A DNA stretch of 64,000 nucleotides from an uncultured Gammaproteobacteria bacterium (GTDB lineage Bacteria > Patescibacteriota > Patescibacteriia > UBA9934): positions 8,959 to 72,958 of the forward strand of contig CAZMTL010000004.1 of the NCBI GenBank assembly GCA_964569575.1, given 5' to 3'. Positions 1-64,000 of the stretch are shown in pieces (positions within the stretch are counted from its first letter, which is position 1; each line of letters opens with the position of its first letter). Below the pieces are notes generated by a model. The model was not told where the DNA came from. It saw only the letters and a program-made list of their open reading frames with translations, and made no database searches. The position numbers and the translations under genes were made by a program.

Positions 1-88
1 GCATGTAAGAATTTCGCACAATACAACTCTATCGCACTCCCAATTCTAATCAAACACGCCTGTGGAAAACATGCTATACTGAACGGAC

Positions 89-1282
89 ATGAAAAAATTC
101 CTCTTACTTGGATTACTCCTCGGTATCGGCCTAGGCATTTACGGAATTTTCAGGCACTCAAACGTGAATGCTCGCGAAAAACAAGAAGAAAACATCGAAA
201 CCACCGAACCACAAATCCAAATCACCACAAACAGCTACACCATTCAAGACGGTGACACGTTCACAAAAGCCGCAGAACAACTTGAAATACCCTACAGCGA
301 AGCGCTAGCGATTGTAGAGGCCGCAACAGACACATTCGACTTCACTCGCGTACGAATTGGAAAAACACTTTCGATCGTATTCGAGGACGGCGTGCGAAAA
401 CGATTGGAATATGAACCAGACAACGAACGAGTGATCGTTGTCGACCTGCAAAACAACTACGCAACCACAGAAAAGCCAATCGAATACAACGTCGAACTCA
501 CAACCGCGCAGGTAACCATTCAGGAATCCATGTTTCTCTCTGGCGTAAATGCAGGGGTTCCAGAAACAGTCATTCTCGACATGGCAGAGATATTCGCTTG
601 GGAAATCGATTTCGCGACTCAGACGCAAACAGGCGATTCATTCCAAGTACTCTACGAAAAACGAACACGGAACGGCCAAGAATCCACACCCGGAAAAGTA
701 CTCGCTGCCACATTCACAAACCGTGGATCTGTTTCGAGCGCTTTCCGCTTCGAAACAGAAGAAAAAGCCGGCTATTACGACGCTGCGGGCAACAGCTTGG
801 TGCGTCCGTTCTTAAAAGCTCCCCTTTCCTACTCCCGAATCACATCCGGATTCAGCTACTCGCGATTTCACCCAGTTCTTGGCACAAACACCATGCACCG
901 CGCCATCGACTACGCTGCGCCGCTTGGAACGCCAATCATGGCCGTTGGAGACGGGACCATTACTTACCTGGGCTACAACGGTGGGTACGGAAACTATATC
1001 GACATCCGCCACAACGCCACATTCGAAACGCAATACGCGCATTTAAGTTCGTATGCGCAAGGATTACGCGCCGGAAGTCGCGTAACACAAGGACAAGTCA
1101 TCGGATATGTCGGATCAACCGGCTACTCAACTGGACCGCACCTTCACTATCAAGTTGAAGTAAACGGCGAACTAGTGAACCCACTCGAAGTAGAATTCCC
1201 AAGTGGAGACGCTATCGCGGAAGAATACAAACCTGCATTCGACCAAAAACGAAGCGAACTCGAACAACTTCTCCAAAATTAA
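89..1282 (+). CDS. M23 family metallopeptidase with N-terminal signal anchor
   Basis: 397-aa ORF; M23 motifs HRAIDYAAPLGTP and GSTGYSTGPHLHYQV; hydrophobic N-terminus MKKFLLLGLLLGIGLGIYGIF. Confidence 0.85.
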   Translation: MKKFLLLGLLLGIGLGIYGIFRHSNVNAREKQEENIETTEPQIQITTNSYTIQDGDTFTKAAEQLEIPYSEALAIVEAATDTFDFTRVRIGKTLSIVFEDGVRKRLEYEPDNERVIVVDLQNNYATTEKPIEYNVELTTAQVTIQESMFLSGVNAGVPETVILDMAEIFAWEIDFATQTQTGDSFQVLYEKRTRNGQESTPGKVLAATFTNRGSVSSAFRFETEEKAGYYDAAGNSLVRPFLKAPLSYSRITSGFSYSRFHPVLGTNTMHRAIDYAAPLGTPIMAVGDGTITYLGYNGGYGNYIDIRHNATFETQYAHLSSYAQGLRAGSRVTQGQVIGYVGSTGYSTGPHLHYQVEVNGELVNPLEVEFPSGDAIAEEYKPAFDQKRSELEQLLQN

Positions 1283-1308
1283 AAATCACCGGTTTGGTGA
1301 TTTTTAAT
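1283..1308. terminator. bidirectional intrinsic terminator
   Basis: atcacc-ggttt-ggtgat hairpin with an A-run before and a T-run after; lies between convergent genes. Confidence 0.6.
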
Positions 1309-1321
1309 TTACTTCTAAATG

Positions 1322-1636
1322 CTATTTAAACTTTACCGCTGTTCCATAAGCCAAAATCTCGGCCGCGCCCTGCATTACTTGTGAAGTTGAATAGCGCGCA
1401 CAAACAATGGCATCTGCCCCCAAATTCGTCGCTTCCTTCACCATACGTTCAGTCGCTTGATCACGAGCAGAACTAAGCATATTTGTATATTCACTAATCT
1501 CCCCACCGATAATCGACTTAAGTCCCGCCATAATATCGTTTCCAATGTGCTTCGCTTGAATTGTATTCCCCCGTACAAGCCCAAGAACCTCACCTACTTC
1601 TTTCCCTGGAATTGTTTCGATTGTAGTAATCATCAT
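1322..1636 (-). CDS. YbjQ/UPF0145 family protein
   Basis: MMITTIETIPGKEV...GGEISEYTNMLSSARDQA...YGTAVKF matches the YbjQ family pattern; start moved to the first ATG of the ATGATG pair at 1636. Confidence 0.8.
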   Translation of the reverse strand: MMITTIETIPGKEVGEVLGLVRGNTIQAKHIGNDIMAGLKSIIGGEISEYTNMLSSARDQATERMVKEATNLGADAIVCARYSTSQVMQGAAEILAYGTAVKFK

Positions 1637-1721
1637 AGATCTACACTGTAACAAATCACTCCCAGAACAGCTAGACTTGAGTTATGAAGAAAAAATGATA
1701 TGATTTTAGCAGGAGGAGACT

Positions 1722-1898
1722 TTGAAAAAACAAGGAAACAAAACTGGGGACGGAAACGATGCCCCAAGCTCACCCAACCGTGACAACCACTGGATCACCG
1801 ACGAGATGATTCGTGACGCGTGGAGACACCAACAGCAACAACCACGACCAACGTGGGACAACAGCTACGAAGAGGGTTCAGACGAATCCAAGAACTGA
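1722..1898 (+). CDS. small hypothetical protein (58 aa, TTG start), below the ORF-track cutoff
   Basis: AGGAGG at 1711-1716, five nt before TTG 1722; open frame to TGA 1896-1898; translation MKKQGNKTGDGNDAPSSPNRDNHWITDEMIRDAWRHQQQQPRPTWDNSYEEGSDESKN; no homology recognised. Confidence 0.25.
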   Translation: MKKQGNKTGDGNDAPSSPNRDNHWITDEMIRDAWRHQQQQPRPTWDNSYEEGSDESKN

Positions 1899-1936
1899 AC
1901 AACGGCCGCTCCACCCGGGGCGGCAAAACCATTTTT

Positions 1937-2434
1937 ATGAGAGTACCGACAAGAAAATCTGAACAAGATCGCCACGCCCTGCAAAGCAACGACCCGCTTT
2001 ACATCACAAAAGAAGGCATCGCAAAAATGAAACGAACAGCGGAGCGAATCAAGAAAGAACTCCCAGAACTACGCGCCGAAGTAACGCGCACGCAGGAAAT
2101 GGGAGATTTATCAGAAAACGCCGCCTACCAAGAAGCGAAACACACGTTACGCAGAAAGCAGTCACAACTAGAACGCATTGAGGAAGAATTAAAACAAGTG
2201 ATCGAAATTCAAACATCGGGCAACGAACAGGTTCAATTAGGCTCGCAGGTAACGGTATTATTCGGAAATGAAGAGAAGATCTTCGAAATGGTCGGCGAAC
2301 AAGAAGCAAACCCCTTCAAAAACCGTATCTCGCACAAATCACCCCTAGGCGCACAGCTTGTAGGCAAAAAGACAGGCGACCAATTCGAATTCGGACCAAA
2401 ATCAATCGTCGTTATCGTAAAAACAATCAAATAA
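1937..2434 (+). CDS. greA: transcription elongation factor GreA
   Basis: LYITKEGIAKMK...ELPELRAEV...GDLSENAAYQEAK coiled-coil plus C-terminal domain; first ATG is at 1937 (the track start at 1820 is GTG and overlaps the small ORF). Confidence 0.85.
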   Translation: MRVPTRKSEQDRHALQSNDPLYITKEGIAKMKRTAERIKKELPELRAEVTRTQEMGDLSENAAYQEAKHTLRRKQSQLERIEEELKQVIEIQTSGNEQVQLGSQVTVLFGNEEKIFEMVGEQEANPFKNRISHKSPLGAQLVGKKTGDQFEFGPKSIVVIVKTIK

Positions 2435-2435
2435 A

Positions 2436-2466
2436 AAATCAGGCCGTAACAGCCTGATTTTTTTAC
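2436..2466. terminator. bidirectional intrinsic terminator
   Basis: atcaggc-cgtaaca-gcctgat hairpin flanked by A-run and T-run between greA(+) and the DsbA-like gene(-). Confidence 0.6.
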
Positions 2467-2472
2467 TATACG

Positions 2473-3201
2473 TTACTTCGCCAATTCTGCATCAACCAAT
2501 GCCTTCAACTGATCGTACGGCACTGCTCCCGAAACTAACTGACCATTTACGAAGGTAGCCGGTGTTCCTGTTACGCCTGCTGCGACTCCAGACGCGTAAT
2601 CCGCGTCCACAATGTCGGCATACTTTTCAGAATCATAACAATCCTGGAACTGCGTTGTGTTCAAACCTAGATCACCTGCAAGATCGATGTAATATGCATC
2701 GTTCAACAATGCTTGATTTGCCATCAACGTATCACCGTATTCCCAGAACTTACCTTGTTCCGCCGCACATTCCGACGCAAGAGCTGCTGGTCGAGCCTGA
2801 GGGTGGAAAGAAAGTGGGAAATGTCGGTACACCCAAGCCACATCTTCGCCATACTCTTCAACTAATCGAACCATGGAAGGATGATGACGTTCGCAGAACG
2901 GACATTCAAAATCTGAATACTCTACCAATACAACCTTCGCCTTATTGATATCTCCTCGAATGTGTTCATCTTCCTGAACAGCCGCGAGCGTACCACTAGG
3001 CTGAGGCGTACCAGTATTTGTTCCTGTGTTCGTTCCAGTATTCGTCGGAACGGTTCGTCCACCATTATTCGATCCATTTGCCCCAAACGACGGAAGACTA
3101 AATCCTCCACCAAGCACTGCCGTTACCGCAATACCTGTCACCAATCCGAAAAGAAAAATCATCTTCGGGTTACCGTCAAAAAAACCTTTACTTTCTTGCA
3201 T
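2473..3201 (-). CDS. DsbA-family thiol:disulfide oxidoreductase, membrane anchored
   Basis: Thioredoxin-fold CPFC active site in VVLVEYSDFECPFCERHHP; TM anchor IFLFGLVTGIAVTAVLGG; start could be ATG 3201 or 3162. Confidence 0.8.
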   Translation of the reverse strand: MQESKGFFDGNPKMIFLFGLVTGIAVTAVLGGGFSLPSFGANGSNNGGRTVPTNTGTNTGTNTGTPQPSGTLAAVQEDEHIRGDINKAKVVLVEYSDFECPFCERHHPSMVRLVEEYGEDVAWVYRHFPLSFHPQARPAALASECAAEQGKFWEYGDTLMANQALLNDAYYIDLAGDLGLNTTQFQDCYDSEKYADIVDADYASGVAAGVTGTPATFVNGQLVSGAVPYDQLKALVDAELAK

Positions 3202-3943
3202 AATTTTTTCGTAAAAAATTAATTCCGTACACAACTCCGAACAGTACAAGAACGATACACATGTACTGCGCCGGCGTCAGTCCCCAGTATTTTACATCAG
3301 CTGCACGGTAGAAGTCTAGAAAGAAACGCACAGCCCCATACCAAATAGAAAAGATCGCAATATACGAACCAACAGGAGCGCGCTTCTTAGCCAAAAAAAG
3401 AAACACCAAACTCATCGCTAGGCCATTTAACGAAAGATATAGTCCATGATCGTGACGCACGATCCCGTCCGGATACTCAACGCCAAGAACAAAATCCGTC
3501 GCCGTACCAGGGTGATCATGAATCAAAAAACACCCTATTCTTCCAATCCACAACCCAAACGGCAACCCAAAAATCAACGAATCACTATACATCCAAGGGT
3601 CCAATTGATGTTTTCGAAAATACCAAAGCGCAATCACCAAACAAGCAATTAATCCCCCAAACAACGACATACCTCCCTGCCAAATAAACAAAATCTCGAT
3701 CGGATTCGCCAAAAAATACGCAGGCTCGTAAAACAACACGTGCCCCAGTCGACCACCAACTGCTGCTCCTAACACAAAAAGCACGGTCAAATCATACACG
3801 TGCTTTGTGTCTCCTCCTCGAAATCGAACCATCCGAGCCGCTACAAACGAACCAAGTAAAAATCCTAACGCAACAAACAGTCCCCAGACATGCAGAGTAA
3901 ATGGTCCTATCGCAATACTTGTCCATGAAAGATATGGGATCAT
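3188..3943 (-). CDS. lgt: prolipoprotein diacylglyceryl transferase
   Basis: Polytopic 251-aa protein with an Lgt-like N-terminus (IAIGPFTLHVWGLFVALGFLLG) and the GGMSLFGG motif; ATGA overlap with gatA. Confidence 0.85.
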   Translation of the reverse strand: MIPYLSWTSIAIGPFTLHVWGLFVALGFLLGSFVAARMVRFRGGDTKHVYDLTVLFVLGAAVGGRLGHVLFYEPAYFLANPIEILFIWQGGMSLFGGLIACLVIALWYFRKHQLDPWMYSDSLIFGLPFGLWIGRIGCFLIHDHPGTATDFVLGVEYPDGIVRHDHGLYLSLNGLAMSLVFLFLAKKRAPVGSYIAIFSIWYGAVRFFLDFYRAADVKYWGLTPAQYMCIVLVLFGVVYGINFLRKNYARK

Positions 3944-5373
3944 GAAGGCATGTTTGAGTGCCAGTCTGTCAACGATTGATACGCATGCGCAACCGCCAAC
4001 ACCTTCGCGTCAGCCTTGTACGCTCCAATAAACTGAACGCCTACAGGCAAATTCTGTGCAAAACCACACGGAACAGAAATCGCGGGAATCCCGGCAATAT
4101 TCGCCGTAGTAGTAAAGATGTCAGAAAGATACATCGTAACCGGATCATTGAATTTTTCATCAATCTTCCAAGCAACCGAAGGAGACGTTGGCGTCAACAG
4201 TACATCCACCTGCTTAAACACCTCAGCAAATTCCTGCGAAATAGCTGTCTTTACCGCAACCGCCTTTTTGTAATACGCGTCGTAATAACCAGCCGACAAA
4301 ATATACGTTCCAAGCATAATTCGACGCTTCACCTCTGCGCCAAATCCCGCGCCTCGTGCCTTAACATAACTATCAAGCAATCCACCTTCAGCACGCGTTC
4401 CATATCGCATCCCATCAAAACGAGCCAAATTCGAACTTGCTTCAGCCGGTTGCAAAATATAGTACGCAGGCAAAGAATATTGCGTTAGCGGCAAACTTAC
4501 CTCCACAAACTCTGCGCCAGCTGTTTTCAACACCTCAATAGCCTCTAGTACACGTGAACGAACTTCCCCGTCCATCCCATCAATAAAATATTCTTTTGGA
4601 ACACCAATTTTTAATCCAGCTACCGAAGAAGAGAGAAGCTCGGAAGGAACAACTTCAGACGGCAACGTAGTCGCATCGTGTGCATCTTCACCAGAAATAA
4701 CTTCGTACACCATCGCTGCATCTTCAACCGTACGAGTAATCGGTCCAATTTGATCAAGTGTTGAAGCAAGTGCAATCAACCCGTAACGCGAAACACGTCC
4801 ATAAGTAGGTTTAAATCCAGTCACACCACACAATGCAGCCGGCTGACGAATTGATCCACCTGTATCTGAACCAAGAGCCACAGGAACCATTCCTGCCGCT
4901 ACCGCTGCAACCGAGCCACCCGAAGAACCTCCAGGAATGCGTTCCAAATCCCAAGGATTTTTCGTCTTCTGAAAAGCCGACGTTTCGGTAGAAGACCCCA
5001 TTGCGAATTCGTCCATGTTCACGCGGCCAATCAAAATTGCACCAGCTGCAATCAAACGATCAATCACAGTCGCGTTATACGTACTTACATAATCCTCCAA
5101 CATCTTCGAGCCCGAACTCGCATGCTTTCCAACCTGACAAAGATTATCCTTCACTGCCACCGGCACACCTGCTAATCGCGGCAATTCTTCTCCGGCCGCA
5201 ATCATCGCATCAATTTCTTTTGCACGCGTTCGAGCGTCGTCTGCATACACTTCTAAAAAAGCTCCGACAGCGGAATCCTTCTCTTCGATCACCTTCAACG
5301 AAGCTTCTACCACATCAACCGCAGTAAGCGATTTGTTTCGAAGACCGTCGTAAATTTGTTTTACAGTATACAT
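3940..5373 (-). CDS. gatA: Asp/Glu-tRNA amidotransferase subunit A
   Basis: 477 aa; amidase signature [14 protein letters not shown]...[12 protein letters not shown]. Confidence 0.95.
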
Positions 5374-5375
5374 AA

Positions 5376-5663
5376 TTATTCAAATACAGCAGGAACCTGC
5401 AATGCACCACCTTTTTCATTAGGAAACGAATCAATCAAGCGCGCGCGCTCAGTCTCGTTTTGCTCAACCACATCATCTCGAAAAACATTCTGACGATCAG
5501 AAAGGTACGCCTTTGCCTCAACATTCGAAGTATCCACTTCCTGCAATTTACCAATATATTCCAAAATACGCGGCATCTGCGCCTTTAGCATTTCTTTCTC
5601 TTCCGAACTTAGCTCCAGATAAGCCAGTTTAGACAATCGTTCAATATCAAATACATCTTTCAT
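5376..5663 (-). CDS. gatC: Asp/Glu-tRNA amidotransferase subunit C
   Basis: 95 aa, immediately upstream of gatA; typical GatC size and ...LAYLELSSEEKEML... pattern. Confidence 0.85.
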   Translation of the reverse strand: MKDVFDIERLSKLAYLELSSEEKEMLKAQMPRILEYIGKLQEVDTSNVEAKAYLSDRQNVFRDDVVEQNETERARLIDSFPNEKGGALQVPAVFE

Positions 5664-5672
5664 AGGTACAAT

Positions 5673-7716
<2,044 letters not shown>

Positions 7717-7718
7717 TT

Positions 7719-7898
7719 TTACAACAATCCAGCTTCAGAAAAATGTAATCGTGAATCGGTTCCAATAACCATGTCCGTACTCTGAATCACGAGCACTTCG
7801 TCTGCCTTCTCGGCCGTTGGACGAATAATCGTGAAGAATATCCCAATAAACACGATAATAAACACGAATCCCAGCGCCGTTGATGCAAATAATTTCAT
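7719..7898 (-). CDS. small single-pass membrane protein (59 aa), below the ORF-track cutoff
   Basis: ATG at 7898; MKLFASTALGFVFIIVFIGIFFTIIRPTAEKADEVLVIQSTDMVIGTDSRLHFSEAGLL; clear TM helix and its own terminator; preferred over the overlapping 63-aa ORF 7735..7926. Confidence 0.4.
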   Translation of the reverse strand: MKLFASTALGFVFIIVFIGIFFTIIRPTAEKADEVLVIQSTDMVIGTDSRLHFSEAGLL

Positions 7899-7957
7899 AA
7901 GAAATGGCTACTGAATTAACACACAATAATAGCAGAAAAAAGGCGTTTTGTCAATGT

Positions 7958-7998
7958 AAACACGAAACCCCCGCCACACACGTGTAGTGCGGCAGGGG
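7958..7998 (-). terminator. intrinsic terminator of GC island A
   Basis: On the minus strand CCCCUGCCGCAC-uacacgu-GUGUGGCGGGGG forms a 12-bp stem with two G:U pairs, followed by UUUCGUGUUU. Confidence 0.65.
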
Positions 7999-8003
7999 TC
8001 AGG

Positions 8004-8288
8004 CTACGAGTCAAACGTCTCGGTGCGAAGCTCCAACCCGTTCCAAACAGGCTGAAAGATCGCATCGTGATCATTTGATCCCTCGCGATAAACTCCAATC
8101 CGTTGACCTTCGGGAAGGATGATCAACAGCTGGCCCTTACGCGGATCGTAGCGAAGAACTACCAGGCCCTCCACTCCTGTCGACCGAATGATCGCTTCCA
8201 CCCGATCGAGCAGGTGAATGGCGGTACACTCGACACCGGCACGGAGTATGAAGCGGATCTCCCGCTGAACAGACTCTGTCAGACGCAC
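8004..8288 (-). CDS. hypothetical protein (94 aa), GC island A, second gene
   Basis: GTG start overlapping the upstream ORF stop by 10 nt (GAGTGCGTCTGA); GC-rich; no family recognised. Confidence 0.5.
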   Translation of the reverse strand: MRLTESVQREIRFILRAGVECTAIHLLDRVEAIIRSTGVEGLVVLRYDPRKGQLLIILPEGQRIGVYREGSNDHDAIFQPVWNGLELRTETFDS

Positions 8289-8545
8289 TCGCGGAACGTC
8301 GCCTCGTGCATCTGAAGGAACGACTCCAGCGGATCGGGGCTGACGGGCCGAATGGGCCGGCGCACCTTGGATCCATCGATCTCGACAACGATCTCGAACG
8401 ACTCGTCATCGAAGAACACCTCAGCCTCCAGACCGAGCTCGTAGAGAACCCGCTGGACGACGTCCTCGTCGAGCGAATCCTGCTCGAGCAGCTTCACGAT
8501 CACCACTCCAACATCGGCAGACGAACACACGCGCCTTGCGACCAT
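8279..8545 (-). CDS. acidic hypothetical protein (88 aa), GC island A, first gene
   Basis: AGGAGAGG SD four nt before ATG 8545; hand-counted GC3 71/88 (about 81%); no family recognised. Confidence 0.65.
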   Translation of the reverse strand: MVARRVCSSADVGVVIVKLLEQDSLDEDVVQRVLYELGLEAEVFFDDESFEIVVEIDGSKVRRPIRPVSPDPLESFLQMHEATFRECV

Positions 8546-8644
8546 GACCTCTCCTGAAAAACGGCATTATCGCCTCGAAAAAGACAAATATTCTCTTCTT
8601 CAAGCCAACCAAGAATACAAATGCACTCTTGCTAATAACGAAAG

Positions 8645-8673
8645 AACATAACAAAAAAATGGCCCTCTGTCAA
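8645..8673 (-). promoter_or_regulatory. sigma70-type promoter for island A
   Basis: Minus strand TTGACA-N17-TATGTT; the -35 lies in the loop of the weak hairpin that follows the pilD stop. Confidence 0.45.
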
Positions 8674-8686
8674 CCAAAAAGCCAAA

Positions 8687-9475
8687 TTACACTCCTAAAT
8701 ACCAACCAAGAATCCATTCTCCAAAAAACATCACGAACACAATAGCGCAGGCCATAAACGTTCCGAATGGTACATGGCTCGAAAGCGCACGCTTCTTACT
8801 AAGCACCAAAAGCAATCCACCAATCCCACCAAAAATATAACTAAACAACAACGCCAACAAACCTAACTGCGGGCCAAGCAAAAACCCCATCAACAACCCC
8901 ATACGCACATCCCCATCACCAACCCACTTCCCTTGCGAAATCAGGTACTGAACGGCAAAAAACGTTCCAATCAGCAATCCTCCCAACACAAACCACACAA
9001 TAGAAGCACCAAGCGCCAAATTGAATATCAAGATAGCCAAAATCGCCGGCACCGAAAACCGATCTAAAATAACCGAAAAACGATAATCATACACAAAGAT
9101 CACCATCAAAAACGACACCACCACAACATCTCGAACAAACAGCAAAATTAATTCGGACGAATCAACGAATTCAGGAATGCCAAACCCAAGCGCCACACGC
9201 AAAAACAACAACGTGGTCAAAATTCCCATTGCAAGCTCGACCGCCGGGTACTGCCACTCAATCACCGTCGCACACGAACGACATCGTCCTCGCAACGAAA
9301 TATAACTCACCACCGGAATCGTATCCAAAAAGGCAATCGGCTCTAAACACGTGTGACAGGTTGATTTCGGTTTTAACAACGCCGCATCTGCCTTTGTGCG
9401 AAAAATAACCACATTCAACAATCCGCCGATCGCAATCCCGAGTAATGCCGAAAGAATAATGCCAAGAACAATCAT
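8687..9475 (-). CDS. pilD: prepilin peptidase (A24 family)
   Basis: Cys-rich N-terminal CHTCLEPI...RGRCRSC, polytopic membrane protein, catalytic-Asp region GDGDVRMGLLMGFLLG; ATG 9475 abuts the pilin stop. Confidence 0.85.
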   Translation of the reverse strand: MIVLGIILSALLGIAIGGLLNVVIFRTKADAALLKPKSTCHTCLEPIAFLDTIPVVSYISLRGRCRSCATVIEWQYPAVELAMGILTTLLFLRVALGFGIPEFVDSSELILLFVRDVVVVSFLMVIFVYDYRFSVILDRFSVPAILAILIFNLALGASIVWFVLGGLLIGTFFAVQYLISQGKWVGDGDVRMGLLMGFLLGPQLGLLALLFSYIFGGIGGLLLVLSKKRALSSHVPFGTFMACAIVFVMFFGEWILGWYLGV

Positions 9476-9476
9476 A

Positions 9477-9983
9477 TTAATTCGAAAGTAGAATTTGTCG
9501 ACATGCGCCCGATTCAAAACCAGTCTCGGTTGCACAATTCAATCCCTTGCTCAAACCAAGAATCGCATTGTCCTTCTCGAGCTCGAACTGAATTCGATAC
9601 GTTTCCTCGTTCGCTGCGTAACAATACGCATTCGATGCTTCGGAACACTGCGAAAGCTCTCGCAGTCCGCGCTGAGGAGGCGAAAACACAACTTCCATAT
9701 ATGTTTGTTCAGCACGCGCACAAGCACCCACAAAGCCATCAACCCCCAAGCAGCGCGTCGAAGGCCATCCAAGCGCAATGTATTCCGGAGAAACAGGAAA
9801 TTCGCTCGTATCATGATAATACAGTTCTAACGCAACCTGCGTTTGACGCACATCCGAAAGCCGAACGGCGTCCCGCATCTGCGCTCGCGCACTCGACAAC
9901 ACCAACACAGTAATCAATCCCAAGATCGCAAGCACCGAAGTAGCGATCAACAATTCAATTCTTGTAATTCCTGACTGAGTCAT
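9477..9983 (-). CDS. type IV pilin-like protein
   Basis: Class III signal MTQSG/ITRIELLIATSVLAILGLI with Glu at +5; 168 aa. Confidence 0.75.
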   Translation of the reverse strand: MTQSGITRIELLIATSVLAILGLITVLVLSSARAQMRDAVRLSDVRQTQVALELYYHDTSEFPVSPEYIALGWPSTRCLGVDGFVGACARAEQTYMEVVFSPPQRGLRELSQCSEASNAYCYAANEETYRIQFELEKDNAILGLSKGLNCATETGFESGACRQILLSN

Positions 9984-9999
9984 ATGCTTTAGTATATCA

Positions 10000-10374
10000 C
10001 TATTGAAGTAACCGCTTTATCTTTTGAACAAACTCCTGTGGAAGAAAGTGACCGAGTAACAAAAAGTGGTCCACTCCATGCCTTAATGCCTGGTCAATGA
10101 ACTTTTTCTGAGCCGAATGAGCAAGAATCACCGTCTTCAAATTCAACAAAGACGGAATGCGTTTCATCGATTCCAAAGCAGCGATCGGATCAACGGTACA
10201 TTGAGCATCCAGTATGACAACATCCGGGTGAATTTTCGCCACCTTCTTCTGCGCTTCTTCCAATGTTTCATTCACATCCACTTCGATCCCCTCCTGCTCC
10301 AGCTTACGACCATAAATACCGGCTAAAAAACTATCGCACGCAATAATCATCACAAGAGGATCTTGTTTCGACAT
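10000..10374 (-). CDS. stand-alone receiver (REC) domain protein, atypical
   Basis: 124 aa from ATG 10374; CheY-like pattern MIIACDS...VVILDAQ...VILAHS, but the conserved Lys position reads GHF rather than KPF. Confidence 0.65.
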   Translation of the reverse strand: MSKQDPLVMIIACDSFLAGIYGRKLEQEGIEVDVNETLEEAQKKVAKIHPDVVILDAQCTVDPIAALESMKRIPSLLNLKTVILAHSAQKKFIDQALRHGVDHFLLLGHFLPQEFVQKIKRLLQ

Positions 10375-10375
10375 A

Positions 10376-11506
10376 CTAGTTCTTTTCCGTCTTCTTGAGC
10401 GCAAGCCCGGCTGCGACAGAAAAACGCGGACCAACTTCGTCCAACACCGCACCCAATCCTTTCGGCACCGAAACGCGCGCCCACGGATCACCCAAATACA
10501 CATTCATATTTAATGCAGACGTCAAAATCTGATCAATGTGCGGCAAATGCGCAGAGCCACCCGTAATCACAATCTTCTCAACAGTTGAACCCTGATGAAA
10601 TTCTTGCGCAGCAAAAAGTTCGAGCGAATACTTCACCTCGTGCAAAATCGGCTGCATCGCTTCTTGCAACACCGGAGGAATCGCTGCCCCGTTCGTAAAT
10701 GCTAAATCTAATTTCGTTTGCTCAGCTTCTTCCAAAGACACCCCCATCTGCTTCGAAATCAAACGAGTAATATTTCCGCCTCCCGCCTTTACCGAACGAT
10801 GCAAGAAAGGAATACCTTCGTGCACGATCGTAATATTTGTCCGTTCAAATCCAATATCGACAAGTAGAATCTTTTCCTTCGCTTCACCTACAAGCGAACG
10901 AATCAACGCAAACGCCTCAGTCTCCAGTCCGGTTAAATTCAATTTCGACAACTTAAAAATATCAATATACTTCTGTACCAAGGTCTTCGGGGCACCCGAA
11001 ACCAACACGCGTACATGTTCCGTATCCGTTGTTCGCTGACCAGCAGCCGCCTTTGCATCTGATTTTGCCGATTCCTTTTTTGATGAAATCGGATCAAGAA
11101 TCTGTGAATCCAAAATCATGTCTTGAACCGGAATAGCAAGCAATTTTTTTACTTGGGACTCAATTAACGGCTTCAAATCATCCTTCTTTTCTTTTGGAGC
11201 GGGGATCGTAATAATCGCATGAAAAACCGAATGACTTGGAAGCGACACATTCGCCTGAAGCGATTTCATGCCAGAACGTCGGTGAAGTTCATCAATCAAA
11301 CTTGCCGCGTATTTTGGCTGATCAAGTAAAGATGTTTGTGTTTTATCGCTCTGAGATGTCCAGTCGGTATAACCATACGACAAAAGACGAGATCGTCCAG
11401 ATTCTCGCGCAATTTCGCATGCCTTTATTCCCCCTGCTCCAACATCGATTCCTACGACACCAACATCATTTGATGGCTTCTTTTTTAAGAAAGAAAATAG
11501 TCCCAT
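10376..11506 (-). CDS. pilM: type IV pilus assembly protein PilM (actin-like ATPase fold)
   Basis: 376 aa; N-terminal VVGIDVGAGGIKACE phosphate-1 motif and a later LLVDIGFERTNI motif. Confidence 0.8.
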   Translation of the reverse strand: MGLFSFLKKKPSNDVGVVGIDVGAGGIKACEIARESGRSRLLSYGYTDWTSQSDKTQTSLLDQPKYAASLIDELHRRSGMKSLQANVSLPSHSVFHAIITIPAPKEKKDDLKPLIESQVKKLLAIPVQDMILDSQILDPISSKKESAKSDAKAAAGQRTTDTEHVRVLVSGAPKTLVQKYIDIFKLSKLNLTGLETEAFALIRSLVGEAKEKILLVDIGFERTNITIVHEGIPFLHRSVKAGGGNITRLISKQMGVSLEEAEQTKLDLAFTNGAAIPPVLQEAMQPILHEVKYSLELFAAQEFHQGSTVEKIVITGGSAHLPHIDQILTSALNMNVYLGDPWARVSVPKGLGAVLDEVGPRFSVAAGLALKKTEKN

Positions 11507-11541
11507 GTAGAGATAGTTTTGCGTTCAGTATAACACATCGC

Positions 11542-11949
11542 TCACCGAGCATCTAACGCTTGATTCACATACGCGTCCGCTTCCTTGTTCAATTCACGTC
11601 GTACATGCACAAATCGCGCAACAGAAAATTGACGCGCCAGTTGAATCACCTCTTTATACAATGGCTGCAAGCCCGCATTCTTCACTCGATACTGCCCGTT
11701 GATCTGCTTCACCGCTAATTCCGAGTCCAATCGAACATCAATCTCTTCAAAACCTAATTCGAGCGCCTTACGAAGTCCAAGCACGATCGCCATATACTCC
11801 GCCTGATTATTTGTTCCAACTCCAAGGAATACACCTTCGCCAAACACACGCTCTGTTTTATTTAAATCCGTAAACAAGACGTATCCAGCAGCCGAAGGAC
11901 CTGGATTCCCTCTCGATCCTCCATCTGCAAACATGACTGTATAATTCAT
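11542..11949 (-). CDS. rnhA: ribonuclease H (type 1 fold)
   Basis: FADGGSRGNPGPSAAG...TNNQAEYMAI...DSELAVKQ...NKEAD carries the DEDD catalytic residues. Confidence 0.85.
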   Translation of the reverse strand: MNYTVMFADGGSRGNPGPSAAGYVLFTDLNKTERVFGEGVFLGVGTNNQAEYMAIVLGLRKALELGFEEIDVRLDSELAVKQINGQYRVKNAGLQPLYKEVIQLARQFSVARFVHVRRELNKEADAYVNQALDAR

Positions 11950-11951
11950 AG

Positions 11952-13652
11952 TTATTCACTCAAACGTATATCTTCTATTTTACACTGCAATTCCTTTTTC
12001 CCATTCCATTCATTCACCCCAACGTCGAACACAATATCGACCTCGGTGTCTTTTTGTAACATGCCCGCCCAGTCCCCTAAACGAAATCCGATCATCTTCA
12101 TAATATCACCCACACCGGAATGCACCGAAAGACGCAAGTGTTTACCTTCTGCACCAATCGCATCCGCCGCAATCACAAGGGCTTTCTTTACCACAAACAA
12201 CGGCCTACGATTTCCTTCACCAAAGGGTTCAAATTTTGTAAGCAGGTTATAAAAATCCCAATTGATCTCGCCAAGTGCTACTTCACACTCGACCGTAAGG
12301 GTTCGTTGAAGCTGACGATTCTGAAAGAACTCCCGAGCAAACAACGAAACACGCTCTTCGAACACCTTTAACAAATCAAGACTCGCTATACTCACGCCGC
12401 ACGCCTGAGGGTGTCCACCGGCCTTAATAAAAATATCTCCGCACGATTTCATCGCCTCAACCAAGTGCAGACCCCCAACACTTCGCCCCGAACCAACATA
12501 GTGTTCACCAACTTTCGTAAAGACAAATGCAGGTACACCAAACTCGCTCACAATTTTCCCAGCCACCAAACCAACCACTCCGTGCAGCCAATCTTCATTC
12601 CAAATCACTTGAACAAATCCATTATTCTTCTGACGAGCTATGGCGGCCGCCTGCTGAAAAACCAAATCCGAAATTTTCTGTCGCTCTCTATTTAACTGTT
12701 CGAGCTCGGCAGCTCCTACCATCGCTGCAGCTTCATCTGTCGCAGCAAGCACTTCAAATGCCTTCATAGGTGAAGCGATCCGCCCAGCTGCATTAATTCG
12801 AGGACCAAGCTGAAATCCGATCGTCTCCGTGTCAATCTGTCCCATTTCGCCTCGAGCAAAATCCATAATCTTCCGAATGCCATGCCGTCGCGTTTTATTC
12901 AACACAAGCAAACCAAATTTCTCCAACACACGATTCTCACCCTTCAAGGGAACAACATCCGTTACGGTTGCGATTGCCACCAAATCCAAAAACCACTTCT
13001 CATACCCATCCGGAAATCGAGCGCCCCGTACAGCCGCCTCACGAATAAACGCACTCGCAAACTTAAACGCCACTCCCGTTCCACACAAATGCTTATTCGG
13101 ATACACCTCCCCCGGAACCAACGGATGAATAATCAACACATCTTGCGGCAACTTCTCTCCCAATTGGTGATGATCACACACAATCACATCCATGCCTAAT
13201 TCCTTGGCACGCCCAAGCGAAACATCATTCGAAATCCCACAATCCACCGTTACAATCAATCGAATACCCTCTTCCGCAAACCGCTCAATCGTATGAACCG
13301 CCACACCGTATCCATCCCGCTCACGATCGGGTAAAAAAACCGACACACGCGAGAAATCGTAATCCAATTGATCACACACATCTCTTAAAGCCGTGTACAA
13401 CAATGTTGATCCACTAATTCCATCCGCATCATAGTCTCCGTGAATCCGAATCATTTCACCCCGCTCAAGCGCCTGAAACAACCGATCAACTGCCGAACGC
13501 ATCTGCGTAAACAAAAAAGGATCATGTGTGCCATGCTCCCAATTTGGATTCAAAAATGCCTCTACTTCATCAACCAAAATCCCTCGGTTTCGTAATAGTA
13601 CGTCCGCAACAGATTCTTCTTTTCGCTCGCCAATATTCCACAAAAACGACAT
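11952..13652 (-). CDS. recJ: single-stranded-DNA-specific exonuclease RecJ
   Basis: DHH motifs HGDYDADGISG, VTVDCG, VCDHH and a DHHA1 GGHPQACG-like motif. Confidence 0.9.
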   Translation of the reverse strand: MSFLWNIGERKEESVADVLLRNRGILVDEVEAFLNPNWEHGTHDPFLFTQMRSAVDRLFQALERGEMIRIHGDYDADGISGSTLLYTALRDVCDQLDYDFSRVSVFLPDRERDGYGVAVHTIERFAEEGIRLIVTVDCGISNDVSLGRAKELGMDVIVCDHHQLGEKLPQDVLIIHPLVPGEVYPNKHLCGTGVAFKFASAFIREAAVRGARFPDGYEKWFLDLVAIATVTDVVPLKGENRVLEKFGLLVLNKTRRHGIRKIMDFARGEMGQIDTETIGFQLGPRINAAGRIASPMKAFEVLAATDEAAAMVGAAELEQLNRERQKISDLVFQQAAAIARQKNNGFVQVIWNEDWLHGVVGLVAGKIVSEFGVPAFVFTKVGEHYVGSGRSVGGLHLVEAMKSCGDIFIKAGGHPQACGVSIASLDLLKVFEERVSLFAREFFQNRQLQRTLTVECEVALGEINWDFYNLLTKFEPFGEGNRRPLFVVKKALVIAADAIGAEGKHLRLSVHSGVGDIMKMIGFRLGDWAGMLQKDTEVDIVFDVGVNEWNGKKELQCKIEDIRLSE

Positions 13653-13696
13653 GACATGATCTTAACATGCCCACGCCCGATCCTTAAGTGGATAAA

Positions 13697-15499
13697 CTAA
13701 CGCTTCAATACCTTCATGTACGCCTCGCTCGGAATCTTTACTTTTCCAACACCCATTTCCATCATTTTCTTCTTTCCTTTCTTCTGTTTGTCGAGCAATT
13801 TTCGTTTTCGTGTCACATCTCCTCCGTACAATTTTGCTGTCACATCTTTTCGAAGAGCCGAAATACGTTCTCCTGCAACAACCTTTCCACCAATCGTTGC
13901 CTGAAGTTTGATGACGAACTGCTGTTTTGGAATCGTTTCTTGAAGCGACTTCAAAATCTTTCGCCCAGTCTTTTCAGCCTCTTCGCGATACACAAACGTC
14001 GAAAGCGCTTCTACCATATCGTCGGCTACCATAATATCGAGCCGCACAACATCCGCCTCCCGATAATCTGTCACTTCATAGTTCATCGACGCGTACCCGC
14101 TCGTTACACTCTTCAACTTATCGTAAAAATCCACAATCACGCTTGCGAGTGGAATTTCGTAACGCAAAATCGCACGATCTTTGGAAAGAAATTCAGTCGT
14201 TGTATAAATCCCGGATCGCTCCTGAACAAACGTCATAATGGACCCAATATGTTCTGGCGGGCTAATAATATCAATTTTACACCAAGGTTCTTCGATATGA
14301 TCAACCAAAGACATGTCCGGCAAATCCAACGCTGTTCGAATCACCTCAGGCTCTGTCTTCCCATTTCGAAACACCTTGTACGCAACCGACGGAACCGTCA
14401 CAACAAGCTGAATATCAAATTCCCGCTCTAGTCGTTCTTTCAAAATCTCTAAATGCAGCATTCCTAAAAATCCTACTCGGAATCCGTACCCAAGCGCCGG
14501 TGAATGCTCAGGTTCAAACACAAGTGCTGCATCATTCAACTTCAAACGATCCATCGCATCTCGCAAGTTCGAATATTGATCCCCTTCCGCAGGAAAAATA
14601 CCAGCAAACACCATCGGCACCACTTCACGATACCCCGGCAAAGACTTCGCTTCGGTCGCTCCCGCCAAGGTCATTGTGTCACCCACGCGACAAGCAGAAA
14701 TATCTTTAAATCCTGTCACAACATACCCGATCTGACCCGTTTCTAATTCATCGAGCTCAAAAAACTTCGGTGCCAACGAACCAACTTCCAAAATTTCACT
14801 CTGCGCCTTTGAAGCAATCATCCGCAAAAGGTCACGCTTTTTCAACCGCCCGTCGAACACACGAACATACGCAACAACACCTTTATAGTCGTCGTAATAG
14901 GAATCAAACACCATCGCGCGCGGCGAAGTCACATCCGTCCCCTTTGGACACGAAATACGATCAATCACCGCATCAAGCAACGCAGGAACGCCATCGCCCG
15001 TCTTTCCAGAAACTGCCAATACTTCTTCCGGCTTACATCCAAGCAATGTCACCAATTCTTCCTTTCGAGCCGGAATATCTGCTGCAGGCAAATCAATTTT
15101 GTTCAATACAGGAATGATTTCCAAATCTTGATCAACCGCCAAATACAAATTAGCAATCGTCTGCGCCTGCACACCCTGAGTCGCATCCACCAAAAGAATA
15201 GCCCCTTCCACCGCAGCGAGCGAGCGCGAAACTTCGTAATTAAAATCGACGTGACCAGGAGTATCGATCAAGTTCAAGGTAAATTCCTTCCCGTCCTTCA
15301 CATGCTTCATGCGAACAGGAGCAAGCTTGATGGTAATTCCACGCTCTCGTTCGATATCCATCGAATCAAGCATCTGAGCCTTCATTTTGCGAGAATCAAC
15401 TGTCTTGGTTACTTCCAACAAACGATCTGCTAACGTTGATTTTCCATGATCAATGTGCGCGATAATACAAAAATTTCGAATCCGATCTTGAGGCGTCAT
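13697..15499 (-). CDS. lepA: translation elongation factor 4
   Basis: IRNFCIIAHIDHGKSTLADRLL, DTPGHVDF, NKIDL GTPase motifs plus the LepA C-terminal domain. Confidence 0.97.
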   Translation of the reverse strand: MTPQDRIRNFCIIAHIDHGKSTLADRLLEVTKTVDSRKMKAQMLDSMDIERERGITIKLAPVRMKHVKDGKEFTLNLIDTPGHVDFNYEVSRSLAAVEGAILLVDATQGVQAQTIANLYLAVDQDLEIIPVLNKIDLPAADIPARKEELVTLLGCKPEEVLAVSGKTGDGVPALLDAVIDRISCPKGTDVTSPRAMVFDSYYDDYKGVVAYVRVFDGRLKKRDLLRMIASKAQSEILEVGSLAPKFFELDELETGQIGYVVTGFKDISACRVGDTMTLAGATEAKSLPGYREVVPMVFAGIFPAEGDQYSNLRDAMDRLKLNDAALVFEPEHSPALGYGFRVGFLGMLHLEILKERLEREFDIQLVVTVPSVAYKVFRNGKTEPEVIRTALDLPDMSLVDHIEEPWCKIDIISPPEHIGSIMTFVQERSGIYTTTEFLSKDRAILRYEIPLASVIVDFYDKLKSVTSGYASMNYEVTDYREADVVRLDIMVADDMVEALSTFVYREEAEKTGRKILKSLQETIPKQQFVIKLQATIGGKVVAGERISALRKDVTAKLYGGDVTRKRKLLDKQKKGKKKMMEMGVGKVKIPSEAYMKVLKR

Positions 15500-15541
15500 A
15501 ATGCAAAGAATATAGCTGAAAACAGAAAAACTGTCGAATAC

Positions 15542-16618
15542 CTAAACACTGATAACTCCGCTACCAATCAGCTCATCACCAACATAAAACACCACGAATT
15601 GCCCAGGAGCAACAGCTCGCTGCGGTGCAGTAAAACTCACACGCAACCGATCTCCATCACGAACAAAACGACATTCTTGCAAAGGCTGTCTATACCGAAT
15701 ACGTGCAAAGATTGTCTCGCCTTCATAACGAGCAAAATGCCCTTCAACCGTTTCGGACAACTCTTCAGCAACTAAATCAGCTTTAAATAACGCCGGATCA
15801 TCTTCGCCTACAGCCACCACAATCTCGTTTGTCTCCGGCCGTCGTTCAACAATAAAATACGGAATTCCGCCACCAATTCCCAAACCAGTTCGTTGACCAA
15901 TCGTATAATACGCATGCCCCTTATGCTTCCCCAAAACTTCACCAGAAGTAGTAACAATATTGCCTTCCTGTTCACTAATCTTTTCCTTCAAAAACTCGCG
16001 CATCTGCACCTTGCCAACAAAACAAATACCCTGACTATCTTTTTTGTTCGCCACTTCCAGCCCGTGCATTTTCGCAATCTCACGAACCTTATTTTTCTCC
16101 AAATCACCGATAGGAAACAATACGCGGCTTAACTGAACTTGGCTTAACTGACACAAAAAATACGACTGATCTTTATTTGCATCTACTCCAGAAAGCAAAT
16201 GAGAAATAGCGTGTTCATCAACCGTTTTCCGAGCATAGTGCCCTGTCGCTACAAAATCACAATTCAAACGATCCGCTTCCTTCATCAAATACCCAAACTT
16301 CATATACTTATTACAAAGTACATCCGGATTAGGTGTTCGACCCGCTCGATATTCACGAATCATGTAATCGTACACCTCCGCCCGATACTGGTCTTCAAAA
16401 TCAAACGTATAAAACTCAATCCCCAACCGAGCCGCCACGCGTTGCGCATCGCGACGTTCAACCCGCCAAGAACACTCCTCGCCCTCATTTCCATCACTCC
16501 AATTCTTCATAAACGCCCCAATCACCTCGTATCCCTGCTCCAAAAGCAAAACCGCCGCAACGCTCGAATCAACGCCACCGCTCATACCAAGTAATACTTT
16601 TTGCTTCTTCATTTCCAT
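15542..16618 (-). CDS. mnmA: tRNA 2-thiouridine(34) synthase
   Basis: PP-loop VLLGMSGGVDSSVAA; full-length match to the MnmA pattern. Confidence 0.95.
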   Translation of the reverse strand: MEMKKQKVLLGMSGGVDSSVAAVLLLEQGYEVIGAFMKNWSDGNEGEECSWRVERRDAQRVAARLGIEFYTFDFEDQYRAEVYDYMIREYRAGRTPNPDVLCNKYMKFGYLMKEADRLNCDFVATGHYARKTVDEHAISHLLSGVDANKDQSYFLCQLSQVQLSRVLFPIGDLEKNKVREIAKMHGLEVANKKDSQGICFVGKVQMREFLKEKISEQEGNIVTTSGEVLGKHKGHAYYTIGQRTGLGIGGGIPYFIVERRPETNEIVVAVGEDDPALFKADLVAEELSETVEGHFARYEGETIFARIRYRQPLQECRFVRDGDRLRVSFTAPQRAVAPGQFVVFYVGDELIGSGVISV

Positions 16619-16684
16619 AACGCTTCATACTACCAAATAAACCCAATAAATCAAGAAACGAGCCTTTCGACTCGTTTCATTCGA

Positions 16685-17755
16685 CTAGCCACCAAATTTA
16701 CCAGACCCAGCTTTTGCAATCCTCTTCGCATTTGCCTGCGCCCGTTCACGAGCACTAGCAGGCTTACCACTACGAGCCGAAGGCTCTTCAGGTAACGTAT
16801 CAGCGTTCATATCAAAATGTAATTCAACCTGATTTACCAAACCTTCTAGCTGCGAAGCCCTCTTCTCCAATAGTGATAGCTGTAATTGAGCACTGTTTAA
16901 TTCACGACCAGGAAAAACACGTTTCCACATGCGTTTCATCATGCCTCCTCGTAAATCATCCATTTGCGCACGCAAGTTATCCGCATCCGCTTCTAAAAGA
17001 GGGAGCTTACGAACTGCATCGGCATAAGCTTCGTACGAAATCCCAGTAGCGGCCTCTATGCCCTGCGAAATAAACTGATCTTCATACACATCTACTTCAT
17101 CAACAGTTAATTTACTTTCATCTTCAACTTCATCCAAAGCTCCTGCCTCTACACCAGCAAAATCTCCTGCCCCGAATTCGGGATCCATCTCAACCTTTTT
17201 TGCCTTCACGCCTTCAAGTTCTTCTGATTCAATATTGTTAAAATCATCTTTCTCAAAACCTTGAACTACCTCTTCCTCAGCCAAATCATCATCCTCCTCT
17301 TCATCATCATCTTCCTCTTCCTTATCAGAATCAAAATCATCTTCTTGATCAACGTCATCCAGATCATCTTCATCAAAAAGCGGACCCTCGGTACCAGCAT
17401 CTTCTCCTAATCTCTTTGAGCTCAATTCACCCAAAGCATAAATTGCTAATTCGTGCAGGTCAGCTTCGTCAGGATCTTCCGAATCCGCTAAGTCTTTTTC
17501 AAAATCTGACAACAAACGTCCCGCCAAAGCCGAATCCTCATCATCAAGTGCACTCACATTAAAATCGCGTTGCAAAAGCTCGACGATTCTAACAAGAACT
17601 TCCTGATCCAAATGCTCATCTTCTTCCAAACCATCCGTCAGCGACAAATCGCCCTTCTCTAATGATTTTATAATTTTCTTAAAATCAGAATCTTCCCACG
17701 TCACCTGTTTAACAGCTTCCGCCTCAGGATTAAAACCTCGTACTTCCTTCACCAT
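16685..17755 (-). CDS. hyper-acidic hypothetical protein with basic C-terminal tail
   Basis: 356 aa, long D/E tracts (DKEEEDDDEEEDDDLAEEE), C-terminal coiled-coil-like region and a KPASARERAQANAKRIAKAG tail. Confidence 0.6.
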   Translation of the reverse strand: MVKEVRGFNPEAEAVKQVTWEDSDFKKIIKSLEKGDLSLTDGLEEDEHLDQEVLVRIVELLQRDFNVSALDDEDSALAGRLLSDFEKDLADSEDPDEADLHELAIYALGELSSKRLGEDAGTEGPLFDEDDLDDVDQEDDFDSDKEEEDDDEEEDDDLAEEEVVQGFEKDDFNNIESEELEGVKAKKVEMDPEFGAGDFAGVEAGALDEVEDESKLTVDEVDVYEDQFISQGIEAATGISYEAYADAVRKLPLLEADADNLRAQMDDLRGGMMKRMWKRVFPGRELNSAQLQLSLLEKRASQLEGLVNQVELHFDMNADTLPEEPSARSGKPASARERAQANAKRIAKAGSGKFGG

Positions 17756-17850
17756 AACAAAGTAGATTATGAACTTATTATTACACCCATTTTACTACGT
17801 TCGAAGAGAAATGACCCTGTGAATAAAGTTTTGCGAAATACACAGCTCGC

Positions 17851-17879
17851 TTGACAGGGGTACAAAATCATGATATAGT
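17851..17879 (+). promoter_or_regulatory. sigma70-type promoter of the RRM protein gene
   Basis: TTGACA-N17-TATAGT, with TG two nt upstream of the -10. Confidence 0.5.
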
Positions 17880-17934
17880 ACTGACGTTTCTCTTGTTCAT
17901 GTAATAAGAGGAAAGTTAATTTATATTCTCTGAT

Positions 17935-18192
17935 ATGCAGAACAAGTTATTTGTTGGTAACTTGCCATGGGCTGTAGATAGCGAAAAACTTCGCGACATC
18001 TTCACAGCTTACGGTGAGATCACTGACGCAGTTGTTCTTTCAGACAAATTCACTGGGCGAAGCCGAGGATTTGGATTCGTAGAATTCAAAACTGACGCTG
18101 AAGCAGCAGCAGCTGTAGACGCACTAGATGGAAGCAACCTTGAAGGTCGCGACATCGTAGTAAACGTCGCTCGTGAAAAGACTGAAAGATAA
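17935..18192 (+). CDS. RRM-type RNA-binding protein
   Basis: RNP2 LFVGNL and RNP1 RGFGFVEF motifs; 85 aa. Confidence 0.9.
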   Translation: MQNKLFVGNLPWAVDSEKLRDIFTAYGEITDAVVLSDKFTGRSRGFGFVEFKTDAEAAAAVDALDGSNLEGRDIVVNVAREKTER

Positions 18193-18198
18193 GTAAAA

Positions 18199-18224
18199 AG
18201 CCGCCTCCGGGCGGCTTTTTGTTT
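18199..18224 (+). terminator. intrinsic terminator
   Basis: GCCGCC-tccg-GGCGGC hairpin followed by TTTTTGTTTT. Confidence 0.7.
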
Positions 18225-18247
18225 TACACAATACACAGGCACCAAAA

Positions 18248-18276
18248 TTGACGACGCAAAAAAAATCACGTATATT
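18248..18276 (+). promoter_or_regulatory. sigma70-type promoter of tRNA-Gln(CUG)
   Basis: TTGACG-N17-TATATT, 12 nt upstream of the tRNA 5' end. Confidence 0.5.
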
Positions 18277-18288
18277 CTTGGCACCCAT

Positions 18289-18362
18289 TCCCGGATCGTC
18301 TAAAGGCAGGACTCCAGTTTCTGGCACTGGCAATCGGGGTTCGAATCCCTGTCCGGGAACCA
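18289..18362 (+). tRNA. tRNA-Gln (anticodon CUG), CCA encoded
   Basis: Hand-folded cloverleaf: acceptor TCCCGGA/TCCGGGA, D stem GTCT/GGAC, anticodon stem CCAGT/ACTGG with loop TTCTGGC, T arm CGGGG-TTCGAAT-CCCTG, then ACCA. Confidence 0.9.
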
Positions 18363-18428
18363 GAAAAACTTCACCATTAGGTGGAGTTTTTCTTATATTC
18401 AACAAATTCAAACTTGATCCTGTCAAAC

Positions 18429-20039
18429 CTACTCCATCACCTTTCCACCAAACGCCTCCACAAGTGTTCCGAGCGTCCTTTCTTGTTCCTCATGCATAAA
18501 CACGGGCTTGATCGTAATAGCACTCTGCATCACTTCGTTGATCGCCTCGTTCACAATCGTCATGTTCTTATGTTCCGAAAGTGCATCAAAATGAAGTCGG
18601 AACGACAAGCCGATTTTCAATACGCCGTCAGCGCATTCAATCAATTCAGCCTGTTGCAAAGCGAGCGGAATAGCGATACTTCGCTTTTTTACCAAATCAC
18701 AACAACGCTTCCATTTCGAACGTATCTCCTGAACATCAAACGAAGTCCGACGCTCGACAACAACAGGATCAACAGCTGCCACAGGCGTAGCAACATCAAC
18801 AACGGACTCAGGAACAACATCTGGTACAACCGCTTCAACAACAGGCGGCGCAACACTCTCAGGCGCTGTCGATCGATGCTCTACTGGTGTATACGAATCG
18901 TGTTCAATCTTTTTTTTTGAGTCATGCTGATCAACAGGCAGAACAGGTTCTGCTGATTTTTGCAAAATAAACTTCGTTAACACAATCTCCAAACCAAGTT
19001 GCGGAAGCGCTTCAGGAATAGACTTTTTTCGCATATCTACCAACATATCCAACAATTCCGCCACACGCCGTGAAGACAACTTCGTTGCCCATGCACTAAA
19101 TGAATCAACGAACAACGGATCAACTTGCGCCGTTGAAAAATCCAACGAAAATAGCAGCAACGAACGCAGAACGTCCAACAATTCATCACTTAAATGTTTT
19201 ACCGAACCACCTTGATCAATAAATGTGTTCAGCAAACGAACCGCTCTCGACAAATCATCTTGAAAGGTAGCAATCAATAAATCCTTCACCACAAGCGAAT
19301 TTGTAGCAGGTAATACAAGCGAGGCTGTTTTTGCGCTCACATGACCCTCCCCTAATGCAAGCACCTGTCCAAGCAAACTCTCTCCATCACGCAAACACCC
19401 TTCCGAAAGTCGAGCAATCTGAGACAGCACCTCCGCATCGACAACAACATTTTCTTGCTTCGCAATACCTAGTAATCGATCCACCATTTCCGCCGGTGGA
19501 ATACGGTGAAAATCAAAACGCTGACAACGAGAGATAATCGTCGCTGGAATCTTATGCAATTCGGTTGTAGCCAGTACAAACACCACGTGCGCTGGCGGTT
19601 CTTCGATCGTCTTTAACAGCGCGTTAAATGAAGATGTAGAAAGCATGTGCACTTCATCGATAACAAACACCTTATACTTCCCTTTCGACGGCGAAAATCG
19701 TCCTGCCTCGATAATATTCTCGCGTACATTATCCACACCCGTCTGCGAAGCAGCATCAATTTCGATCACATCAAGTGCCCTGCCCTTATTCATCTCTGTA
19801 CAGTTATCACAGGCGTTACAAGGCTCCGAACCCTCCGCCAAGGGCTGAACGCAGTTCAACGTCTTCGCGAGCAATCGAGCAATGGTCGTCTTTCCTACTC
19901 CACGAGGACCCGAAAACAGGTACGCATGAGCCGTAGAACTCGACTTCAACTGATTCTGAATGGTCTGCTTTACATGCCCCTGTTCGGTCACGTCCGCAAA
20001 GGTCATTGGTCGATATTTTCGATAGAGTGCTTCTGCCAT
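18429..20039 (-). CDS. dnaX: DNA polymerase III subunit gamma/tau
   Basis: AAA+ clamp-loader motifs GPRGVGKTT, VFVIDEVHMLS, SRCQRF and the Zn module CxxCxxC. Confidence 0.9.
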   Translation of the reverse strand: MAEALYRKYRPMTFADVTEQGHVKQTIQNQLKSSSTAHAYLFSGPRGVGKTTIARLLAKTLNCVQPLAEGSEPCNACDNCTEMNKGRALDVIEIDAASQTGVDNVRENIIEAGRFSPSKGKYKVFVIDEVHMLSTSSFNALLKTIEEPPAHVVFVLATTELHKIPATIISRCQRFDFHRIPPAEMVDRLLGIAKQENVVVDAEVLSQIARLSEGCLRDGESLLGQVLALGEGHVSAKTASLVLPATNSLVVKDLLIATFQDDLSRAVRLLNTFIDQGGSVKHLSDELLDVLRSLLLFSLDFSTAQVDPLFVDSFSAWATKLSSRRVAELLDMLVDMRKKSIPEALPQLGLEIVLTKFILQKSAEPVLPVDQHDSKKKIEHDSYTPVEHRSTAPESVAPPVVEAVVPDVVPESVVDVATPVAAVDPVVVERRTSFDVQEIRSKWKRCCDLVKKRSIAIPLALQQAELIECADGVLKIGLSFRLHFDALSEHKNMTIVNEAINEVMQSAITIKPVFMHEEQERTLGTLVEAFGGKVME

Positions 20040-20081
20040 AGTGCTCCGATTTTAGCAGGAAATAGGGAGGAAGAAAAGCAT

Positions 20082-20104
20082 CGCAAAAAGCACCCGAAGG
20101 TGCT
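20082..20104 (-). terminator. intrinsic terminator
   Basis: Minus strand AGCACC-uucg-GGUGCU followed by UUUUGCG, directly after the stop at 20105. Confidence 0.6.
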
Positions 20105-22645
20105 TTAAAGCGTTCGCGGATCCGGCTGTTGAGCTACCGGTTTTTTCAATCCAATTCCCGCTCGTAACATAATATCTTTTTCCACAATCGCCTTCGGTCG
20201 GCCATATTCAAGGCGCGAAATCTCTTTCAACGCATCCGCCAGCTGCGGATTTGGCTTCTCGGGCGATTCTGCCTTAAGCGTAAACGGCTTCGCCTGCGCA
20301 TTATCGATAATCATCTTGGCATTCCAAGTAAACTTATCAGTATTCTGCAAATCGTAGCCAGTAAACGTCGGCTCGAACACCTTCGAAAGAATATCGGTGT
20401 CTTCCGGTCCAACGCGCGCCACGAACATATTTCCAACGTTTCCTAACACTGCGTCTCTAATCTCGGTCTTTCCACCATCTTGAACCAATTGCCCCATGTA
20501 CTGGTGAGCTAATACAAGATTTAACTTATACTTTCGAGCTTCGGAAAGGATCGTTGCAATAGAAGGAGTAATAAAGTTTTGGAACTCGTCGATATACAAG
20601 TAAAAATCTTTTCGCTGATCTTCCGGAATATCCGCTCGAGTAAATGCTGCCATCTGCAATTTTGACACAAGAATCAATCCCAGCAAATTCGCGTTCACAT
20701 CTCCAGTTTTTCCTTTTGCCAGGTTCACCAACAAAATCTTGCCTTCATCCATAATTTTACGAAAATCGAACGAAGAACGCTGCTGTCCGATAATATTTCG
20801 CATCATTTCGTTTTCAACGAATCGCCCCACTTTCGAAGTAAGATACCCCATCATTTCCGACTTGTGATAATCGCTGGTGTTATCCATTTCATCTTCCCAG
20901 AACGATCGCACGACAGGATCTTTAATCTTCGCTCGCCATCGTTGCTGAAAATCCTTATCCGCAACCATACGCGGAATCTCCACAATCGTTCCCGGGTCAC
21001 TTAAATCCGACATCAACGTCAACATGTAGTTTCGCATTTGATGTTCAAACATCGGCCCAATCATTTCGGGCGGGAACAACATGTAAAAAATCGAAATCAT
21101 TTCCTGCACCGCAAAATCGCGCATGTTTTCGTTTGGCGCATCCAACATATTTAACCCCATCGGACGATCCATATCCGAAGGATTAAAGTAAATAACATCA
21201 TCAATTCGGTGTTTTGGAATCGTTCCCAAAATGTCATCAACCAAATCTCCATGCGGATCAATAACCGCAATTCCCTTTCCATTCTGAATATCCTGATTCG
21301 CCATGTAGCGCAAAAAGTATGATTTTCCAGAACCAGTTTTACCGATAATATAGCTATGCCGTCGGCGATCCGCGTCCGTCATAAAAATGTCGGTTCGACG
21401 TCCACGGTACATATTGTACCCAACGTGCAAACCAGACGTAGGCACGCCTGTAGGTGCTGGAGCCGTTCGAGCCTCCATCCATCGAATATTCGGAGTCTCG
21501 GTCGTCGCAAGCGGCAAATGCCACAAGCTCGCCATTTCTTCCGTATTCAAAATCATTTTATACTTTGAATCAAACTGACGGAAAATAAACGCATTAATCA
21601 AACGCGTCTTACGTGGAAGTTCCTTCGAAAATGAATTTCCAAACTCATAAATATTAAATTGTCCGTACGCCTGCAAAATATTGTTCAAATTCGCCTGTGC
21701 TGTCTGAGCAGTAATCCCCGAACACACAATACGCACATTCACCTCCATCGCCGCCTTACTTAACTTCCCTTCAATTCCCTGCAACATCTTGTCCTCGGCC
21801 TGGGACAATCGTTTTTCGGCCTGTTGAGCCTTCAACTTGTCCTGCGAATCCTTCGACGTCACCATTTTGGTCCATCCATCTCCACCCTTCTTCGCTTCTT
21901 CAAACGAAAGACCTTTCTGCATATTCTTCACCACTCGGCGACCCATCGCGCGCCAACCATTACTCACCGGACGAATCATATACTGAATCGCCGCCCCTTC
22001 GCCTGCAGGCACCTTCGAAATAGCGTTCGTGATTCCGTTCAATGGATCCGAATCAAGCTCCTTATACGTCTTAATCGGCAAAAAATTCTCGCGTTTCAAC
22101 TTCAAATACGCCCCAACAATCACCCCTTTTGGTGAAAACATGTTGTAATCCTCGATATGCTCAAACGCGGCATTTGGATACTGAGCATGCATCTGCTGCT
22201 CCATAAATTCCCTCATATACGAAGGAACCGTCATGTAAAACGTAATCAAATGATTGTGCGCAACAATTTCGAGCGCTAACTGATCTTGCCGCCCACGCCA
22301 CCAAGCACCAAACCCACCCTGCGGCTTCTGTCCGCCAATAGCAGAATAAAATGTCTCCGCAATCGCGATCGTCTCCTGTGTATCTGCCAAACGCTCAACG
22401 CCCTTCACGTCATCTTCTGTCTGAAATTTCGGCACCGTTACCATCAATGTAATCGGTTTGTACGCCCCTTCTCCAAGAATATTTTTCTTCTGCGCGTTCG
22501 AACGAAGCAAAAAGACAATAAATACCGTCAATAAAATGAAGCCCAGAACAAACAACGCCAACATAATCACATCGCTCTGCAATGAAGCCTGCGGCAATGT
22601 GCCATTACTTACCAATAGTGACGTCTGCAATAATCCTCCTAACAT
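20105..22645 (-). CDS. membrane-anchored TraD/VirD4/TraG-type (type IV coupling protein-like) ATPase
   Basis: 846 aa; N-terminal TM segment; Walker A IIGKTGSGKSYF; Walker B-like FYLYIDEFQNF; overall coupling-protein/HerA-like layout. Confidence 0.7.
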   Translation of the reverse strand: MLGGLLQTSLLVSNGTLPQASLQSDVIMLALFVLGFILLTVFIVFLLRSNAQKKNILGEGAYKPITLMVTVPKFQTEDDVKGVERLADTQETIAIAETFYSAIGGQKPQGGFGAWWRGRQDQLALEIVAHNHLITFYMTVPSYMREFMEQQMHAQYPNAAFEHIEDYNMFSPKGVIVGAYLKLKRENFLPIKTYKELDSDPLNGITNAISKVPAGEGAAIQYMIRPVSNGWRAMGRRVVKNMQKGLSFEEAKKGGDGWTKMVTSKDSQDKLKAQQAEKRLSQAEDKMLQGIEGKLSKAAMEVNVRIVCSGITAQTAQANLNNILQAYGQFNIYEFGNSFSKELPRKTRLINAFIFRQFDSKYKMILNTEEMASLWHLPLATTETPNIRWMEARTAPAPTGVPTSGLHVGYNMYRGRRTDIFMTDADRRRHSYIIGKTGSGKSYFLRYMANQDIQNGKGIAVIDPHGDLVDDILGTIPKHRIDDVIYFNPSDMDRPMGLNMLDAPNENMRDFAVQEMISIFYMLFPPEMIGPMFEHQMRNYMLTLMSDLSDPGTIVEIPRMVADKDFQQRWRAKIKDPVVRSFWEDEMDNTSDYHKSEMMGYLTSKVGRFVENEMMRNIIGQQRSSFDFRKIMDEGKILLVNLAKGKTGDVNANLLGLILVSKLQMAAFTRADIPEDQRKDFYLYIDEFQNFITPSIATILSEARKYKLNLVLAHQYMGQLVQDGGKTEIRDAVLGNVGNMFVARVGPEDTDILSKVFEPTFTGYDLQNTDKFTWNAKMIIDNAQAKPFTLKAESPEKPNPQLADALKEISRLEYGRPKAIVEKDIMLRAGIGLKKPVAQQPDPRTL

Positions 22646-22648
22646 ACA

Positions 22649-23170
22649 TTACAAATCAGTTTGAACTTCCGAAACCTTAGATTCTGCGTAATCAGCCAAC
22701 TTATCAGCCTTAATCTTCGCCTCTTGTTCCAAGAAAAACTTATTCACTCCCGGAATCAAACGAAGCCACGCGCGAATCAACTGCAATATTTTTGGAACAG
22801 AGATCTTTCCACTTGCAATCATGTCCCGCACCACCATCGCAATCTCTTCACCCTTCGCGCGAAAAACCGGTTTTTTCGATTCTGGTAATTCTCGATAAAT
22901 ATCTGCTAACCCATCCGAAAGCGCAGTCTCTAAATCGAGCAAAACCGGATCCTTCGGAACGACAAACGCCGCATGCTCTTCCTGAGCAAGCGATTCAGCA
23001 AGCTTCAAAGCCTCGGCTTCGTCACGCTGCTCTTCTTCGGTCAACATCTCCTGCTCAACTGGCTCTTGTTCCACTGCAACTTCTTTCGAAACTTCGGGCG
23101 AAGCCTGCATCTGATCGAGAAAATCCACCGATCGCGGTTGTTCAATTTTTGGTTCGGTTCCCATGCGCAC
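22649..23170 (-). CDS. acidic hypothetical protein, probably translationally coupled to the ATPase
   Basis: 173 aa; its stop lies 3 nt before the ATPase start; no family recognised. Confidence 0.5.
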   Translation of the reverse strand: MRMGTEPKIEQPRSVDFLDQMQASPEVSKEVAVEQEPVEQEMLTEEEQRDEAEALKLAESLAQEEHAAFVVPKDPVLLDLETALSDGLADIYRELPESKKPVFRAKGEEIAMVVRDMIASGKISVPKILQLIRAWLRLIPGVNKFFLEQEAKIKADKLADYAESKVSEVQTDL

Positions 23171-23193
23171 AGTATACCATGAACCAAAAATGA

Positions 23194-24576
23194 CTAACCC
23201 CCAATCGCACGTACTTTTACACCGTCCGCACCATCTTCCAAGACAAATCCCGCAGCTTCGATTTCATTACGCAACCGATCCGACTCCGACCACTCTTTTT
23301 TCGCTCGAGCCTTCTCGCGATCTTCGATCATTTTCTGCACCATTAACGGAACTTCCACCTGCTGACCAACATAACGCTCCAAATCTAATCCGAGCACACG
23401 ATCACACTGCAAAAGCGTTGCTGCTTTCGATTCCGAAGAAAGATGCTCGTCTTTCAAAATAGCCCACACCTGTGCCAACGCGCCCGGCATGTCTAAATCA
23501 TCATTCACGCGCTGCAAAAAAACCGCAAAACTCTCTTCATCTACCGCGCCTGGCATATCCAAATCTCGAGCCATATTACGCAAATGCACCAATGCATTCT
23601 GAGCCGCCTGAATCGATTCCCAAGTAAAATTCAACGCAGAACGATAATGCGCCGTAAACGTAAAATATCGATACGCCAACGGATCAATCCCTTTTTCCAT
23701 TAAATTGTCCACCGTATACGCATTTCCAAGAGATTTCGACATCTTACCGCCATCGATCAACAAAAACGCTCCGTGCAACCAATAATGCGCCAAATCATTT
23801 TCATAAGCTGCGCTCGTTTGAGCGATTTCGTTCTCGTGATGCACTGGCGCTAAATCGATTCCGCCGGTATGCACATCAAACGGCGCATCCAAGTACTGTT
23901 CCGACATCGCAGAACACTCAATATGCCAACCAGGAAACCCAACACCCCACGGCGAAGGCCATTCCATATCGCGCTTTTCATCTTTAGGCGAAAATTTCCA
24001 CAACGCAAAATCCGAAGCCTGCTTTTTCTGTGAATTGACTGCGACACGTGCTCCTGCCTCCTTTTCTTCTAGCTTTTGACCACCCAACTTTCCATAATCA
24101 GCTAAGCGAGATGTATCAAAATACACACCGTCGTCGATCGTGTACGTAAACCCCTTCTTTTCCAGCAATTGAATAAACTCAATTTGCTCCGCAATATGAT
24201 CGGTCGCACGCGGTAACTGAGCCGGTTGCAAAATATTCAACAAATGCAAGTCCTTCAAAAAAATATCGGTGTAGTACTGCGCAATTTCCCAAGCCGTCTT
24301 TCCTTCGCGCTTCATCGCCACAATCATCTTGTCCTCGCCTTCATCGACATCTCCCGTCAAATGACCAACATCCGTCACATTCATTACATGCTTCACTTCG
24401 TAACCATTTAACTGAAACATGCGCCGCAGCACGTCGGTAAAAATAAACGTACGAAAATTCCCAATCGTCGCCACGCTATAAACCGTAGGACCACATGCGT
24501 ACAAACCCACTTTTCCTTCGTGAATCGGCTTGAATACTTCTTTTTCTTTTGTAAGTGAATTTGTCAGATAAATCAT
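23194..24576 (-). CDS. cysS: cysteine--tRNA ligase
   Basis: HIGH-type motif region CGPTVYSVATIGNFRTF and KMSKS; the first ATG at 24576 gives MIYLTNSLTKEKEVF. Confidence 0.95.
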   Translation of the reverse strand: MIYLTNSLTKEKEVFKPIHEGKVGLYACGPTVYSVATIGNFRTFIFTDVLRRMFQLNGYEVKHVMNVTDVGHLTGDVDEGEDKMIVAMKREGKTAWEIAQYYTDIFLKDLHLLNILQPAQLPRATDHIAEQIEFIQLLEKKGFTYTIDDGVYFDTSRLADYGKLGGQKLEEKEAGARVAVNSQKKQASDFALWKFSPKDEKRDMEWPSPWGVGFPGWHIECSAMSEQYLDAPFDVHTGGIDLAPVHHENEIAQTSAAYENDLAHYWLHGAFLLIDGGKMSKSLGNAYTVDNLMEKGIDPLAYRYFTFTAHYRSALNFTWESIQAAQNALVHLRNMARDLDMPGAVDEESFAVFLQRVNDDLDMPGALAQVWAILKDEHLSSESKAATLLQCDRVLGLDLERYVGQQVEVPLMVQKMIEDREKARAKKEWSESDRLRNEIEAAGFVLEDGADGVKVRAIGG

Positions 24577-24615
24577 ATGCACCAAGAGTAACGGAACAAA
24601 AGGGAAAAAGAAAGT

Positions 24616-25113
24616 TTAATCATCCCCACGAATCAACAACCAAAATCCAATCGGCGCAACAACCCAGAAAATCGATCCTGGTTGAGAAATGAACAGTAAA
24701 TTTGTCAGTTCGGACAAATCAGCCTGGAACACGCCTCCAGAGAGCCGCGCTAAAATAACCACAAACAACCCGGCAGCTAATGTAGCAAACACGCCCGTTT
24801 CCCAAAGCGCAGGCACCATTGGTGATTCAAAAAAACCATTTCGAGTAAGAATAAAAAACGTGATCAAAAAGAACACCAAGAAATAACCACCCTCTAAAAA
24901 CCCCGACTCAACTCCAAACGTCGGCAATAACGAAAAGAGATCAGAAAAAAAGAAGATCGGAAAAGCTGAGATATAAATCGCTTTAATCGCCGTCACCACA
25001 TCTTCCTTGCCAAGCGTACAGAAATACAAAATAAACAAGATAAAAACCCCAAGAATCACCAGCAAATCAATCGAAAGTGTAAGGGAAGAGAAAAAAGAAA
25101 GAATAACTTGCAT
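24616..25113 (-). CDS. polytopic membrane protein, function unknown
   Basis: 165 aa with about five hydrophobic helices; 3-nt gap to the upstream gene. Confidence 0.55.
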   Translation of the reverse strand: MQVILSFFSSLTLSIDLLVILGVFILFILYFCTLGKEDVVTAIKAIYISAFPIFFFSDLFSLLPTFGVESGFLEGGYFLVFFLITFFILTRNGFFESPMVPALWETGVFATLAAGLFVVILARLSGGVFQADLSELTNLLFISQPGSIFWVVAPIGFWLLIRGDD

Positions 25114-25116
25114 AGC

Positions 25117-26628
25117 TTAGGAACAATAATTTTGTACTTGATACGTATCGATCACCCGAGCACCGCGCACATCCATGCCCCAAACGGTCAATTCCGAGAT
25201 CAATTCATCACCAGAATACACCTCTGCTCCTACCATCATATCATCAAAACCAGACCAGGTAACCACATCCACTTTTACCGCCCTGCAATCACGCACATCC
25301 AGCAAAAACACCGCTTCATCAAAATCAGCATCCATATCATCTAACTCGAACGAAAGTTTAAATTGACGATCTCCAAGCACCTCCGCACGCACATATTCTG
25401 AAATCGTATGTCGACGCTGGCCCTGCGAATCTTCGATAAACAAATAAAAGGCGCTATTCTCGCATGTACGCGCACATGCCTGAGTTGAATCAAACACTTG
25501 CTCATCTGCTCGAACAGCATCTTGATCAGATAAAACATGAGTAACAAGCTCCGAACTTCCACCAGAACGATCAGGCGATTCGCTAGAAATCGATTCGGCC
25601 ATCTCGGGAACTTCGAAAGCAGCAACGCGATACACCAACGGAACAGCCGCTTCAACCGGCGCAATACCTAACTTCACCGTAGTGCCCCGCAACACCTCTT
25701 CACCATCATCAGAATAACGCAAAATACTGGTGATATGATCTGTCTGCGAAACAAATCCACGAGCGAACTTCACCCGCACATCGAGCAAAGCTTCTTCGCC
25801 TGGAGCAATCGAACCAATCATCCACTCACCAGTCGTATAATCATACTGACCAGCACTCGCCCGTCCGCCTAAATAATCCATTTTCGTCGAAATAGGCATT
25901 TGAACCGCAATCGAATCAACAGAAACAACCCCCGTATTTCGAACGGTCATTTTTAGCAAAAACTCTTCCTCGAGCGCGAATGCGTCGGCATCGATCAAAA
26001 GCTCGTGCTCCAATTTTGGCACTCCCGGCTCTACCCAAATATCATACACATTCAAAGAAGCACTGTCCGCAAACTGGTACCCCATTTCATCAGGATCGCC
26101 CTGAACACGTTGAATGACTCGAACGCACAAAGAAGAAATCTCCGAAGCCTCCACAGGAACACTCAACGTAAGTCGACCTTCTTGTTCAGAAAAAACGCCC
26201 ATATCAACCCACGCCCTACTTCCAGCATCCGAACACATAACATTGCCGGAAGCAGAATACTGAACAACAAACGAATCATCACCATTTACACCTTCGAAAA
26301 AACTCCCTATAAACGACAACGCATACAAATCCAAGTCGCTCTCCAAATCCGCAAAGTCATAAAAATAAGCAGCCGTCGCAGACTCACTCCCCGCAAAATA
26401 CATCTTCGCAAACGTCTTCTCGTCTCGAGGGCGATCAAAATCAAAAGCGGCTTCCGCACTATTCTCGCCTGTGGGAGGATGAACAACATTTGTATTCAAA
26501 CGTGTTTCGGTGGGTTTTGAATACTCACCGGCCGCACCAACCATGGTCATGCGCACAAGTAAAAACAAGCTCGTCAGTGCAAAAATCACGAACAAAACAA
26601 CAAGATGTGACGTTTGCACGGCTCGCAT
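25117..26628 (-). CDS. N-terminally anchored extracellular hypothetical protein
   Basis: 503 aa; N-terminal TM LVVLFVIFALTSLFLLV; beta-rich middle region resembling DUF11-type repeat folds (weak). Confidence 0.5.
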   Translation of the reverse strand: MRAVQTSHLVVLFVIFALTSLFLLVRMTMVGAAGEYSKPTETRLNTNVVHPPTGENSAEAAFDFDRPRDEKTFAKMYFAGSESATAAYFYDFADLESDLDLYALSFIGSFFEGVNGDDSFVVQYSASGNVMCSDAGSRAWVDMGVFSEQEGRLTLSVPVEASEISSLCVRVIQRVQGDPDEMGYQFADSASLNVYDIWVEPGVPKLEHELLIDADAFALEEEFLLKMTVRNTGVVSVDSIAVQMPISTKMDYLGGRASAGQYDYTTGEWMIGSIAPGEEALLDVRVKFARGFVSQTDHITSILRYSDDGEEVLRGTTVKLGIAPVEAAVPLVYRVAAFEVPEMAESISSESPDRSGGSSELVTHVLSDQDAVRADEQVFDSTQACARTCENSAFYLFIEDSQGQRRHTISEYVRAEVLGDRQFKLSFELDDMDADFDEAVFLLDVRDCRAVKVDVVTWSGFDDMMVGAEVYSGDELISELTVWGMDVRGARVIDTYQVQNYCS

Positions 26629-26629
26629 A

Positions 26630-27211
26630 TCAAAACCCCATGGTTAAATTGAATCCACCTGCCACCTCCTTCTCCTTCGGTTTAAAATCGATATTCACCA
26701 TTCGACGTTCACCCATTCGGTCATCGAACAAGATGTACCCTTTCTCCACCCCAAATTCAAACACATCCTTCGTTACCTTCACGTCCTGCATACAGTAATC
26801 AATCACATCCTGCACCTTCCCTTCCTTCCACCACTGCACCGCAAGCAAACCATGAGCACTCTTCTTCACCCCAATCGTTGCCGCCGCTACATCGTCCAAC
26901 TTAATACGGTACCCCAAATTTTTATAAATCTCGGCCAACATGTCGCACTGAGGCAATTTCAATAAATTTCCAGCGTAATACCGATTCATTACCGGCAAAT
27001 CGAAGCCAATTGTGTTATACCCAATGATACGATCACACGCTTCCAAGCGCTTACAAAGCGCCGGAACATCGGGCTCCAAAAAAGATTCCCACGTATCCGT
27101 TTCGTAAAAATAGGCACAGACAACCGAAACATTCAGCTTATCCGGAAAATACCCTCCAACATCGTCGAATGTGTTCGACGTTTCAATATCGAGAATGACA
27201 TCTTTATTCAT
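26630..27211 (-). CDS. RNase H-like / DEDD-type exonuclease-like protein
   Basis: DIETSN (Exo I-like), GYNTIGFDLPV (Exo II-like), HGLL...YCMQDV (Exo III-like). Confidence 0.55.
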   Translation of the reverse strand: MNKDVILDIETSNTFDDVGGYFPDKLNVSVVCAYFYETDTWESFLEPDVPALCKRLEACDRIIGYNTIGFDLPVMNRYYAGNLLKLPQCDMLAEIYKNLGYRIKLDDVAAATIGVKKSAHGLLAVQWWKEGKVQDVIDYCMQDVKVTKDVFEFGVEKGYILFDDRMGERRMVNIDFKPKEKEVAGGFNLTMGF

Positions 27212-27232
27212 ACGCTCACAGTATACCAAATA

Positions 27233-27775
27233 TTAAGAATCAAATTTATACAAAAACGCCTTCCGACCGTCATCGTCCCACGTTTCTACCGGTTGAAGCT
27301 GTGGAAAAGGAAATCCTCTGGAAATACAGTGAGCTCCACGCAATTCAGCGACCAACTTCTTCTCTAGCCGAGCCATCATCGGCGGAAGTAAATACACGGC
27401 AATGACATCGCAAGCGACAAGCGGTTGATGAAAGATATTCGCTGTCTTCACCTCGATACAATGACTCAACCCAAGGATTCGTACCCGCAACCTGGAATAG
27501 ATCACAAGAATTGGATTGATTTCATATCCAACAGCCCGTTTCGCTCCAAATCGAACCGCCTCAATTAAAAACGTCCCCGTTCCCGAACCAATATCCACAA
27601 ACACATCCCCCCGCTTCAATCTGGATCGTTCGAGCAATAACGTTGCAAGTTCACTTGATGTTCCAACAAAAGGCGACCCAAACACAGCCGTCGCCCCAAA
27701 ACTCGCCAAGACAACCGCCGCAAAAAAACAAACAATCAACAAAGACGAAAGCACAACAAGTAAAAAAACCGACAT
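27233..27775 (-). CDS. class I SAM-dependent methyltransferase with N-terminal TM segment
   Basis: Motif I VFVDIGSGTGTFLIEA; ATG 27775 abuts the upstream stop at 27777. Confidence 0.7.
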   Translation of the reverse strand: MSVFLLVVLSSLLIVCFFAAVVLASFGATAVFGSPFVGTSSELATLLLERSRLKRGDVFVDIGSGTGTFLIEAVRFGAKRAVGYEINPILVIYSRLRVRILGLSHCIEVKTANIFHQPLVACDVIAVYLLPPMMARLEKKLVAELRGAHCISRGFPFPQLQPVETWDDDGRKAFLYKFDS

Positions 27776-27776
27776 A

Positions 27777-28778
27777 TTACTCCGCCTGAAGCAATTCACG
27801 CGCCGTGTCCCACAACTGAGGACGATCGTTCTGCTTCAAAAAATACCACCACTCAATTCCCCACACATATACCTCATCAATACCTGTCGCCTGGGCAAAT
27901 CTAACATTTCGAGCGAACTCTTTTTCTGTAAACAATTGATACTTCGCTTCAAGCGTAAGCAACTCAGATGCTGGAGGAAACCATGGCTCTAATTGCAACT
28001 CAGAAATAATCGGCCGAGCTCCAAACTGATTCGCAAGCGCACCCTGAACCGCATACCAAAACGGTGGAATCGGAAACGTTGTATGGCCTAAAACAGGAAC
28101 ATACACTGTTCGATACAAACTTGCACCAATCACATCCAAAGGCTTCACACGTCCGGCCCAAATTGATTGCTCACCACTAACCGTTCCTTGAATCGGATGA
28201 GAAGAATCAAGTCCTCGAACCAACTCAATTTCGCGATAGTAACGCTCTGCATTTGGAGGCGGACATTCACCGAATGGAAAAAACGGTTCATTCTCGACCT
28301 GCCATCGCTCAAGAGCAGGATGTGCCTTATACCGCTCAACCGCCGTCTGCATGTACCCAAACAAGGCAGCCTCGCGCTCTTCCGGCGACAATTCCTCTGC
28401 CCATTCAGGAATAAAACACTCCGGCCAACGTGGCACCTTCAATCCAACCACTAGTGTTACACGCGCGTCATATTCAGCAGCACGATCCATCATCCAATCA
28501 ATCTCGCTAAAATCATACACTCCTCGCTCAGATTCAATTGAAGACCAATATAACGGAATGCGATAGTTTTGCTGATTCAAATCGGCGAGCGAAGCTTCAA
28601 ACGCTTCTTGCCAGTCGATTCCTAACTCCTTCGCATAAACCGTTGAAAACGTCACTCCATACGCTGGTTTCGGAAACGTCTTAAAGGAAAAAATAAACGA
28701 AGCCAAATAAAACAACACCAAAATCACGCAAACAATGCTGAGCAAACCCAAAATAATCTGTACAAACATGCGTTTCAT
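27777..28778 (-). CDS. clan GH-A glycoside hydrolase-like protein, membrane anchored
   Basis: WQVENEP acid/base motif and a later ISELQLEPW candidate nucleophile; start at MKRMFVQIILGLL (28778) directly after the upstream stop. Confidence 0.6.
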   Translation of the reverse strand: MKRMFVQIILGLLSIVCVILVLFYLASFIFSFKTFPKPAYGVTFSTVYAKELGIDWQEAFEASLADLNQQNYRIPLYWSSIESERGVYDFSEIDWMMDRAAEYDARVTLVVGLKVPRWPECFIPEWAEELSPEEREAALFGYMQTAVERYKAHPALERWQVENEPFFPFGECPPPNAERYYREIELVRGLDSSHPIQGTVSGEQSIWAGRVKPLDVIGASLYRTVYVPVLGHTTFPIPPFWYAVQGALANQFGARPIISELQLEPWFPPASELLTLEAKYQLFTEKEFARNVRFAQATGIDEVYVWGIEWWYFLKQNDRPQLWDTARELLQAE

Positions 28779-28779
28779 G

Positions 28780-30369
28780 TTAGATCTCTTCTTTCTTTTC
28801 ACGAATATACCCAACCCACCCTTCAATAAACCGCACAACAACTTTGTACGGAGATTCGATAATGAAATCGAAGAAATAAATAAAGATATTGATTTTCGAA
28901 ACTCGCAACGACAACCAACGACCCGCATGGACAATTGGAAGCATGAAAGCATCAAAAATCGAACCAATCACACCTGCACGCGCTCCAGAAAGCACAACAT
29001 CTTTCGTCGAACTGCGGATACGAATACCGAAAAAGGTCACGAGCGAAAGGAAGAATAAGAATAAACTAATCGAAAGTACACTAAAATGCAGTTTTACAAG
29101 AAACAGAGCGATTGCACTGTACGTAAGTAAAAACATCATCGCATACGCAAAAGCAAAAAACTTTCCAAACGCACCGTAACCATCTCGCTTCAAACGAACA
29201 TTAATCAATTCATGATCTGTACCAACTCGCAAGGCGCGAACAGCCACCATATAATCTTCTTCATTGCGCTTTTCAGGAATCGTCGCAGTCGCGGCAATAA
29301 ACGCCAAGAAAATCGGATGGAAACAAATATTTACCAGCAACGGAAAGAAGTTCGTTTTATGTTCGCCATCTGTAAGCGCCGGGATAATCAGCAAATCATA
29401 CGGAACTTCTAGCAACAACGCTAAAAACATCTTGGTAATAAACAAGAATAGCACCGAACGCACAATGGTGCGCTGCAAACGCGTGCGGAATAATTTTGTA
29501 CGACGTTTTACCGCCTTCGCCACTTCACGATCGAGCAACTCGGGATCATTCAACGTTTTCACAAAATCATCACCAGTTTCAACAATCACATCACGAATAG
29601 CCCAAAACACACCCGAACGACGACGAAGTGCTAAACTTAACCGCTCCGTAACCGGACTCATGATCGCTTCATCAATCGCCTCCATCACCATACCCAAATG
29701 ACTCGATACTTCCTTGATACGCTCTGGCGAAGAACCACCTGGCCAATCAGGGTAATACAATGTAAGCACCCGGAAACGCAAAGTAGCCGTGTTCGATTTC
29801 AGCAATGTCTTGTGAATCGCAATATACAACTTTAAATCCTTCTCCTCTTCGGTCATCTCAATTTTAGGATCCCAAAAAATACGATCTCGCATTTCTTCGT
29901 ACATGAAGCTGACCAGTGCCTCTTCCTGATACGGCGGCGTAATCGCATATTCAACTTCAGTCGAAAGCACTTCCAAAACCCAATTAAAGGCCGCATCCTT
30001 GCGCACCTCGTGTTCATCAATCCAACGCAACAATGGTTCGTACTTCAAAAAAATAGGAAGCAGTTCCTTTGCAAAAGCAGCCGGAACCTCGCGATTCGGC
30101 AAATATTTCGCCCAAATCAATTCTCGCAGCAAGTTCTTGGACAATTCATCAATCGGAATATCAGAACCCAAGTACCGTTTCAAAATACGCAAAATAGCAT
30201 TTCGTCGAAGCAAATGCTCTTCCTGGTAATCCACCGCTGTACGAACTTTTTCGTAAAAACTAGCAGCCGTAGATGCCGGCGCCGTCACCTCGATCGTTTC
30301 CTGACCATTCGCGCCTCCCCTCGCAGGACGCAACAACGAACTCGCTAATTGTAAAATGCGTTCAGACAT
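28780..30369 (-). CDS. large hypothetical protein with a C-terminal polytopic membrane domain
   Basis: 529 aa; soluble N-terminal half and about six C-terminal TM helices; no family recognised. Confidence 0.55.
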   Translation of the reverse strand: MSERILQLASSLLRPARGGANGQETIEVTAPASTAASFYEKVRTAVDYQEEHLLRRNAILRILKRYLGSDIPIDELSKNLLRELIWAKYLPNREVPAAFAKELLPIFLKYEPLLRWIDEHEVRKDAAFNWVLEVLSTEVEYAITPPYQEEALVSFMYEEMRDRIFWDPKIEMTEEEKDLKLYIAIHKTLLKSNTATLRFRVLTLYYPDWPGGSSPERIKEVSSHLGMVMEAIDEAIMSPVTERLSLALRRRSGVFWAIRDVIVETGDDFVKTLNDPELLDREVAKAVKRRTKLFRTRLQRTIVRSVLFLFITKMFLALLLEVPYDLLIIPALTDGEHKTNFFPLLVNICFHPIFLAFIAATATIPEKRNEEDYMVAVRALRVGTDHELINVRLKRDGYGAFGKFFAFAYAMMFLLTYSAIALFLVKLHFSVLSISLFLFFLSLVTFFGIRIRSSTKDVVLSGARAGVIGSIFDAFMLPIVHAGRWLSLRVSKINIFIYFFDFIIESPYKVVVRFIEGWVGYIREKKEEI

Positions 30370-30372
30370 AGA

Positions 30373-31119
30373 TTAAAAAAACGTTCGTTCTTCGGTATGC
30401 CGAATAATTTCGTAAGCCTCTTCAGCTGTATCAACAATCTTGTACAGCTCCAAATCGTTGCGAGAAATCGTATCAAACTCAGCAAACATCACTTCTCGAA
30501 TAAATCCATCCAACGGCTCCCAGAAGGATTTTCCAACCAAAACCACAGGAATTGTTTCGGACTTCTCGGTTTGAATTAACGTCAAAATCTCAAACAACTC
30601 ATCCAATGTCCCGAACCCTCCCGGAAAATACACATATGCCTGCGCCGATGCAGCCAAAATAACCTTACGCGTGAAAAAATAATAAAACGCCTTCGAATCC
30701 TTCACATAAGGATTAATACGCTGCTCCATTGGTAATTGAATATTGAGCCCAACCGACTTCCCTCCCGCTTCATACGCTCCTTTATTTGCCGCTTCCATAA
30801 TTCCAGGACCACCACCTGTTACAACGGTAAATCCTCCACCGGCAAGCAATGCACCAAACTTCTCCGCTTCACGATACCATTTATTTGTTCCTGGAGTACG
30901 AGCCGAACCGAACACAGTTACTTCTCGTTTGATATTCGAAAGAAACTGAAATCCTTCCACAAATTCCGCCATAATGCGGAAAATACGCCAAGTCACGTCC
31001 GACATCCGAGGAGCCTCACCCGCTTTTGTAAGCGCCGCTTTTTCATCCGCACCAAGCGGAATACGACACGCAAGCGATTCATCTTGAGTAGGATTTTTTT
31101 TCGTTCCAAATATGTCCAT
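30373..31119 (-). CDS. LOG family (TIGR00730) protein
   Basis: VTVFGSAR...TGGGPGIMEAANKGA...PGGFGTLDELFE motifs. Confidence 0.85.
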   Translation of the reverse strand: MDIFGTKKNPTQDESLACRIPLGADEKAALTKAGEAPRMSDVTWRIFRIMAEFVEGFQFLSNIKREVTVFGSARTPGTNKWYREAEKFGALLAGGGFTVVTGGGPGIMEAANKGAYEAGGKSVGLNIQLPMEQRINPYVKDSKAFYYFFTRKVILAASAQAYVYFPGGFGTLDELFEILTLIQTEKSETIPVVLVGKSFWEPLDGFIREVMFAEFDTISRNDLELYKIVDTAEEAYEIIRHTEERTFF

Positions 31120-31157
31120 AGTACACAAAGTATACCACGAATAAATTTCACTCACGA

Positions 31158-32879
31158 CTACCAACTTCCCCCTCCGCCACCACCGCCTCCGCCACCCGAA
31201 AATCCACCTCCACCCGAACCGCCGTTCGCCTGACTAAACGTAGACATGTTTTGAATAGACGTATTAACCGTAGAAAGATGATGCGTAATCGACAGGGCAT
31301 CAATATAACGATACTTCGCATTCAGCCATTCCGGCTTTTGCAGATCCATTCCATCAAACGTACGCGCCCAACGCTTTACTTGATTAAACGCAATCGCATA
31401 CGGAAGATACTTTTCGAAAATATATTGATCTTCTTGCCATTGCGATCGATAACGCTCCGCAGTGTGCATAAATAATTTGAATCCCCGAATATGTCGAGCA
31501 ATCTCGGCACCCTCTGACGTATAGCGCTTCATAAGTACCCCAAAAACAGCGCTGTAAATCGCCGCAACGACGTACAAAATACCAACTAATACAGCGCCAT
31601 TGCCCAAAAAGTAAAACGCAAAGAATCCGAAGATGAATGAACATCCACCAACTAAGATCACGCCATCAAACGAACCCTTAGTGAACCAACCCGATTCAAC
31701 AGCATGTTCTTGAATCGCCTTACTTATCTTGTACCCACGTGTATTCGAAGACATCGAAGTCTGAACCTCCTTCATTGTGCGTCGATCTTTCTTGCCAGGA
31801 AACAGCCCTTGCATCAATTCCCGATACGACTTTTCGAGCCCCGCCTCGGACTTCAATCGCGTAAACGCAATCGCAGGAATCGTCTTTCCAAATTTGGTCT
31901 TTTCAACCTTCTCTTCATCAATATCAATCTTCAAATATCCCTTCACTGCCAAATCCACAATCATTGCCCCAATAAAACGGCGTCTAAATCCACCAGTCAG
32001 TAAAAACCCAGCACTTACCGGACTCACATCCGCAGGTGGAGCAAATTCCGCCACCACCGTCTTTGTCTTTGGATCCTTTCCGAACACATACCAAGCCAAG
32101 AAGATGATCGGCATCGCGACAATCGGAATCAAACCAGCAACATTATCTCGCACAACATAAAACACCTTTTTCACAATAGACGGTTCTGTCACAACCCCTT
32201 TCGAAAAACCAACCGCAACCGTCAAATAATCATTCGCCGCAAACGCCAAGTCTCCATCCATCTCAACAATTTCACAATTCTGTTGAGTCGAACCGTACGA
32301 ACCCGTGTAGCAAGCGGTCTCGAAAATCTGAACACCGTCTGGCAACGTCACACGAGCCGTAGAAAGCGCGATCGGCACCTCCCAATCATTCCCTGTAATA
32401 TCCCAATAAAATTCATCCCTCTCATCAAAAAACAACACACCTCGCTCTACCCTGTAACGAATCACATATTCAACAGGGCCCGACACAAACAAGTCCGCAT
32501 CCCCAATTCGGTACCGTCTAAATCCACCTTCACGAGATTTTTTATACTCAGCCGGAACACCGTTTTGCAAAATCTCCTCCACCTGCACATTCATGCGCAT
32601 TTTAGAACCATACGAACCCCCGTAGACAATAGGAATATCGCGATAAATTCCATGCTTGTTAAAGCTAGAATTAAAATTGGTCAAAATACGTTCCGTGATC
32701 AAAATCTCTCCCGTTTCCAAGACTTCTATTTCCGAATCAAACGAATCAATCTGCCAACCATACAAATTATAAGAAGGAGCAAATTCCTCTAACTGCGCAT
32801 GTGCAGGCAAGCTAAAAAACAAACACAGAATACCGATAAGCGCTGCCCCCAACCAACGCAGATTAACGAAGGTAAGCAT
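31158..32879 (-). CDS. DUF2207-type membrane protein with poly-Gly C-terminal tail
   Basis: Signal peptide ...CLFFSLPAHAQ, extracellular domain, three TM helices, C-terminal GGSGGGGFSGGGGGGGGGGSW; start uncertain (32879/32894/32936). Confidence 0.65.
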   Translation of the reverse strand: MLTFVNLRWLGAALIGILCLFFSLPAHAQLEEFAPSYNLYGWQIDSFDSEIEVLETGEILITERILTNFNSSFNKHGIYRDIPIVYGGSYGSKMRMNVQVEEILQNGVPAEYKKSREGGFRRYRIGDADLFVSGPVEYVIRYRVERGVLFFDERDEFYWDITGNDWEVPIALSTARVTLPDGVQIFETACYTGSYGSTQQNCEIVEMDGDLAFAANDYLTVAVGFSKGVVTEPSIVKKVFYVVRDNVAGLIPIVAMPIIFLAWYVFGKDPKTKTVVAEFAPPADVSPVSAGFLLTGGFRRRFIGAMIVDLAVKGYLKIDIDEEKVEKTKFGKTIPAIAFTRLKSEAGLEKSYRELMQGLFPGKKDRRTMKEVQTSMSSNTRGYKISKAIQEHAVESGWFTKGSFDGVILVGGCSFIFGFFAFYFLGNGAVLVGILYVVAAIYSAVFGVLMKRYTSEGAEIARHIRGFKLFMHTAERYRSQWQEDQYIFEKYLPYAIAFNQVKRWARTFDGMDLQKPEWLNAKYRYIDALSITHHLSTVNTSIQNMSTFSQANGGSGGGGFSGGGGGGGGGGSW

Positions 32880-33900
32880 TTTTGTTCGCAACATGTTGAT
32901 CGTGTGTAACACCATAATAAACGGTTCCGACAGCATCGGTTAAGAAATAAAAGTAATCAGTCTCTTCGGCCATTGCGAGCGAATTCAATGCTTGCGAACC
33001 AGGATTACTAATCGGCCCTGGAGGCAACCCTGCGTACATATACGTATTGTACGGTGAATCAATTTCGGTATCTGCAAGGCTAATTCCAGGCGTCTTTTTA
33101 CCTGTGACATAATTCACCGTCGAATCCATCTGCAACGCCATACCAATCTCTAAACGATTGTAGAAAATGCCAGAAACAATCTTCATGTCACGCTCACCCC
33201 GAACTTCCCGCTCCAAAATCGAAGCGAGAGTCAAATATTCATGCAAAGTCGTTGGACCATTTTCATAGACCGATAGTCGCACATTCGCCGCTTCCACATT
33301 TTCCTGCATTTCTAACAACATGCGACCAACAATGTCTTCCGCCGTCGAATCTTCAAAAAACCGATACGTATCTGGGAACAAGTACCCTTCCAACGAAAGT
33401 GCGGCAGGCTTTCGAGCCGCGACAACAAAAGGATGATCTTCAAACGGTCCACCGGCAGCCACAACACGATCCCATTCTTCTTCCGAAATATCGAACGAAC
33501 CACGAACCACTTCTCCAATCTGCTCTATCGTATACCCTTCCGGAATCGTAATACTCACTTCATCTGTCGTACCTTGTAACAAGGTATTACCGATCGATTT
33601 GTAGTTCATACCTTCCTGCAGTGTAAATTCACCCGCCTGCAATACCCGCGCATTTCCAGATAATTTCGCATACACTTTAAACCAAAATGCATTCGCAATA
33701 AATCCTTCCTCTTTGAGCGAATCCGCCACACGCGACAATCCAGATCCTGCCACAACTTCAAATGTACGTTCTTCGGCCTGCTTCGACGGCGTCTGAACAT
33801 AAAATCGATACCCCTGCCAAAGCAGAACGACACCAAAAAGACAGAAAATAATAATAAGTGAAGTAAAGCAGGCAAGAATTTTTCTAAATAATTTCATCAT
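32863..33900 (-). CDS. mltG: endolytic murein transglycosylase MltG/YceG
   Basis: N-terminal TM and YceG-like domain ending ...NTYMYAGLPPGPISNPG...YFYFL. Confidence 0.9.
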   Translation of the reverse strand: MMKLFRKILACFTSLIIIFCLFGVVLLWQGYRFYVQTPSKQAEERTFEVVAGSGLSRVADSLKEEGFIANAFWFKVYAKLSGNARVLQAGEFTLQEGMNYKSIGNTLLQGTTDEVSITIPEGYTIEQIGEVVRGSFDISEEEWDRVVAAGGPFEDHPFVVAARKPAALSLEGYLFPDTYRFFEDSTAEDIVGRMLLEMQENVEAANVRLSVYENGPTTLHEYLTLASILEREVRGERDMKIVSGIFYNRLEIGMALQMDSTVNYVTGKKTPGISLADTEIDSPYNTYMYAGLPPGPISNPGSQALNSLAMAEETDYFYFLTDAVGTVYYGVTHDQHVANKNAYLR

Positions 33901-34409
33901 AAAGGTAAGTATTGAAACAGGATACCAGAAACAAGCATCCCTAAGAAGGCACCGACAATCACATCAGAAAAATAATGAACCCCAACAGCAATGCGAGAAA
34001 GTGAGATGCAAAAAGCAACCGCAAAAAAAATGGCAATATACACAAAATCAAACGCAACTTGGGCACGTAAAAACAGTAAGGTTAACGAGGTAGCGAACGA
34101 AAAACTCATCGAGGCATGCCCAGAAGGAAAAGAAGAAGTACCATCCCACAAGTGATACACCGGCCCCTTGGTCAGCGGACGCTTTCGACCAACCAACCCT
34201 TTTATAAACAAGGTGAGCAGCAACGAGAGCGCAACCAACACGAACAAATAAAAAACATGATGCTTGTGCGTCATTAAATACCCCAAAGCCACCATAATCG
34301 CGGCATAAAAATACAACCCAAACCGAGAAACCAGGCTCCAAAACGTAAAAGCCGAAGCAAACATGTTGCGCAACCAGTACGTAATGCGTGCATCAAAGTG
34401 CTCTTTCAT
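33897..34409 (-). CDS. PAP2 family phosphatase
   Basis: PAP2 motifs KGLVGRKRP, PSGHA, SRIAVGVHYFSDV; ATG at 34409. Confidence 0.75.
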   Translation of the reverse strand: MKEHFDARITYWLRNMFASAFTFWSLVSRFGLYFYAAIMVALGYLMTHKHHVFYLFVLVALSLLLTLFIKGLVGRKRPLTKGPVYHLWDGTSSFPSGHASMSFSFATSLTLLFLRAQVAFDFVYIAIFFAVAFCISLSRIAVGVHYFSDVIVGAFLGMLVSGILFQYLPL

Positions 34410-34413
34410 AGCG

Positions 34414-35145
34414 CTAGTATATCTCATCCGAAACCGCTCGTCGAAGACGCTGCAACTCCGCCTCACGACGCTCAACATCCGCCAAGATCGCTTCTGCATT
34501 CTTAGGCGCAATCAAGTTTTTCTTCGGAAAAGCACACACATCCACCAACGGACACGCCCAACATCGCGGAGCGGAAATACAAAGATAACGCCCGTGCTTC
34601 ACAAACACTTCATTCACCCGTTTCATTTGTTCTAGCGGAATAATTTTCAACAATTTCTTTTCCGTTGCCGCAGGTGTAGCCGCCTTCACCCACCCAAGTC
34701 GATTCGTAACTCGATGCACATGAGTATCCACGGCAATAGCAGGAACGCCATAAATATAAGGCAAAATCACACTAGCCGTTTTACGCCCAACTCCAGCGAG
34801 TGACGTTAATTCCTCCATGGTACCCGGGATCTTGCCATCAAAAACTTCCACCACTCGCAAAGCCATCTTCTTCAAATTTTTTGCCTTCTGCCGATACATG
34901 CCGATCGTATTGATCTTTGAACAAATAAATTGTTCGTCTGCCTTCGAAAGCGTTTCCACATCCGGAAATGCACGAAAAAACCCAGGAAGTAACTTCAACA
35001 CCTGCTCATCCCGCGTTCGAGCCGAAAGCGCCACAGCCACAACCGCATGATACGCCCCACCAATCTCCATCGCGCCAGGTTCTGGAAAGATTTTTTTCAA
35101 CGCCGTAAGAACGAAATCAATATCATCTTGCAACAATCTCTTCAT
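34414..35145 (-). CDS. nth: endonuclease III
   Basis: HhH-GPD LAGVGRKTASV...VDTHV and a C-terminal 4Fe-4S Cys cluster CxxxxxxCxxCxxxxxC. Confidence 0.9.
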   Translation of the reverse strand: MKRLLQDDIDFVLTALKKIFPEPGAMEIGGAYHAVVAVALSARTRDEQVLKLLPGFFRAFPDVETLSKADEQFICSKINTIGMYRQKAKNLKKMALRVVEVFDGKIPGTMEELTSLAGVGRKTASVILPYIYGVPAIAVDTHVHRVTNRLGWVKAATPAATEKKLLKIIPLEQMKRVNEVFVKHGRYLCISAPRCWACPLVDVCAFPKKNLIAPKNAEAILADVERREAELQRLRRAVSDEIY

Positions 35146-35147
35146 AT

Positions 35148-36749
35148 TTACAGCAAACTCGTCCCCGTCATATCAGGTGGCTGCGCGATGCCTAGGACCT
35201 GAAGTAATGTCGGAGCAACATCCGCCAATACACCCACCGGCGGCAAAAGCGAAAGATCACCATTCGGCACATCTCCCGATGGACCGGTCACTCCCTCGAA
35301 CTGATTTCCAATAACGAAAAATGGAACCGGATTCGTACTATGCTCCTTGTCGATCTCGTTCGTCTGCAAATTCAACACCTCCTCCACATTCCCGTGATCC
35401 GCCGTGATAAATACAACCCCGTCCTTCGCAAGCGTAGCTTCGACAATTCGCCGAACACAATCATCAATCACCTCATTTGCCTTAATCGAGGCAGGAAGAT
35501 TTCCAGTATGCGAAACCATGTCAGGATTCGCAAAATTCGCAATAATCACATCATAATTATCAACTCCAACTTCTTTCACGATACGGTCCGTAATTTGATA
35601 GGCGGACATTTCAGGCTGTTCATCGTACGAAGAAATGGAAGGCGATGGAATAATCACGCGATCTTCGTGTGGAAATGCATCTTCTTTCGCGCCGTTAAAG
35701 AAAAACGTAACGTGCGCATATTTCTCTGTCTCGGCAATATGAAGCTGAACAAGTCCATTGTTCGCCAATACTTCGGCGAGAGAATTTTGAAGAGGAATAG
35801 AAGGAAAGGCTATATCAACTGGCAAACCAACTTCATACTGCATCATGGTCACGAACTCAACGCCAGGAATATACGTACGTGCAAACTTATCAAAATCCGG
35901 CAGCACAAACGCCTTCGTAATCTCGCGAGCGCGATCTGGCCGGAAATTGAAAAAGATTACCGCATCACCCGTCTTCACCGTAGCAAGTGGTTCTTTCTTT
36001 TTCGTAAACACCGTTGGCACAAATTCTTCATCGTACACCTCTGCTGCATACGAAGCCTTCAACGCCTCAATAGGGTCATCCGACAAAACTTCCGATACAC
36101 CAAGCGCAATCGCGTTGTAAGCCTTCTCGATACGATCCCAACGATTATCACGATCCATCGCGAAATACCGCCCAGACATCGAAGCAATATACCCAACACG
36201 CAATTCATCCATCTTCTGCTGAAGCTCGGTGACAAATTCTAACCCTGAATTATACAAAGTATCTCGACCATCCAAAATCACATGCACAGCAACATCTTTT
36301 ACCTTGTGCTTTTTTGCCAATTCTAAAAGCGCATAACAATGCGCGTTATATCCGTGCACTTTACCCGAAGACATAATACCCAATAAATGCAGCGTTCCTC
36401 CAGACGACTTCACCTGTTCAATCGACTTCAAAAAATACTCATTCTCGAAAAAAGAACCATCCTGAATTGCGCGCTCAATACGCGGCAACGCTTGATAATA
36501 CACACGACCCGTTCCAATAGTAAGGTGACCTACCTCCGAATTTCCCATTTCACCCCACATTAATCCAACAGTTTCGCCCGAAGCACGCAAAGTCATCGAT
36601 GGATAACGCTGAATAATTTCTTTAAAAAACGGCATCTGCGCTCGGGTAACCGCATTACCATCCGAATCAGGTGCAACACCAAAACCGTCTAAAATCAATA
36701 AAACCGCTGGTCGCGGACGTTGAAAATTTGGTTGTTGAATATCTGCCAT
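35148..36749 (-). CDS. gpmI: 2,3-bisphosphoglycerate-independent phosphoglycerate mutase
   Basis: 533 aa; LLILDGFG, MGNSEVGHLTIG, ADHGN motifs. Confidence 0.95.
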   Translation of the reverse strand: MADIQQPNFQRPRPAVLLILDGFGVAPDSDGNAVTRAQMPFFKEIIQRYPSMTLRASGETVGLMWGEMGNSEVGHLTIGTGRVYYQALPRIERAIQDGSFFENEYFLKSIEQVKSSGGTLHLLGIMSSGKVHGYNAHCYALLELAKKHKVKDVAVHVILDGRDTLYNSGLEFVTELQQKMDELRVGYIASMSGRYFAMDRDNRWDRIEKAYNAIALGVSEVLSDDPIEALKASYAAEVYDEEFVPTVFTKKKEPLATVKTGDAVIFFNFRPDRAREITKAFVLPDFDKFARTYIPGVEFVTMMQYEVGLPVDIAFPSIPLQNSLAEVLANNGLVQLHIAETEKYAHVTFFFNGAKEDAFPHEDRVIIPSPSISSYDEQPEMSAYQITDRIVKEVGVDNYDVIIANFANPDMVSHTGNLPASIKANEVIDDCVRRIVEATLAKDGVVFITADHGNVEEVLNLQTNEIDKEHSTNPVPFFVIGNQFEGVTGPSGDVPNGDLSLLPPVGVLADVAPTLLQVLGIAQPPDMTGTSLL

Positions 36750-36799
36750 ACAAAAAAGAGTATAGCAAAATTCGGGAAAAAATTCGAGCTTAAATCACA

Positions 36800-37117
36800 C
36801 TAACGAATCGCAACAGCATCAATTCCAGGACTAACATATTCAACTCGTTCAACCGGCGTAAGACCAAGTAGTTTTATACGACTAGACACACTTTGAACCG
36901 ATTGCAACTCGGCAATTTCCATCGCAAGACGAGCATTTTCGCGCTCCAATTCTTCGATCTGATCCTCTACTTCTCGCATAGCAAATCCCTTCGTTGCCGC
37001 AACATTCACCTGCCAAATAAAGAGACAAAACAACACAAACGATCCGACAACAAAAGCAATCGTCAAAAACCGGACATTGCTAATTTTAGTAAAAATTGTG
37101 TTCGTTTTTGCTGTCAT
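36800..37117 (-). CDS. ftsL: FtsL-like cell-division protein
   Basis: 105 aa, single TM then a coiled coil (EDQIEELERENARLAMEIAELQ); located after rsmH in the dcw order. Confidence 0.6.
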   Translation of the reverse strand: MTAKTNTIFTKISNVRFLTIAFVVGSFVLFCLFIWQVNVAATKGFAMREVEDQIEELERENARLAMEIAELQSVQSVSSRIKLLGLTPVERVEYVSPGIDAVAIR

Positions 37118-37145
37118 ACCTCCTTACCCTCCTACCAAGTTAATA

Positions 37146-38000
37146 TTAGATTTTCTCGGCTATTCTTAGCTTCGCACTACGAGATCGAGGATTCGATTTC
37201 TTTTCTGCAAAACTAGGTTGAATAGCTTTTTTGTTCACCTGAACTAAATCTGTTCTTGACTTTATCCACTGTTTCACCAAACGATCTTCCAACGAATGAA
37301 ACGTAATAACCACCAATCGACCACCAGTTTCGAGCAAGTCTACCGCTGCTGGTAACCCTTTTTCGATCTGACCAAATTCATCATTTACCACCAATCGAAG
37401 TGCCTGAAAAACACGAGTAGCCGGATGCGACTTACCGCTTCTTCGCACAACTCCAGCGACAATATCTGCCAGCTGCAAGGTTGTTTCGATTTTCTGTTTT
37501 TTTCGAGCTTCCAAAATCGCTTTCGCAATTTGCGGAGCCCAACTCTCTTCCCCGTAGACCCGGAACAATTTCATCAAGTCGTCCACCGACCATCCGTTTA
37601 CCACTTCGTAAGCAGTAAGCAATTGCCGTTGATCAAACCGCATATCGAGTGGACCGTCTTTTTGAAAAGAGAATCCTCGTTCCGCTTCGTCGACATGAGG
37701 AGAAGAAATTCCTAAGTCAAACAACGCTCCATGAATACGTGGCAATGCATGTTCGGCCAAATTCGCGAACGAATCATGAACAAACCGCACCCTGTCTTTG
37801 GCAAAGGAAAGACGATCTTTTGCAAATGCGAGATTTCGAGCATCGCGTTCGACGGCAATCAATTCACCGTTTGGCGCCGTGGCTCGCAAAATCGCTTCCG
37901 CATGACCACCCAACCCTAATGTTGCATCGAGTACTCGAACACCAGGCGATAACTTTAATCCCTCCAACGCCTCCTGCATGAATACCGGCACATGTTCCAT
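37146..38000 (-). CDS. rsmH: 16S rRNA (cytosine1402-N4)-methyltransferase
   Basis: HVPVFMQEALEGL...DATLGLGGH...DLGISSPHVD motifs. Confidence 0.92.
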   Translation of the reverse strand: MEHVPVFMQEALEGLKLSPGVRVLDATLGLGGHAEAILRATAPNGELIAVERDARNLAFAKDRLSFAKDRVRFVHDSFANLAEHALPRIHGALFDLGISSPHVDEAERGFSFQKDGPLDMRFDQRQLLTAYEVVNGWSVDDLMKLFRVYGEESWAPQIAKAILEARKKQKIETTLQLADIVAGVVRRSGKSHPATRVFQALRLVVNDEFGQIEKGLPAAVDLLETGGRLVVITFHSLEDRLVKQWIKSRTDLVQVNKKAIQPSFAEKKSNPRSRSAKLRIAEKI

Positions 38001-38025
38001 ACGATCTGTCTTACAGTTCAGGGAT

Positions 38026-38457
38026 TTAAATCCCCAAGTCCCCCAATTGTTCAGCAATGTCCGAAGCATCCGCTTCCGTCTGCTTACGGTACTGATCCCA
38101 CGCCTCCGCGTCCCATAATTCGAGCCGCGTACTAACCCCTACAATCACCACATTCTTCTTAATACCTGCATATTCACGCAAGTATTCCGGCACGACGAAC
38201 CTTCCCTGCTTATCCAAATTCACATCCATCGCACCCGCAAGCATGAGCCGAGCGAACGCACGAGAATTTGACTTCCCCAGGGGCAAATTAGAGAGCTTTT
38301 CAGCTAACTTACCCCACTCCTCCAAAGGGAGCAGGAACAGTGAAGAATCTAGACCTCGCGTAACAACCGCGCCCTTCGCAAGGTCGGAACGAAACTTCAC
38401 TGGGGTCGCTAGGCGCCCCTTGTCGTCGATATTGTGATGATATTCGCCAATAAACAT
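38026..38457 (-). CDS. mraZ: transcriptional regulator MraZ
   Basis: MFIGEYHHNIDDKGRLATP plus a second DKQGRFVVP SpoVT-AbrB repeat. Confidence 0.92.
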   Translation of the reverse strand: MFIGEYHHNIDDKGRLATPVKFRSDLAKGAVVTRGLDSSLFLLPLEEWGKLAEKLSNLPLGKSNSRAFARLMLAGAMDVNLDKQGRFVVPEYLREYAGIKKNVVIVGVSTRLELWDAEAWDQYRKQTEADASDIAEQLGDLGI

Positions 38458-38756
38458 AGATGCTTGTAGAAAGTAGACCTCCCTACTCGCTAAAGATGAC
38501 TTTCGTCACCAACTAGTTAAAAAGAACAAGCGGTTGTTTCCCGTCAGAAAATCTGACAGCTGCCACAAATAATCGCACTACTCAGAGGCTTCTCCGAACA
38601 TCCGTCTTGCGACGGAAACTCTCGGAGAAGTCTCTCTCCAGCGATGACTCATGACAGGGGAAATTTCCCAAAACCACTTGTAAAAAAATACGACGAAAAA
38701 TACATTTCGTCTCAAGGGGCGTGACAGAAGCTAAATTTCCAAACAATCTGGAAATT

Positions 38757-38816
38757 CCCCACTTTCTGCCTCGCTGCTTCCACTTTACCCCACTTCCGCC
38801 CCACCAGCAACCACCC
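38757..38816 (-). promoter_or_regulatory. candidate MraZ operator: five phased (A)AAGTGG boxes
   Basis: CCAC on the plus strand at 38759, 38780, 38790, 38801 and 38811 (spacings 21, 10, 11, 10); minus-strand boxes read AAAGTGGGG, AAAGTGGAA, GAAGTGGGG, TGGTGGGG, GGGTGGTT. Confidence 0.5.
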
Positions 38817-38837
38817 TTCACCTAAACCTGTGGATAA

Positions 38838-38866
38838 TTGACCAAACAAGTTAAAAACGCTACATT
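38838..38866 (+). promoter_or_regulatory. sigma70-type promoter of the GC-rich Nudix-like gene
   Basis: TTGACC-N17-TACATT, about 20 nt upstream of the AAGGAGG SD. Confidence 0.45.
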
Positions 38867-38886
38867 TCGAACGCAAAGGAGGCGTG

Positions 38887-39444
38887 ATGCCTGACGACAT
38901 GGGACGACCAACCGCAGAGGAGATCCTGACGGATGGCGCGTACCTGAACGTGGACGCGGTACGTATGTACGAACTTCTCCAAAGGTGCATCGAGGAAACG
39001 GGAATGCTGCCTCAGTGGTACTTCGAGCACATGCCTCGAGTATTCCCTCAGGCCTGCATCGAACTGGCGGTCATGACCGTCCGATCCGGCAAGCGGCACA
39101 TCTTCCTGCTTCAACGACCAGACAACGATACGCACTGGCCGCGTCAGTGGCACATGCCCGGTACGACACTGTACCCAAAGGACAGCGAAGAAACGATGTG
39201 GAAACGGCTACTGGCATCCGAGCTCGGACAACTCCTCCGGCAAGAGATGTTCCGTCTCGCCTTCAACCACATCAGCACACGAGAAGAACGGGAACGCGGC
39301 GAGTGCATGCACGCCGTCTACACGGGACGCATCGGCACCGCATCGAAGAAGCTGGAACGCTTCGGAACCTTCTTTCCGGTCGATCAACTCCCGGAAGAAG
39401 TCATCCAACACCATCGAACCATACTCACCAGGCTCACCCACTAA
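38887..39444 (+). CDS. Nudix-fold-like protein with degenerate Nudix box, GC-rich copy (island B)
   Basis: AAGGAGG SD then ATG 38887; WHMPGTTLYPKDSEETMWKRLLASELG resembles a degenerate Nudix box; about 40% identity (hand alignment) to the adjacent 39510..40013 product. Confidence 0.7.
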   Translation: MPDDMGRPTAEEILTDGAYLNVDAVRMYELLQRCIEETGMLPQWYFEHMPRVFPQACIELAVMTVRSGKRHIFLLQRPDNDTHWPRQWHMPGTTLYPKDSEETMWKRLLASELGQLLRQEMFRLAFNHISTREERERGECMHAVYTGRIGTASKKLERFGTFFPVDQLPEEVIQHHRTILTRLTH

Positions 39445-39462
39445 GACCTGCGAGCTCCTCTC

Positions 39463-39490
39463 GGAACGCCACCTGGCGTTCCTTTCGTTT
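39463..39490 (+). terminator. intrinsic terminator
   Basis: GGAACGCC-acct-GGCGTTCC followed by TTTCGTTT. Confidence 0.65.
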
Positions 39491-39509
39491 ACAGAATAAA
39501 ATACTCAAT

Positions 39510-40013
39510 ATGAAATCTATTGATCTATCAAACATCATTCTCTCGCTCGAAAAGTACAGCTCAGAAAACAACGGCCAAATCCCACGTGATTGGTTCGAAA
39601 AAATGCCCATCTACTTCCCTCAAGCGGCTATCGAGCTAGGGATCATTAAAGAGATCAATAACTCTCATCACATCTTCCTCGCTCAAAGGCCAGCAGACGA
39701 TCCATATTGGCCCAGCGAATGGCACCTTCCGGGCACAGTCCTCCGCCACACAGACACAGAAAAAACAATTTGGAAAAGACTACTTTCTGATGAAGTGGAT
39801 GGGATAATACAACCTTCCGAAGCAAAACTGATCGATACACACATTTCGAGCAAACAAGATCGCGAACGCGGCGCGTGCGTTCACTCAATCTATCTCGCAA
39901 AAACAAATAAAGACATCAAAAGTGGTAAATTCTTCCCGATCATCGATTTACCGAAAAATACAATCAAGCACCACCTGCCACTCATCGAAAAAATTAAAAA
40001 ATCCCTAAAATAA
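39510..40013 (+). CDS. Nudix-fold-like protein with degenerate Nudix box, AT-rich copy
   Basis: ATG 39510 lies inside track ORF 38985..40013; MKSIDLSN...WHLPGTVLRHTDTEKTIWKRLLSDEVDG; paralog of 38887..39444. Confidence 0.7.
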   Translation: MKSIDLSNIILSLEKYSSENNGQIPRDWFEKMPIYFPQAAIELGIIKEINNSHHIFLAQRPADDPYWPSEWHLPGTVLRHTDTEKTIWKRLLSDEVDGIIQPSEAKLIDTHISSKQDRERGACVHSIYLAKTNKDIKSGKFFPIIDLPKNTIKHHLPLIEKIKKSLK

Positions 40014-40047
40014 CAACGAGGCCCCCGAAAGGACCTCAGCGTCTACT

Positions 40048-40425
40048 CTAGTGGTAGAACTCACGATGCTCGTGCACTGGTAGATCGAACACGAACGGAT
40101 CGTTCACGAACGACACTTCGATCTGACTTCGCAGATCACGAAGAGAACGTTCGAAGACTTCGATTCCACCAATCTGCTCAAGTAGCTCTTGAACATCTGG
40201 CAGTTGCCAACCCGGGAAATCTTCAGTCCAGTCGTCATTCGCTACGGCTGCGTAAAAGCACCACACCGATTCACGCGTACCGAACAGATGATACTCCCTA
40301 CCCTCCAACTCCCCCGTAGCCACGCTCTCGAGACTGAAATACACCAGTTCGAGCAGGTCGAGCATGCTCTTCTCGTGTTCATTCAGCAGCTCCACGAAAT
40401 GCAGAACAATGTGAACCAGGATCAC
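40048..40425 (-). CDS. hypothetical protein (about 125 aa), GC island C
   Basis: GGAGG five nt before GTG 40425 (the track start at 40437 is TTG); acidic, GC-rich; terminator-like hairpin GAGGUCC/GGGGCCUC downstream on the minus strand. Confidence 0.5.
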   Translation of the reverse strand: MILVHIVLHFVELLNEHEKSMLDLLELVYFSLESVATGELEGREYHLFGTRESVWCFYAAVANDDWTEDFPGWQLPDVQELLEQIGGIEVFERSLRDLRSQIEVSFVNDPFVFDLPVHEHREFYH

Positions 40426-40448
40426 GCATTCCTCCAAGCGACAAAAGA

Positions 40449-40477
40449 ACTCTATAAAATTTAAGGTGAATCGTCAA
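40449..40477 (-). promoter_or_regulatory. candidate promoter for island C
   Basis: Minus strand TTGACG-N17-TAGAGT (or N15-TATAGA), starting 3 nt after the uvrC stop. Confidence 0.35.
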
Positions 40478-40479
40478 AA

Positions 40480-41814
40480 TCACCGCTTCTTTCGCTTAAT
40501 CCCACTCGACTTCGCTCGCACCTGCTTGTGGTACACCTGCGAAAAACGGTGGGCTTCGTCACGAACTTTTTGAAAAATCACCTTCCCCATCGCGCTTGCT
40601 TTTGCCAAATCTAAATTGGTTCGATCAAAAATCAACCGATCCTGCTTGCGATCAAATCCTTTTGCAATCCCAATAATCGGCACCTGTATTCCCAGTTCAT
40701 CCAAAACTGCCTGCACGCGATTCACTTGCGGCTTTCCGCCATCTATCACCATCACCTGCGGCAACTCCCAAGCATCCGGAAACTGCTGAGCCTTTCGCAA
40801 GCGTCGACGCAGTACCTCTTCCATCATCCCAACATCATTCGCACCAACCACAGTGCGAATTTTAAATTTACGATACTTCTCTTTCGCCGGTTGCCCGTCC
40901 ACAAATACCGTCATCACACCAACAGCGGACGTTCCAGAAATATTCGAGATGTCGTACGCCTCAATTCTACCGTCCAAATCAATCGCTGTTCGTTCCTTCT
41001 GCTTACTAAACGGCAATTCAATATCATCCTTGGTAATCAAAGCAACGTCTTTAATGTGCTCCAACGCAAAAATGGTATTCCGAAACTGAGCCGCGTCTTC
41101 ATAACGCCGTTCAACCGATGCTTGAGTCATTTTTTTATTCATCTCTCGAATCAACTGAGATTTCTTCCCTTCAAAAAATAAAATCAACTGATGAATAATC
41201 TGTTTATACTCTTTTGGTGAAATTTCACCCGTACACACGCCCGGGCAACGACGCAGATGCCGATTAAAACAGGGGCGCTTCCGACCAGTCACCGAAGGCG
41301 GTTCACAATCCGACCAAGGAATAATCTTTCGCAAAAAATCCAACGACTTTTTTAACGAATATCCACTGGTATAAGGACCAAATACACGCAAAAACTTCTT
41401 TTTTGCCTTTGCAGACAACGTTGCGTCAAAAGGGTTAATCTCCAAATTCTCTAAATCCAACCCCCTCAGCAATTTCGGCTTTGGGTATTCTTCATTGGTA
41501 ATAACAAGATACAAAAAACTCTTATCATCCCGCTGAAGAATATTATATTTCGGCTTCAACGCTTTGATTTTATTCGCTTCTAACACCAGCGCCTCAATAA
41601 CAGTAGGTGTCTCGATATAATCAATGCGCGCAATTTGCGACACCATTTCACCGATCCGATTATCGTGCGCCTTAGTAAAGTACGACCCAACACGACGCTT
41701 CAACGACGTCGCCTTGCCTACATACAACAAATTTCCCGCCAAATCATAATAAAAATACACCCCAGGTACATCGGGTAATTCATTATTTTTGATTGTAATT
41801 TCTGGCGAGATCAT
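40480..41814 (-). CDS. uvrC: excinuclease ABC subunit C (short form, no C-terminal HhH pair)
   Basis: GIY-YIG GVYFYYD...LLYVGKA, a UVR domain, and RNase H-like endonuclease region RIEAYDISN...; 444 aa. Confidence 0.9.
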   Translation of the reverse strand: MISPEITIKNNELPDVPGVYFYYDLAGNLLYVGKATSLKRRVGSYFTKAHDNRIGEMVSQIARIDYIETPTVIEALVLEANKIKALKPKYNILQRDDKSFLYLVITNEEYPKPKLLRGLDLENLEINPFDATLSAKAKKKFLRVFGPYTSGYSLKKSLDFLRKIIPWSDCEPPSVTGRKRPCFNRHLRRCPGVCTGEISPKEYKQIIHQLILFFEGKKSQLIREMNKKMTQASVERRYEDAAQFRNTIFALEHIKDVALITKDDIELPFSKQKERTAIDLDGRIEAYDISNISGTSAVGVMTVFVDGQPAKEKYRKFKIRTVVGANDVGMMEEVLRRRLRKAQQFPDAWELPQVMVIDGGKPQVNRVQAVLDELGIQVPIIGIAKGFDRKQDRLIFDRTNLDLAKASAMGKVIFQKVRDEAHRFSQVYHKQVRAKSSGIKRKKR

Positions 41815-41944
41815 GAAGTAAGTATAGCAAAATTATAACACCGAAAAGAACGGCTCCTAGATACACGATAAAGTCTCCATCCCTATTCCCTATCTTCCTA
41901 CCCCCTTCATCAAGGACAATCCAAAGTAAGCTACAGAATGCAAC

Positions 41945-44473
41945 CTACTTCACATTCTTCTTCCTCAAATAAGGCTTCAAATACTGTCCCGTATAACTCT
42001 TAGCCGAACGAGCAATATCCTCCGGAGTCCCTTCTGCAACAACCATTCCTCCACCAACTCCACCCTCTGGACCCATGTCGATTAACCAGTCAGCCGTTTT
42101 GATCACATCCAAATTGTGTTCAATGATCAAAACCGTATTTCCTTTCTCGACCAAACGATGCAACACCTCAAGTAATGTCTTAATATCTTCGAAGTGAAGT
42201 CCTGTCGTCGGCTCGTCGAGTAAATAAAGTGTTCGGCCCGTATTTCGCTTCGCAAGTTCAGAAGCCAACTTCACACGCTGAGCCTCACCACCCGAAAGCG
42301 TATTTGCAGACTGACCTAGCTTCAAATAACCAAGCCCAACGCTCACGAGTGTTACCAACTTATCGTGAACAGAAGGAATGTCCTTAAAAAACTCCGTTGC
42401 TTCCTCGATCGTCATCTCCAAAACTTGAAAAATATTCTTTTCTTTAAATTCAACCTCCAACGTTTCACGATTAAATCGTCGCCCTTTACACACATCACAC
42501 TGCACATACACCGTTGGCAAGAAATGCATTTCGATCGCAATTTCCCCATGCCCCTCACAATGATCACAACGTCCACCCGCCACGTTAAAGCTAAAACGAC
42601 CAGTTTTATATCCACGGAACTTCGCTTCATCCGTCGTAGCAAACAAATCACGAATCGGCGTCCAAGCTCCGGTATAAGTAGCTGGGTTAGATCTAGACGT
42701 TCGTCCAATCGGAGATTGATCCATCAAAATTGCCTTATCGATGTACTCAATGCCCAAAACAGATTTATGAGCACCAGGCTTCCCTTTGCTGCCGTACAAC
42801 TTTTTCGCAATCGCTTTGTAAGTCACTTCCAACATCAAGGTCGACTTCCCGCTTCCAGAAACACCTGTAATACAAACCATGCGTCGAAGCGGAATATCAA
42901 CATCTACATTCTTCAAATTGTTCTCGGTAGCTCCCCGAACCTTAATCGCATCCTTCCCAACCTTTCTGCGCTCGGTAGGAACCGGAATAACGCGATCACC
43001 CCGCAGATACGCCGCGGTCAGCGATTTCTTATCTTCAAAAATCTCGGGCGTTGGTCCGGCAGCAACAATCTCCCCTCCGTGCACACCAGCACTCGGTCCA
43101 ACCTCGACCATGTAATCCGATCGCCGAATGGTATCTTCGTCATGCTCTACAACCAACACGGTATTCCCCAAATCTCGCAACGATTCAAGCGTATTAATCA
43201 ACTGATCGTTATCACGTTGATGCAGACCAATCGTTGGTTCATCAAGTACATACAAAGCACCAACCAAACGCGAACCAATTTGCGAAGCTAAACGAATACG
43301 TTGCGCTTCACCCCCAGAAAGCGTCCCGGCCTTACGATCGAGCGTTAAATAATGCAACCCAACATCCAACATAAACGTCAATCGGCTTTCGATCTCTTTC
43401 AATACGGTTCCAGCAATTTCCAACCCACGCTCGTCTAACGCGATATGTAGAATGAAATCTGCGGCTTCCGAAATCGTTTTCGCTGTGTACTGAACAATAT
43501 TTTCACCACCAATAAGCACACTCAACGCCTCCTTGCGCAATCGCTTCCCATCACACGCGGGACAAATTTCTTCAGAGAAAAGCTCGAGCGTTCCTAACCC
43601 AGTACACGCTTCACAAGCTCCATAGGGACTATTGAACGAAAAAAGTCGTGGCTCGATTTCTGGAAACGAAAATCCACAATTTACACAACTAAATTTAGTA
43701 GAAAACAACCGCTCTTCCCCTGACGCGTACACCACATTCACCAAATCCTGTCCGCGATCAACCGCATTTTCGAGCGCTTCATTCAAGCGTTGACGCGTGT
43801 CCTTGTCCGGATCCTTTAGGCTAACCTGTGGAATAACATCGATAACCACTTCGATCGTATGCTGCTTATAGCGAGAAAGCTTAATTTCTTCACTCAAACG
43901 ATGCATCTTGCCATCTACCCGCACCTTTGCGAATCCTGAATTATACAAATCATACAATAACTGATAATAATTCCCCTTTCGACCACGAACAACCGGAGCC
44001 AAAATTTGAATTTCGCCAGAAGGAATCGCCTTTTCCTTTGCATTTTGCTTCATCAACAAATCAGAAATTTCATCAATCGTTAAACGCTCAATTCTCGATT
44101 TACAATCAGGACAATGCGCCTCACCAACACGCGCGTAAAGAACACGAAGGTAATCGTAAATTTCCGTCACCGTCGCCACAGTTGAACGCGGGTTTCGAGA
44201 ATGTGCTTTTTGATCAATCGAAATAGCTGGTGACAACCCTTCGATTTCGTCTACATCCGGCTTTTGCATCTGACCCAAAAATTGCCGTGCATAAGCAGAA
44301 AGCGATTCGATATAACGACGCTGCCCTTCCGCAAAAATCGTATCAAAAGCGAGGGAAGATTTTCCGCTTCCCGACACGCCAGTAAAACAAATAAGTTGAT
44401 TTCGAGGCAATTCGAGTGAAACATTTTTTAAGTTATGCTCACGCGCACCCTTGATTGTAATTTTTTCTTTCAT
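41945..44473 (-). CDS. uvrA: excinuclease ABC subunit A (842 aa)
   Basis: Starts [17 protein letters not shown]; two ABC ATPase modules ([18 protein letters not shown]) and LSGGEAQR signatures; the 142 upstream codons of the track ORF are read-through of GC-rich DNA. Confidence 0.95.
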
Positions 44474-44480
44474 ATATAAT
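44451..44480 (+). promoter_or_regulatory. candidate sigma70 promoter facing into GC island D (antisense to the uvrA start)
   Basis: TTGATT-N18-TATAAT on the plus strand; it overlaps the uvrA start codon region, so could be fortuitous AT-rich sequence. Confidence 0.4.
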
Positions 44481-45191
44481 TGTTGAGATGTTGATAGCGT
44501 TCTCGTGGTGAGATCGGCGTCGCATCGGCGAAAGGAGGCCCCCATGTCTCGTGGAGCAGTGAACGCTGGACGAACGCGTCCAGCCGAGACCACGCGTCGC
44601 CCGGCAATGCAGGTGCATTGCCGGGACCGATCGGGCGCACGACGCGCTTCGAACGGAGGTGAGCAGTCTCGATCCGTCGTGCCCGGCGTGACCACCTCCG
44701 GAAACGGAGACGGTCGAAGCCCGCGAGCGCGCGAACAGCGCTGCGGTGGTGGTGGGCTCGCGCCCATCCGAGGAGCTTCACCCGACGAAGAGTCCAGGTG
44801 CCCGGGGGCGTCGGAACGGGCGAACCCGGGCACGCCAACGCAGACACGAAGGCCAGCGTCCGGCCGAGGAGGTGAGGAGTCTCGATCCATCACGCCCAAC
44901 TACGCGAGCGATTCCGCAACCGGAAACGCTCGCGAACAGCTGTACTGTGGCAACGGGGGACTTTCCTCCACACCAGGATCTGGACACGACTACCGTGCAC
45001 CGGGCTTCGGAGGCAAGAAGCACATCAAGGACCCTCGAGGAAAGAAGCGCGGCGACAACCCGCGAGGAATTCCGCATCTCCCTCGACGAATTCGACTGCC
45101 CACGCACCCGGGCATGCAATGGACTCCGGCCAAGAAGCCTTAGCCGAACACAATTGACGTACAGACGAAACCCGCCAGGCGATCGTCATCT
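44481..45191. other. GC island D: hairpin-dense GC-rich element, coding status and strand unresolved
   Basis: 43/60 G+C in line 44581-44640; many perfect stems (see findings); all six frames are open over long stretches; no protein-like translation. Confidence 0.6.
44544..45143 (+). CDS. candidate R/G/S/P-rich basic repeat protein (199 aa), island D
   Basis: AAAGGAGG-N5-ATG, open to TAG 45141, terminator 50 nt downstream. Against it: low-complexity translation, and codon-position GC of about 72/73/58% in the first 60 codons. Confidence 0.3.
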
Positions 45192-45221
45192 GCCCTGCAA
45201 AAGCAGGGCCTTTCATTTTTT
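45192..45221 (+). terminator. intrinsic terminator (plus-strand sense), overlapping the uvrB stop
   Basis: GCCCTGC-aaaa-GCAGGGC followed by CTTTCATTTTTT; on the minus strand the same hairpin has no U-run. Confidence 0.55.
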
Positions 45222-47270
45222 AGAAGAACGTTTTTTCATCTTTTTTAACTCGGACTGCAATTCAATAATCTCATCTCGCAATATCCCTGCCGTTTCAAAC
45301 TGCAAATTAGCCGCTGCCAACTCCATCTCCTCTGTCTTCTCACGAATCACCTCTTCGATTTCGTGCGGCTCTGCAGCCAGTTCGATCTTCAAGATATTTT
45401 TCGTATCTTTCTTTTCACCCGGCTCTGCAACCCCCATGATTTCGCTGACATTTTGGATGGACTTAGTAATCGTAATCGGAGTAATTCCATGCTTTTCGTT
45501 GTGTGCCAGCTGAATCGTACGACGGCGATTGGTTTCATCGAGCGCTCGAGTGAGCGAACCGGTCATGCGATCCGCGTACAAGATCACTTCTCCATGGATA
45601 TTTCGTGCCGCTCGTCCAATGGTTTGAATCAACGACATTTCCGACCGCAGAAACCCTTCCTTGTCCGCGTCCAAAATAGCCACCAATGACACCTCCGGCA
45701 AATCCAGCCCTTCACGTAACAAGTTCACCCCAATAATAACGTCGTAAATCCCCTTGCGTAGATCGGTCAATATTTCGATACGCTCGATCGTTTTGATATC
45801 AGAATGGATATATTGAACCTTGATTCCCAGCTCTTTCAAATGCTCGGTCAAATCTTCAGCCATCTTTTTTGTAAGCGTTGTCACCAAACTTCGCTCACCT
45901 TTCGCTGTTCTATCTTGAATACGCGGAATCAAATCATCTACCTGACCTCGATGATCATCTGTTTCGGTCACCGGAAGTACAGTCACAATCGGGTCGACCA
46001 ATCCGGTCGGTCGTACGATCTGTTCAACAATTCGATCTGATGAATCATATTCTTGTTCACCGGGCGTTGCAGAGACATAAATCGTCTGCCCTACTCGTTC
46101 TTCGAATTCTTTTGATGTCAAAGGTCGATTGTCGCGAGCTGACGGCAGTCGGAACCCATGTTCTACCAAATTATCTTTCCGCGCCTTATCGCCAGCAAAC
46201 ATTCCACGAATCTGAGGAATAGTCACATGAGATTCGTCGATAACCGTCAGAAAATCCTTGGGAAAATAGGCAAGCAATGTATCCGGTGGTTCACCAGCAT
46301 TTCTGCCATCAAAATGCCGAGAGTAGTTTTCGATCCCATTACAGTAGCCAATACTCTTCATCATTTCGATATCGTACTTGGTTCGTCGCTGCAAACGTTC
46401 GTATTCAAGCAACTTTTCCTCCTGCTTAAATTCCGCTAACCGCATTGCAAGTTCATCTTCGATTTGCCGAACCGCCCTTTCCGTATGTTCCGCGCCAACA
46501 ACATAATGTTTCGCGGGAAACAGCCAAAAATCCTGCACGCGATCTTTCACTCGCCGAGTAACGGGATCGAGAATAAAAATCTCGCGCAAAACACCATCTT
46601 CAATCACCAACCGATACAACGAAGTCTTCTCGTTCGCATCCCCGCTTCCAGAACGCCCAGACATCGGCATAATCTCGATCACGTCCCCCATCGCTCTAAA
46701 CTGTCCACGCTCTACATCCGCATTCGTTCGCTCAAAATACATTTCGATCAATCGTCTAATCAGTTCCGAACGATCCGCAACCTGTCCCGCCTTCAAGTTC
46801 ATCACCGTTTTAGAATATTCCTTCGGCGAACCTAATCCATAAATGCACGAAACCGAAGCAACGATAATCACATCCTGCCGGCTCAATAACGCCTGAGTCG
46901 CCGCATGTCGCAAACGATCGATCTCTTCATTAATCTGAGCTTCTTTTTCGATATACGTATCGGAACGGGCAATGTAAGCCTCTGGCTGATAATAATCGTA
47001 ATAACTCACAAAGTACTCAACCGCATTTTCGGGGAAAAACTGTCTAAATTCATTACAAAGCTGAGCTGCCAACGTTTTATTATGAGCAATCACAAGCGTT
47101 GGTCGCTGGACCTGCTGAATCACATTCGCAATCGTAAACGTCTTTCCAGAACCAGTAACACCAAGCAACGTCTGGCGATCCAGTCCAGTTTGAAGACCAT
47201 CAACCAACCCCGCAATTGCCTTGGGTTGATCGCCAGCCGGTTTGTATTTTGATTGTAGGTTAAATTTCAT
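45213..47270 (-). CDS. uvrB: excinuclease ABC subunit B
   Basis: LLGVTGSGKTF Walker A, DESH box, helicase motifs, C-terminal UVR domain (LAAANLQFETAGILRDEI); ends in TGA. Confidence 0.97.
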   Translation of the reverse strand: MKFNLQSKYKPAGDQPKAIAGLVDGLQTGLDRQTLLGVTGSGKTFTIANVIQQVQRPTLVIAHNKTLAAQLCNEFRQFFPENAVEYFVSYYDYYQPEAYIARSDTYIEKEAQINEEIDRLRHAATQALLSRQDVIIVASVSCIYGLGSPKEYSKTVMNLKAGQVADRSELIRRLIEMYFERTNADVERGQFRAMGDVIEIMPMSGRSGSGDANEKTSLYRLVIEDGVLREIFILDPVTRRVKDRVQDFWLFPAKHYVVGAEHTERAVRQIEDELAMRLAEFKQEEKLLEYERLQRRTKYDIEMMKSIGYCNGIENYSRHFDGRNAGEPPDTLLAYFPKDFLTVIDESHVTIPQIRGMFAGDKARKDNLVEHGFRLPSARDNRPLTSKEFEERVGQTIYVSATPGEQEYDSSDRIVEQIVRPTGLVDPIVTVLPVTETDDHRGQVDDLIPRIQDRTAKGERSLVTTLTKKMAEDLTEHLKELGIKVQYIHSDIKTIERIEILTDLRKGIYDVIIGVNLLREGLDLPEVSLVAILDADKEGFLRSEMSLIQTIGRAARNIHGEVILYADRMTGSLTRALDETNRRRTIQLAHNEKHGITPITITKSIQNVSEIMGVAEPGEKKDTKNILKIELAAEPHEIEEVIREKTEEMELAAANLQFETAGILRDEIIELQSELKKMKKRSSKK

Positions 47271-47435
47271 AACAAAATTGCCCGACTCCACGCTCTACTA
47301 CAAAGTAGATGACGCTTTTGGGATCGGGATCGTTCGTAAATTGTAAAACCAGCATAGCACACTTAAAGAAGAAAACAAAAACGCGCCCCTTCTTGCAAAG
47401 TGAGCGCGCAGCATGCAGTGAAGCATGAATTCCTC

Positions 47436-47645
47436 CTATTCGTCTTCGGTAGTGTGGCGACGATTACCACGAGTGGTGCGGACGTATCCGCGTTTAGAGT
47501 GATACCCGCCGCCATTACGACGGCGAAGTGCCACCAGATCGGTACGCCGACCCTGCGGAAGCACGACAACGATCCGAAGATCATCCTCGCGCTTCTGTTC
47601 CTTGGTCCTACCAACAGGCTTCGAAGCCTTCCGCTTCTTCGCCAT
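47436..47645 (-). CDS. hyper-basic small protein (69 aa), GC island E, second gene
   Basis: AGGAGGTGAGAG directly before ATG 47645; MAKKRKASKPVGRTKEQKRE...RRRNGGGYHSKRGYVRTTRGNRRH; GC-rich stem plus U-run downstream. Confidence 0.6.
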   Translation of the reverse strand: MAKKRKASKPVGRTKEQKREDDLRIVVVLPQGRRTDLVALRRRNGGGYHSKRGYVRTTRGNRRHTTEDE

Positions 47646-47662
47646 CTCTCACCTCCTGGTGC

Positions 47663-47872
47663 TCACAACCACGTGAGCACGTACATCTTCACGCGATGAA
47701 ATGCGCTCGAGCGCACCACCGAGTGGACCACCTCCGGAAGCTGAGGCTCCCAGTACAGGGAGTTGAGCTTGCCAGTGAGCTCGACCGTCCCTTCCAGGAA
47801 CGACCGAACCCGACCGGGCTTGAGATCGAACTTCTCGAGAATGAATCCCGAGATCAAACCCCATAGAATCAT
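47663..47872 (-). CDS. small protein with hydrophobic N-terminus (69 aa), GC island E, first gene
   Basis: GGAGGG four nt before ATG 47872; MILWGLISGFILEKF...; its stop is 15 nt before the next gene's SD. Confidence 0.55.
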   Translation of the reverse strand: MILWGLISGFILEKFDLKPGRVRSFLEGTVELTGKLNSLYWEPQLPEVVHSVVRSSAFHRVKMYVLTWL

Positions 47873-47895
47873 GATCCCTCCAATCAAGACACACC

Positions 47896-47924
47896 ACAGT
47901 ATACCAAAAAAGAGGCTTTGTCAA
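47896..47924 (-). promoter_or_regulatory. sigma70-type promoter for island E
   Basis: Minus strand TTGACA-N15-TATACT with TGG upstream (extended -10), or N17-TACTGT; the -35 sits inside terminator hairpin AGAGG..CCTCT of the upstream gene. Confidence 0.45.
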
Positions 47925-47951
47925 CCTCTTTTCTTCTCTACCACCTACACT

Positions 47952-48428
47952 CTATTCCCTTTTTCCATTCACCTTCTTCTCAATCACATCCATCGCACCA
48001 GCCGGCACCTTGGATCGCCAACCTCCACTTCCTGATTCAATCATTTCCTTAATCTCTTCGGTTACATGACCCGGAACTTCCGAAATCTTCTTGGTCGGCA
48101 CACCTTGAGCTTCAAATAACTCTCGCACTTCATCCTTTCCACTCCAAACAACAATATCATCACCTCCCGCAACTTCTAGCACCTTATCAACCCACTCAGC
48201 GTCATCATCACAATCGGCAACCGACGCAATGGTGACATCCATCATATTTTCCTCTAGCAAAGCTGCACTGATCATTTCCCGAACATCATCTGTTGAAAAA
48301 AGAGCATCTGAATCAGGTTCACAAATAACCACAACGGCTGTACCGCCAGCGTTCACCATCCCTTCGATCACCATAAAATGACCGGTGTGAAAAGGTTGAA
48401 ACGAGCCAGGAAAAACAAATGTTGCCAT
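47952..48428 (-). CDS. cytidylyltransferase-like nucleotidyltransferase (NMN adenylyltransferase-like)
   Basis: N-terminal FPGSFQPFHTGH (HxGH motif); 158 aa. Confidence 0.7.
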   Translation of the reverse strand: MATFVFPGSFQPFHTGHFMVIEGMVNAGGTAVVVICEPDSDALFSTDDVREMISAALLEENMMDVTIASVADCDDDAEWVDKVLEVAGGDDIVVWSGKDEVRELFEAQGVPTKKISEVPGHVTEEIKEMIESGSGGWRSKVPAGAMDVIEKKVNGKRE

Positions 48429-48457
48429 ACTTTTTTTCTTAGTATATCAAACGTTAT

Positions 48458-49402
48458 TTAAGCTTCGGTAGATTTATCAACACTCGCTTTCCATGCCGTA
48501 ATCTTCTCCAAAAAACCTAACGGAGTGCGAAAAACTCGTGTGCATTCCGAAAGCAGCATAGGAGGAACATCGATTCGAGCCAAATCCGTCACCCCAAGCT
48601 CGTCCTGCGAACCTAGCGACAAATACCCAATATCACCCGGATCGATCCCGATCAACGTTGCGGCAACCGAATCCACAGCAAACGCATCGGTCCCAGCAAG
48701 TGCAAGATGCATGGAAACGACATCGCCCTCGACCGGACCACATCCTTCCATAGCAGAAAACCCATCAATCACCGCCAAATCAAAACCAAATTGTTTCTGC
48801 ATAGCCGCAATCATCCTATGATGCGTAGACGACCCCTCCCCATCCGTCCAAGGCCATCGTGCCCAAACGCGTCCCGAAGCGCTAATGCGCGACGGAACAA
48901 GCCAGGTTCCAATCGTCCAATTTGTAATCGAAAGCGCCGCCCCAAGCGAATCATGAATTTTCAAAGGTGTAAGTGAGATTTTATAATCTGCCTCAATCGC
49001 CATACGAGCCCGCCGAATCTTCACTTCACTCCCATCTTCACGTACAACAGTCTGCTCCACAAAATCGTCATCATTCAAATCCACCAAACGCACCGACTCG
49101 TATTCATGCTCCAGATGTTCGTACCCCAACTGCCGAAATGCAAACGGTGTACCAACATACGAAGCATCACCAATAAACACAGGTGCCTGCGTGTGATACC
49201 GAATCGCATCCAATACCCCACGAACCGCATCAACATGCGTAGAAGCAAGCGCCCGTTCCGCATCAACCAAATTAACTTTCAAAAAAATAGACTTCGCTTC
49301 CTTCAACCGCGAAGAAAACGAATCATCCAAGCCATCCAAAACACGCCGAATCAACTCGCGCCTCTCCTCCCCCGTTTCCAACTGTACGTTTGTGGTAATC
49401 AT
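48458..49402 (-). CDS. DUF362-like protein
   Basis: 314 aa; IFLKVNLVDA...HVDAVRGV pattern resembles DUF362; moderate certainty. Confidence 0.55.
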   Translation of the reverse strand: MITTNVQLETGEERRELIRRVLDGLDDSFSSRLKEAKSIFLKVNLVDAERALASTHVDAVRGVLDAIRYHTQAPVFIGDASYVGTPFAFRQLGYEHLEHEYESVRLVDLNDDDFVEQTVVREDGSEVKIRRARMAIEADYKISLTPLKIHDSLGAALSITNWTIGTWLVPSRISASGRVWARWPWTDGEGSSTHHRMIAAMQKQFGFDLAVIDGFSAMEGCGPVEGDVVSMHLALAGTDAFAVDSVAATLIGIDPGDIGYLSLGSQDELGVTDLARIDVPPMLLSECTRVFRTPLGFLEKITAWKASVDKSTEA

Positions 49403-49505
49403 GCAAAAAGTGTATCACAGAAAAAAATAGGAGCAACAGACAAAAACAAATAATCAAAAATCTCCCCAAAAACAAACCCACCAAGCAGCAGCTTGGTGGG
49501 TTTGT

Positions 49506-49579
49506 TGGTTCCCAGACAGGGATTCGAACCCCGATTCTCAGGACCAAAACCTGATGTCCTGCCCTTAGACGATCTGGGA
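49506..49579 (-). tRNA. tRNA-Gln (anticodon UUG), CCA encoded
   Basis: Hand-folded: acceptor TCCCAGA/TCTGGGA, anticodon stem TCAGG/CCTGA with loop TTTTGGT, T arm CGGGG-TTCGAAT-CCCTG, ACCA; followed by a CCCACCAAGC..GCTTGGTGGG terminator hairpin. Confidence 0.9.
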
Positions 49580-49592
49580 ATACTGTGCCCAG

Positions 49593-49621
49593 ATCATATA
49601 GGCTTTTTAAACAACTGTCAA
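49593..49621 (-). promoter_or_regulatory. sigma70-type promoter of tRNA-Gln(UUG)
   Basis: Minus strand TTGACA-N17-TATGAT, 13 nt upstream of the tRNA 5' end. Confidence 0.5.
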
Positions 49622-49626
49622 AGTCA

Positions 49627-50343
49627 TTATGCCCCCATCATTGGATCTTTCGGAGCACTTTCCTGTGACTCTGAACCCGACAAATCCTTTTTCAAACCAT
49701 CCAATACCTTCGCGGCATGCTCTCGCCCGCCAAGTCCAAACGCCAATCCTCCCGCAAGCGCGATCATGGCAACGAATCCAGTAAACAACACCTGAATCAA
49801 TGATTCAGCAATTCCTAACTGAACAAGAGCCGCCATGAAGCTGAACACAATAATTGACCACTTCGCGACGCCTGCCAAAAATCCAGCACTTCTCATGTTT
49901 GCCGACAAAATAGCCGCACGAACAACGCTATGAACAAATCCAGCCAAAACCGTTCCAACAAGCAAGATGATGACCGCAATCAATACGTTTGGAAGATACG
50001 CGACAACTTCGTTCAAAAACACCGTAATCTGATCCCAATCAAGCACATCTGCCGCAGCAATAAGCGCGAAGATAATAACGAACCACTTCACCAACCAACC
50101 CAAGAACAGCCCAACATCCAGCGTCATGCCTGTACGAGCAAAAAGTGGCGCTACTTCCAACCTGTGCAACGCATCGTCAATTTTCAACGCCTTCACAACG
50201 CGTTCTACCGTCGCTTTTAATACCTGAGCGATAAGTAATCCAACCAAAAACACCACTACAGCCAAAAGCAATTTTGGCAAAAATAAAATGGCCGAAGCCC
50301 ACACATCAATAAACGCCATTCTCAACACATCAACGTATTCCAT
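49627..50343 (-). CDS. polytopic membrane protein with TM-helix repeats (mechanosensitive-channel N-terminus-like)
   Basis: 238 aa; repeated helix pattern LPKLLLAVVVFLVGLLIAQVL / LPNVLIAVIILLVGTVLAGFV. Confidence 0.5.
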   Translation of the reverse strand: MEYVDVLRMAFIDVWASAILFLPKLLLAVVVFLVGLLIAQVLKATVERVVKALKIDDALHRLEVAPLFARTGMTLDVGLFLGWLVKWFVIIFALIAAADVLDWDQITVFLNEVVAYLPNVLIAVIILLVGTVLAGFVHSVVRAAILSANMRSAGFLAGVAKWSIIVFSFMAALVQLGIAESLIQVLFTGFVAMIALAGGLAFGLGGREHAAKVLDGLKKDLSGSESQESAPKDPMMGA

Positions 50344-50402
50344 ACAAAAAAGTTATGGTGAATAACTACATTTAGTATCACACACATCTCCTTCAATAAC
50401 AA

Positions 50403-50822
50403 CTACTTTTTCTTTCTTTTCAACGAATCCTTGTTCGAAGAAGTAATGCGTGCCTGATGTTGATAGACCGGCACAACCTGCGATCCTGTAAAAATCTGCT
50501 CCTCATTTGCCCTTAAGCGCCCAAGCAAAAACTCATCTTTTTCGTCCATTTCTTTCTTCACGCCACACAGCGGAATACCCAAAGCCCAAGCGAGCGCCTG
50601 AGTAATACTAAAAATAGATCGAAGAGAAGTAGCAGAACCAGGACCTTGAACAAGCACAATTTGCTCAAGATCTTCTTTATGAATCCCTCGCGATTGCAAA
50701 AACTGATCAATCGAAAACAAAAATTGTTCAGGAGAAACCAAGTAGCGCACTGGCGACTCGGAATCATCCAAATCTGCTAAAACTAATACACGGATGTCCT
50801 GTCCATTGACGTACAACTTCAT
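50403..50822 (-). CDS. tsaB: TsaB-like protein, short form
   Basis: VQGPGSATSLRSIFSITQALAWALGIPLCGV matches the TsaB GPGSFTGLRIG...P..GV core; only 139 aa. Confidence 0.55.
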   Translation of the reverse strand: MKLYVNGQDIRVLVLADLDDSESPVRYLVSPEQFLFSIDQFLQSRGIHKEDLEQIVLVQGPGSATSLRSIFSITQALAWALGIPLCGVKKEMDEKDEFLLGRLRANEEQIFTGSQVVPVYQHQARITSSNKDSLKRKKK

Positions 50823-51529
50823 AATTCCTCACGCAATTCATCGACAAGAATAATCTTCTCCGAATTCATAATCGAAGCAAGAAAGCGATCTTTCACTTCA
50901 CGGCGATACAAAAACTCATCCCGAGGCATGTACGTATAGTTGATTTCCCATCCAATCATCTTTTCGAATTCATCAATCGTCTCCTGCAAAACCGGGGCAT
51001 CCACCTGTCCAACAATCAACAAATCAGAAGGCACCGCATCGTCATCAACAAATTTTCCGGTCATGAACAACAAATCTATTCGACCCTTCTGCACCAACCC
51101 ACGAACAACAGATTTATGCGAAAGCACAGACGCCTTCTTCATAATTGAACGCAGTTCATCAAAAAAGATAAAATCTGTGTTCGCCTGATAAAACTTCTTC
51201 TTATCATTTGAAGCCTTCTTTCGTTTCTTCACATCCGCCGTATCCCCCTCTTCTTCATCGTCGACTTCCTGCTCCAAAATCTTCCCTTCAACTTCGAGTA
51301 AAATACCCATCTCGATCAAGTTAGAAAGCTCGCGGCGTACCGAATTTAACTGAGCATCAATCCGTCGAGTTAGTTCGCGAACGTAATACGCTCGTTCTGG
51401 ATTTTCTAAAAACAATCCAATCAATCGAACGCGGGTTTTTGATCCAAAAAGCTGTTCGATATGAAAATCATCTTCCATCCCAACCGACGATTCTGTTGAT
51501 TGAATACCATCTTGCATTACTTGTGCCAT
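50819..51529 (-). CDS. winged-helix (ArsR-like) transcriptional regulator with C-terminal domain
   Basis: FGSKTRVRLIGLFLENPERAYYVRELTRRIDAQLNSVRRELSNLIEMGIL. Confidence 0.55.
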   Translation of the reverse strand: MAQVMQDGIQSTESSVGMEDDFHIEQLFGSKTRVRLIGLFLENPERAYYVRELTRRIDAQLNSVRRELSNLIEMGILLEVEGKILEQEVDDEEEGDTADVKKRKKASNDKKKFYQANTDFIFFDELRSIMKKASVLSHKSVVRGLVQKGRIDLLFMTGKFVDDDAVPSDLLIVGQVDAPVLQETIDEFEKMIGWEINYTYMPRDEFLYRREVKDRFLASIMNSEKIILVDELREEL

Positions 51530-51655
51530 ATTCTTCTAAAAAATGTGTTCACGTAAAGGATAACTGTTCTATCGCTTCTTTACAACTTATAGTAAAATGG
51601 AACAAAGGATTCGTAAAGGCAAAATCGCCACATCACTTCTCCAATATTGGGATAT

Positions 51656-53839
51656 ATGCAAGAATTACAGATCAAATCAGCAAAACTTGCTTCACAGGCT
51701 GAACGCAAAGAACAAGTACTCGAATCGATCCTCCTTCCATTCGAGCATCTGCCAGGATCTGTCTTCGGCGTACTCTTTATCGAAGGTCAATTAAATGAGC
51801 ATCGGGCAGAAATGGCGGCGATCATTTTTGAACAACTACAACTACTTCAAGCAATAGAAGCAAGCGCAAACGTACCACGTCGCTTTGAACAGCTTCTTCA
51901 ACAAATCAATCAAGAATTGCAAGTACTTCAGCAAAAAAATCCAAAAGTACAAATCGAACAACTGCACGCCATTTTGGGAACTCGTGTAAAAAATCAACTA
52001 TTTCTAAGTGGAACAGGATTTTTGCACGCGCTGTTCATGCACCGAACAGCACAACAACGCTATTCGATTTACCAACTAGACAAGCAATTACAAGAAGGCG
52101 AATTTAATCCAGAAAAACCATTCATCACCGTACTAGACGGCGAACTACACCCAGGCGATGTCTTCTACCTTTCAACCCCCTTGGATCCAAAAGAAATTTC
52201 GATCGGCGAACTACAAGACATTCTAGTCACACTTCCCCCGTCAGGTGCCCTAAAACGGATAGAACAACATGTTCATCGCGACAAAGGCTATGCAGCTGTT
52301 GCTTTTCAAATTCAAGAACCCGAAACACAAACGACTCACAAAAAAATCAACCCGCTCTCGTCCATCACCGAACTCACCCAAACACAAGAAAAAACAACCG
52401 CACTCTTAAGCGAACAAGGAACTGACGTAGTAGGTCGCCTACAAAAAATGGCACAACCACTAATGAAAAAACTCGCCTCTCCAGGGAAGAACGATACTAA
52501 GTCCGTGCTAAAACGCATCGCGAAAATGTTGGTAAAAGCCCTTCTCTTTGTGACTTCAGTTACCGTCAGCATAGTGAAAACAATCCTAACCGCAATCAAA
52601 AAAGCAATCGAACTCACAAAAGAAAAACGAAGCAAATCTGCCGTATCAAACGATTCAGACGCAACGCTTCCGCAAACCGACGAAGCATCAGACTCAACGA
52701 AGCGTTCGGTGTTCCAAAAAATAGCAGCACTTTCAACGCTACAAAAATACGCCATCGGTGGAGTCATTTTATTAATCATCAGTATCGTAATCGTGCTTCT
52801 ATTTGCCTTTTCTGGAAACAAACAAAAAAATCCCGAAATTGATATAAACGAAACAGCACGACAAATCGAAGAACAAATCAACGCAGCTGAAGCAAGCTTG
52901 ATTTACGGCGACCAAGAACAGGCTCAAAGCTTCCTTACTCAAGCTCGAGCACTTCTAGACAGCATCGAGAAAAAAGAGAAAAACCAAGAAGCAATCGCAC
53001 AGCTAGAACAATCAATCGAAACCATCGAAGCAAAAGCTCGTGGAATCACCATGCCAGAACTAACAGAATTGCAAGGACTAAGCGCAACTCTTGGCAACGC
53101 TCCAGCATCGAACATCATTTATCACAACAACACCGTATTTGTAACAAGCGAAACAAATACCGTAGCGTCGTTTAGCGAATTAAACAATTCGTGGATCAAC
53201 GAAAACGTCACCATCGGAAGTATCGCGGCTTCCAAACGTCTACAAACAGAGGGAGCAAATATTCTCGTGCTAGATGACCAAAACCGCCTCGGACGAGCAA
53301 ACATTACCGCAAAAACGCTCAACCCCCTGGTTTCAGGAACACAAAGCCTGACCGACGTACAAGATATCTTCGTCTACAATTCTTCTGTGTACGCGCTCAC
53401 AAACACAACGAAACAAGTCATTCGCATGCGAGCACAAGGCGAAAACTACGAAGCGGGAACATCGTGGATTACAGCAACGACTGAAGAATTGGGTGAATTA
53501 CGATCACTCGCCATTGATGGATCCGTCTACATTCTAGGACCGGACAAGGTGTACGAATTCCTAAGCGGAAGTCAGCAAGCATTCGCGATCACAAATCTAG
53601 AACCCGCACTAGCAAATGCAACAAAAATCTGGACAAACGAAGCGAGTAATCACCTCTACATCCTAGAAGCCGAACAAAAACGAATCGTCGTACTAGACAA
53701 ATCTGGCGTCGTTGTAAGCCAGTATCAGCACAACGAGCTACAAAACGCCCTAGACTTTACCGTAAACGAGGCAGGAAACACCATTTACTTCACAACCGAA
53801 AACAACGCGTACGCATTTACAGCCGAACACCTTCTTTAA
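51656..53839 (+). CDS. large bitopic hypothetical protein (cytoplasmic N-domain, one TM, beta-rich repeat ectodomain)
   Basis: 727 aa from the first ATG (the track start at 51647 is TTG); TM GGVILLIISIVIVLLFAF; C-terminal repeats of type VYALTN.., VYILGP.., LYILEA.., IYFTTE.. Confidence 0.6.
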   Translation: MQELQIKSAKLASQAERKEQVLESILLPFEHLPGSVFGVLFIEGQLNEHRAEMAAIIFEQLQLLQAIEASANVPRRFEQLLQQINQELQVLQQKNPKVQIEQLHAILGTRVKNQLFLSGTGFLHALFMHRTAQQRYSIYQLDKQLQEGEFNPEKPFITVLDGELHPGDVFYLSTPLDPKEISIGELQDILVTLPPSGALKRIEQHVHRDKGYAAVAFQIQEPETQTTHKKINPLSSITELTQTQEKTTALLSEQGTDVVGRLQKMAQPLMKKLASPGKNDTKSVLKRIAKMLVKALLFVTSVTVSIVKTILTAIKKAIELTKEKRSKSAVSNDSDATLPQTDEASDSTKRSVFQKIAALSTLQKYAIGGVILLIISIVIVLLFAFSGNKQKNPEIDINETARQIEEQINAAEASLIYGDQEQAQSFLTQARALLDSIEKKEKNQEAIAQLEQSIETIEAKARGITMPELTELQGLSATLGNAPASNIIYHNNTVFVTSETNTVASFSELNNSWINENVTIGSIAASKRLQTEGANILVLDDQNRLGRANITAKTLNPLVSGTQSLTDVQDIFVYNSSVYALTNTTKQVIRMRAQGENYEAGTSWITATTEELGELRSLAIDGSVYILGPDKVYEFLSGSQQAFAITNLEPALANATKIWTNEASNHLYILEAEQKRIVVLDKSGVVVSQYQHNELQNALDFTVNEAGNTIYFTTENNAYAFTAEHLL

Positions 53840-53870
53840 AAACAAAGACCCCGTACACGTGTACGAGGTC
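53838..53870 (-). terminator. intrinsic terminator of GC island F
   Basis: Minus strand GACCUCGUAC..GUACGGGGUC stem with one G:U pair, followed by UUUGUUUUU. Confidence 0.55.
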
Positions 53871-53895
53871 CGAGTGACGCCTCAGGTTGAAGCGA

Positions 53896-54681
53896 TCACG
53901 AGTCCGGGCTAGAGGTTCGCGGAAGTCCTGCTGACAGACGGGTCATTACCTCGGGAGGAAACGAAGCTGGCTGATCGAGCCTCATACCTCCTCCGCCGGC
54001 GGTGATACGAAGCCTACCAAGCCGCAACAGACGCAACTCCCGTCGAGCGAGCGCCACCAGACGAACACCGTCTTCCAGATACCCTTCGTAGCGACGAATG
54101 GTGCCTTCGAGCGAAATTCCTTGACGAAGGCACTCAACCACCCATTCTGCGCAGATTGACGGAGGCAGCCGAGGAACACGCGTGAAGAATTCTACGACCT
54201 TCGACCAGTCCATCAGATGTTCCTGGAAGTGCTGCTGCACATGTTCCGGAACCTCCAACAAGGCCGATCGACGAGCGCAGACAGCTGAGACGATGGACCG
54301 GTTGAGCAGATCTTTATCAGCGGTATTCTGACCTGCTCGACACAGCGCATCGATGATCTTCTTCACATACCCAGGCAATTCGCCAGGGTACTTCTTGTGC
54401 ACCCCTGATTCCGCAAGCGCACTCAGAACTGCATAACGCGTCTCCTGACACGGAAGCAGCTTCTCCCACCTACGTACCGCCGAAAGCACCGCACGTCGTG
54501 GAAGCATCGGCAAGTCACACTGTACTGCTCGGGCATGCGCGACAATCACGTCGATGACGTCCACTTCTTCACGCGTCAAAAACCACTTGGTCGACACATA
54601 ACGACGCGCCGAGCGCGCATATTGATCGAGAGCCTCCTTGGCCAGTTGTTCAAGGTTGATCGAAACATCAATCCACTGCAT
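53896..54681 (-). CDS. hypothetical alpha-helical protein (261 aa), GC island F
   Basis: GAGGAG SD nine nt before ATG 54681; GC-rich; no family recognised. Confidence 0.55.
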   Translation of the reverse strand: MQWIDVSINLEQLAKEALDQYARSARRYVSTKWFLTREEVDVIDVIVAHARAVQCDLPMLPRRAVLSAVRRWEKLLPCQETRYAVLSALAESGVHKKYPGELPGYVKKIIDALCRAGQNTADKDLLNRSIVSAVCARRSALLEVPEHVQQHFQEHLMDWSKVVEFFTRVPRLPPSICAEWVVECLRQGISLEGTIRRYEGYLEDGVRLVALARRELRLLRLGRLRITAGGGGMRLDQPASFPPEVMTRLSAGLPRTSSPDS

Positions 54682-54708
54682 GTGGAAAATCTCCTCACGG
54701 ACCGCAGG

Positions 54709-54737
54709 ATGCTACAGGAAAAAGAAAACTTGGTCAA
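54709..54737 (-). promoter_or_regulatory. sigma70-type promoter for island F
   Basis: Minus strand TTGACC-N17-TAGCAT; the -35 lies within terminator hairpin CTTGGT..ACCAAG of the upstream MGMT-like gene. Confidence 0.45.
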
Positions 54738-54748
54738 TAAACCAAGCT

Positions 54749-55006
54749 TTAATCAATAGCCCCTTCTTCTTTTAAAATCTCTATCTTTCGCTCCTCCCCT
54801 CGATTATATCCACCCATTCGTCCATCCGATCGCACCACTCGATGACACGGAATGCTTGGATCATAATTTGTATTCAACACACTTCCGACAGCTCGATACG
54901 CTTTTGGCCTACCGGCAGCTTCCGCCACCTGCTTATACGTCAAAACCTTCCCTTTCGGAATAGCCTTCACTACGGCAAAAACAGCTTGTGCAAATTCTGT
55001 ATTCAT
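54749..55006 (-). CDS. methylated-DNA--protein-cysteine methyltransferase DNA-binding domain protein
   Basis: 85 aa carrying the active-site motif IPCHRVV. Confidence 0.85.
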   Translation of the reverse strand: MNTEFAQAVFAVVKAIPKGKVLTYKQVAEAAGRPKAYRAVGSVLNTNYDPSIPCHRVVRSDGRMGGYNRGEERKIEILKEEGAID

Positions 55007-55034
55007 AAAACAAGTATAACAACAAATCTAGTTC

Positions 55035-55060
55035 AAACAAAAAACAGGGCCGAAGCCCCG
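55035..55060 (-). terminator. intrinsic terminator after rplL
   Basis: Minus strand CGGGGC-uucg-GCCCUG followed by a U-run. Confidence 0.65.
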
Positions 55061-55081
55061 TTTTTTTTTGTCGAAACAACC

Positions 55082-55480
55082 TTACTTGATAGTAACAGTT
55101 GCTCCAGCTGCTTCCAACTTCTTTTTCATGTCTTCAGCTTCTTCCTTTGATGCCTTTTCCTTGATTACCTTTGGTGCACCATCAACCATTTCCTTTGCTT
55201 CCTTCAAACCAAGACCAGTGATTTCTCGAACAGCCTTGATTACGTTGATTTTGCTATCTCCAGCTCCAGACAATTCAACATCAAACGCGCTCTTTTCTTC
55301 AGCTGCCGCCGCTCCTCCAGGAGCTGCCATCATCATAGCTGGCGCCGCTGCAGAAACTCCGAACTTATCTTCCAATACCTTTACAAGTTCTGAAAGATCG
55401 ATTACAGACATCTGTTCGATTTCTTCAACAAGTTTCTTGAACTTTTCAGGAACTTCTACGTTCTTTACTTCTTCTGACAT
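55082..55480 (-). CDS. rplL: 50S ribosomal protein L7/L12
   Basis: Ala-rich hinge [20 protein letters not shown] and C-terminal domain [27 protein letters not shown]. Confidence 0.95.
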
Positions 55481-55505
55481 AAATATACCGTTACAAATAA
55501 TTAAT

Positions 55506-56027
55506 TTAACCTTTCTTCTCACTAATTGCTCCAAGAACCGTTACGAGACCTCGCAAATTACCTGCAAGAACGTTGACGAATCCAGAAACAGGGGCGTTGA
55601 TTGAACCAACCAACTTCGCATAGAGCTCTTCTCGGCTAGGAAGAAGTGCCAACTGATTCACTTCTTGTGAACCAATCTGACGACCTTCTAAAAATCCCGA
55701 TACCAACGAAACGGCTTCGTTTTCTTTGGTAAGCTCTTTCAAAAGCTTCGCTGCACCAACATCATCTCCAAACGCCACGGCAGTAAGGATTGATCCCTTC
55801 AACGCTGAAGTGTCTAGATCAAATCCCGCTTCCTTCGCGGCAATTTTGAGAAGTGTCTTTTTTGCAACGAATACCTTGATGTCCTTTTCTTCTGCCTTCG
55901 TACGCAGCGCATCTGCCTGCGCCATACCGAATCCAGAGATTGAAGAGAACGCGGCAGACTTCATGTTTTTGAAGTCCTGAGCAATTCGCTCAACGATCAC
56001 TTCTTTTTGTGGACGAGTTTTCGCCAT
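55506..56027 (-). CDS. rplJ: 50S ribosomal protein L10
   Basis: [15 protein letters not shown]..., immediately upstream of rplL. Confidence 0.93.
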
Positions 56028-56201
56028 ACTACATTGAATTAACATGCAGATGAAAGAGGAAGGCATCTCCACTTCCAGTCCGCTGAATAAAAAACAACGG
56101 CTGAAAAGCCGTAGAAAATGAAGCGAAATCGCTAGAAATATGCCTCGATGAGATTTATGCGTTCGCTACTCACTTTCTACGGCTCTTCTGTTGTTGGACA
56201 T
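56028..56201 (-). promoter_or_regulatory. rplJ leader with mutually exclusive antiterminator/terminator helices
   Basis: On the minus strand, AGCCGUAGAAA (56184-56174) can pair with UUUCUACGGCU (56117-56107). Alternatively CGGCU (56111-56107) pairs with AGCCG (56102-56098), followed by UUGUUUUUUAUU. Confidence 0.45.
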
Positions 56202-56230
56202 ACACTATCAAAAAAGAAAAACGACGTCAA
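56202..56230 (-). promoter_or_regulatory. sigma70-type promoter of rplJL
   Basis: Minus strand TTGACG-N17-TAGTGT. Confidence 0.5.
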
Positions 56231-56232
56231 CC

Positions 56233-57390
56233 TTAGGAAAGCACCGAAAAAGCCTGCAAAACAGTCAAAACAGCCCCTGCAGCAAAAACGAATCCAACAG
56301 CTACCAATATACTGTCAGGGATCGTTAAGCAGCGCTTAGGCGTGCACACATCGCGTTTTGCACGCACATACAAATACAACACAATTAAGCCGATTAAACT
56401 TCCAAGAAAACCACCCGTAAATCCAATAACATCAATAAAATCACGAGCGCCCAGCAAAAAAGCAACAAACGGAACCGAACACGCAAGCGCCCAAGCGCGC
56501 AAATAGCGCCACTTAAAATCGTAAACAAGAGTATCCATAACGCTAATGCCCAAGATCAAAAAGCTGGTAAATACAGAAAAAAGTCCAATAACCGCTCCTA
56601 CGACCAAAACCCATTCACCTACAATGCTTCCAAGACCAGTGATAGCATCTTGTGTTGTAAGGGGTCCGGTAACACCAACGACCACGGCACTAAACGCGAC
56701 ATAGACCAAAAACACGATCGCCATCGAAGCAAGAATAACCGGTCGCAGCAAACGATCTCGTTGTTTCGCTAAAATATGAGCCGCTTCTGGTACGGCGGCC
56801 AAACCACCAAATGCAAACAACACAACACCAAATGGCAAAAACCACGACGATTCGCGAGCGGCGTTCAAAAAAGAAAGCTCGACATGCGGAACAGAACCAG
56901 CGACCACCACCGTAAGCATAATCAACAACGCCAGCACAAACACAACCTCCAGGTGGGCAATAAAACTAAGCCCACCAATCAACAAAAGACTCGACACAGC
57001 AAAAAAGACCAGCTGGTAGACCATCAATTCACCTCCTAACACGGGCTCCAGTAACGCAAAAAGAAAATCCCCGCCCAAAATAATATAAGCAATCATGGCG
57101 CCCCAAGTCGACGTAAATAAAAAGAGTGTCGCCACCCAACTAGCTTCGCGACCCACATACCGATCAACCAATCCCGCCATTCGGGAAACGCCCGGAGTGT
57201 TACGAATGACGTCCGCATAAAGAACGAGCAAGAGCGTATTTACCACCACAACAACAATCATGTGCACCATTCCAACCCAAAAACCAGCCTGAGCAAATAC
57301 AAACGGCAGCCCAAAAATACCAACCCCAATAACCGAACCAATAATCGGCTGCATTCCCTGAAAAAATAATCCATGTACCCCCTTTTTCAT
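56233..57390 (-). CDS. amino acid permease-type transporter
   Basis: 385 aa with about 11 TM helices; N-terminal GSVIGVGIFGLPFVFAQAG resembles aromatic/amino-acid permease families. Confidence 0.65.
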   Translation of the reverse strand: MKKGVHGLFFQGMQPIIGSVIGVGIFGLPFVFAQAGFWVGMVHMIVVVVVNTLLLVLYADVIRNTPGVSRMAGLVDRYVGREASWVATLFLFTSTWGAMIAYIILGGDFLFALLEPVLGGELMVYQLVFFAVSSLLLIGGLSFIAHLEVVFVLALLIMLTVVVAGSVPHVELSFLNAARESSWFLPFGVVLFAFGGLAAVPEAAHILAKQRDRLLRPVILASMAIVFLVYVAFSAVVVGVTGPLTTQDAITGLGSIVGEWVLVVGAVIGLFSVFTSFLILGISVMDTLVYDFKWRYLRAWALACSVPFVAFLLGARDFIDVIGFTGGFLGSLIGLIVLYLYVRAKRDVCTPKRCLTIPDSILVAVGFVFAAGAVLTVLQAFSVLS

Positions 57391-57529
57391 ACGCAAATTA
57401 TACCACAGCAACCACTCATCATCACCAGACCAGGCAAAACACTCAACGAAGCAAGAAAAGTGAAATATTTATGCACCAACCATCCCCAATTTGGGTTGCA
57501 GAAAGCCATAATTACATTAAGATACAGGC

Positions 57530-58996
57530 ATGAATAACGAAATGCGCCACATCCCGCCACATAACCTGGAAGCTGAAGAATCACTTCTTGGGGCGATTTT
57601 AATTGAACCGGAAGCTTTGCTAAAAGTGGTCGATATTCTTCAACCAGAAGACTTCTACAAAGATGCTTACAAAACCATCTTCGAAGGAATGCTGGAACTT
57701 TCCGAAAAACACGAACCAGTCGATCTTTTAACTCTCGGAAACAAATTAGAAGAACGTGACGTCCTAAAACGCATCGGCGGACGATCGGCGCTCGTTGAGC
57801 TCACAAACCGCGTAACCACATCGGCCCACATTCAAAACTACGCGAACATTATTAGTAAAAAAGCCACTTTACGACGACTAATTCGTGCAGCAGGCGAAAT
57901 TACCGAACTCGGATTCGACGAAAACGAAGATGTAGATCTACTGATCGACGAAGCAGAGCGCAAACTGTTCAACGTTTCGCAAAAAAATAACAACAATAAC
58001 TTCGTACCGATGCGTTCAATTTTGGCAAATGCCTTCGAACGCATCGACGAACTTCACCAAAGCCAAGGAAAACTAAAAGGCGTCCCATCTGGCTTCACCG
58101 GTGTCGACAATCTACTCGGAGGCCTGCAGCGTACGGATTTAATTATTCTTGCCGCCCGACCTTCGGTTGGAAAGACTTCTTTTTCCCTCGACATCATTCG
58201 CTCGGTAGCGGTAAAGCACAAACAGCCTGTTGGATACTTCTCGCTGGAAATGGCAAAAGAACAAATTGTCGACCGCATGCTTTGTGCCGAAGCAAACGTC
58301 GACCTTTGGAAATTACGAACCGGACGTCTTTCCGACAAAGACGACGACTTCCCGCGAATCGGTGAAGCTCTCGGACGCCTTTCGGAAGCTCCAATTTTTA
58401 TCGATGACTCCTCTTCGGCAAACATCATGACGATTCGTTCAAAGGCACGGCGATTAAAAGCAGAACACGGCCTTTCCTTAATCGTAATCGACTACTTGCA
58501 GCTAATGGATGCTCGCAAACACAGCGACAACCGTGTACAAGAAGTGGCCGAAATCAGTCGTGGATTAAAGCAAATCGCAAAAGAATTAGACGTACCAGTC
58601 CTTGCGCTTGCACAGCTCTCGCGTGCCGTTGAACAAACCAAACCAGCCATTCCAAAACTCTCCCACCTTCGTGACTCGGGTTCCATCGAGCAAGACGCCG
58701 ATATCGTGATGTTCCTCTATCGAAAAGGCGCCGACCGAAACTACATGCCCGAAGAATTAACACCCGAAGAACAAAACTCAGGCGAAGTTCACATCGCAAA
58801 ACACCGTAACGGACCAACGGGAATGGTAAAACTCTACTGGGACAAACCTCGAGCCAGCTTCAAAAATCTGGAACAGCACCGCGCACCAGCGATGCCAAGT
58901 CAAAACTCGGGACCACAAACATCAGGCCCTCACAACATCGGCCTTCCCCCTGGAGTCCCTCCAAAACAACCAGCAACAGCCAGTGAACACGGTTGA
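57530..58996 (+). CDS. dnaB: replicative DNA helicase
   Basis: IPPHNLEAEESLLGAIL N-terminal domain; Walker A ARPSVGKTSF; IVIDYLQLM. Confidence 0.95.
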   Translation: MNNEMRHIPPHNLEAEESLLGAILIEPEALLKVVDILQPEDFYKDAYKTIFEGMLELSEKHEPVDLLTLGNKLEERDVLKRIGGRSALVELTNRVTTSAHIQNYANIISKKATLRRLIRAAGEITELGFDENEDVDLLIDEAERKLFNVSQKNNNNNFVPMRSILANAFERIDELHQSQGKLKGVPSGFTGVDNLLGGLQRTDLIILAARPSVGKTSFSLDIIRSVAVKHKQPVGYFSLEMAKEQIVDRMLCAEANVDLWKLRTGRLSDKDDDFPRIGEALGRLSEAPIFIDDSSSANIMTIRSKARRLKAEHGLSLIVIDYLQLMDARKHSDNRVQEVAEISRGLKQIAKELDVPVLALAQLSRAVEQTKPAIPKLSHLRDSGSIEQDADIVMFLYRKGADRNYMPEELTPEEQNSGEVHIAKHRNGPTGMVKLYWDKPRASFKNLEQHRAPAMPSQNSGPQTSGPHNIGLPPGVPPKQPATASEHG

Positions 58997-59047
58997 TAAA
59001 AACCACAAAAGCAAGTATTTTATCTACATTAATCTTTACAAAATTGT

Positions 59048-59344
59048 ATGTTCAACAAACTGAAACAAATTAAAGACATCCGAAATCAAGCAAAAGAAAT
59101 GCAAAGCATGCTTGCTGACGTAATGGTGGTTGGTCAATCATCTGGATCGAAAGTGATGATTACACTCGACGGAAACCAGAAAGTACAGGGTGTAAAAATT
59201 GAAGGCGAACACGACAACGCAACGCTTGAATCAGCTATCAAAGACGCCTTCAACGATGCAACAAAAAAGCTTCAAAAAGAAATGGCAATGAAAATGAAAG
59301 ACATGGGAGGACTAGAAGCACTTAAAGACATGTTGGGTGGCTAA
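59048..59344 (+). CDS. ybaB: nucleoid-associated protein YbaB/EbfC
   Basis: 98 aa, located upstream of recR as in many bacteria; typical ...VKIEGEHD...LESAIKDAFNDA pattern. Confidence 0.9.
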   Translation: MFNKLKQIKDIRNQAKEMQSMLADVMVVGQSSGSKVMITLDGNQKVQGVKIEGEHDNATLESAIKDAFNDATKKLQKEMAMKMKDMGGLEALKDMLGG

Positions 59345-59353
59345 AACCCGCGC

Positions 59354-59953
59354 ATGCGAAAATTTCCAGCTCCAATCCATAACGCTGTCGCAGCACTTTC
59401 GAAACTACCGGGAGTCGGTCCAAAAACCGCTCTCCGGTATGTTTTTACATTGCTACGATTTAGTCCAAACGATCTAGAAACAATCGCTCGCGCCATCGCA
59501 GCCCTTCGCTATATCCAAGTCTGCAACATCTGTCTCACCTATTCCGAACAACAAATCTGCGGCATTTGTAGTGACGAAAAACGTCAAAACACCATTCTGT
59601 GCATCGTATCCGAAGCACGAGACATTTCAACCATCGAAGCAACAGATGCATTCAAAGGGAAATACTTCGTACTCGGTGGCGTACTCAATCCCGTAGAAGG
59701 AAAGACGCCAGAACAGCTGAACATAAAAAAGCTCATCGAGCGACTAGAAATCCAACCCGATATCCAAGAACTGATCTTCGCCTTCTCACCAGACATCCAC
59801 GGCGAAACGACCATCATGTTCCTTTCTCGGCGACTAAAATATCTACAAAAGAAAATGACCCGTCTTGCCCGCGGCCTTCCAATGGGCGCAGACATCGAGT
59901 ACGCAGACGAAGTAACCCTAGGCGACGCCCTACTCGGCAGACGCGAGATGTAA
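59354..59953 (+). CDS. recR: recombination protein RecR
   Basis: HhH LPGVGPKTA, Zn finger CNICLTYSEQQICGIC, Toprim domain. Confidence 0.93.
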   Translation: MRKFPAPIHNAVAALSKLPGVGPKTALRYVFTLLRFSPNDLETIARAIAALRYIQVCNICLTYSEQQICGICSDEKRQNTILCIVSEARDISTIEATDAFKGKYFVLGGVLNPVEGKTPEQLNIKKLIERLEIQPDIQELIFAFSPDIHGETTIMFLSRRLKYLQKKMTRLARGLPMGADIEYADEVTLGDALLGRREM

Positions 59954-59983
59954 AAAAATAAGCGCCCGATCACTCGAGCGCAG
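59954..59983 (-). terminator. intrinsic terminator of GC island G
   Basis: Minus strand GCGCUCGA-guga-UCGGGCGC (one G:U pair) followed by UUAUUUUUU; on the plus strand the same position is a C:A mismatch. Confidence 0.55.
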
Positions 59984-60394
59984 CTACGCAGACCATCGAA
60001 GTACCTCCCCACCTCGAAATACTTTCAGGTCCACAGAATGCCGATGCCGGTCTACCAATCGCAGAGCAAAGCTTCGACCTTTTGGGAAGAAACGAAGTCT
60101 ACTGAGGTACACGGCTGTAAACACGATCTCGAAGTGAGAGCGGTTCACAGCAACCGGAGTCGCACTCCAGCCTTCTTCGTCAGAATCCCGAAACGAACGC
60201 AAATGCTGCGAGTATGCCGCAACAAATCGCCGAAACTGTTCCTGTGAAGAAAGCACCGCAGCGTATTCCCACCTGTCCCCCGGGACAAGTACCGAGATCG
60301 GCAACCGAAGCAGCGCACGCCTCGTAGTCGCCAAGATCATCTTCACATCACCTGAACGCAAGCATCCTCCAACACAATGGTCTACCTCTAGCAT
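59984..60394 (-). CDS. hypothetical protein (118-136 aa), GC island G
   Basis: ATG 60394, or AGGTGA-N6-ATG at 60340; GC-rich; no family recognised. Confidence 0.5.
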   Translation of the reverse strand: MLEVDHCVGGCLRSGDVKMILATTRRALLRLPISVLVPGDRWEYAAVLSSQEQFRRFVAAYSQHLRSFRDSDEEGWSATPVAVNRSHFEIVFTAVYLSRLRFFPKGRSFALRLVDRHRHSVDLKVFRGGEVLRWSA

Positions 60395-60424
60395 GCGAAA
60401 TATATTTCAACTCGTCAAATCATA

Positions 60425-60450
60425 ACAAACAAAAAAGAGCCATACGGCTC
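60425..60450 (-). terminator. intrinsic terminator after rplU
   Basis: Minus strand GAGCC-guau-GGCUC followed by UUUUUUGUUUG. Confidence 0.65.
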
Positions 60451-60458
60451 GTTTTTGT

Positions 60459-60773
60459 TTATACGGTGATCTTTTCGATCTTAATCTTCGTAAACGGTTG
60501 TCGGTGACCAACGTTTCGTCGGTATCGAGACTTTGGCTTGTACTTAATAACAGAAACCTTATCTCCCTTACCAGTTTCTACCACCGTCGCACTTACCTTT
60601 GCTCCAGAAACAAGCGGAGCGCCTACTTTAATATCTGAATCAGCTTCGCTTCCAACAAGAAGAGCTTCGAATTCAATTCCTTTTCCATCTTCAAGCTCGA
60701 GCTTTTCGACTTCAAGAATTTGACCTTCTTGAACCACGTATTGCTTTCCGCCTGTCTTAATTACTGCAAACAT
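60459..60773 (-). CDS. rplU: 50S ribosomal protein L21
   Basis: MFAVIKTGGKQYVVQEGQIL...HRQPFTKIKI. Confidence 0.93.
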   Translation of the reverse strand: MFAVIKTGGKQYVVQEGQILEVEKLELEDGKGIEFEALLVGSEADSDIKVGAPLVSGAKVSATVVETGKGDKVSVIKYKPKSRYRRNVGHRQPFTKIKIEKITV

Positions 60774-60845
60774 ACTTTATTTTTGGCTGCTTCAGGCTCG
60801 CTTGCGCGATTAGGCCTTGATCATGCCTTTAAGAATAACGGCAAA

Positions 60846-60874
60846 AATATACCAGTTTTAGAAAAAAATGTCAA
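60846..60874 (-). promoter_or_regulatory. sigma70-type promoter of rplU
   Basis: Minus strand TTGACA-N17-TATATT. Confidence 0.5.
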
Positions 60875-60899
60875 TTTAAGGCGTAAATGGCACTTTTTG

Positions 60900-61358
60900 C
60901 TAAATTCCTTCGAATTGAAGCGAACTTCCTTCAAGCAAACCTAGACGATCGGCCGAACCGGCAGGCAATTCAAGCACCATATCAACCTCGAATGGCCTTG
61001 AATGCATTCGAGGAACATCCTCACCAGAAAACCCAACAGGGACGTTCTTCGAAATCTTCATAATCTTCCCATCTCGCAACCAAATAACATCCAATGGATA
61101 ATGCATGCCCTTCATCCAAAATGACCGTTCTTCGTAGTCAGAAAAAACAAACAACATCCCATCAGCTCCCAAAGTATCCAAATGAGTACCAGAAAGGCCT
61201 CGAGTACGCTCAATAGCGGTGTCCGCGACTAATACATCTAAAGTACCTGAATCATGCGTGACAACAGCACGATCTTTACCTTGAGAGAAAACAAGGAAAA
61301 TGAATAAAGCAACAACGGCAAGTAATGCCAGCCCAATCGAGATGATCATTTTTTTCAT
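60900..61358 (-). CDS. DUF192 domain protein with signal anchor
   Basis: GLSGT...GMLFVF...FWMKGMHYPLDVIWL pattern. Confidence 0.75.
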   Translation of the reverse strand: MKKMIISIGLALLAVVALFIFLVFSQGKDRAVVTHDSGTLDVLVADTAIERTRGLSGTHLDTLGADGMLFVFSDYEERSFWMKGMHYPLDVIWLRDGKIMKISKNVPVGFSGEDVPRMHSRPFEVDMVLELPAGSADRLGLLEGSSLQFEGI

Positions 61359-62383
61359 ACTTTTCGTGTAGAGAGTGAATAAAGAAAAAGAAAGACAACG
61401 AAGAAAAGGATCAACAAAGCAATTACCTTCTGCCAGCTTTCAAAAATCAACGTCGTAATTCCAAAAATAAACGAAAACGCAAAATACAACAAGACAACCT
61501 GCCTCTGCGACAGTCCGGCCGCAAGCAAACGATGATGCAAATGACGCGTATCCGCCGTCGTCACATTATTGACTCCGCCTCGCGCGCGAGAATAAATAAC
61601 AAACAACACATCGAGCGCCGGAATACCAATAATCAACAACGCCGTCATAATCTTACTACCCGAAATGACCGCTAAAACCCCAAGCAAATACCCTAAAAAC
61701 GTACTCCCGCCCTCCCCAAGAAAAATCGAAGCCGGGTGCCAGTTCCACACAAAGAACCCACCAATCGCCGCGACAGCAATCAGTGAAAGCAACGCAACGT
61801 CTGGCTGATAAAATGCGGTCGAAAGCGCCAACGCCGCAATCACCAGTCCGCCAATTCCAACCACACCACTCGCCAAGCCATCGACACCATCGAGCAATTT
61901 GGTCGTATAAATCATCCCCATCAACCAAACAAAGGTAAGTACAGCCGAAACAGCCTGCCCAATCTCGAAAAATCCTCCAAGTGGATTTGTTAATTTAGAA
62001 ACTCCAATACCCGAAGCAACGGCAACCGCAACGGCGAGCAAAGGAAACAAAATAGAATGCCGCGGGCGCAAGTCATACAAATCATCCAAAACACCGCCAA
62101 CAATCAACACCGCTCCCCCAAGTAAAAATCCAAAAATCTGCTTCGCCTCAATTGCCCCCGCAACAAAGTGATTTGTAGCAAAAAAGACAATTAAGGTAAT
62201 CAAAGCAAATGCACCGTACACGCCAATCCCTCCGCCAAGCGGCATTAATCCTTGGTGCAGCTTCCGAACCCCTCCCCCAACATCGACAAGTCCAAATTGC
62301 GGAGCGAGGCGTCGAACCATAGCGACAAAAAACAGCGAAACAACAAACGCGCCGGCAACGGGAATAATCCACCAAAGAGACAT
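61355..62383 (-). CDS. glycosyltransferase family 4 (MraY/WecA-type polyprenyl-phosphate sugar-phosphate transferase)
   Basis: Polytopic, 342 aa; KLLDGVDGLASG motif. Confidence 0.8.
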   Translation of the reverse strand: MSLWWIIPVAGAFVVSLFFVAMVRRLAPQFGLVDVGGGVRKLHQGLMPLGGGIGVYGAFALITLIVFFATNHFVAGAIEAKQIFGFLLGGAVLIVGGVLDDLYDLRPRHSILFPLLAVAVAVASGIGVSKLTNPLGGFFEIGQAVSAVLTFVWLMGMIYTTKLLDGVDGLASGVVGIGGLVIAALALSTAFYQPDVALLSLIAVAAIGGFFVWNWHPASIFLGEGGSTFLGYLLGVLAVISGSKIMTALLIIGIPALDVLFVIYSRARGGVNNVTTADTRHLHHRLLAAGLSQRQVVLLYFAFSFIFGITTLIFESWQKVIALLILFFVVFLFLYSLSTRKV

Positions 62384-62384
62384 A

Positions 62385-63146
62385 CTAAGTTTTTAACTTA
62401 TACCCGGTCGAAAAAATCCAACTTGCAAGTACAAAATTAAACAAGAAAATACTACTCACCACCAAAATCGACAGCCAAATAGGCGCATCTCCTGTGCCGA
62501 TAAATCCGTATCTAAACCCATCCACCAAGTACAAAAATGGATTAAATCGACCAACCGTCTGAACAACTCCAGGCATCGCCGAAAGCGAGAAGAACACTCC
62601 GCCCAAATACATCATCGGCGTCAACACAAATGTTTGCACCATCGACGCTTTGTCGAAACTAGGCATCAACACTCCGATCACAATTCCGAATGCCGAAAAT
62701 GTTCCAGAAAGAAGAAGAGCAAACAAAATAATCAAAAACGGATGCGCGAACGGCACCGGCGCAAAAAACAATCCAACAAGTAACGTGACGATTCCAACTA
62801 GCAACCCCCGCCACATACCTGCCAATACATACGCAAACGTAATTTCGAATCCCTTCAAAGGAATACGAAGTAAATCGCTAATAATATTTGTATACTTACT
62901 AATAATCAATGACGACATCGGATTCTGGTACGCGTTCATCATCAAAGACATCGCTACCAATCCTGGGATCAATACCTGCAAATAACTATACCCATCAAAA
63001 AACGAAACACGTGTCGAAAGCGCAAAACCAAAAATAGTCATGTACAGCACATTTGTGATCACCGGAGCAATCACCGTCTGCGTCCACACTTCACGAAACC
63101 GACCAACTTCTTTTCTAAGCAATGTAAAAGTTCCTAGCACGTTCAT
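62385..63146 (-). CDS. ABC-2 type transporter permease
   Basis: 253 aa with six TM helices; 4-nt overlap with the upstream ATPase gene. Confidence 0.8.
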   Translation of the reverse strand: MNVLGTFTLLRKEVGRFREVWTQTVIAPVITNVLYMTIFGFALSTRVSFFDGYSYLQVLIPGLVAMSLMMNAYQNPMSSLIISKYTNIISDLLRIPLKGFEITFAYVLAGMWRGLLVGIVTLLVGLFFAPVPFAHPFLIILFALLLSGTFSAFGIVIGVLMPSFDKASMVQTFVLTPMMYLGGVFFSLSAMPGVVQTVGRFNPFLYLVDGFRYGFIGTGDAPIWLSILVVSSIFLFNFVLASWIFSTGYKLKT

Positions 63147-64000
63147 ACAGTTTTAGTCATTTGCAAAAACACGTCTTCAAGCGAAGGTTCGATAACTCGA
63201 AAATTCATCATCGGTAAATCAGCATTCGCAACAGCCGAAAGTACACGCTTATAATCAGATTCTTCAAAGGTGAGCGTTAATTGCATGCCATTTATTTCAG
63301 GAGAAAAAACAGCAAGCTGCGGAGGAACGGTCGAAATCGACTTCGCTAATGCAATCACAAATTTACGTGTCGATTGAAAACGATCCTTTAATGCCTTTTT
63401 GGTATCGAGCGCAACCAATTCACCTTTATTAATGATCGCGATACGTTCACACAGCAATTCCACTTCTTCCAAATAATGTGAAGTAAGTACAATAGTCGTT
63501 CCTTGTTTATTCAATTCGCGCACCAAATCATACAAATCATGCCGCAATTCCACATCCACTCCCGCAGTAGGCTCGTCGAGCACAATCACTTTTGGACGAT
63601 GAATAAGCGCACGAGCAATCATGACACGACGCTTCATTCCTCCCGATAGTTCTCGAAGTTTTGAATGTAGCTTATCAGTCAAACTTAATCGATCAAGCAA
63701 ATCAGCTAAATATGCTTCATCAACTTTCTGATTATAGTAGCCGAACTGATACCGTAGCACCTTGTTCACATCAAAAAACGAATCAAACGCCAATTCCTGA
63801 GGAACAATGCCGACAGAATTTTTCACAAACGAAGGATCTTCATCGATATCCTTTCCGAATACCATAGCCTTCCCAGAATTCTTCTGCGTAATGCCCGCCA
63901 AAATATTAATAAGCGTCGATTTACCTGCGCCATTTGGCCCAAGTAAGCCAAAAAACTCACCTTCCTCGACAGCTAAATCAAGGTTTTTCAAAGCGTGAAC
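63143..64000 (-). CDS. ABC transporter ATP-binding protein (5' end beyond the window)
   Basis: Walker A GPNGAGKST, signature LSGGMKRR, Walker B VIVLDEP; the frame stays open to position 64000. Confidence 0.9.
   Translation of the reverse strand, partial: VHALKNLDLAVEEGEFFGLLGPNGAGKSTLINILAGITQKNSGKAMVFGKDIDEDPSFVKNSVGIVPQELAFDSFFDVNKVLRYQFGYYNQKVDEAYLADLLDRLSLTDKLHSKLRELSGGMKRRVMIARALIHRPKVIVLDEPTAGVDVELRHDLYDLVRELNKQGTTIVLTSHYLEEVELLCERIAIINKGELVALDTKKALKDRFQSTRKFVIALAKSISTVPPQLAVFSPEINGMQLTLTFEESDYKRVLSAVANADLPMMNFRVIEPSLEDVFLQMTKTV

Follow-up and report, generated by a model that had tools for sequence, protein, structure and literature searches.

In-frame repeats in protein-coding genes arise by slippage or unequal recombination. 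Dual-function RNAs and cis-antisense 'excludon' cases include SgrS/SgrT, RNAIII/hld, and the Listeria excludons, while indolicidin and tritrpticin are examples of Trp/Pro/Arg-rich peptides. A pipeline for GC-rich intergenic regions, GC-IGR (Nucleic Acids Res 2024, PMC11109978), has a 'sORF' category for candidate small ORFs in intergenic regions that are long and rich in GC.

The window considered here is a stretch of 64,000 nucleotides from an Uhrbacteria-like (CPR) bacterium. It contains an island of 64% GC at 44476-45200, in a genome of 46% GC. The island occupies the gap between uvrA and uvrB, and carries a small ORF on the strand opposite to both genes. Very probably, the island is a small-protein gene with an in-frame tandem duplication inside it, and not a structured RNA. 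The gene is unannotated and fast-evolving, and literature searches found no description of it.

Gene Context and Expression Signals

The following features define the locus:

41945-44473, minus strand: uvrA (context), start codon at 44473-44471
45213-47291, minus strand: uvrB (context), stop codon at 45215-45213
44451-44480, plus strand: promoter-like site TTGATT-18 nt-TATAAT, 10 of 12 consensus matches, overlapping the uvrA start codon on the other strand
44531-44538, plus strand: strong Shine-Dalgarno (SD) sequence AAAGGAGG, 5 nt upstream of the ATG at 44544
44544-45143, plus strand: ORF of 199 codons and a stop, with both repeat modules in one frame
45192-45221, plus strand: intrinsic terminator GCCCTGC-AAAA-GCAGGGC and a T-run that overlaps the last uvrB codons

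The ATG at 44544 is presumably the start codon in use. TTGATT/TATAAT is the sole promoter-like site within 44200-45500 and, judging by its sequence, would act as the promoter of the small gene. Among the related loci described below, -10-like boxes lie at most 25 nt from the uvrA start in four (L162, L163, L167, and L086), and a weaker -10-like box, TAAACT, is found near the uvrA start in L169; in the AT-rich stretch beside uvrA, conservation of an operator or -10 box is only partial across the units. The terminator of the small gene is unidirectional, with no terminator on the minus strand, and a hairpin with a T-run can be read at the matching place in most relatives. The predicted transcript is fully complementary to the uvrB-uvrA spacer.

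Might the stretch between uvrB and uvrA be an insertion of foreign or mobile DNA, or the product of a chimeric assembly? The sharp jump in GC content would fit an insertion, as would the distance of only about 35 nt between uvrB and uvrA in L001 and L002, and the occurrence of other cargo at the site elsewhere, for example the ORF of L085 that looks GIY-YIG-like by eye. However, the uvrA-island junction recurs with 100% identity in an independent Logan assembly, the sample SRR15237806 has the identical locus, and homologous genes are found at the same site and in the same orientation in 11 related genomes. Moreover, the island has no terminal inverted repeats, target-site duplication, or mobility gene: searches found no inverted or direct repeats flanking it and no transposase or integrase domain in its ORFs. 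An insertion or a chimera is hardly credible.

A Tandem Duplication in Frame

The repeat is a real in-frame internal tandem duplication within a protein-coding feature. Its parts are as follows:

44655-44867, plus strand: repeat copy 1, 71 codons (repeat search, nucleotide and protein alignment)
44868-45065 (end approximate), plus strand: repeat copy 2, alignable to copy 1 until about 45050, then a basic C-terminal tail
44655-44675, plus strand: 21-nt head of copy 1, GGAGGTGAGCAGTCTCGATCC, SD-like (GGAGGT) and resembling the SD of the relatives' genes
44868-44888, plus strand: 21-nt head of copy 2, GGAGGTGAGGAGTCTCGATCC, identical to head 1 at 20 of 21 bases
44690-44715, plus strand: two-tier hairpin of copy 1, GACC-AC-CUCCG-GAAA-CGGAG-AC-GGUC (sequence, MFE fold)
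44903-44934, plus strand: two-tier hairpin of copy 2, CGCGAGCG-A-UUCCG-CAAC-CGGAA-A-CGCUCGCG, at an offset of 216, with 14-nt arms that are 93% complementary
44742-44765, plus strand: family motif of copy 1, C-G-G-G-G-L-A-P, TGC GGT GGT GGT GGG CTC GCG CCC
44946-44969, plus strand: family motif of copy 2, C-G-N-G-G-L-S-S, TGT GGC AAC GGG GGA CTT TCC TCC

The copies are exactly tandem and head to tail, with a period of 213 nt (71 codons) from the start of one to the start of the next. The shared head, GGAGGTGAG[C/G]AGTCTCGATCC, is found at 44655-44675 and 44868-44888; as a 21-mer with up to three mismatches it has two matches in the 64 kb, where 0.00 are expected (100 shuffles). Two further strings recur, CCGGAAACG at 44698 and 44920, and CGCGAACAGC at 44730 and 44931. 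Local alignment of one copy with the other gives a nucleotide score of 41 (shuffles 19.7 +/- 2.6, maximum 33), and alignment of the two halves of the protein gives a score of 89 (shuffles 39 +/- 7.4, maximum 67); both are 6-8 sd above the shuffles. Tandem Repeats Finder did not report the repeat because the copies are too diverged.

The first-pass annotation of this DNA had placed the three strings at these same coordinates, and sequence, repeat, and DNA searches agree with it. The translations that it quoted for the two copies are correct. It had also paired GGAGGTG (44655-61) of copy 1 with a downstream CACCTCC, which lies at 44693-99, and had found no such partner for copy 2, where there is indeed just CCTCC (44964-68). 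The duplication that it described stands with a greater extent, since similarity reaches about 44852 in copy 1 and 45050 in copy 2, past the previous limit of 44945. Likewise, the indels are multiples of three as claimed, and the sizes of 9 and 21 nt have to be replaced: the better offsets of 213, 216, and 201 correspond to steps of +3 and -15. The CCGGAAACG anchor, with its offset of 222, is probably not a homologous pairing, because it joins the 5' arm and loop of the copy-1 hairpin to the 3' arm of the copy-2 equivalent.

Conservation between the copies takes several forms. The two heads agree at all seven wobble positions, and the SD regions of the relatives include GGAGGTCATCATG (L162), GGAGGTTATCATG (L167), and GGAGGTCGCATG (L169). 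The copy-2 hairpin differs from that of copy 1 by one compensatory change, C-G to U-A. In the conserved C/G/G/G/L codons of the motif, the wobble base has changed in five of five codons, and first and second bases have changed at none of 10 positions. With a dN/dS of about 0.7 from copy to copy, constraint outside the motif is weak.

The Predicted Protein

The ORF product is rich in Gly, Arg, Pro, Ser, and Ala, with a pI of 11.4 and a GRAVY of -1.2. An open frame of 199 codons has a chance probability of about 0.06 at the composition of the island, and the openness of the ORF, taken alone, is weakly significant. GC1/2/3 is 0.67/0.675/0.625, compared with 0.55/0.39/0.42 in uvrA, and this test finds no host-typical codon-position periodicity in the ORF; the small ORFs of the relatives likewise have an atypically high GC content at all codon positions. 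A single-sequence AlphaFold2 model of the product has a mean pLDDT of 49.5, with no helix of four or more residues and no strand of three or more, which is compatible with disorder and is weak evidence for it. At a low-confidence guess, the product may be a cytoplasmic, disordered small protein that binds nucleic acid or a partner. It may be linked to uvrA expression, only via the overlapping, divergent, antisense arrangement.

Two functional assignments were discarded. A zinc or disulfide site formed by the two Cys is inconsistent with the family, in which Cys is not conserved and L163 has none. Analogies with a double-glycine bacteriocin leader and with Trp/Arg antimicrobial peptides were set aside, as no neighbouring genes support them.

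The N-terminal extension, which is specific to the window, contains hairpins:

44565-44625, plus strand: two perfect hairpins in the N-terminal extension (inverted-repeat search, MFE fold)
44565-84, plus strand: the first of these, GCUGGACG-AACG-CGUCCAGC
44600-25, plus strand: the second, CCCGGCAAUGCA-GG-UGCAUUGCCGGG

A Family of Small Genes between uvrB and uvrA

A small ORF occupies the same position and has the same orientation between uvrB and uvrA in 11 related CPR genomes with UvrA proteins that are 73-85% identical (L083, L084, L086, L162, L163, L164, L166, L167, L168, L169, and L170). These ORFs encode 51-162 aa, compared with 199 aa in the window, and most of them were missed by gene finders. 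An SD-like purine block precedes an ATG or GTG in all 12 units, at a spacing of 4-7 nt in most; in L163 and L170 the block is weaker and more distant from the start. The proteins share the motif [C/L/F]-G-x-G-G-L-[S/A]-P, to which most relatives add D-W-G-W-P and a basic tail. In the alignment, G-x-G-G is conserved (G-x-D-G in L169), together with a Pro downstream. The G-x-G-G-L module occurs once in all 11 relatives and twice in the window; this is a comparison of copy number between genomes, the closest of which has a UvrA that is 85% identical.

A profile HMM built from the 11 relatives was compared with the six-frame translation of the window (1819 fragments). The window ORF ranks first with E = 0.0024, and the next fragment has E = 0.52; module 1 contributes 15.1 bits and module 2 contributes 5.8 bits. 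General searches were empty. The window ORF had no matches among 5.8 billion proteins in a word-indexed search, or among 1.84 billion representatives in an exhaustive phmmer search, and the L083 ORF as a query shared no words in the protein word search. These protein searches are empty because the family is too short, diverged, and mostly uncalled. Pfam, NCBIfam, PHROGs, and PDB gave no significant profile match, only isolated sub-threshold hits to single members. At the nucleotide level, the exact 21-mer had no matches in metagenome and viral contigs, blastn and nhmmer comparison of the island with 160 syntenic loci found nothing, and direct DNA alignment of the two copies with the spacers of L083 and L084 gave no informative similarity. 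The homology is visible at the protein level only.

The same site in L085 is occupied by other cargo, with repeats on its flanks.

Has the window gene kept its function? The family might code for protein while this member is a decaying or relaxed relic, which lost its function after the duplication and whose frame is open by chance. Such a loss would account for the missing W-G-W motif, the nearest match to which is D-Y...F-G-G-K-K in copy 2, and for the dN/dS between the copies. The flat GC1/2/3, the roughly 6% chance of an open frame, and the unusual N-terminal extension full of perfect hairpins could be read in the same way. However, C-G-x-G-G-L is kept in both copies, and a motif that has changed at wobble positions only requires long purifying selection after duplication. 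The strong SD and ATG lie in the same frame as the modules, and the promoter-like site and the terminator are intact. It is rather improbable that the gene is a relic.

Coding Sequence or Structured RNA?

As an alternative to a protein-coding gene, the island could be a large, structured RNA that is non-coding, one domain of which is duplicated and whose ORF simply results from the high GC content. The contrast in GC content between island and genome would fit such an RNA, and the island folds well, with several perfect hairpins. The flat GC1/2/3, the lack of a protein homologue in sequence searches with the window ORF, and the compensatory base pair between the equivalent hairpins of the two copies would fit it as well. 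However, no Rfam match comes near its gathering score. At gathering thresholds, nothing was found in the island and two tRNAs were found elsewhere in the window; at E <= 10, the best island match has 20.5 bits compared with a gathering score of 40. Fold z-scores against composition-matched shuffles are inconsistent among the units (-4.4 for the window, -8.2 for L083, -2.7 for L168, and -1.7 for L164); they include the terminator hairpins, and low folding energy is not specific to non-coding RNA.

The homologues also speak against such an RNA: what they have in common is an amino-acid motif, with variation at wobble bases and indels that keep the frame, and not nucleotide blocks or helices. The first-pass annotation had taken the offsets in threes as a sign of coding rather than RNA, to be judged by substitution phase, indel lengths, and covarying helices among homologues, and the comparison bears it out. 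Codons for conserved residues change at synonymous positions only. The Gly codons never differ at the first or second base, and A, C, G, and T all occur at the third, while Leu is encoded as TTG or CTN and Ser as TCN or AGY. The six spacings between G-x-G-G-L and W(G)W in the relatives are 51, 63, 69, 72, 111, and 150 nt, all of them multiples of three. The mean pairwise BLOSUM score is 47 in the coding frame compared with 27-34 in the other five frames. Frame +0 lacks stops in every unit, and other frames carry stops in most units. In nearly all pairs pS exceeds pN, with a possible bias from the alignment. All-against-all blastn of the first nine units returned in-frame codon blocks only.

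No nucleotide blocks outside the frame and no helices with covariation are common to the homologues; the sole covariation is the compensatory pair between the two copies of the window, too little to count. Two candidate nucleotide elements were also dismissed. The string CGAACAGC, common to the window and L083 in a different frame, could hint at nucleotide conservation, but L166 has R-E-Q in frame, and no other unit shares it. TCGATC(C) occurs in only four of the 12 units, and its position varies. Every unit has an SD and a start codon. A purely non-coding RNA is very improbable, and is largely refuted by the codon-level pattern.

Coding alone falls short of explaining the GC-richness of the whole unit and the strong folding of the mRNA, and the 21-nt heads, like one hairpin, seem to be under constraint as nucleotide sequence. 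There is thus room for an extra RNA-level role beside coding. In such a dual-function unit, the GC-rich folded transcript would encode the small protein and also serve, for example, as a cis-antisense partner of, or roadblock to, uvrB-to-uvrA read-through (excludon-like), or its 21-nt SD-like head would be an RNA site. In most genomes, the small genes exceed the host by 5-20 points of GC in the UTRs and at GC3, and the negative fold z-scores, the complementarity of the transcript to the spacer, the one-way terminator, and the promoter-like site over the uvrA start are all consistent with this. Furthermore, the head keeps every wobble position while those of G-x-G-G-L are saturated, and the hairpin is kept in both copies. 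On the other hand, there is no nucleotide-level conservation between genomes, and a short tract of gene conversion would explain the head equally well. Sequestration of the SD by a hairpin is clear in L168, L162, and L167 but missing in other units. In five related genomes, where uvrB and uvrA are 1-132 nt apart, the gene is missing, and it is therefore dispensable for uvrBA expression. A dual function is unlikely overall. Its specific form is quite unlikely, namely that the transcript also acts in cis against uvrB-to-uvrA read-through, by antisense pairing or transcriptional collision, and that the near-invariant heads are an RNA-level site, e.g., for ribosome stand-by or anti-SD pairing.

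Proposed Origin of the Two-Module Protein

How might the two-module gene have arisen? A clade of Uhrbacteria-like Patescibacteria carries a short gene between uvrB and uvrA, antisense to both and presumably transcribed on its own, with a -10 box by the start of uvrA, an SD and start codon, and an intrinsic terminator. The family product is small (about 50-95 aa), basic, Gly/Pro-rich, and probably disordered; its N-terminal [C/L/F]-G-x-G-G-L-[S/A]-P is often followed by C-P and then, in most members, by D-W-G-W-P or W-W-P, ahead of a tail rich in Lys and Arg. A segment of 213 nt, apparently from the ancestral SD to about codon 60, was duplicated head to tail in the lineage of the window, probably via replication slippage or unequal recombination. 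Because 213 is 71 x 3, and later indels were also multiples of three, both modules lie in one frame. Duplication, together with upstream extension to a new SD and ATG (44544), would have turned a protein of roughly 55 aa into one of 199 aa with two modules. Protein-level selection would then have kept G-x-G-G-L in both modules while all its wobble bases changed.

This reading would settle the coding-versus-RNA question for a conspicuous GC-rich island, in favour of an unannotated small-protein gene, one of at least 12 homologues in Patescibacteria genomes that gene callers mostly miss. It would also provide a clean, small example of micro-protein growth, in which an in-frame duplication swallows its own ribosome-binding site, and it illustrates that a GC-rich, well-folding intergenic region is insufficient evidence for a non-coding RNA. 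Current understanding is not overturned. The GC enrichment and antisense position within the uvrBA pair are possibly relevant to CPR gene regulation; were the cis-acting dual function true, the transcript would be a switch, specific to the lineage, that acts on the expression of nucleotide-excision repair in CPR bacteria.

Comparison with Known Systems

As a long GC-rich intergenic region that resembles a non-coding RNA candidate, the island fits the definition of the GC-IGR sORFs (PMC11109978). It differs from them in coming from a CPR lineage, in belonging to no described family, in its internal duplication of 71 codons, and in its antisense position within a uvrB-uvrA pair that is tight in sister genomes.

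The likeness to dual-function RNAs and excludons is one of analogy only: a strongly structured small-protein mRNA would be fully complementary to the transcript of the neighbouring operon, but the small gene lacks nucleotide-level conservation. The resemblance to indolicidin and tritrpticin, suggested by the P-W-W-P or D-W-G-W-P followed by Arg/Lys runs in the relatives, is likewise compositional only; a signal peptide is lacking, as are neighbouring genes for processing or export, and the Trp motif has been lost from the window protein.

Known internal tandem duplications share with the window the head-to-tail copies, a period and indels in threes, and a short motif that is kept despite divergence. 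In contrast to them, the duplicated unit of the window seems to begin at the ancestral ribosome-binding site, so that the former SD is now translated as Gly-Gly-Glu, and its 21-nt head has diverged far less than the remainder of the module.

Setting of the small gene between uvrA and uvrB

The space from the uvrA start codon to the uvrB stop codon is exactly island D (44476-45200), which spans 725 nt and has a GC content of 64%, against 46% for the genome.

Features of the uvrA-uvrB spacer
44473-44471, minus: uvrA start codon
45215-45213, minus: uvrB stop codon
44451-44480, plus: promoter-like TTGATT-18-TATAAT
5 nt upstream of ATG 44544, plus: strong Shine-Dalgarno (SD) sequence, AAAGGAGG
44544-45143, plus: 199-codon open reading frame (ORF) spanning both repeat copies
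44655-44867: repeat copy 1
44868 onwards, alignable to ~45050: repeat copy 2
45192-45209 and T-run, plus: intrinsic terminator, its T-run overlapping the last uvrB codons

To judge from its UvrB and UvrA sequences, the host is a Uhrbacteria- or Magasanikbacteria-like member of the Patescibacteria. A separately built Logan assembly (L081) matches 41560-45025 at 100% identity, thus the uvrA-island junction is not an assembly artefact. No SD is recognisable for uvrA in the window (44474-44500, minus strand) or in two related loci, L001 and L002, where uvrA lies ~35 nt after uvrB, and the island yielded no promoter-like site on the minus strand. Therefore, read-through from uvrB, running antisense to the small gene, may account for uvrA expression.

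Three further GC-rich islands (8156-8496, 47640-47856, and 53847-54117; ~59-61% GC, genome 46%) overlap minus-strand ORFs that have no Pfam match.

ORFs overlapping the further GC-rich islands
8004-8288 and 8279-8545, minus: 94 and 88 aa, 10-nt overlap, no Pfam match
47436-47645, minus: 69 aa, very basic, just upstream of uvrB, no Pfam match
53896-54681, minus: 261 aa, no Pfam match

Two tandem plus-strand paralogues, 38884-39444 and 39510-40013, share 41% identity over 148 aa (E = 2e-47). GC is ~59% in the first, which spans a GC island at 39027-39370 and has a weak Pfam NUDIX match; in the second, GC is clearly lower and Pfam gives no match. The pair looks like duplicated or re-acquired genes of different base composition.

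A tandem repeat within the reading frame

The first-pass annotation had reported three repeated strings within 44655-44945, and all three are present where it placed them. Searched on both strands with up to 3 mismatches, the 64-kb window has two matches to the 21-mer GGAGGTGAG[C/G]AGTCTCGATCC, against 0.00 expected from shuffles. The module duplication deduced from these strings is borne out by aligning the two halves, which are head-to-tail copies with a period of 213 nt, or 71 codons. Their local alignment score is 41 at the nucleotide level (shuffles 19.7 +/- 2.6) and 89 at the protein level (shuffles 39 +/- 7.4). The copies are too diverged to be reported by Tandem Repeats Finder. Of the three strings, the middle one (CCGGAAACG, offset 222) is probably a non-homologous anchor: the copies have equivalent hairpins, and the string pairs the 5' arm and loop from copy 1 with the 3' arm from copy 2. 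Offsets of 213, 216, and 201 are preferred, placing TSGNGDGR opposite DSATGNAR with indels of +3 and -15; the offsets are multiples of three under either alignment.

Protein or RNA?

Does the repeat belong to a protein or to an RNA? Taken alone, the window ORF gives RNA-like results. Its GC content is flat across the three codon positions (0.67, 0.675, and 0.625), it has no Pfam domain, and no homologue was found among 5.8 billion proteins or in an exhaustive search of 1.84 billion representatives. A frame of 199 codons would stay open by chance with a probability of ~0.06 at this composition, so the open frame alone is weak evidence. The island has no Rfam match, and each of its strands folds more stably than shuffles (z = -4.4 and -3.9).

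The uvrB/uvrA loci of other genomes and metagenomes, together with contigs carrying the closest UvrA homologues (77-85% identical), were then compared. In five related genomes (L001, L002, L082, L165, and the P0006 locus) the uvrB-uvrA gap is only 1-132 nt. Eleven relatives (L083, L084, L086, L162, L163, L164, L166, L167, L168, L169, and L170) have a spacer of 364-600 nt, and each carries, on the strand opposite uvrBA, a small ORF of 51-162 aa that starts with ATG or GTG and is preceded by an SD. Most of these units end in a readable hairpin-plus-T-run terminator.

Small ORFs in the spacers of relatives (partial sequences)
L162: MTTPLKLGAGGLSPVPFVPWKCPAPVSDWGWPKRER...
L163: MTTDYVLGSGGLAPVDNPPTSIKDWGWPPKKRRRR...
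L164: (GTG)TTHICGVGGLAS...VKDWGWQRKP...
L168: MRHCGYGGLSPLSHVPMFFPVPVTSWGWRRRKPRR...
L166: ...HREQEPLRKTGGGGLSPHGQ...EPWWPKERRRR...

The family alignment (A3) shows the pattern [C/L/F]-G-x-G-G-L-[S/A]-P, with C-P often coming next; most members then have D-W-G-W-P or W-W-P, and a basic tail closes the pattern. Both window copies contain the first motif. The C-P is also present in copy 1, and D-Y...F-G-G-K-K and the basic tail are present in copy 2. In a regular-expression scan of six-frame translations of 167 loci (L001-L167), the motif was almost confined to this spacer site. When a hidden Markov model of only the 11 relatives was searched against 1819 six-frame window fragments, the island ORF came first (E = 0.0024; runner-up 0.52), with 15.1 bits on module 1 and 5.8 bits on module 2.

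The L086 spacer (3401-4000), from the closest metagenome relative (UvrA 78%), holds a 162-aa member that is not GC-rich; its N-terminal FGYGGLRAP motif precedes a long C-terminal extension without Pfam match, thus the motif can be fused to other sequence. Another spacer (L085, 3259-4039) has other cargo, a putative GIY-YIG-like ORF judged by eye (YVYILTNERGNVMYVGVTNDLLRRVREHR...) and flanked by several copies of a ~100-nt GC-rich repeat (GAGGTCCTTCCCCTTCGGATGCCTCAGGGTCAGGAAAGCGCG...); the spacer thus seems to be an insertion hot spot in this clade.

Across genomes, changes in the conserved G-x-G-G-L-S codons are all synonymous: in the three Gly codons each of the four bases occurs at the wobble position while the first and second bases are invariant, Leu is TTG or CTN, and Ser is TCN or AGY. 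Between the window copies, five of five wobble bases differ in the conserved codons (C, G, G, G, L), and none of the ten other bases. Selection at the protein level has therefore acted on the motif in both copies ever since they were duplicated. Six spacings between the two family motifs occur (51, 63, 69, 72, 111, and 150 nt), all multiples of three. Mean pairwise similarity is 47 in the proposed frame and 27-34 in the other five, and pS exceeds pN in nearly all pairs, with the reservation that these were aligned as proteins. Nucleotide-level similarity between units is limited to in-frame codon blocks such as GACTGGGGCTGGCC, encoding DWGW. Substitution phase and indel length in the homologues, the test put forward in the first-pass annotation, thus fall on the coding side, as that annotation had favoured, and all but rule out an ncRNA for the family. 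The feature is a previously undescribed small-protein gene, specific to its lineage and carrying an internal tandem duplication.

Features beyond coding

Might the unit combine coding with an RNA or antisense role? Such a dual function is unlikely, although several features point towards it. In most genomes the 5' UTR, all three codon positions, and the 3' UTR are more GC-rich than host genes. G, P, R, and A make up ~45-50% of the small proteins, which accounts for GC1 and GC2 only; in L164 the ORF has a GC3 of 0.78 and uvrA one of 0.45, and in the window these values are 0.62 and 0.42. How far the mRNAs exceed shuffles in folding stability varies (z = -8.2 in L083, -4.4 in the window, -2.7 in L168, and -1.7 in L164), but SD-sequestering hairpins are inconsistent between units. 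The L083 transcript (3612-3980, minus) is much more stable than other members (MFE -164.7 kcal/mol; shuffles -123.6 +/- 5), with long-range stems spanning the ORF.

Within the window, a two-tier hairpin is kept at equivalent positions of both copies (44690-44715 and 44903-44934); one of its base pairs shows a compensatory change from C-G to U-A. The first 21 nt of the copies are identical at 20 of 21 positions, all wobble positions included, despite saturated wobble positions in the motif, and are therefore either constrained at the nucleotide level or a short tract of recent gene conversion. Between genomes, however, there is no conservation of nucleotides. The whole of the small-gene transcript lies antisense to any read-through from uvrB to uvrA; the terminator of the small gene is one-directional, and its promoter-like site overlaps the uvrA start. 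Yet five sister genomes dispense with the gene.

Origin of the two-module gene

How might the small-protein gene have acquired two modules, when each relative has one? Elongation of a protein by in-frame internal duplication is nothing unusual. The heads of the window copies (GGAGGT...) resemble the ribosome-binding sites of relatives (GGAGGTCATCATG, GGAGGTTATCATG, and GGAGGTCGCATG), and copy 1 retains GTG-ACC-ACC (V-T-T) at the position of their M-T-T start. In the simplest history, a 213-nt segment, from the ancestral SD through ~60 codons, would have been duplicated in tandem and in frame; the start of copy 2 would then have been lost, and the frame extended upstream to a new SD and the ATG at 44544.

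The window product is a Gly/Arg/Pro-rich protein of 199 aa with a pI of 11.4. Single-sequence AlphaFold2 gives it zero secondary structure (pLDDT 49.5), a prediction that is weakly suggestive of, and compatible with, disorder. A tentative guess is a disordered, basic small protein that binds nucleic acids or a partner. Its link to uvrA is positional only.

Comparison with known systems

No family in Pfam, NCBIfam, PHROG, or PDB matches any member. Gene callers predicted two members, both singletons, of which one is named (NCBI, 'hypothetical protein'). The nearest described kind is the 'sORF' category that emerges when GC-rich intergenic regions are searched for ncRNAs (PMC11109978). Any likeness to dual-function sRNAs, excludons, or Trp/Arg-rich peptides would be no more than an analogy.
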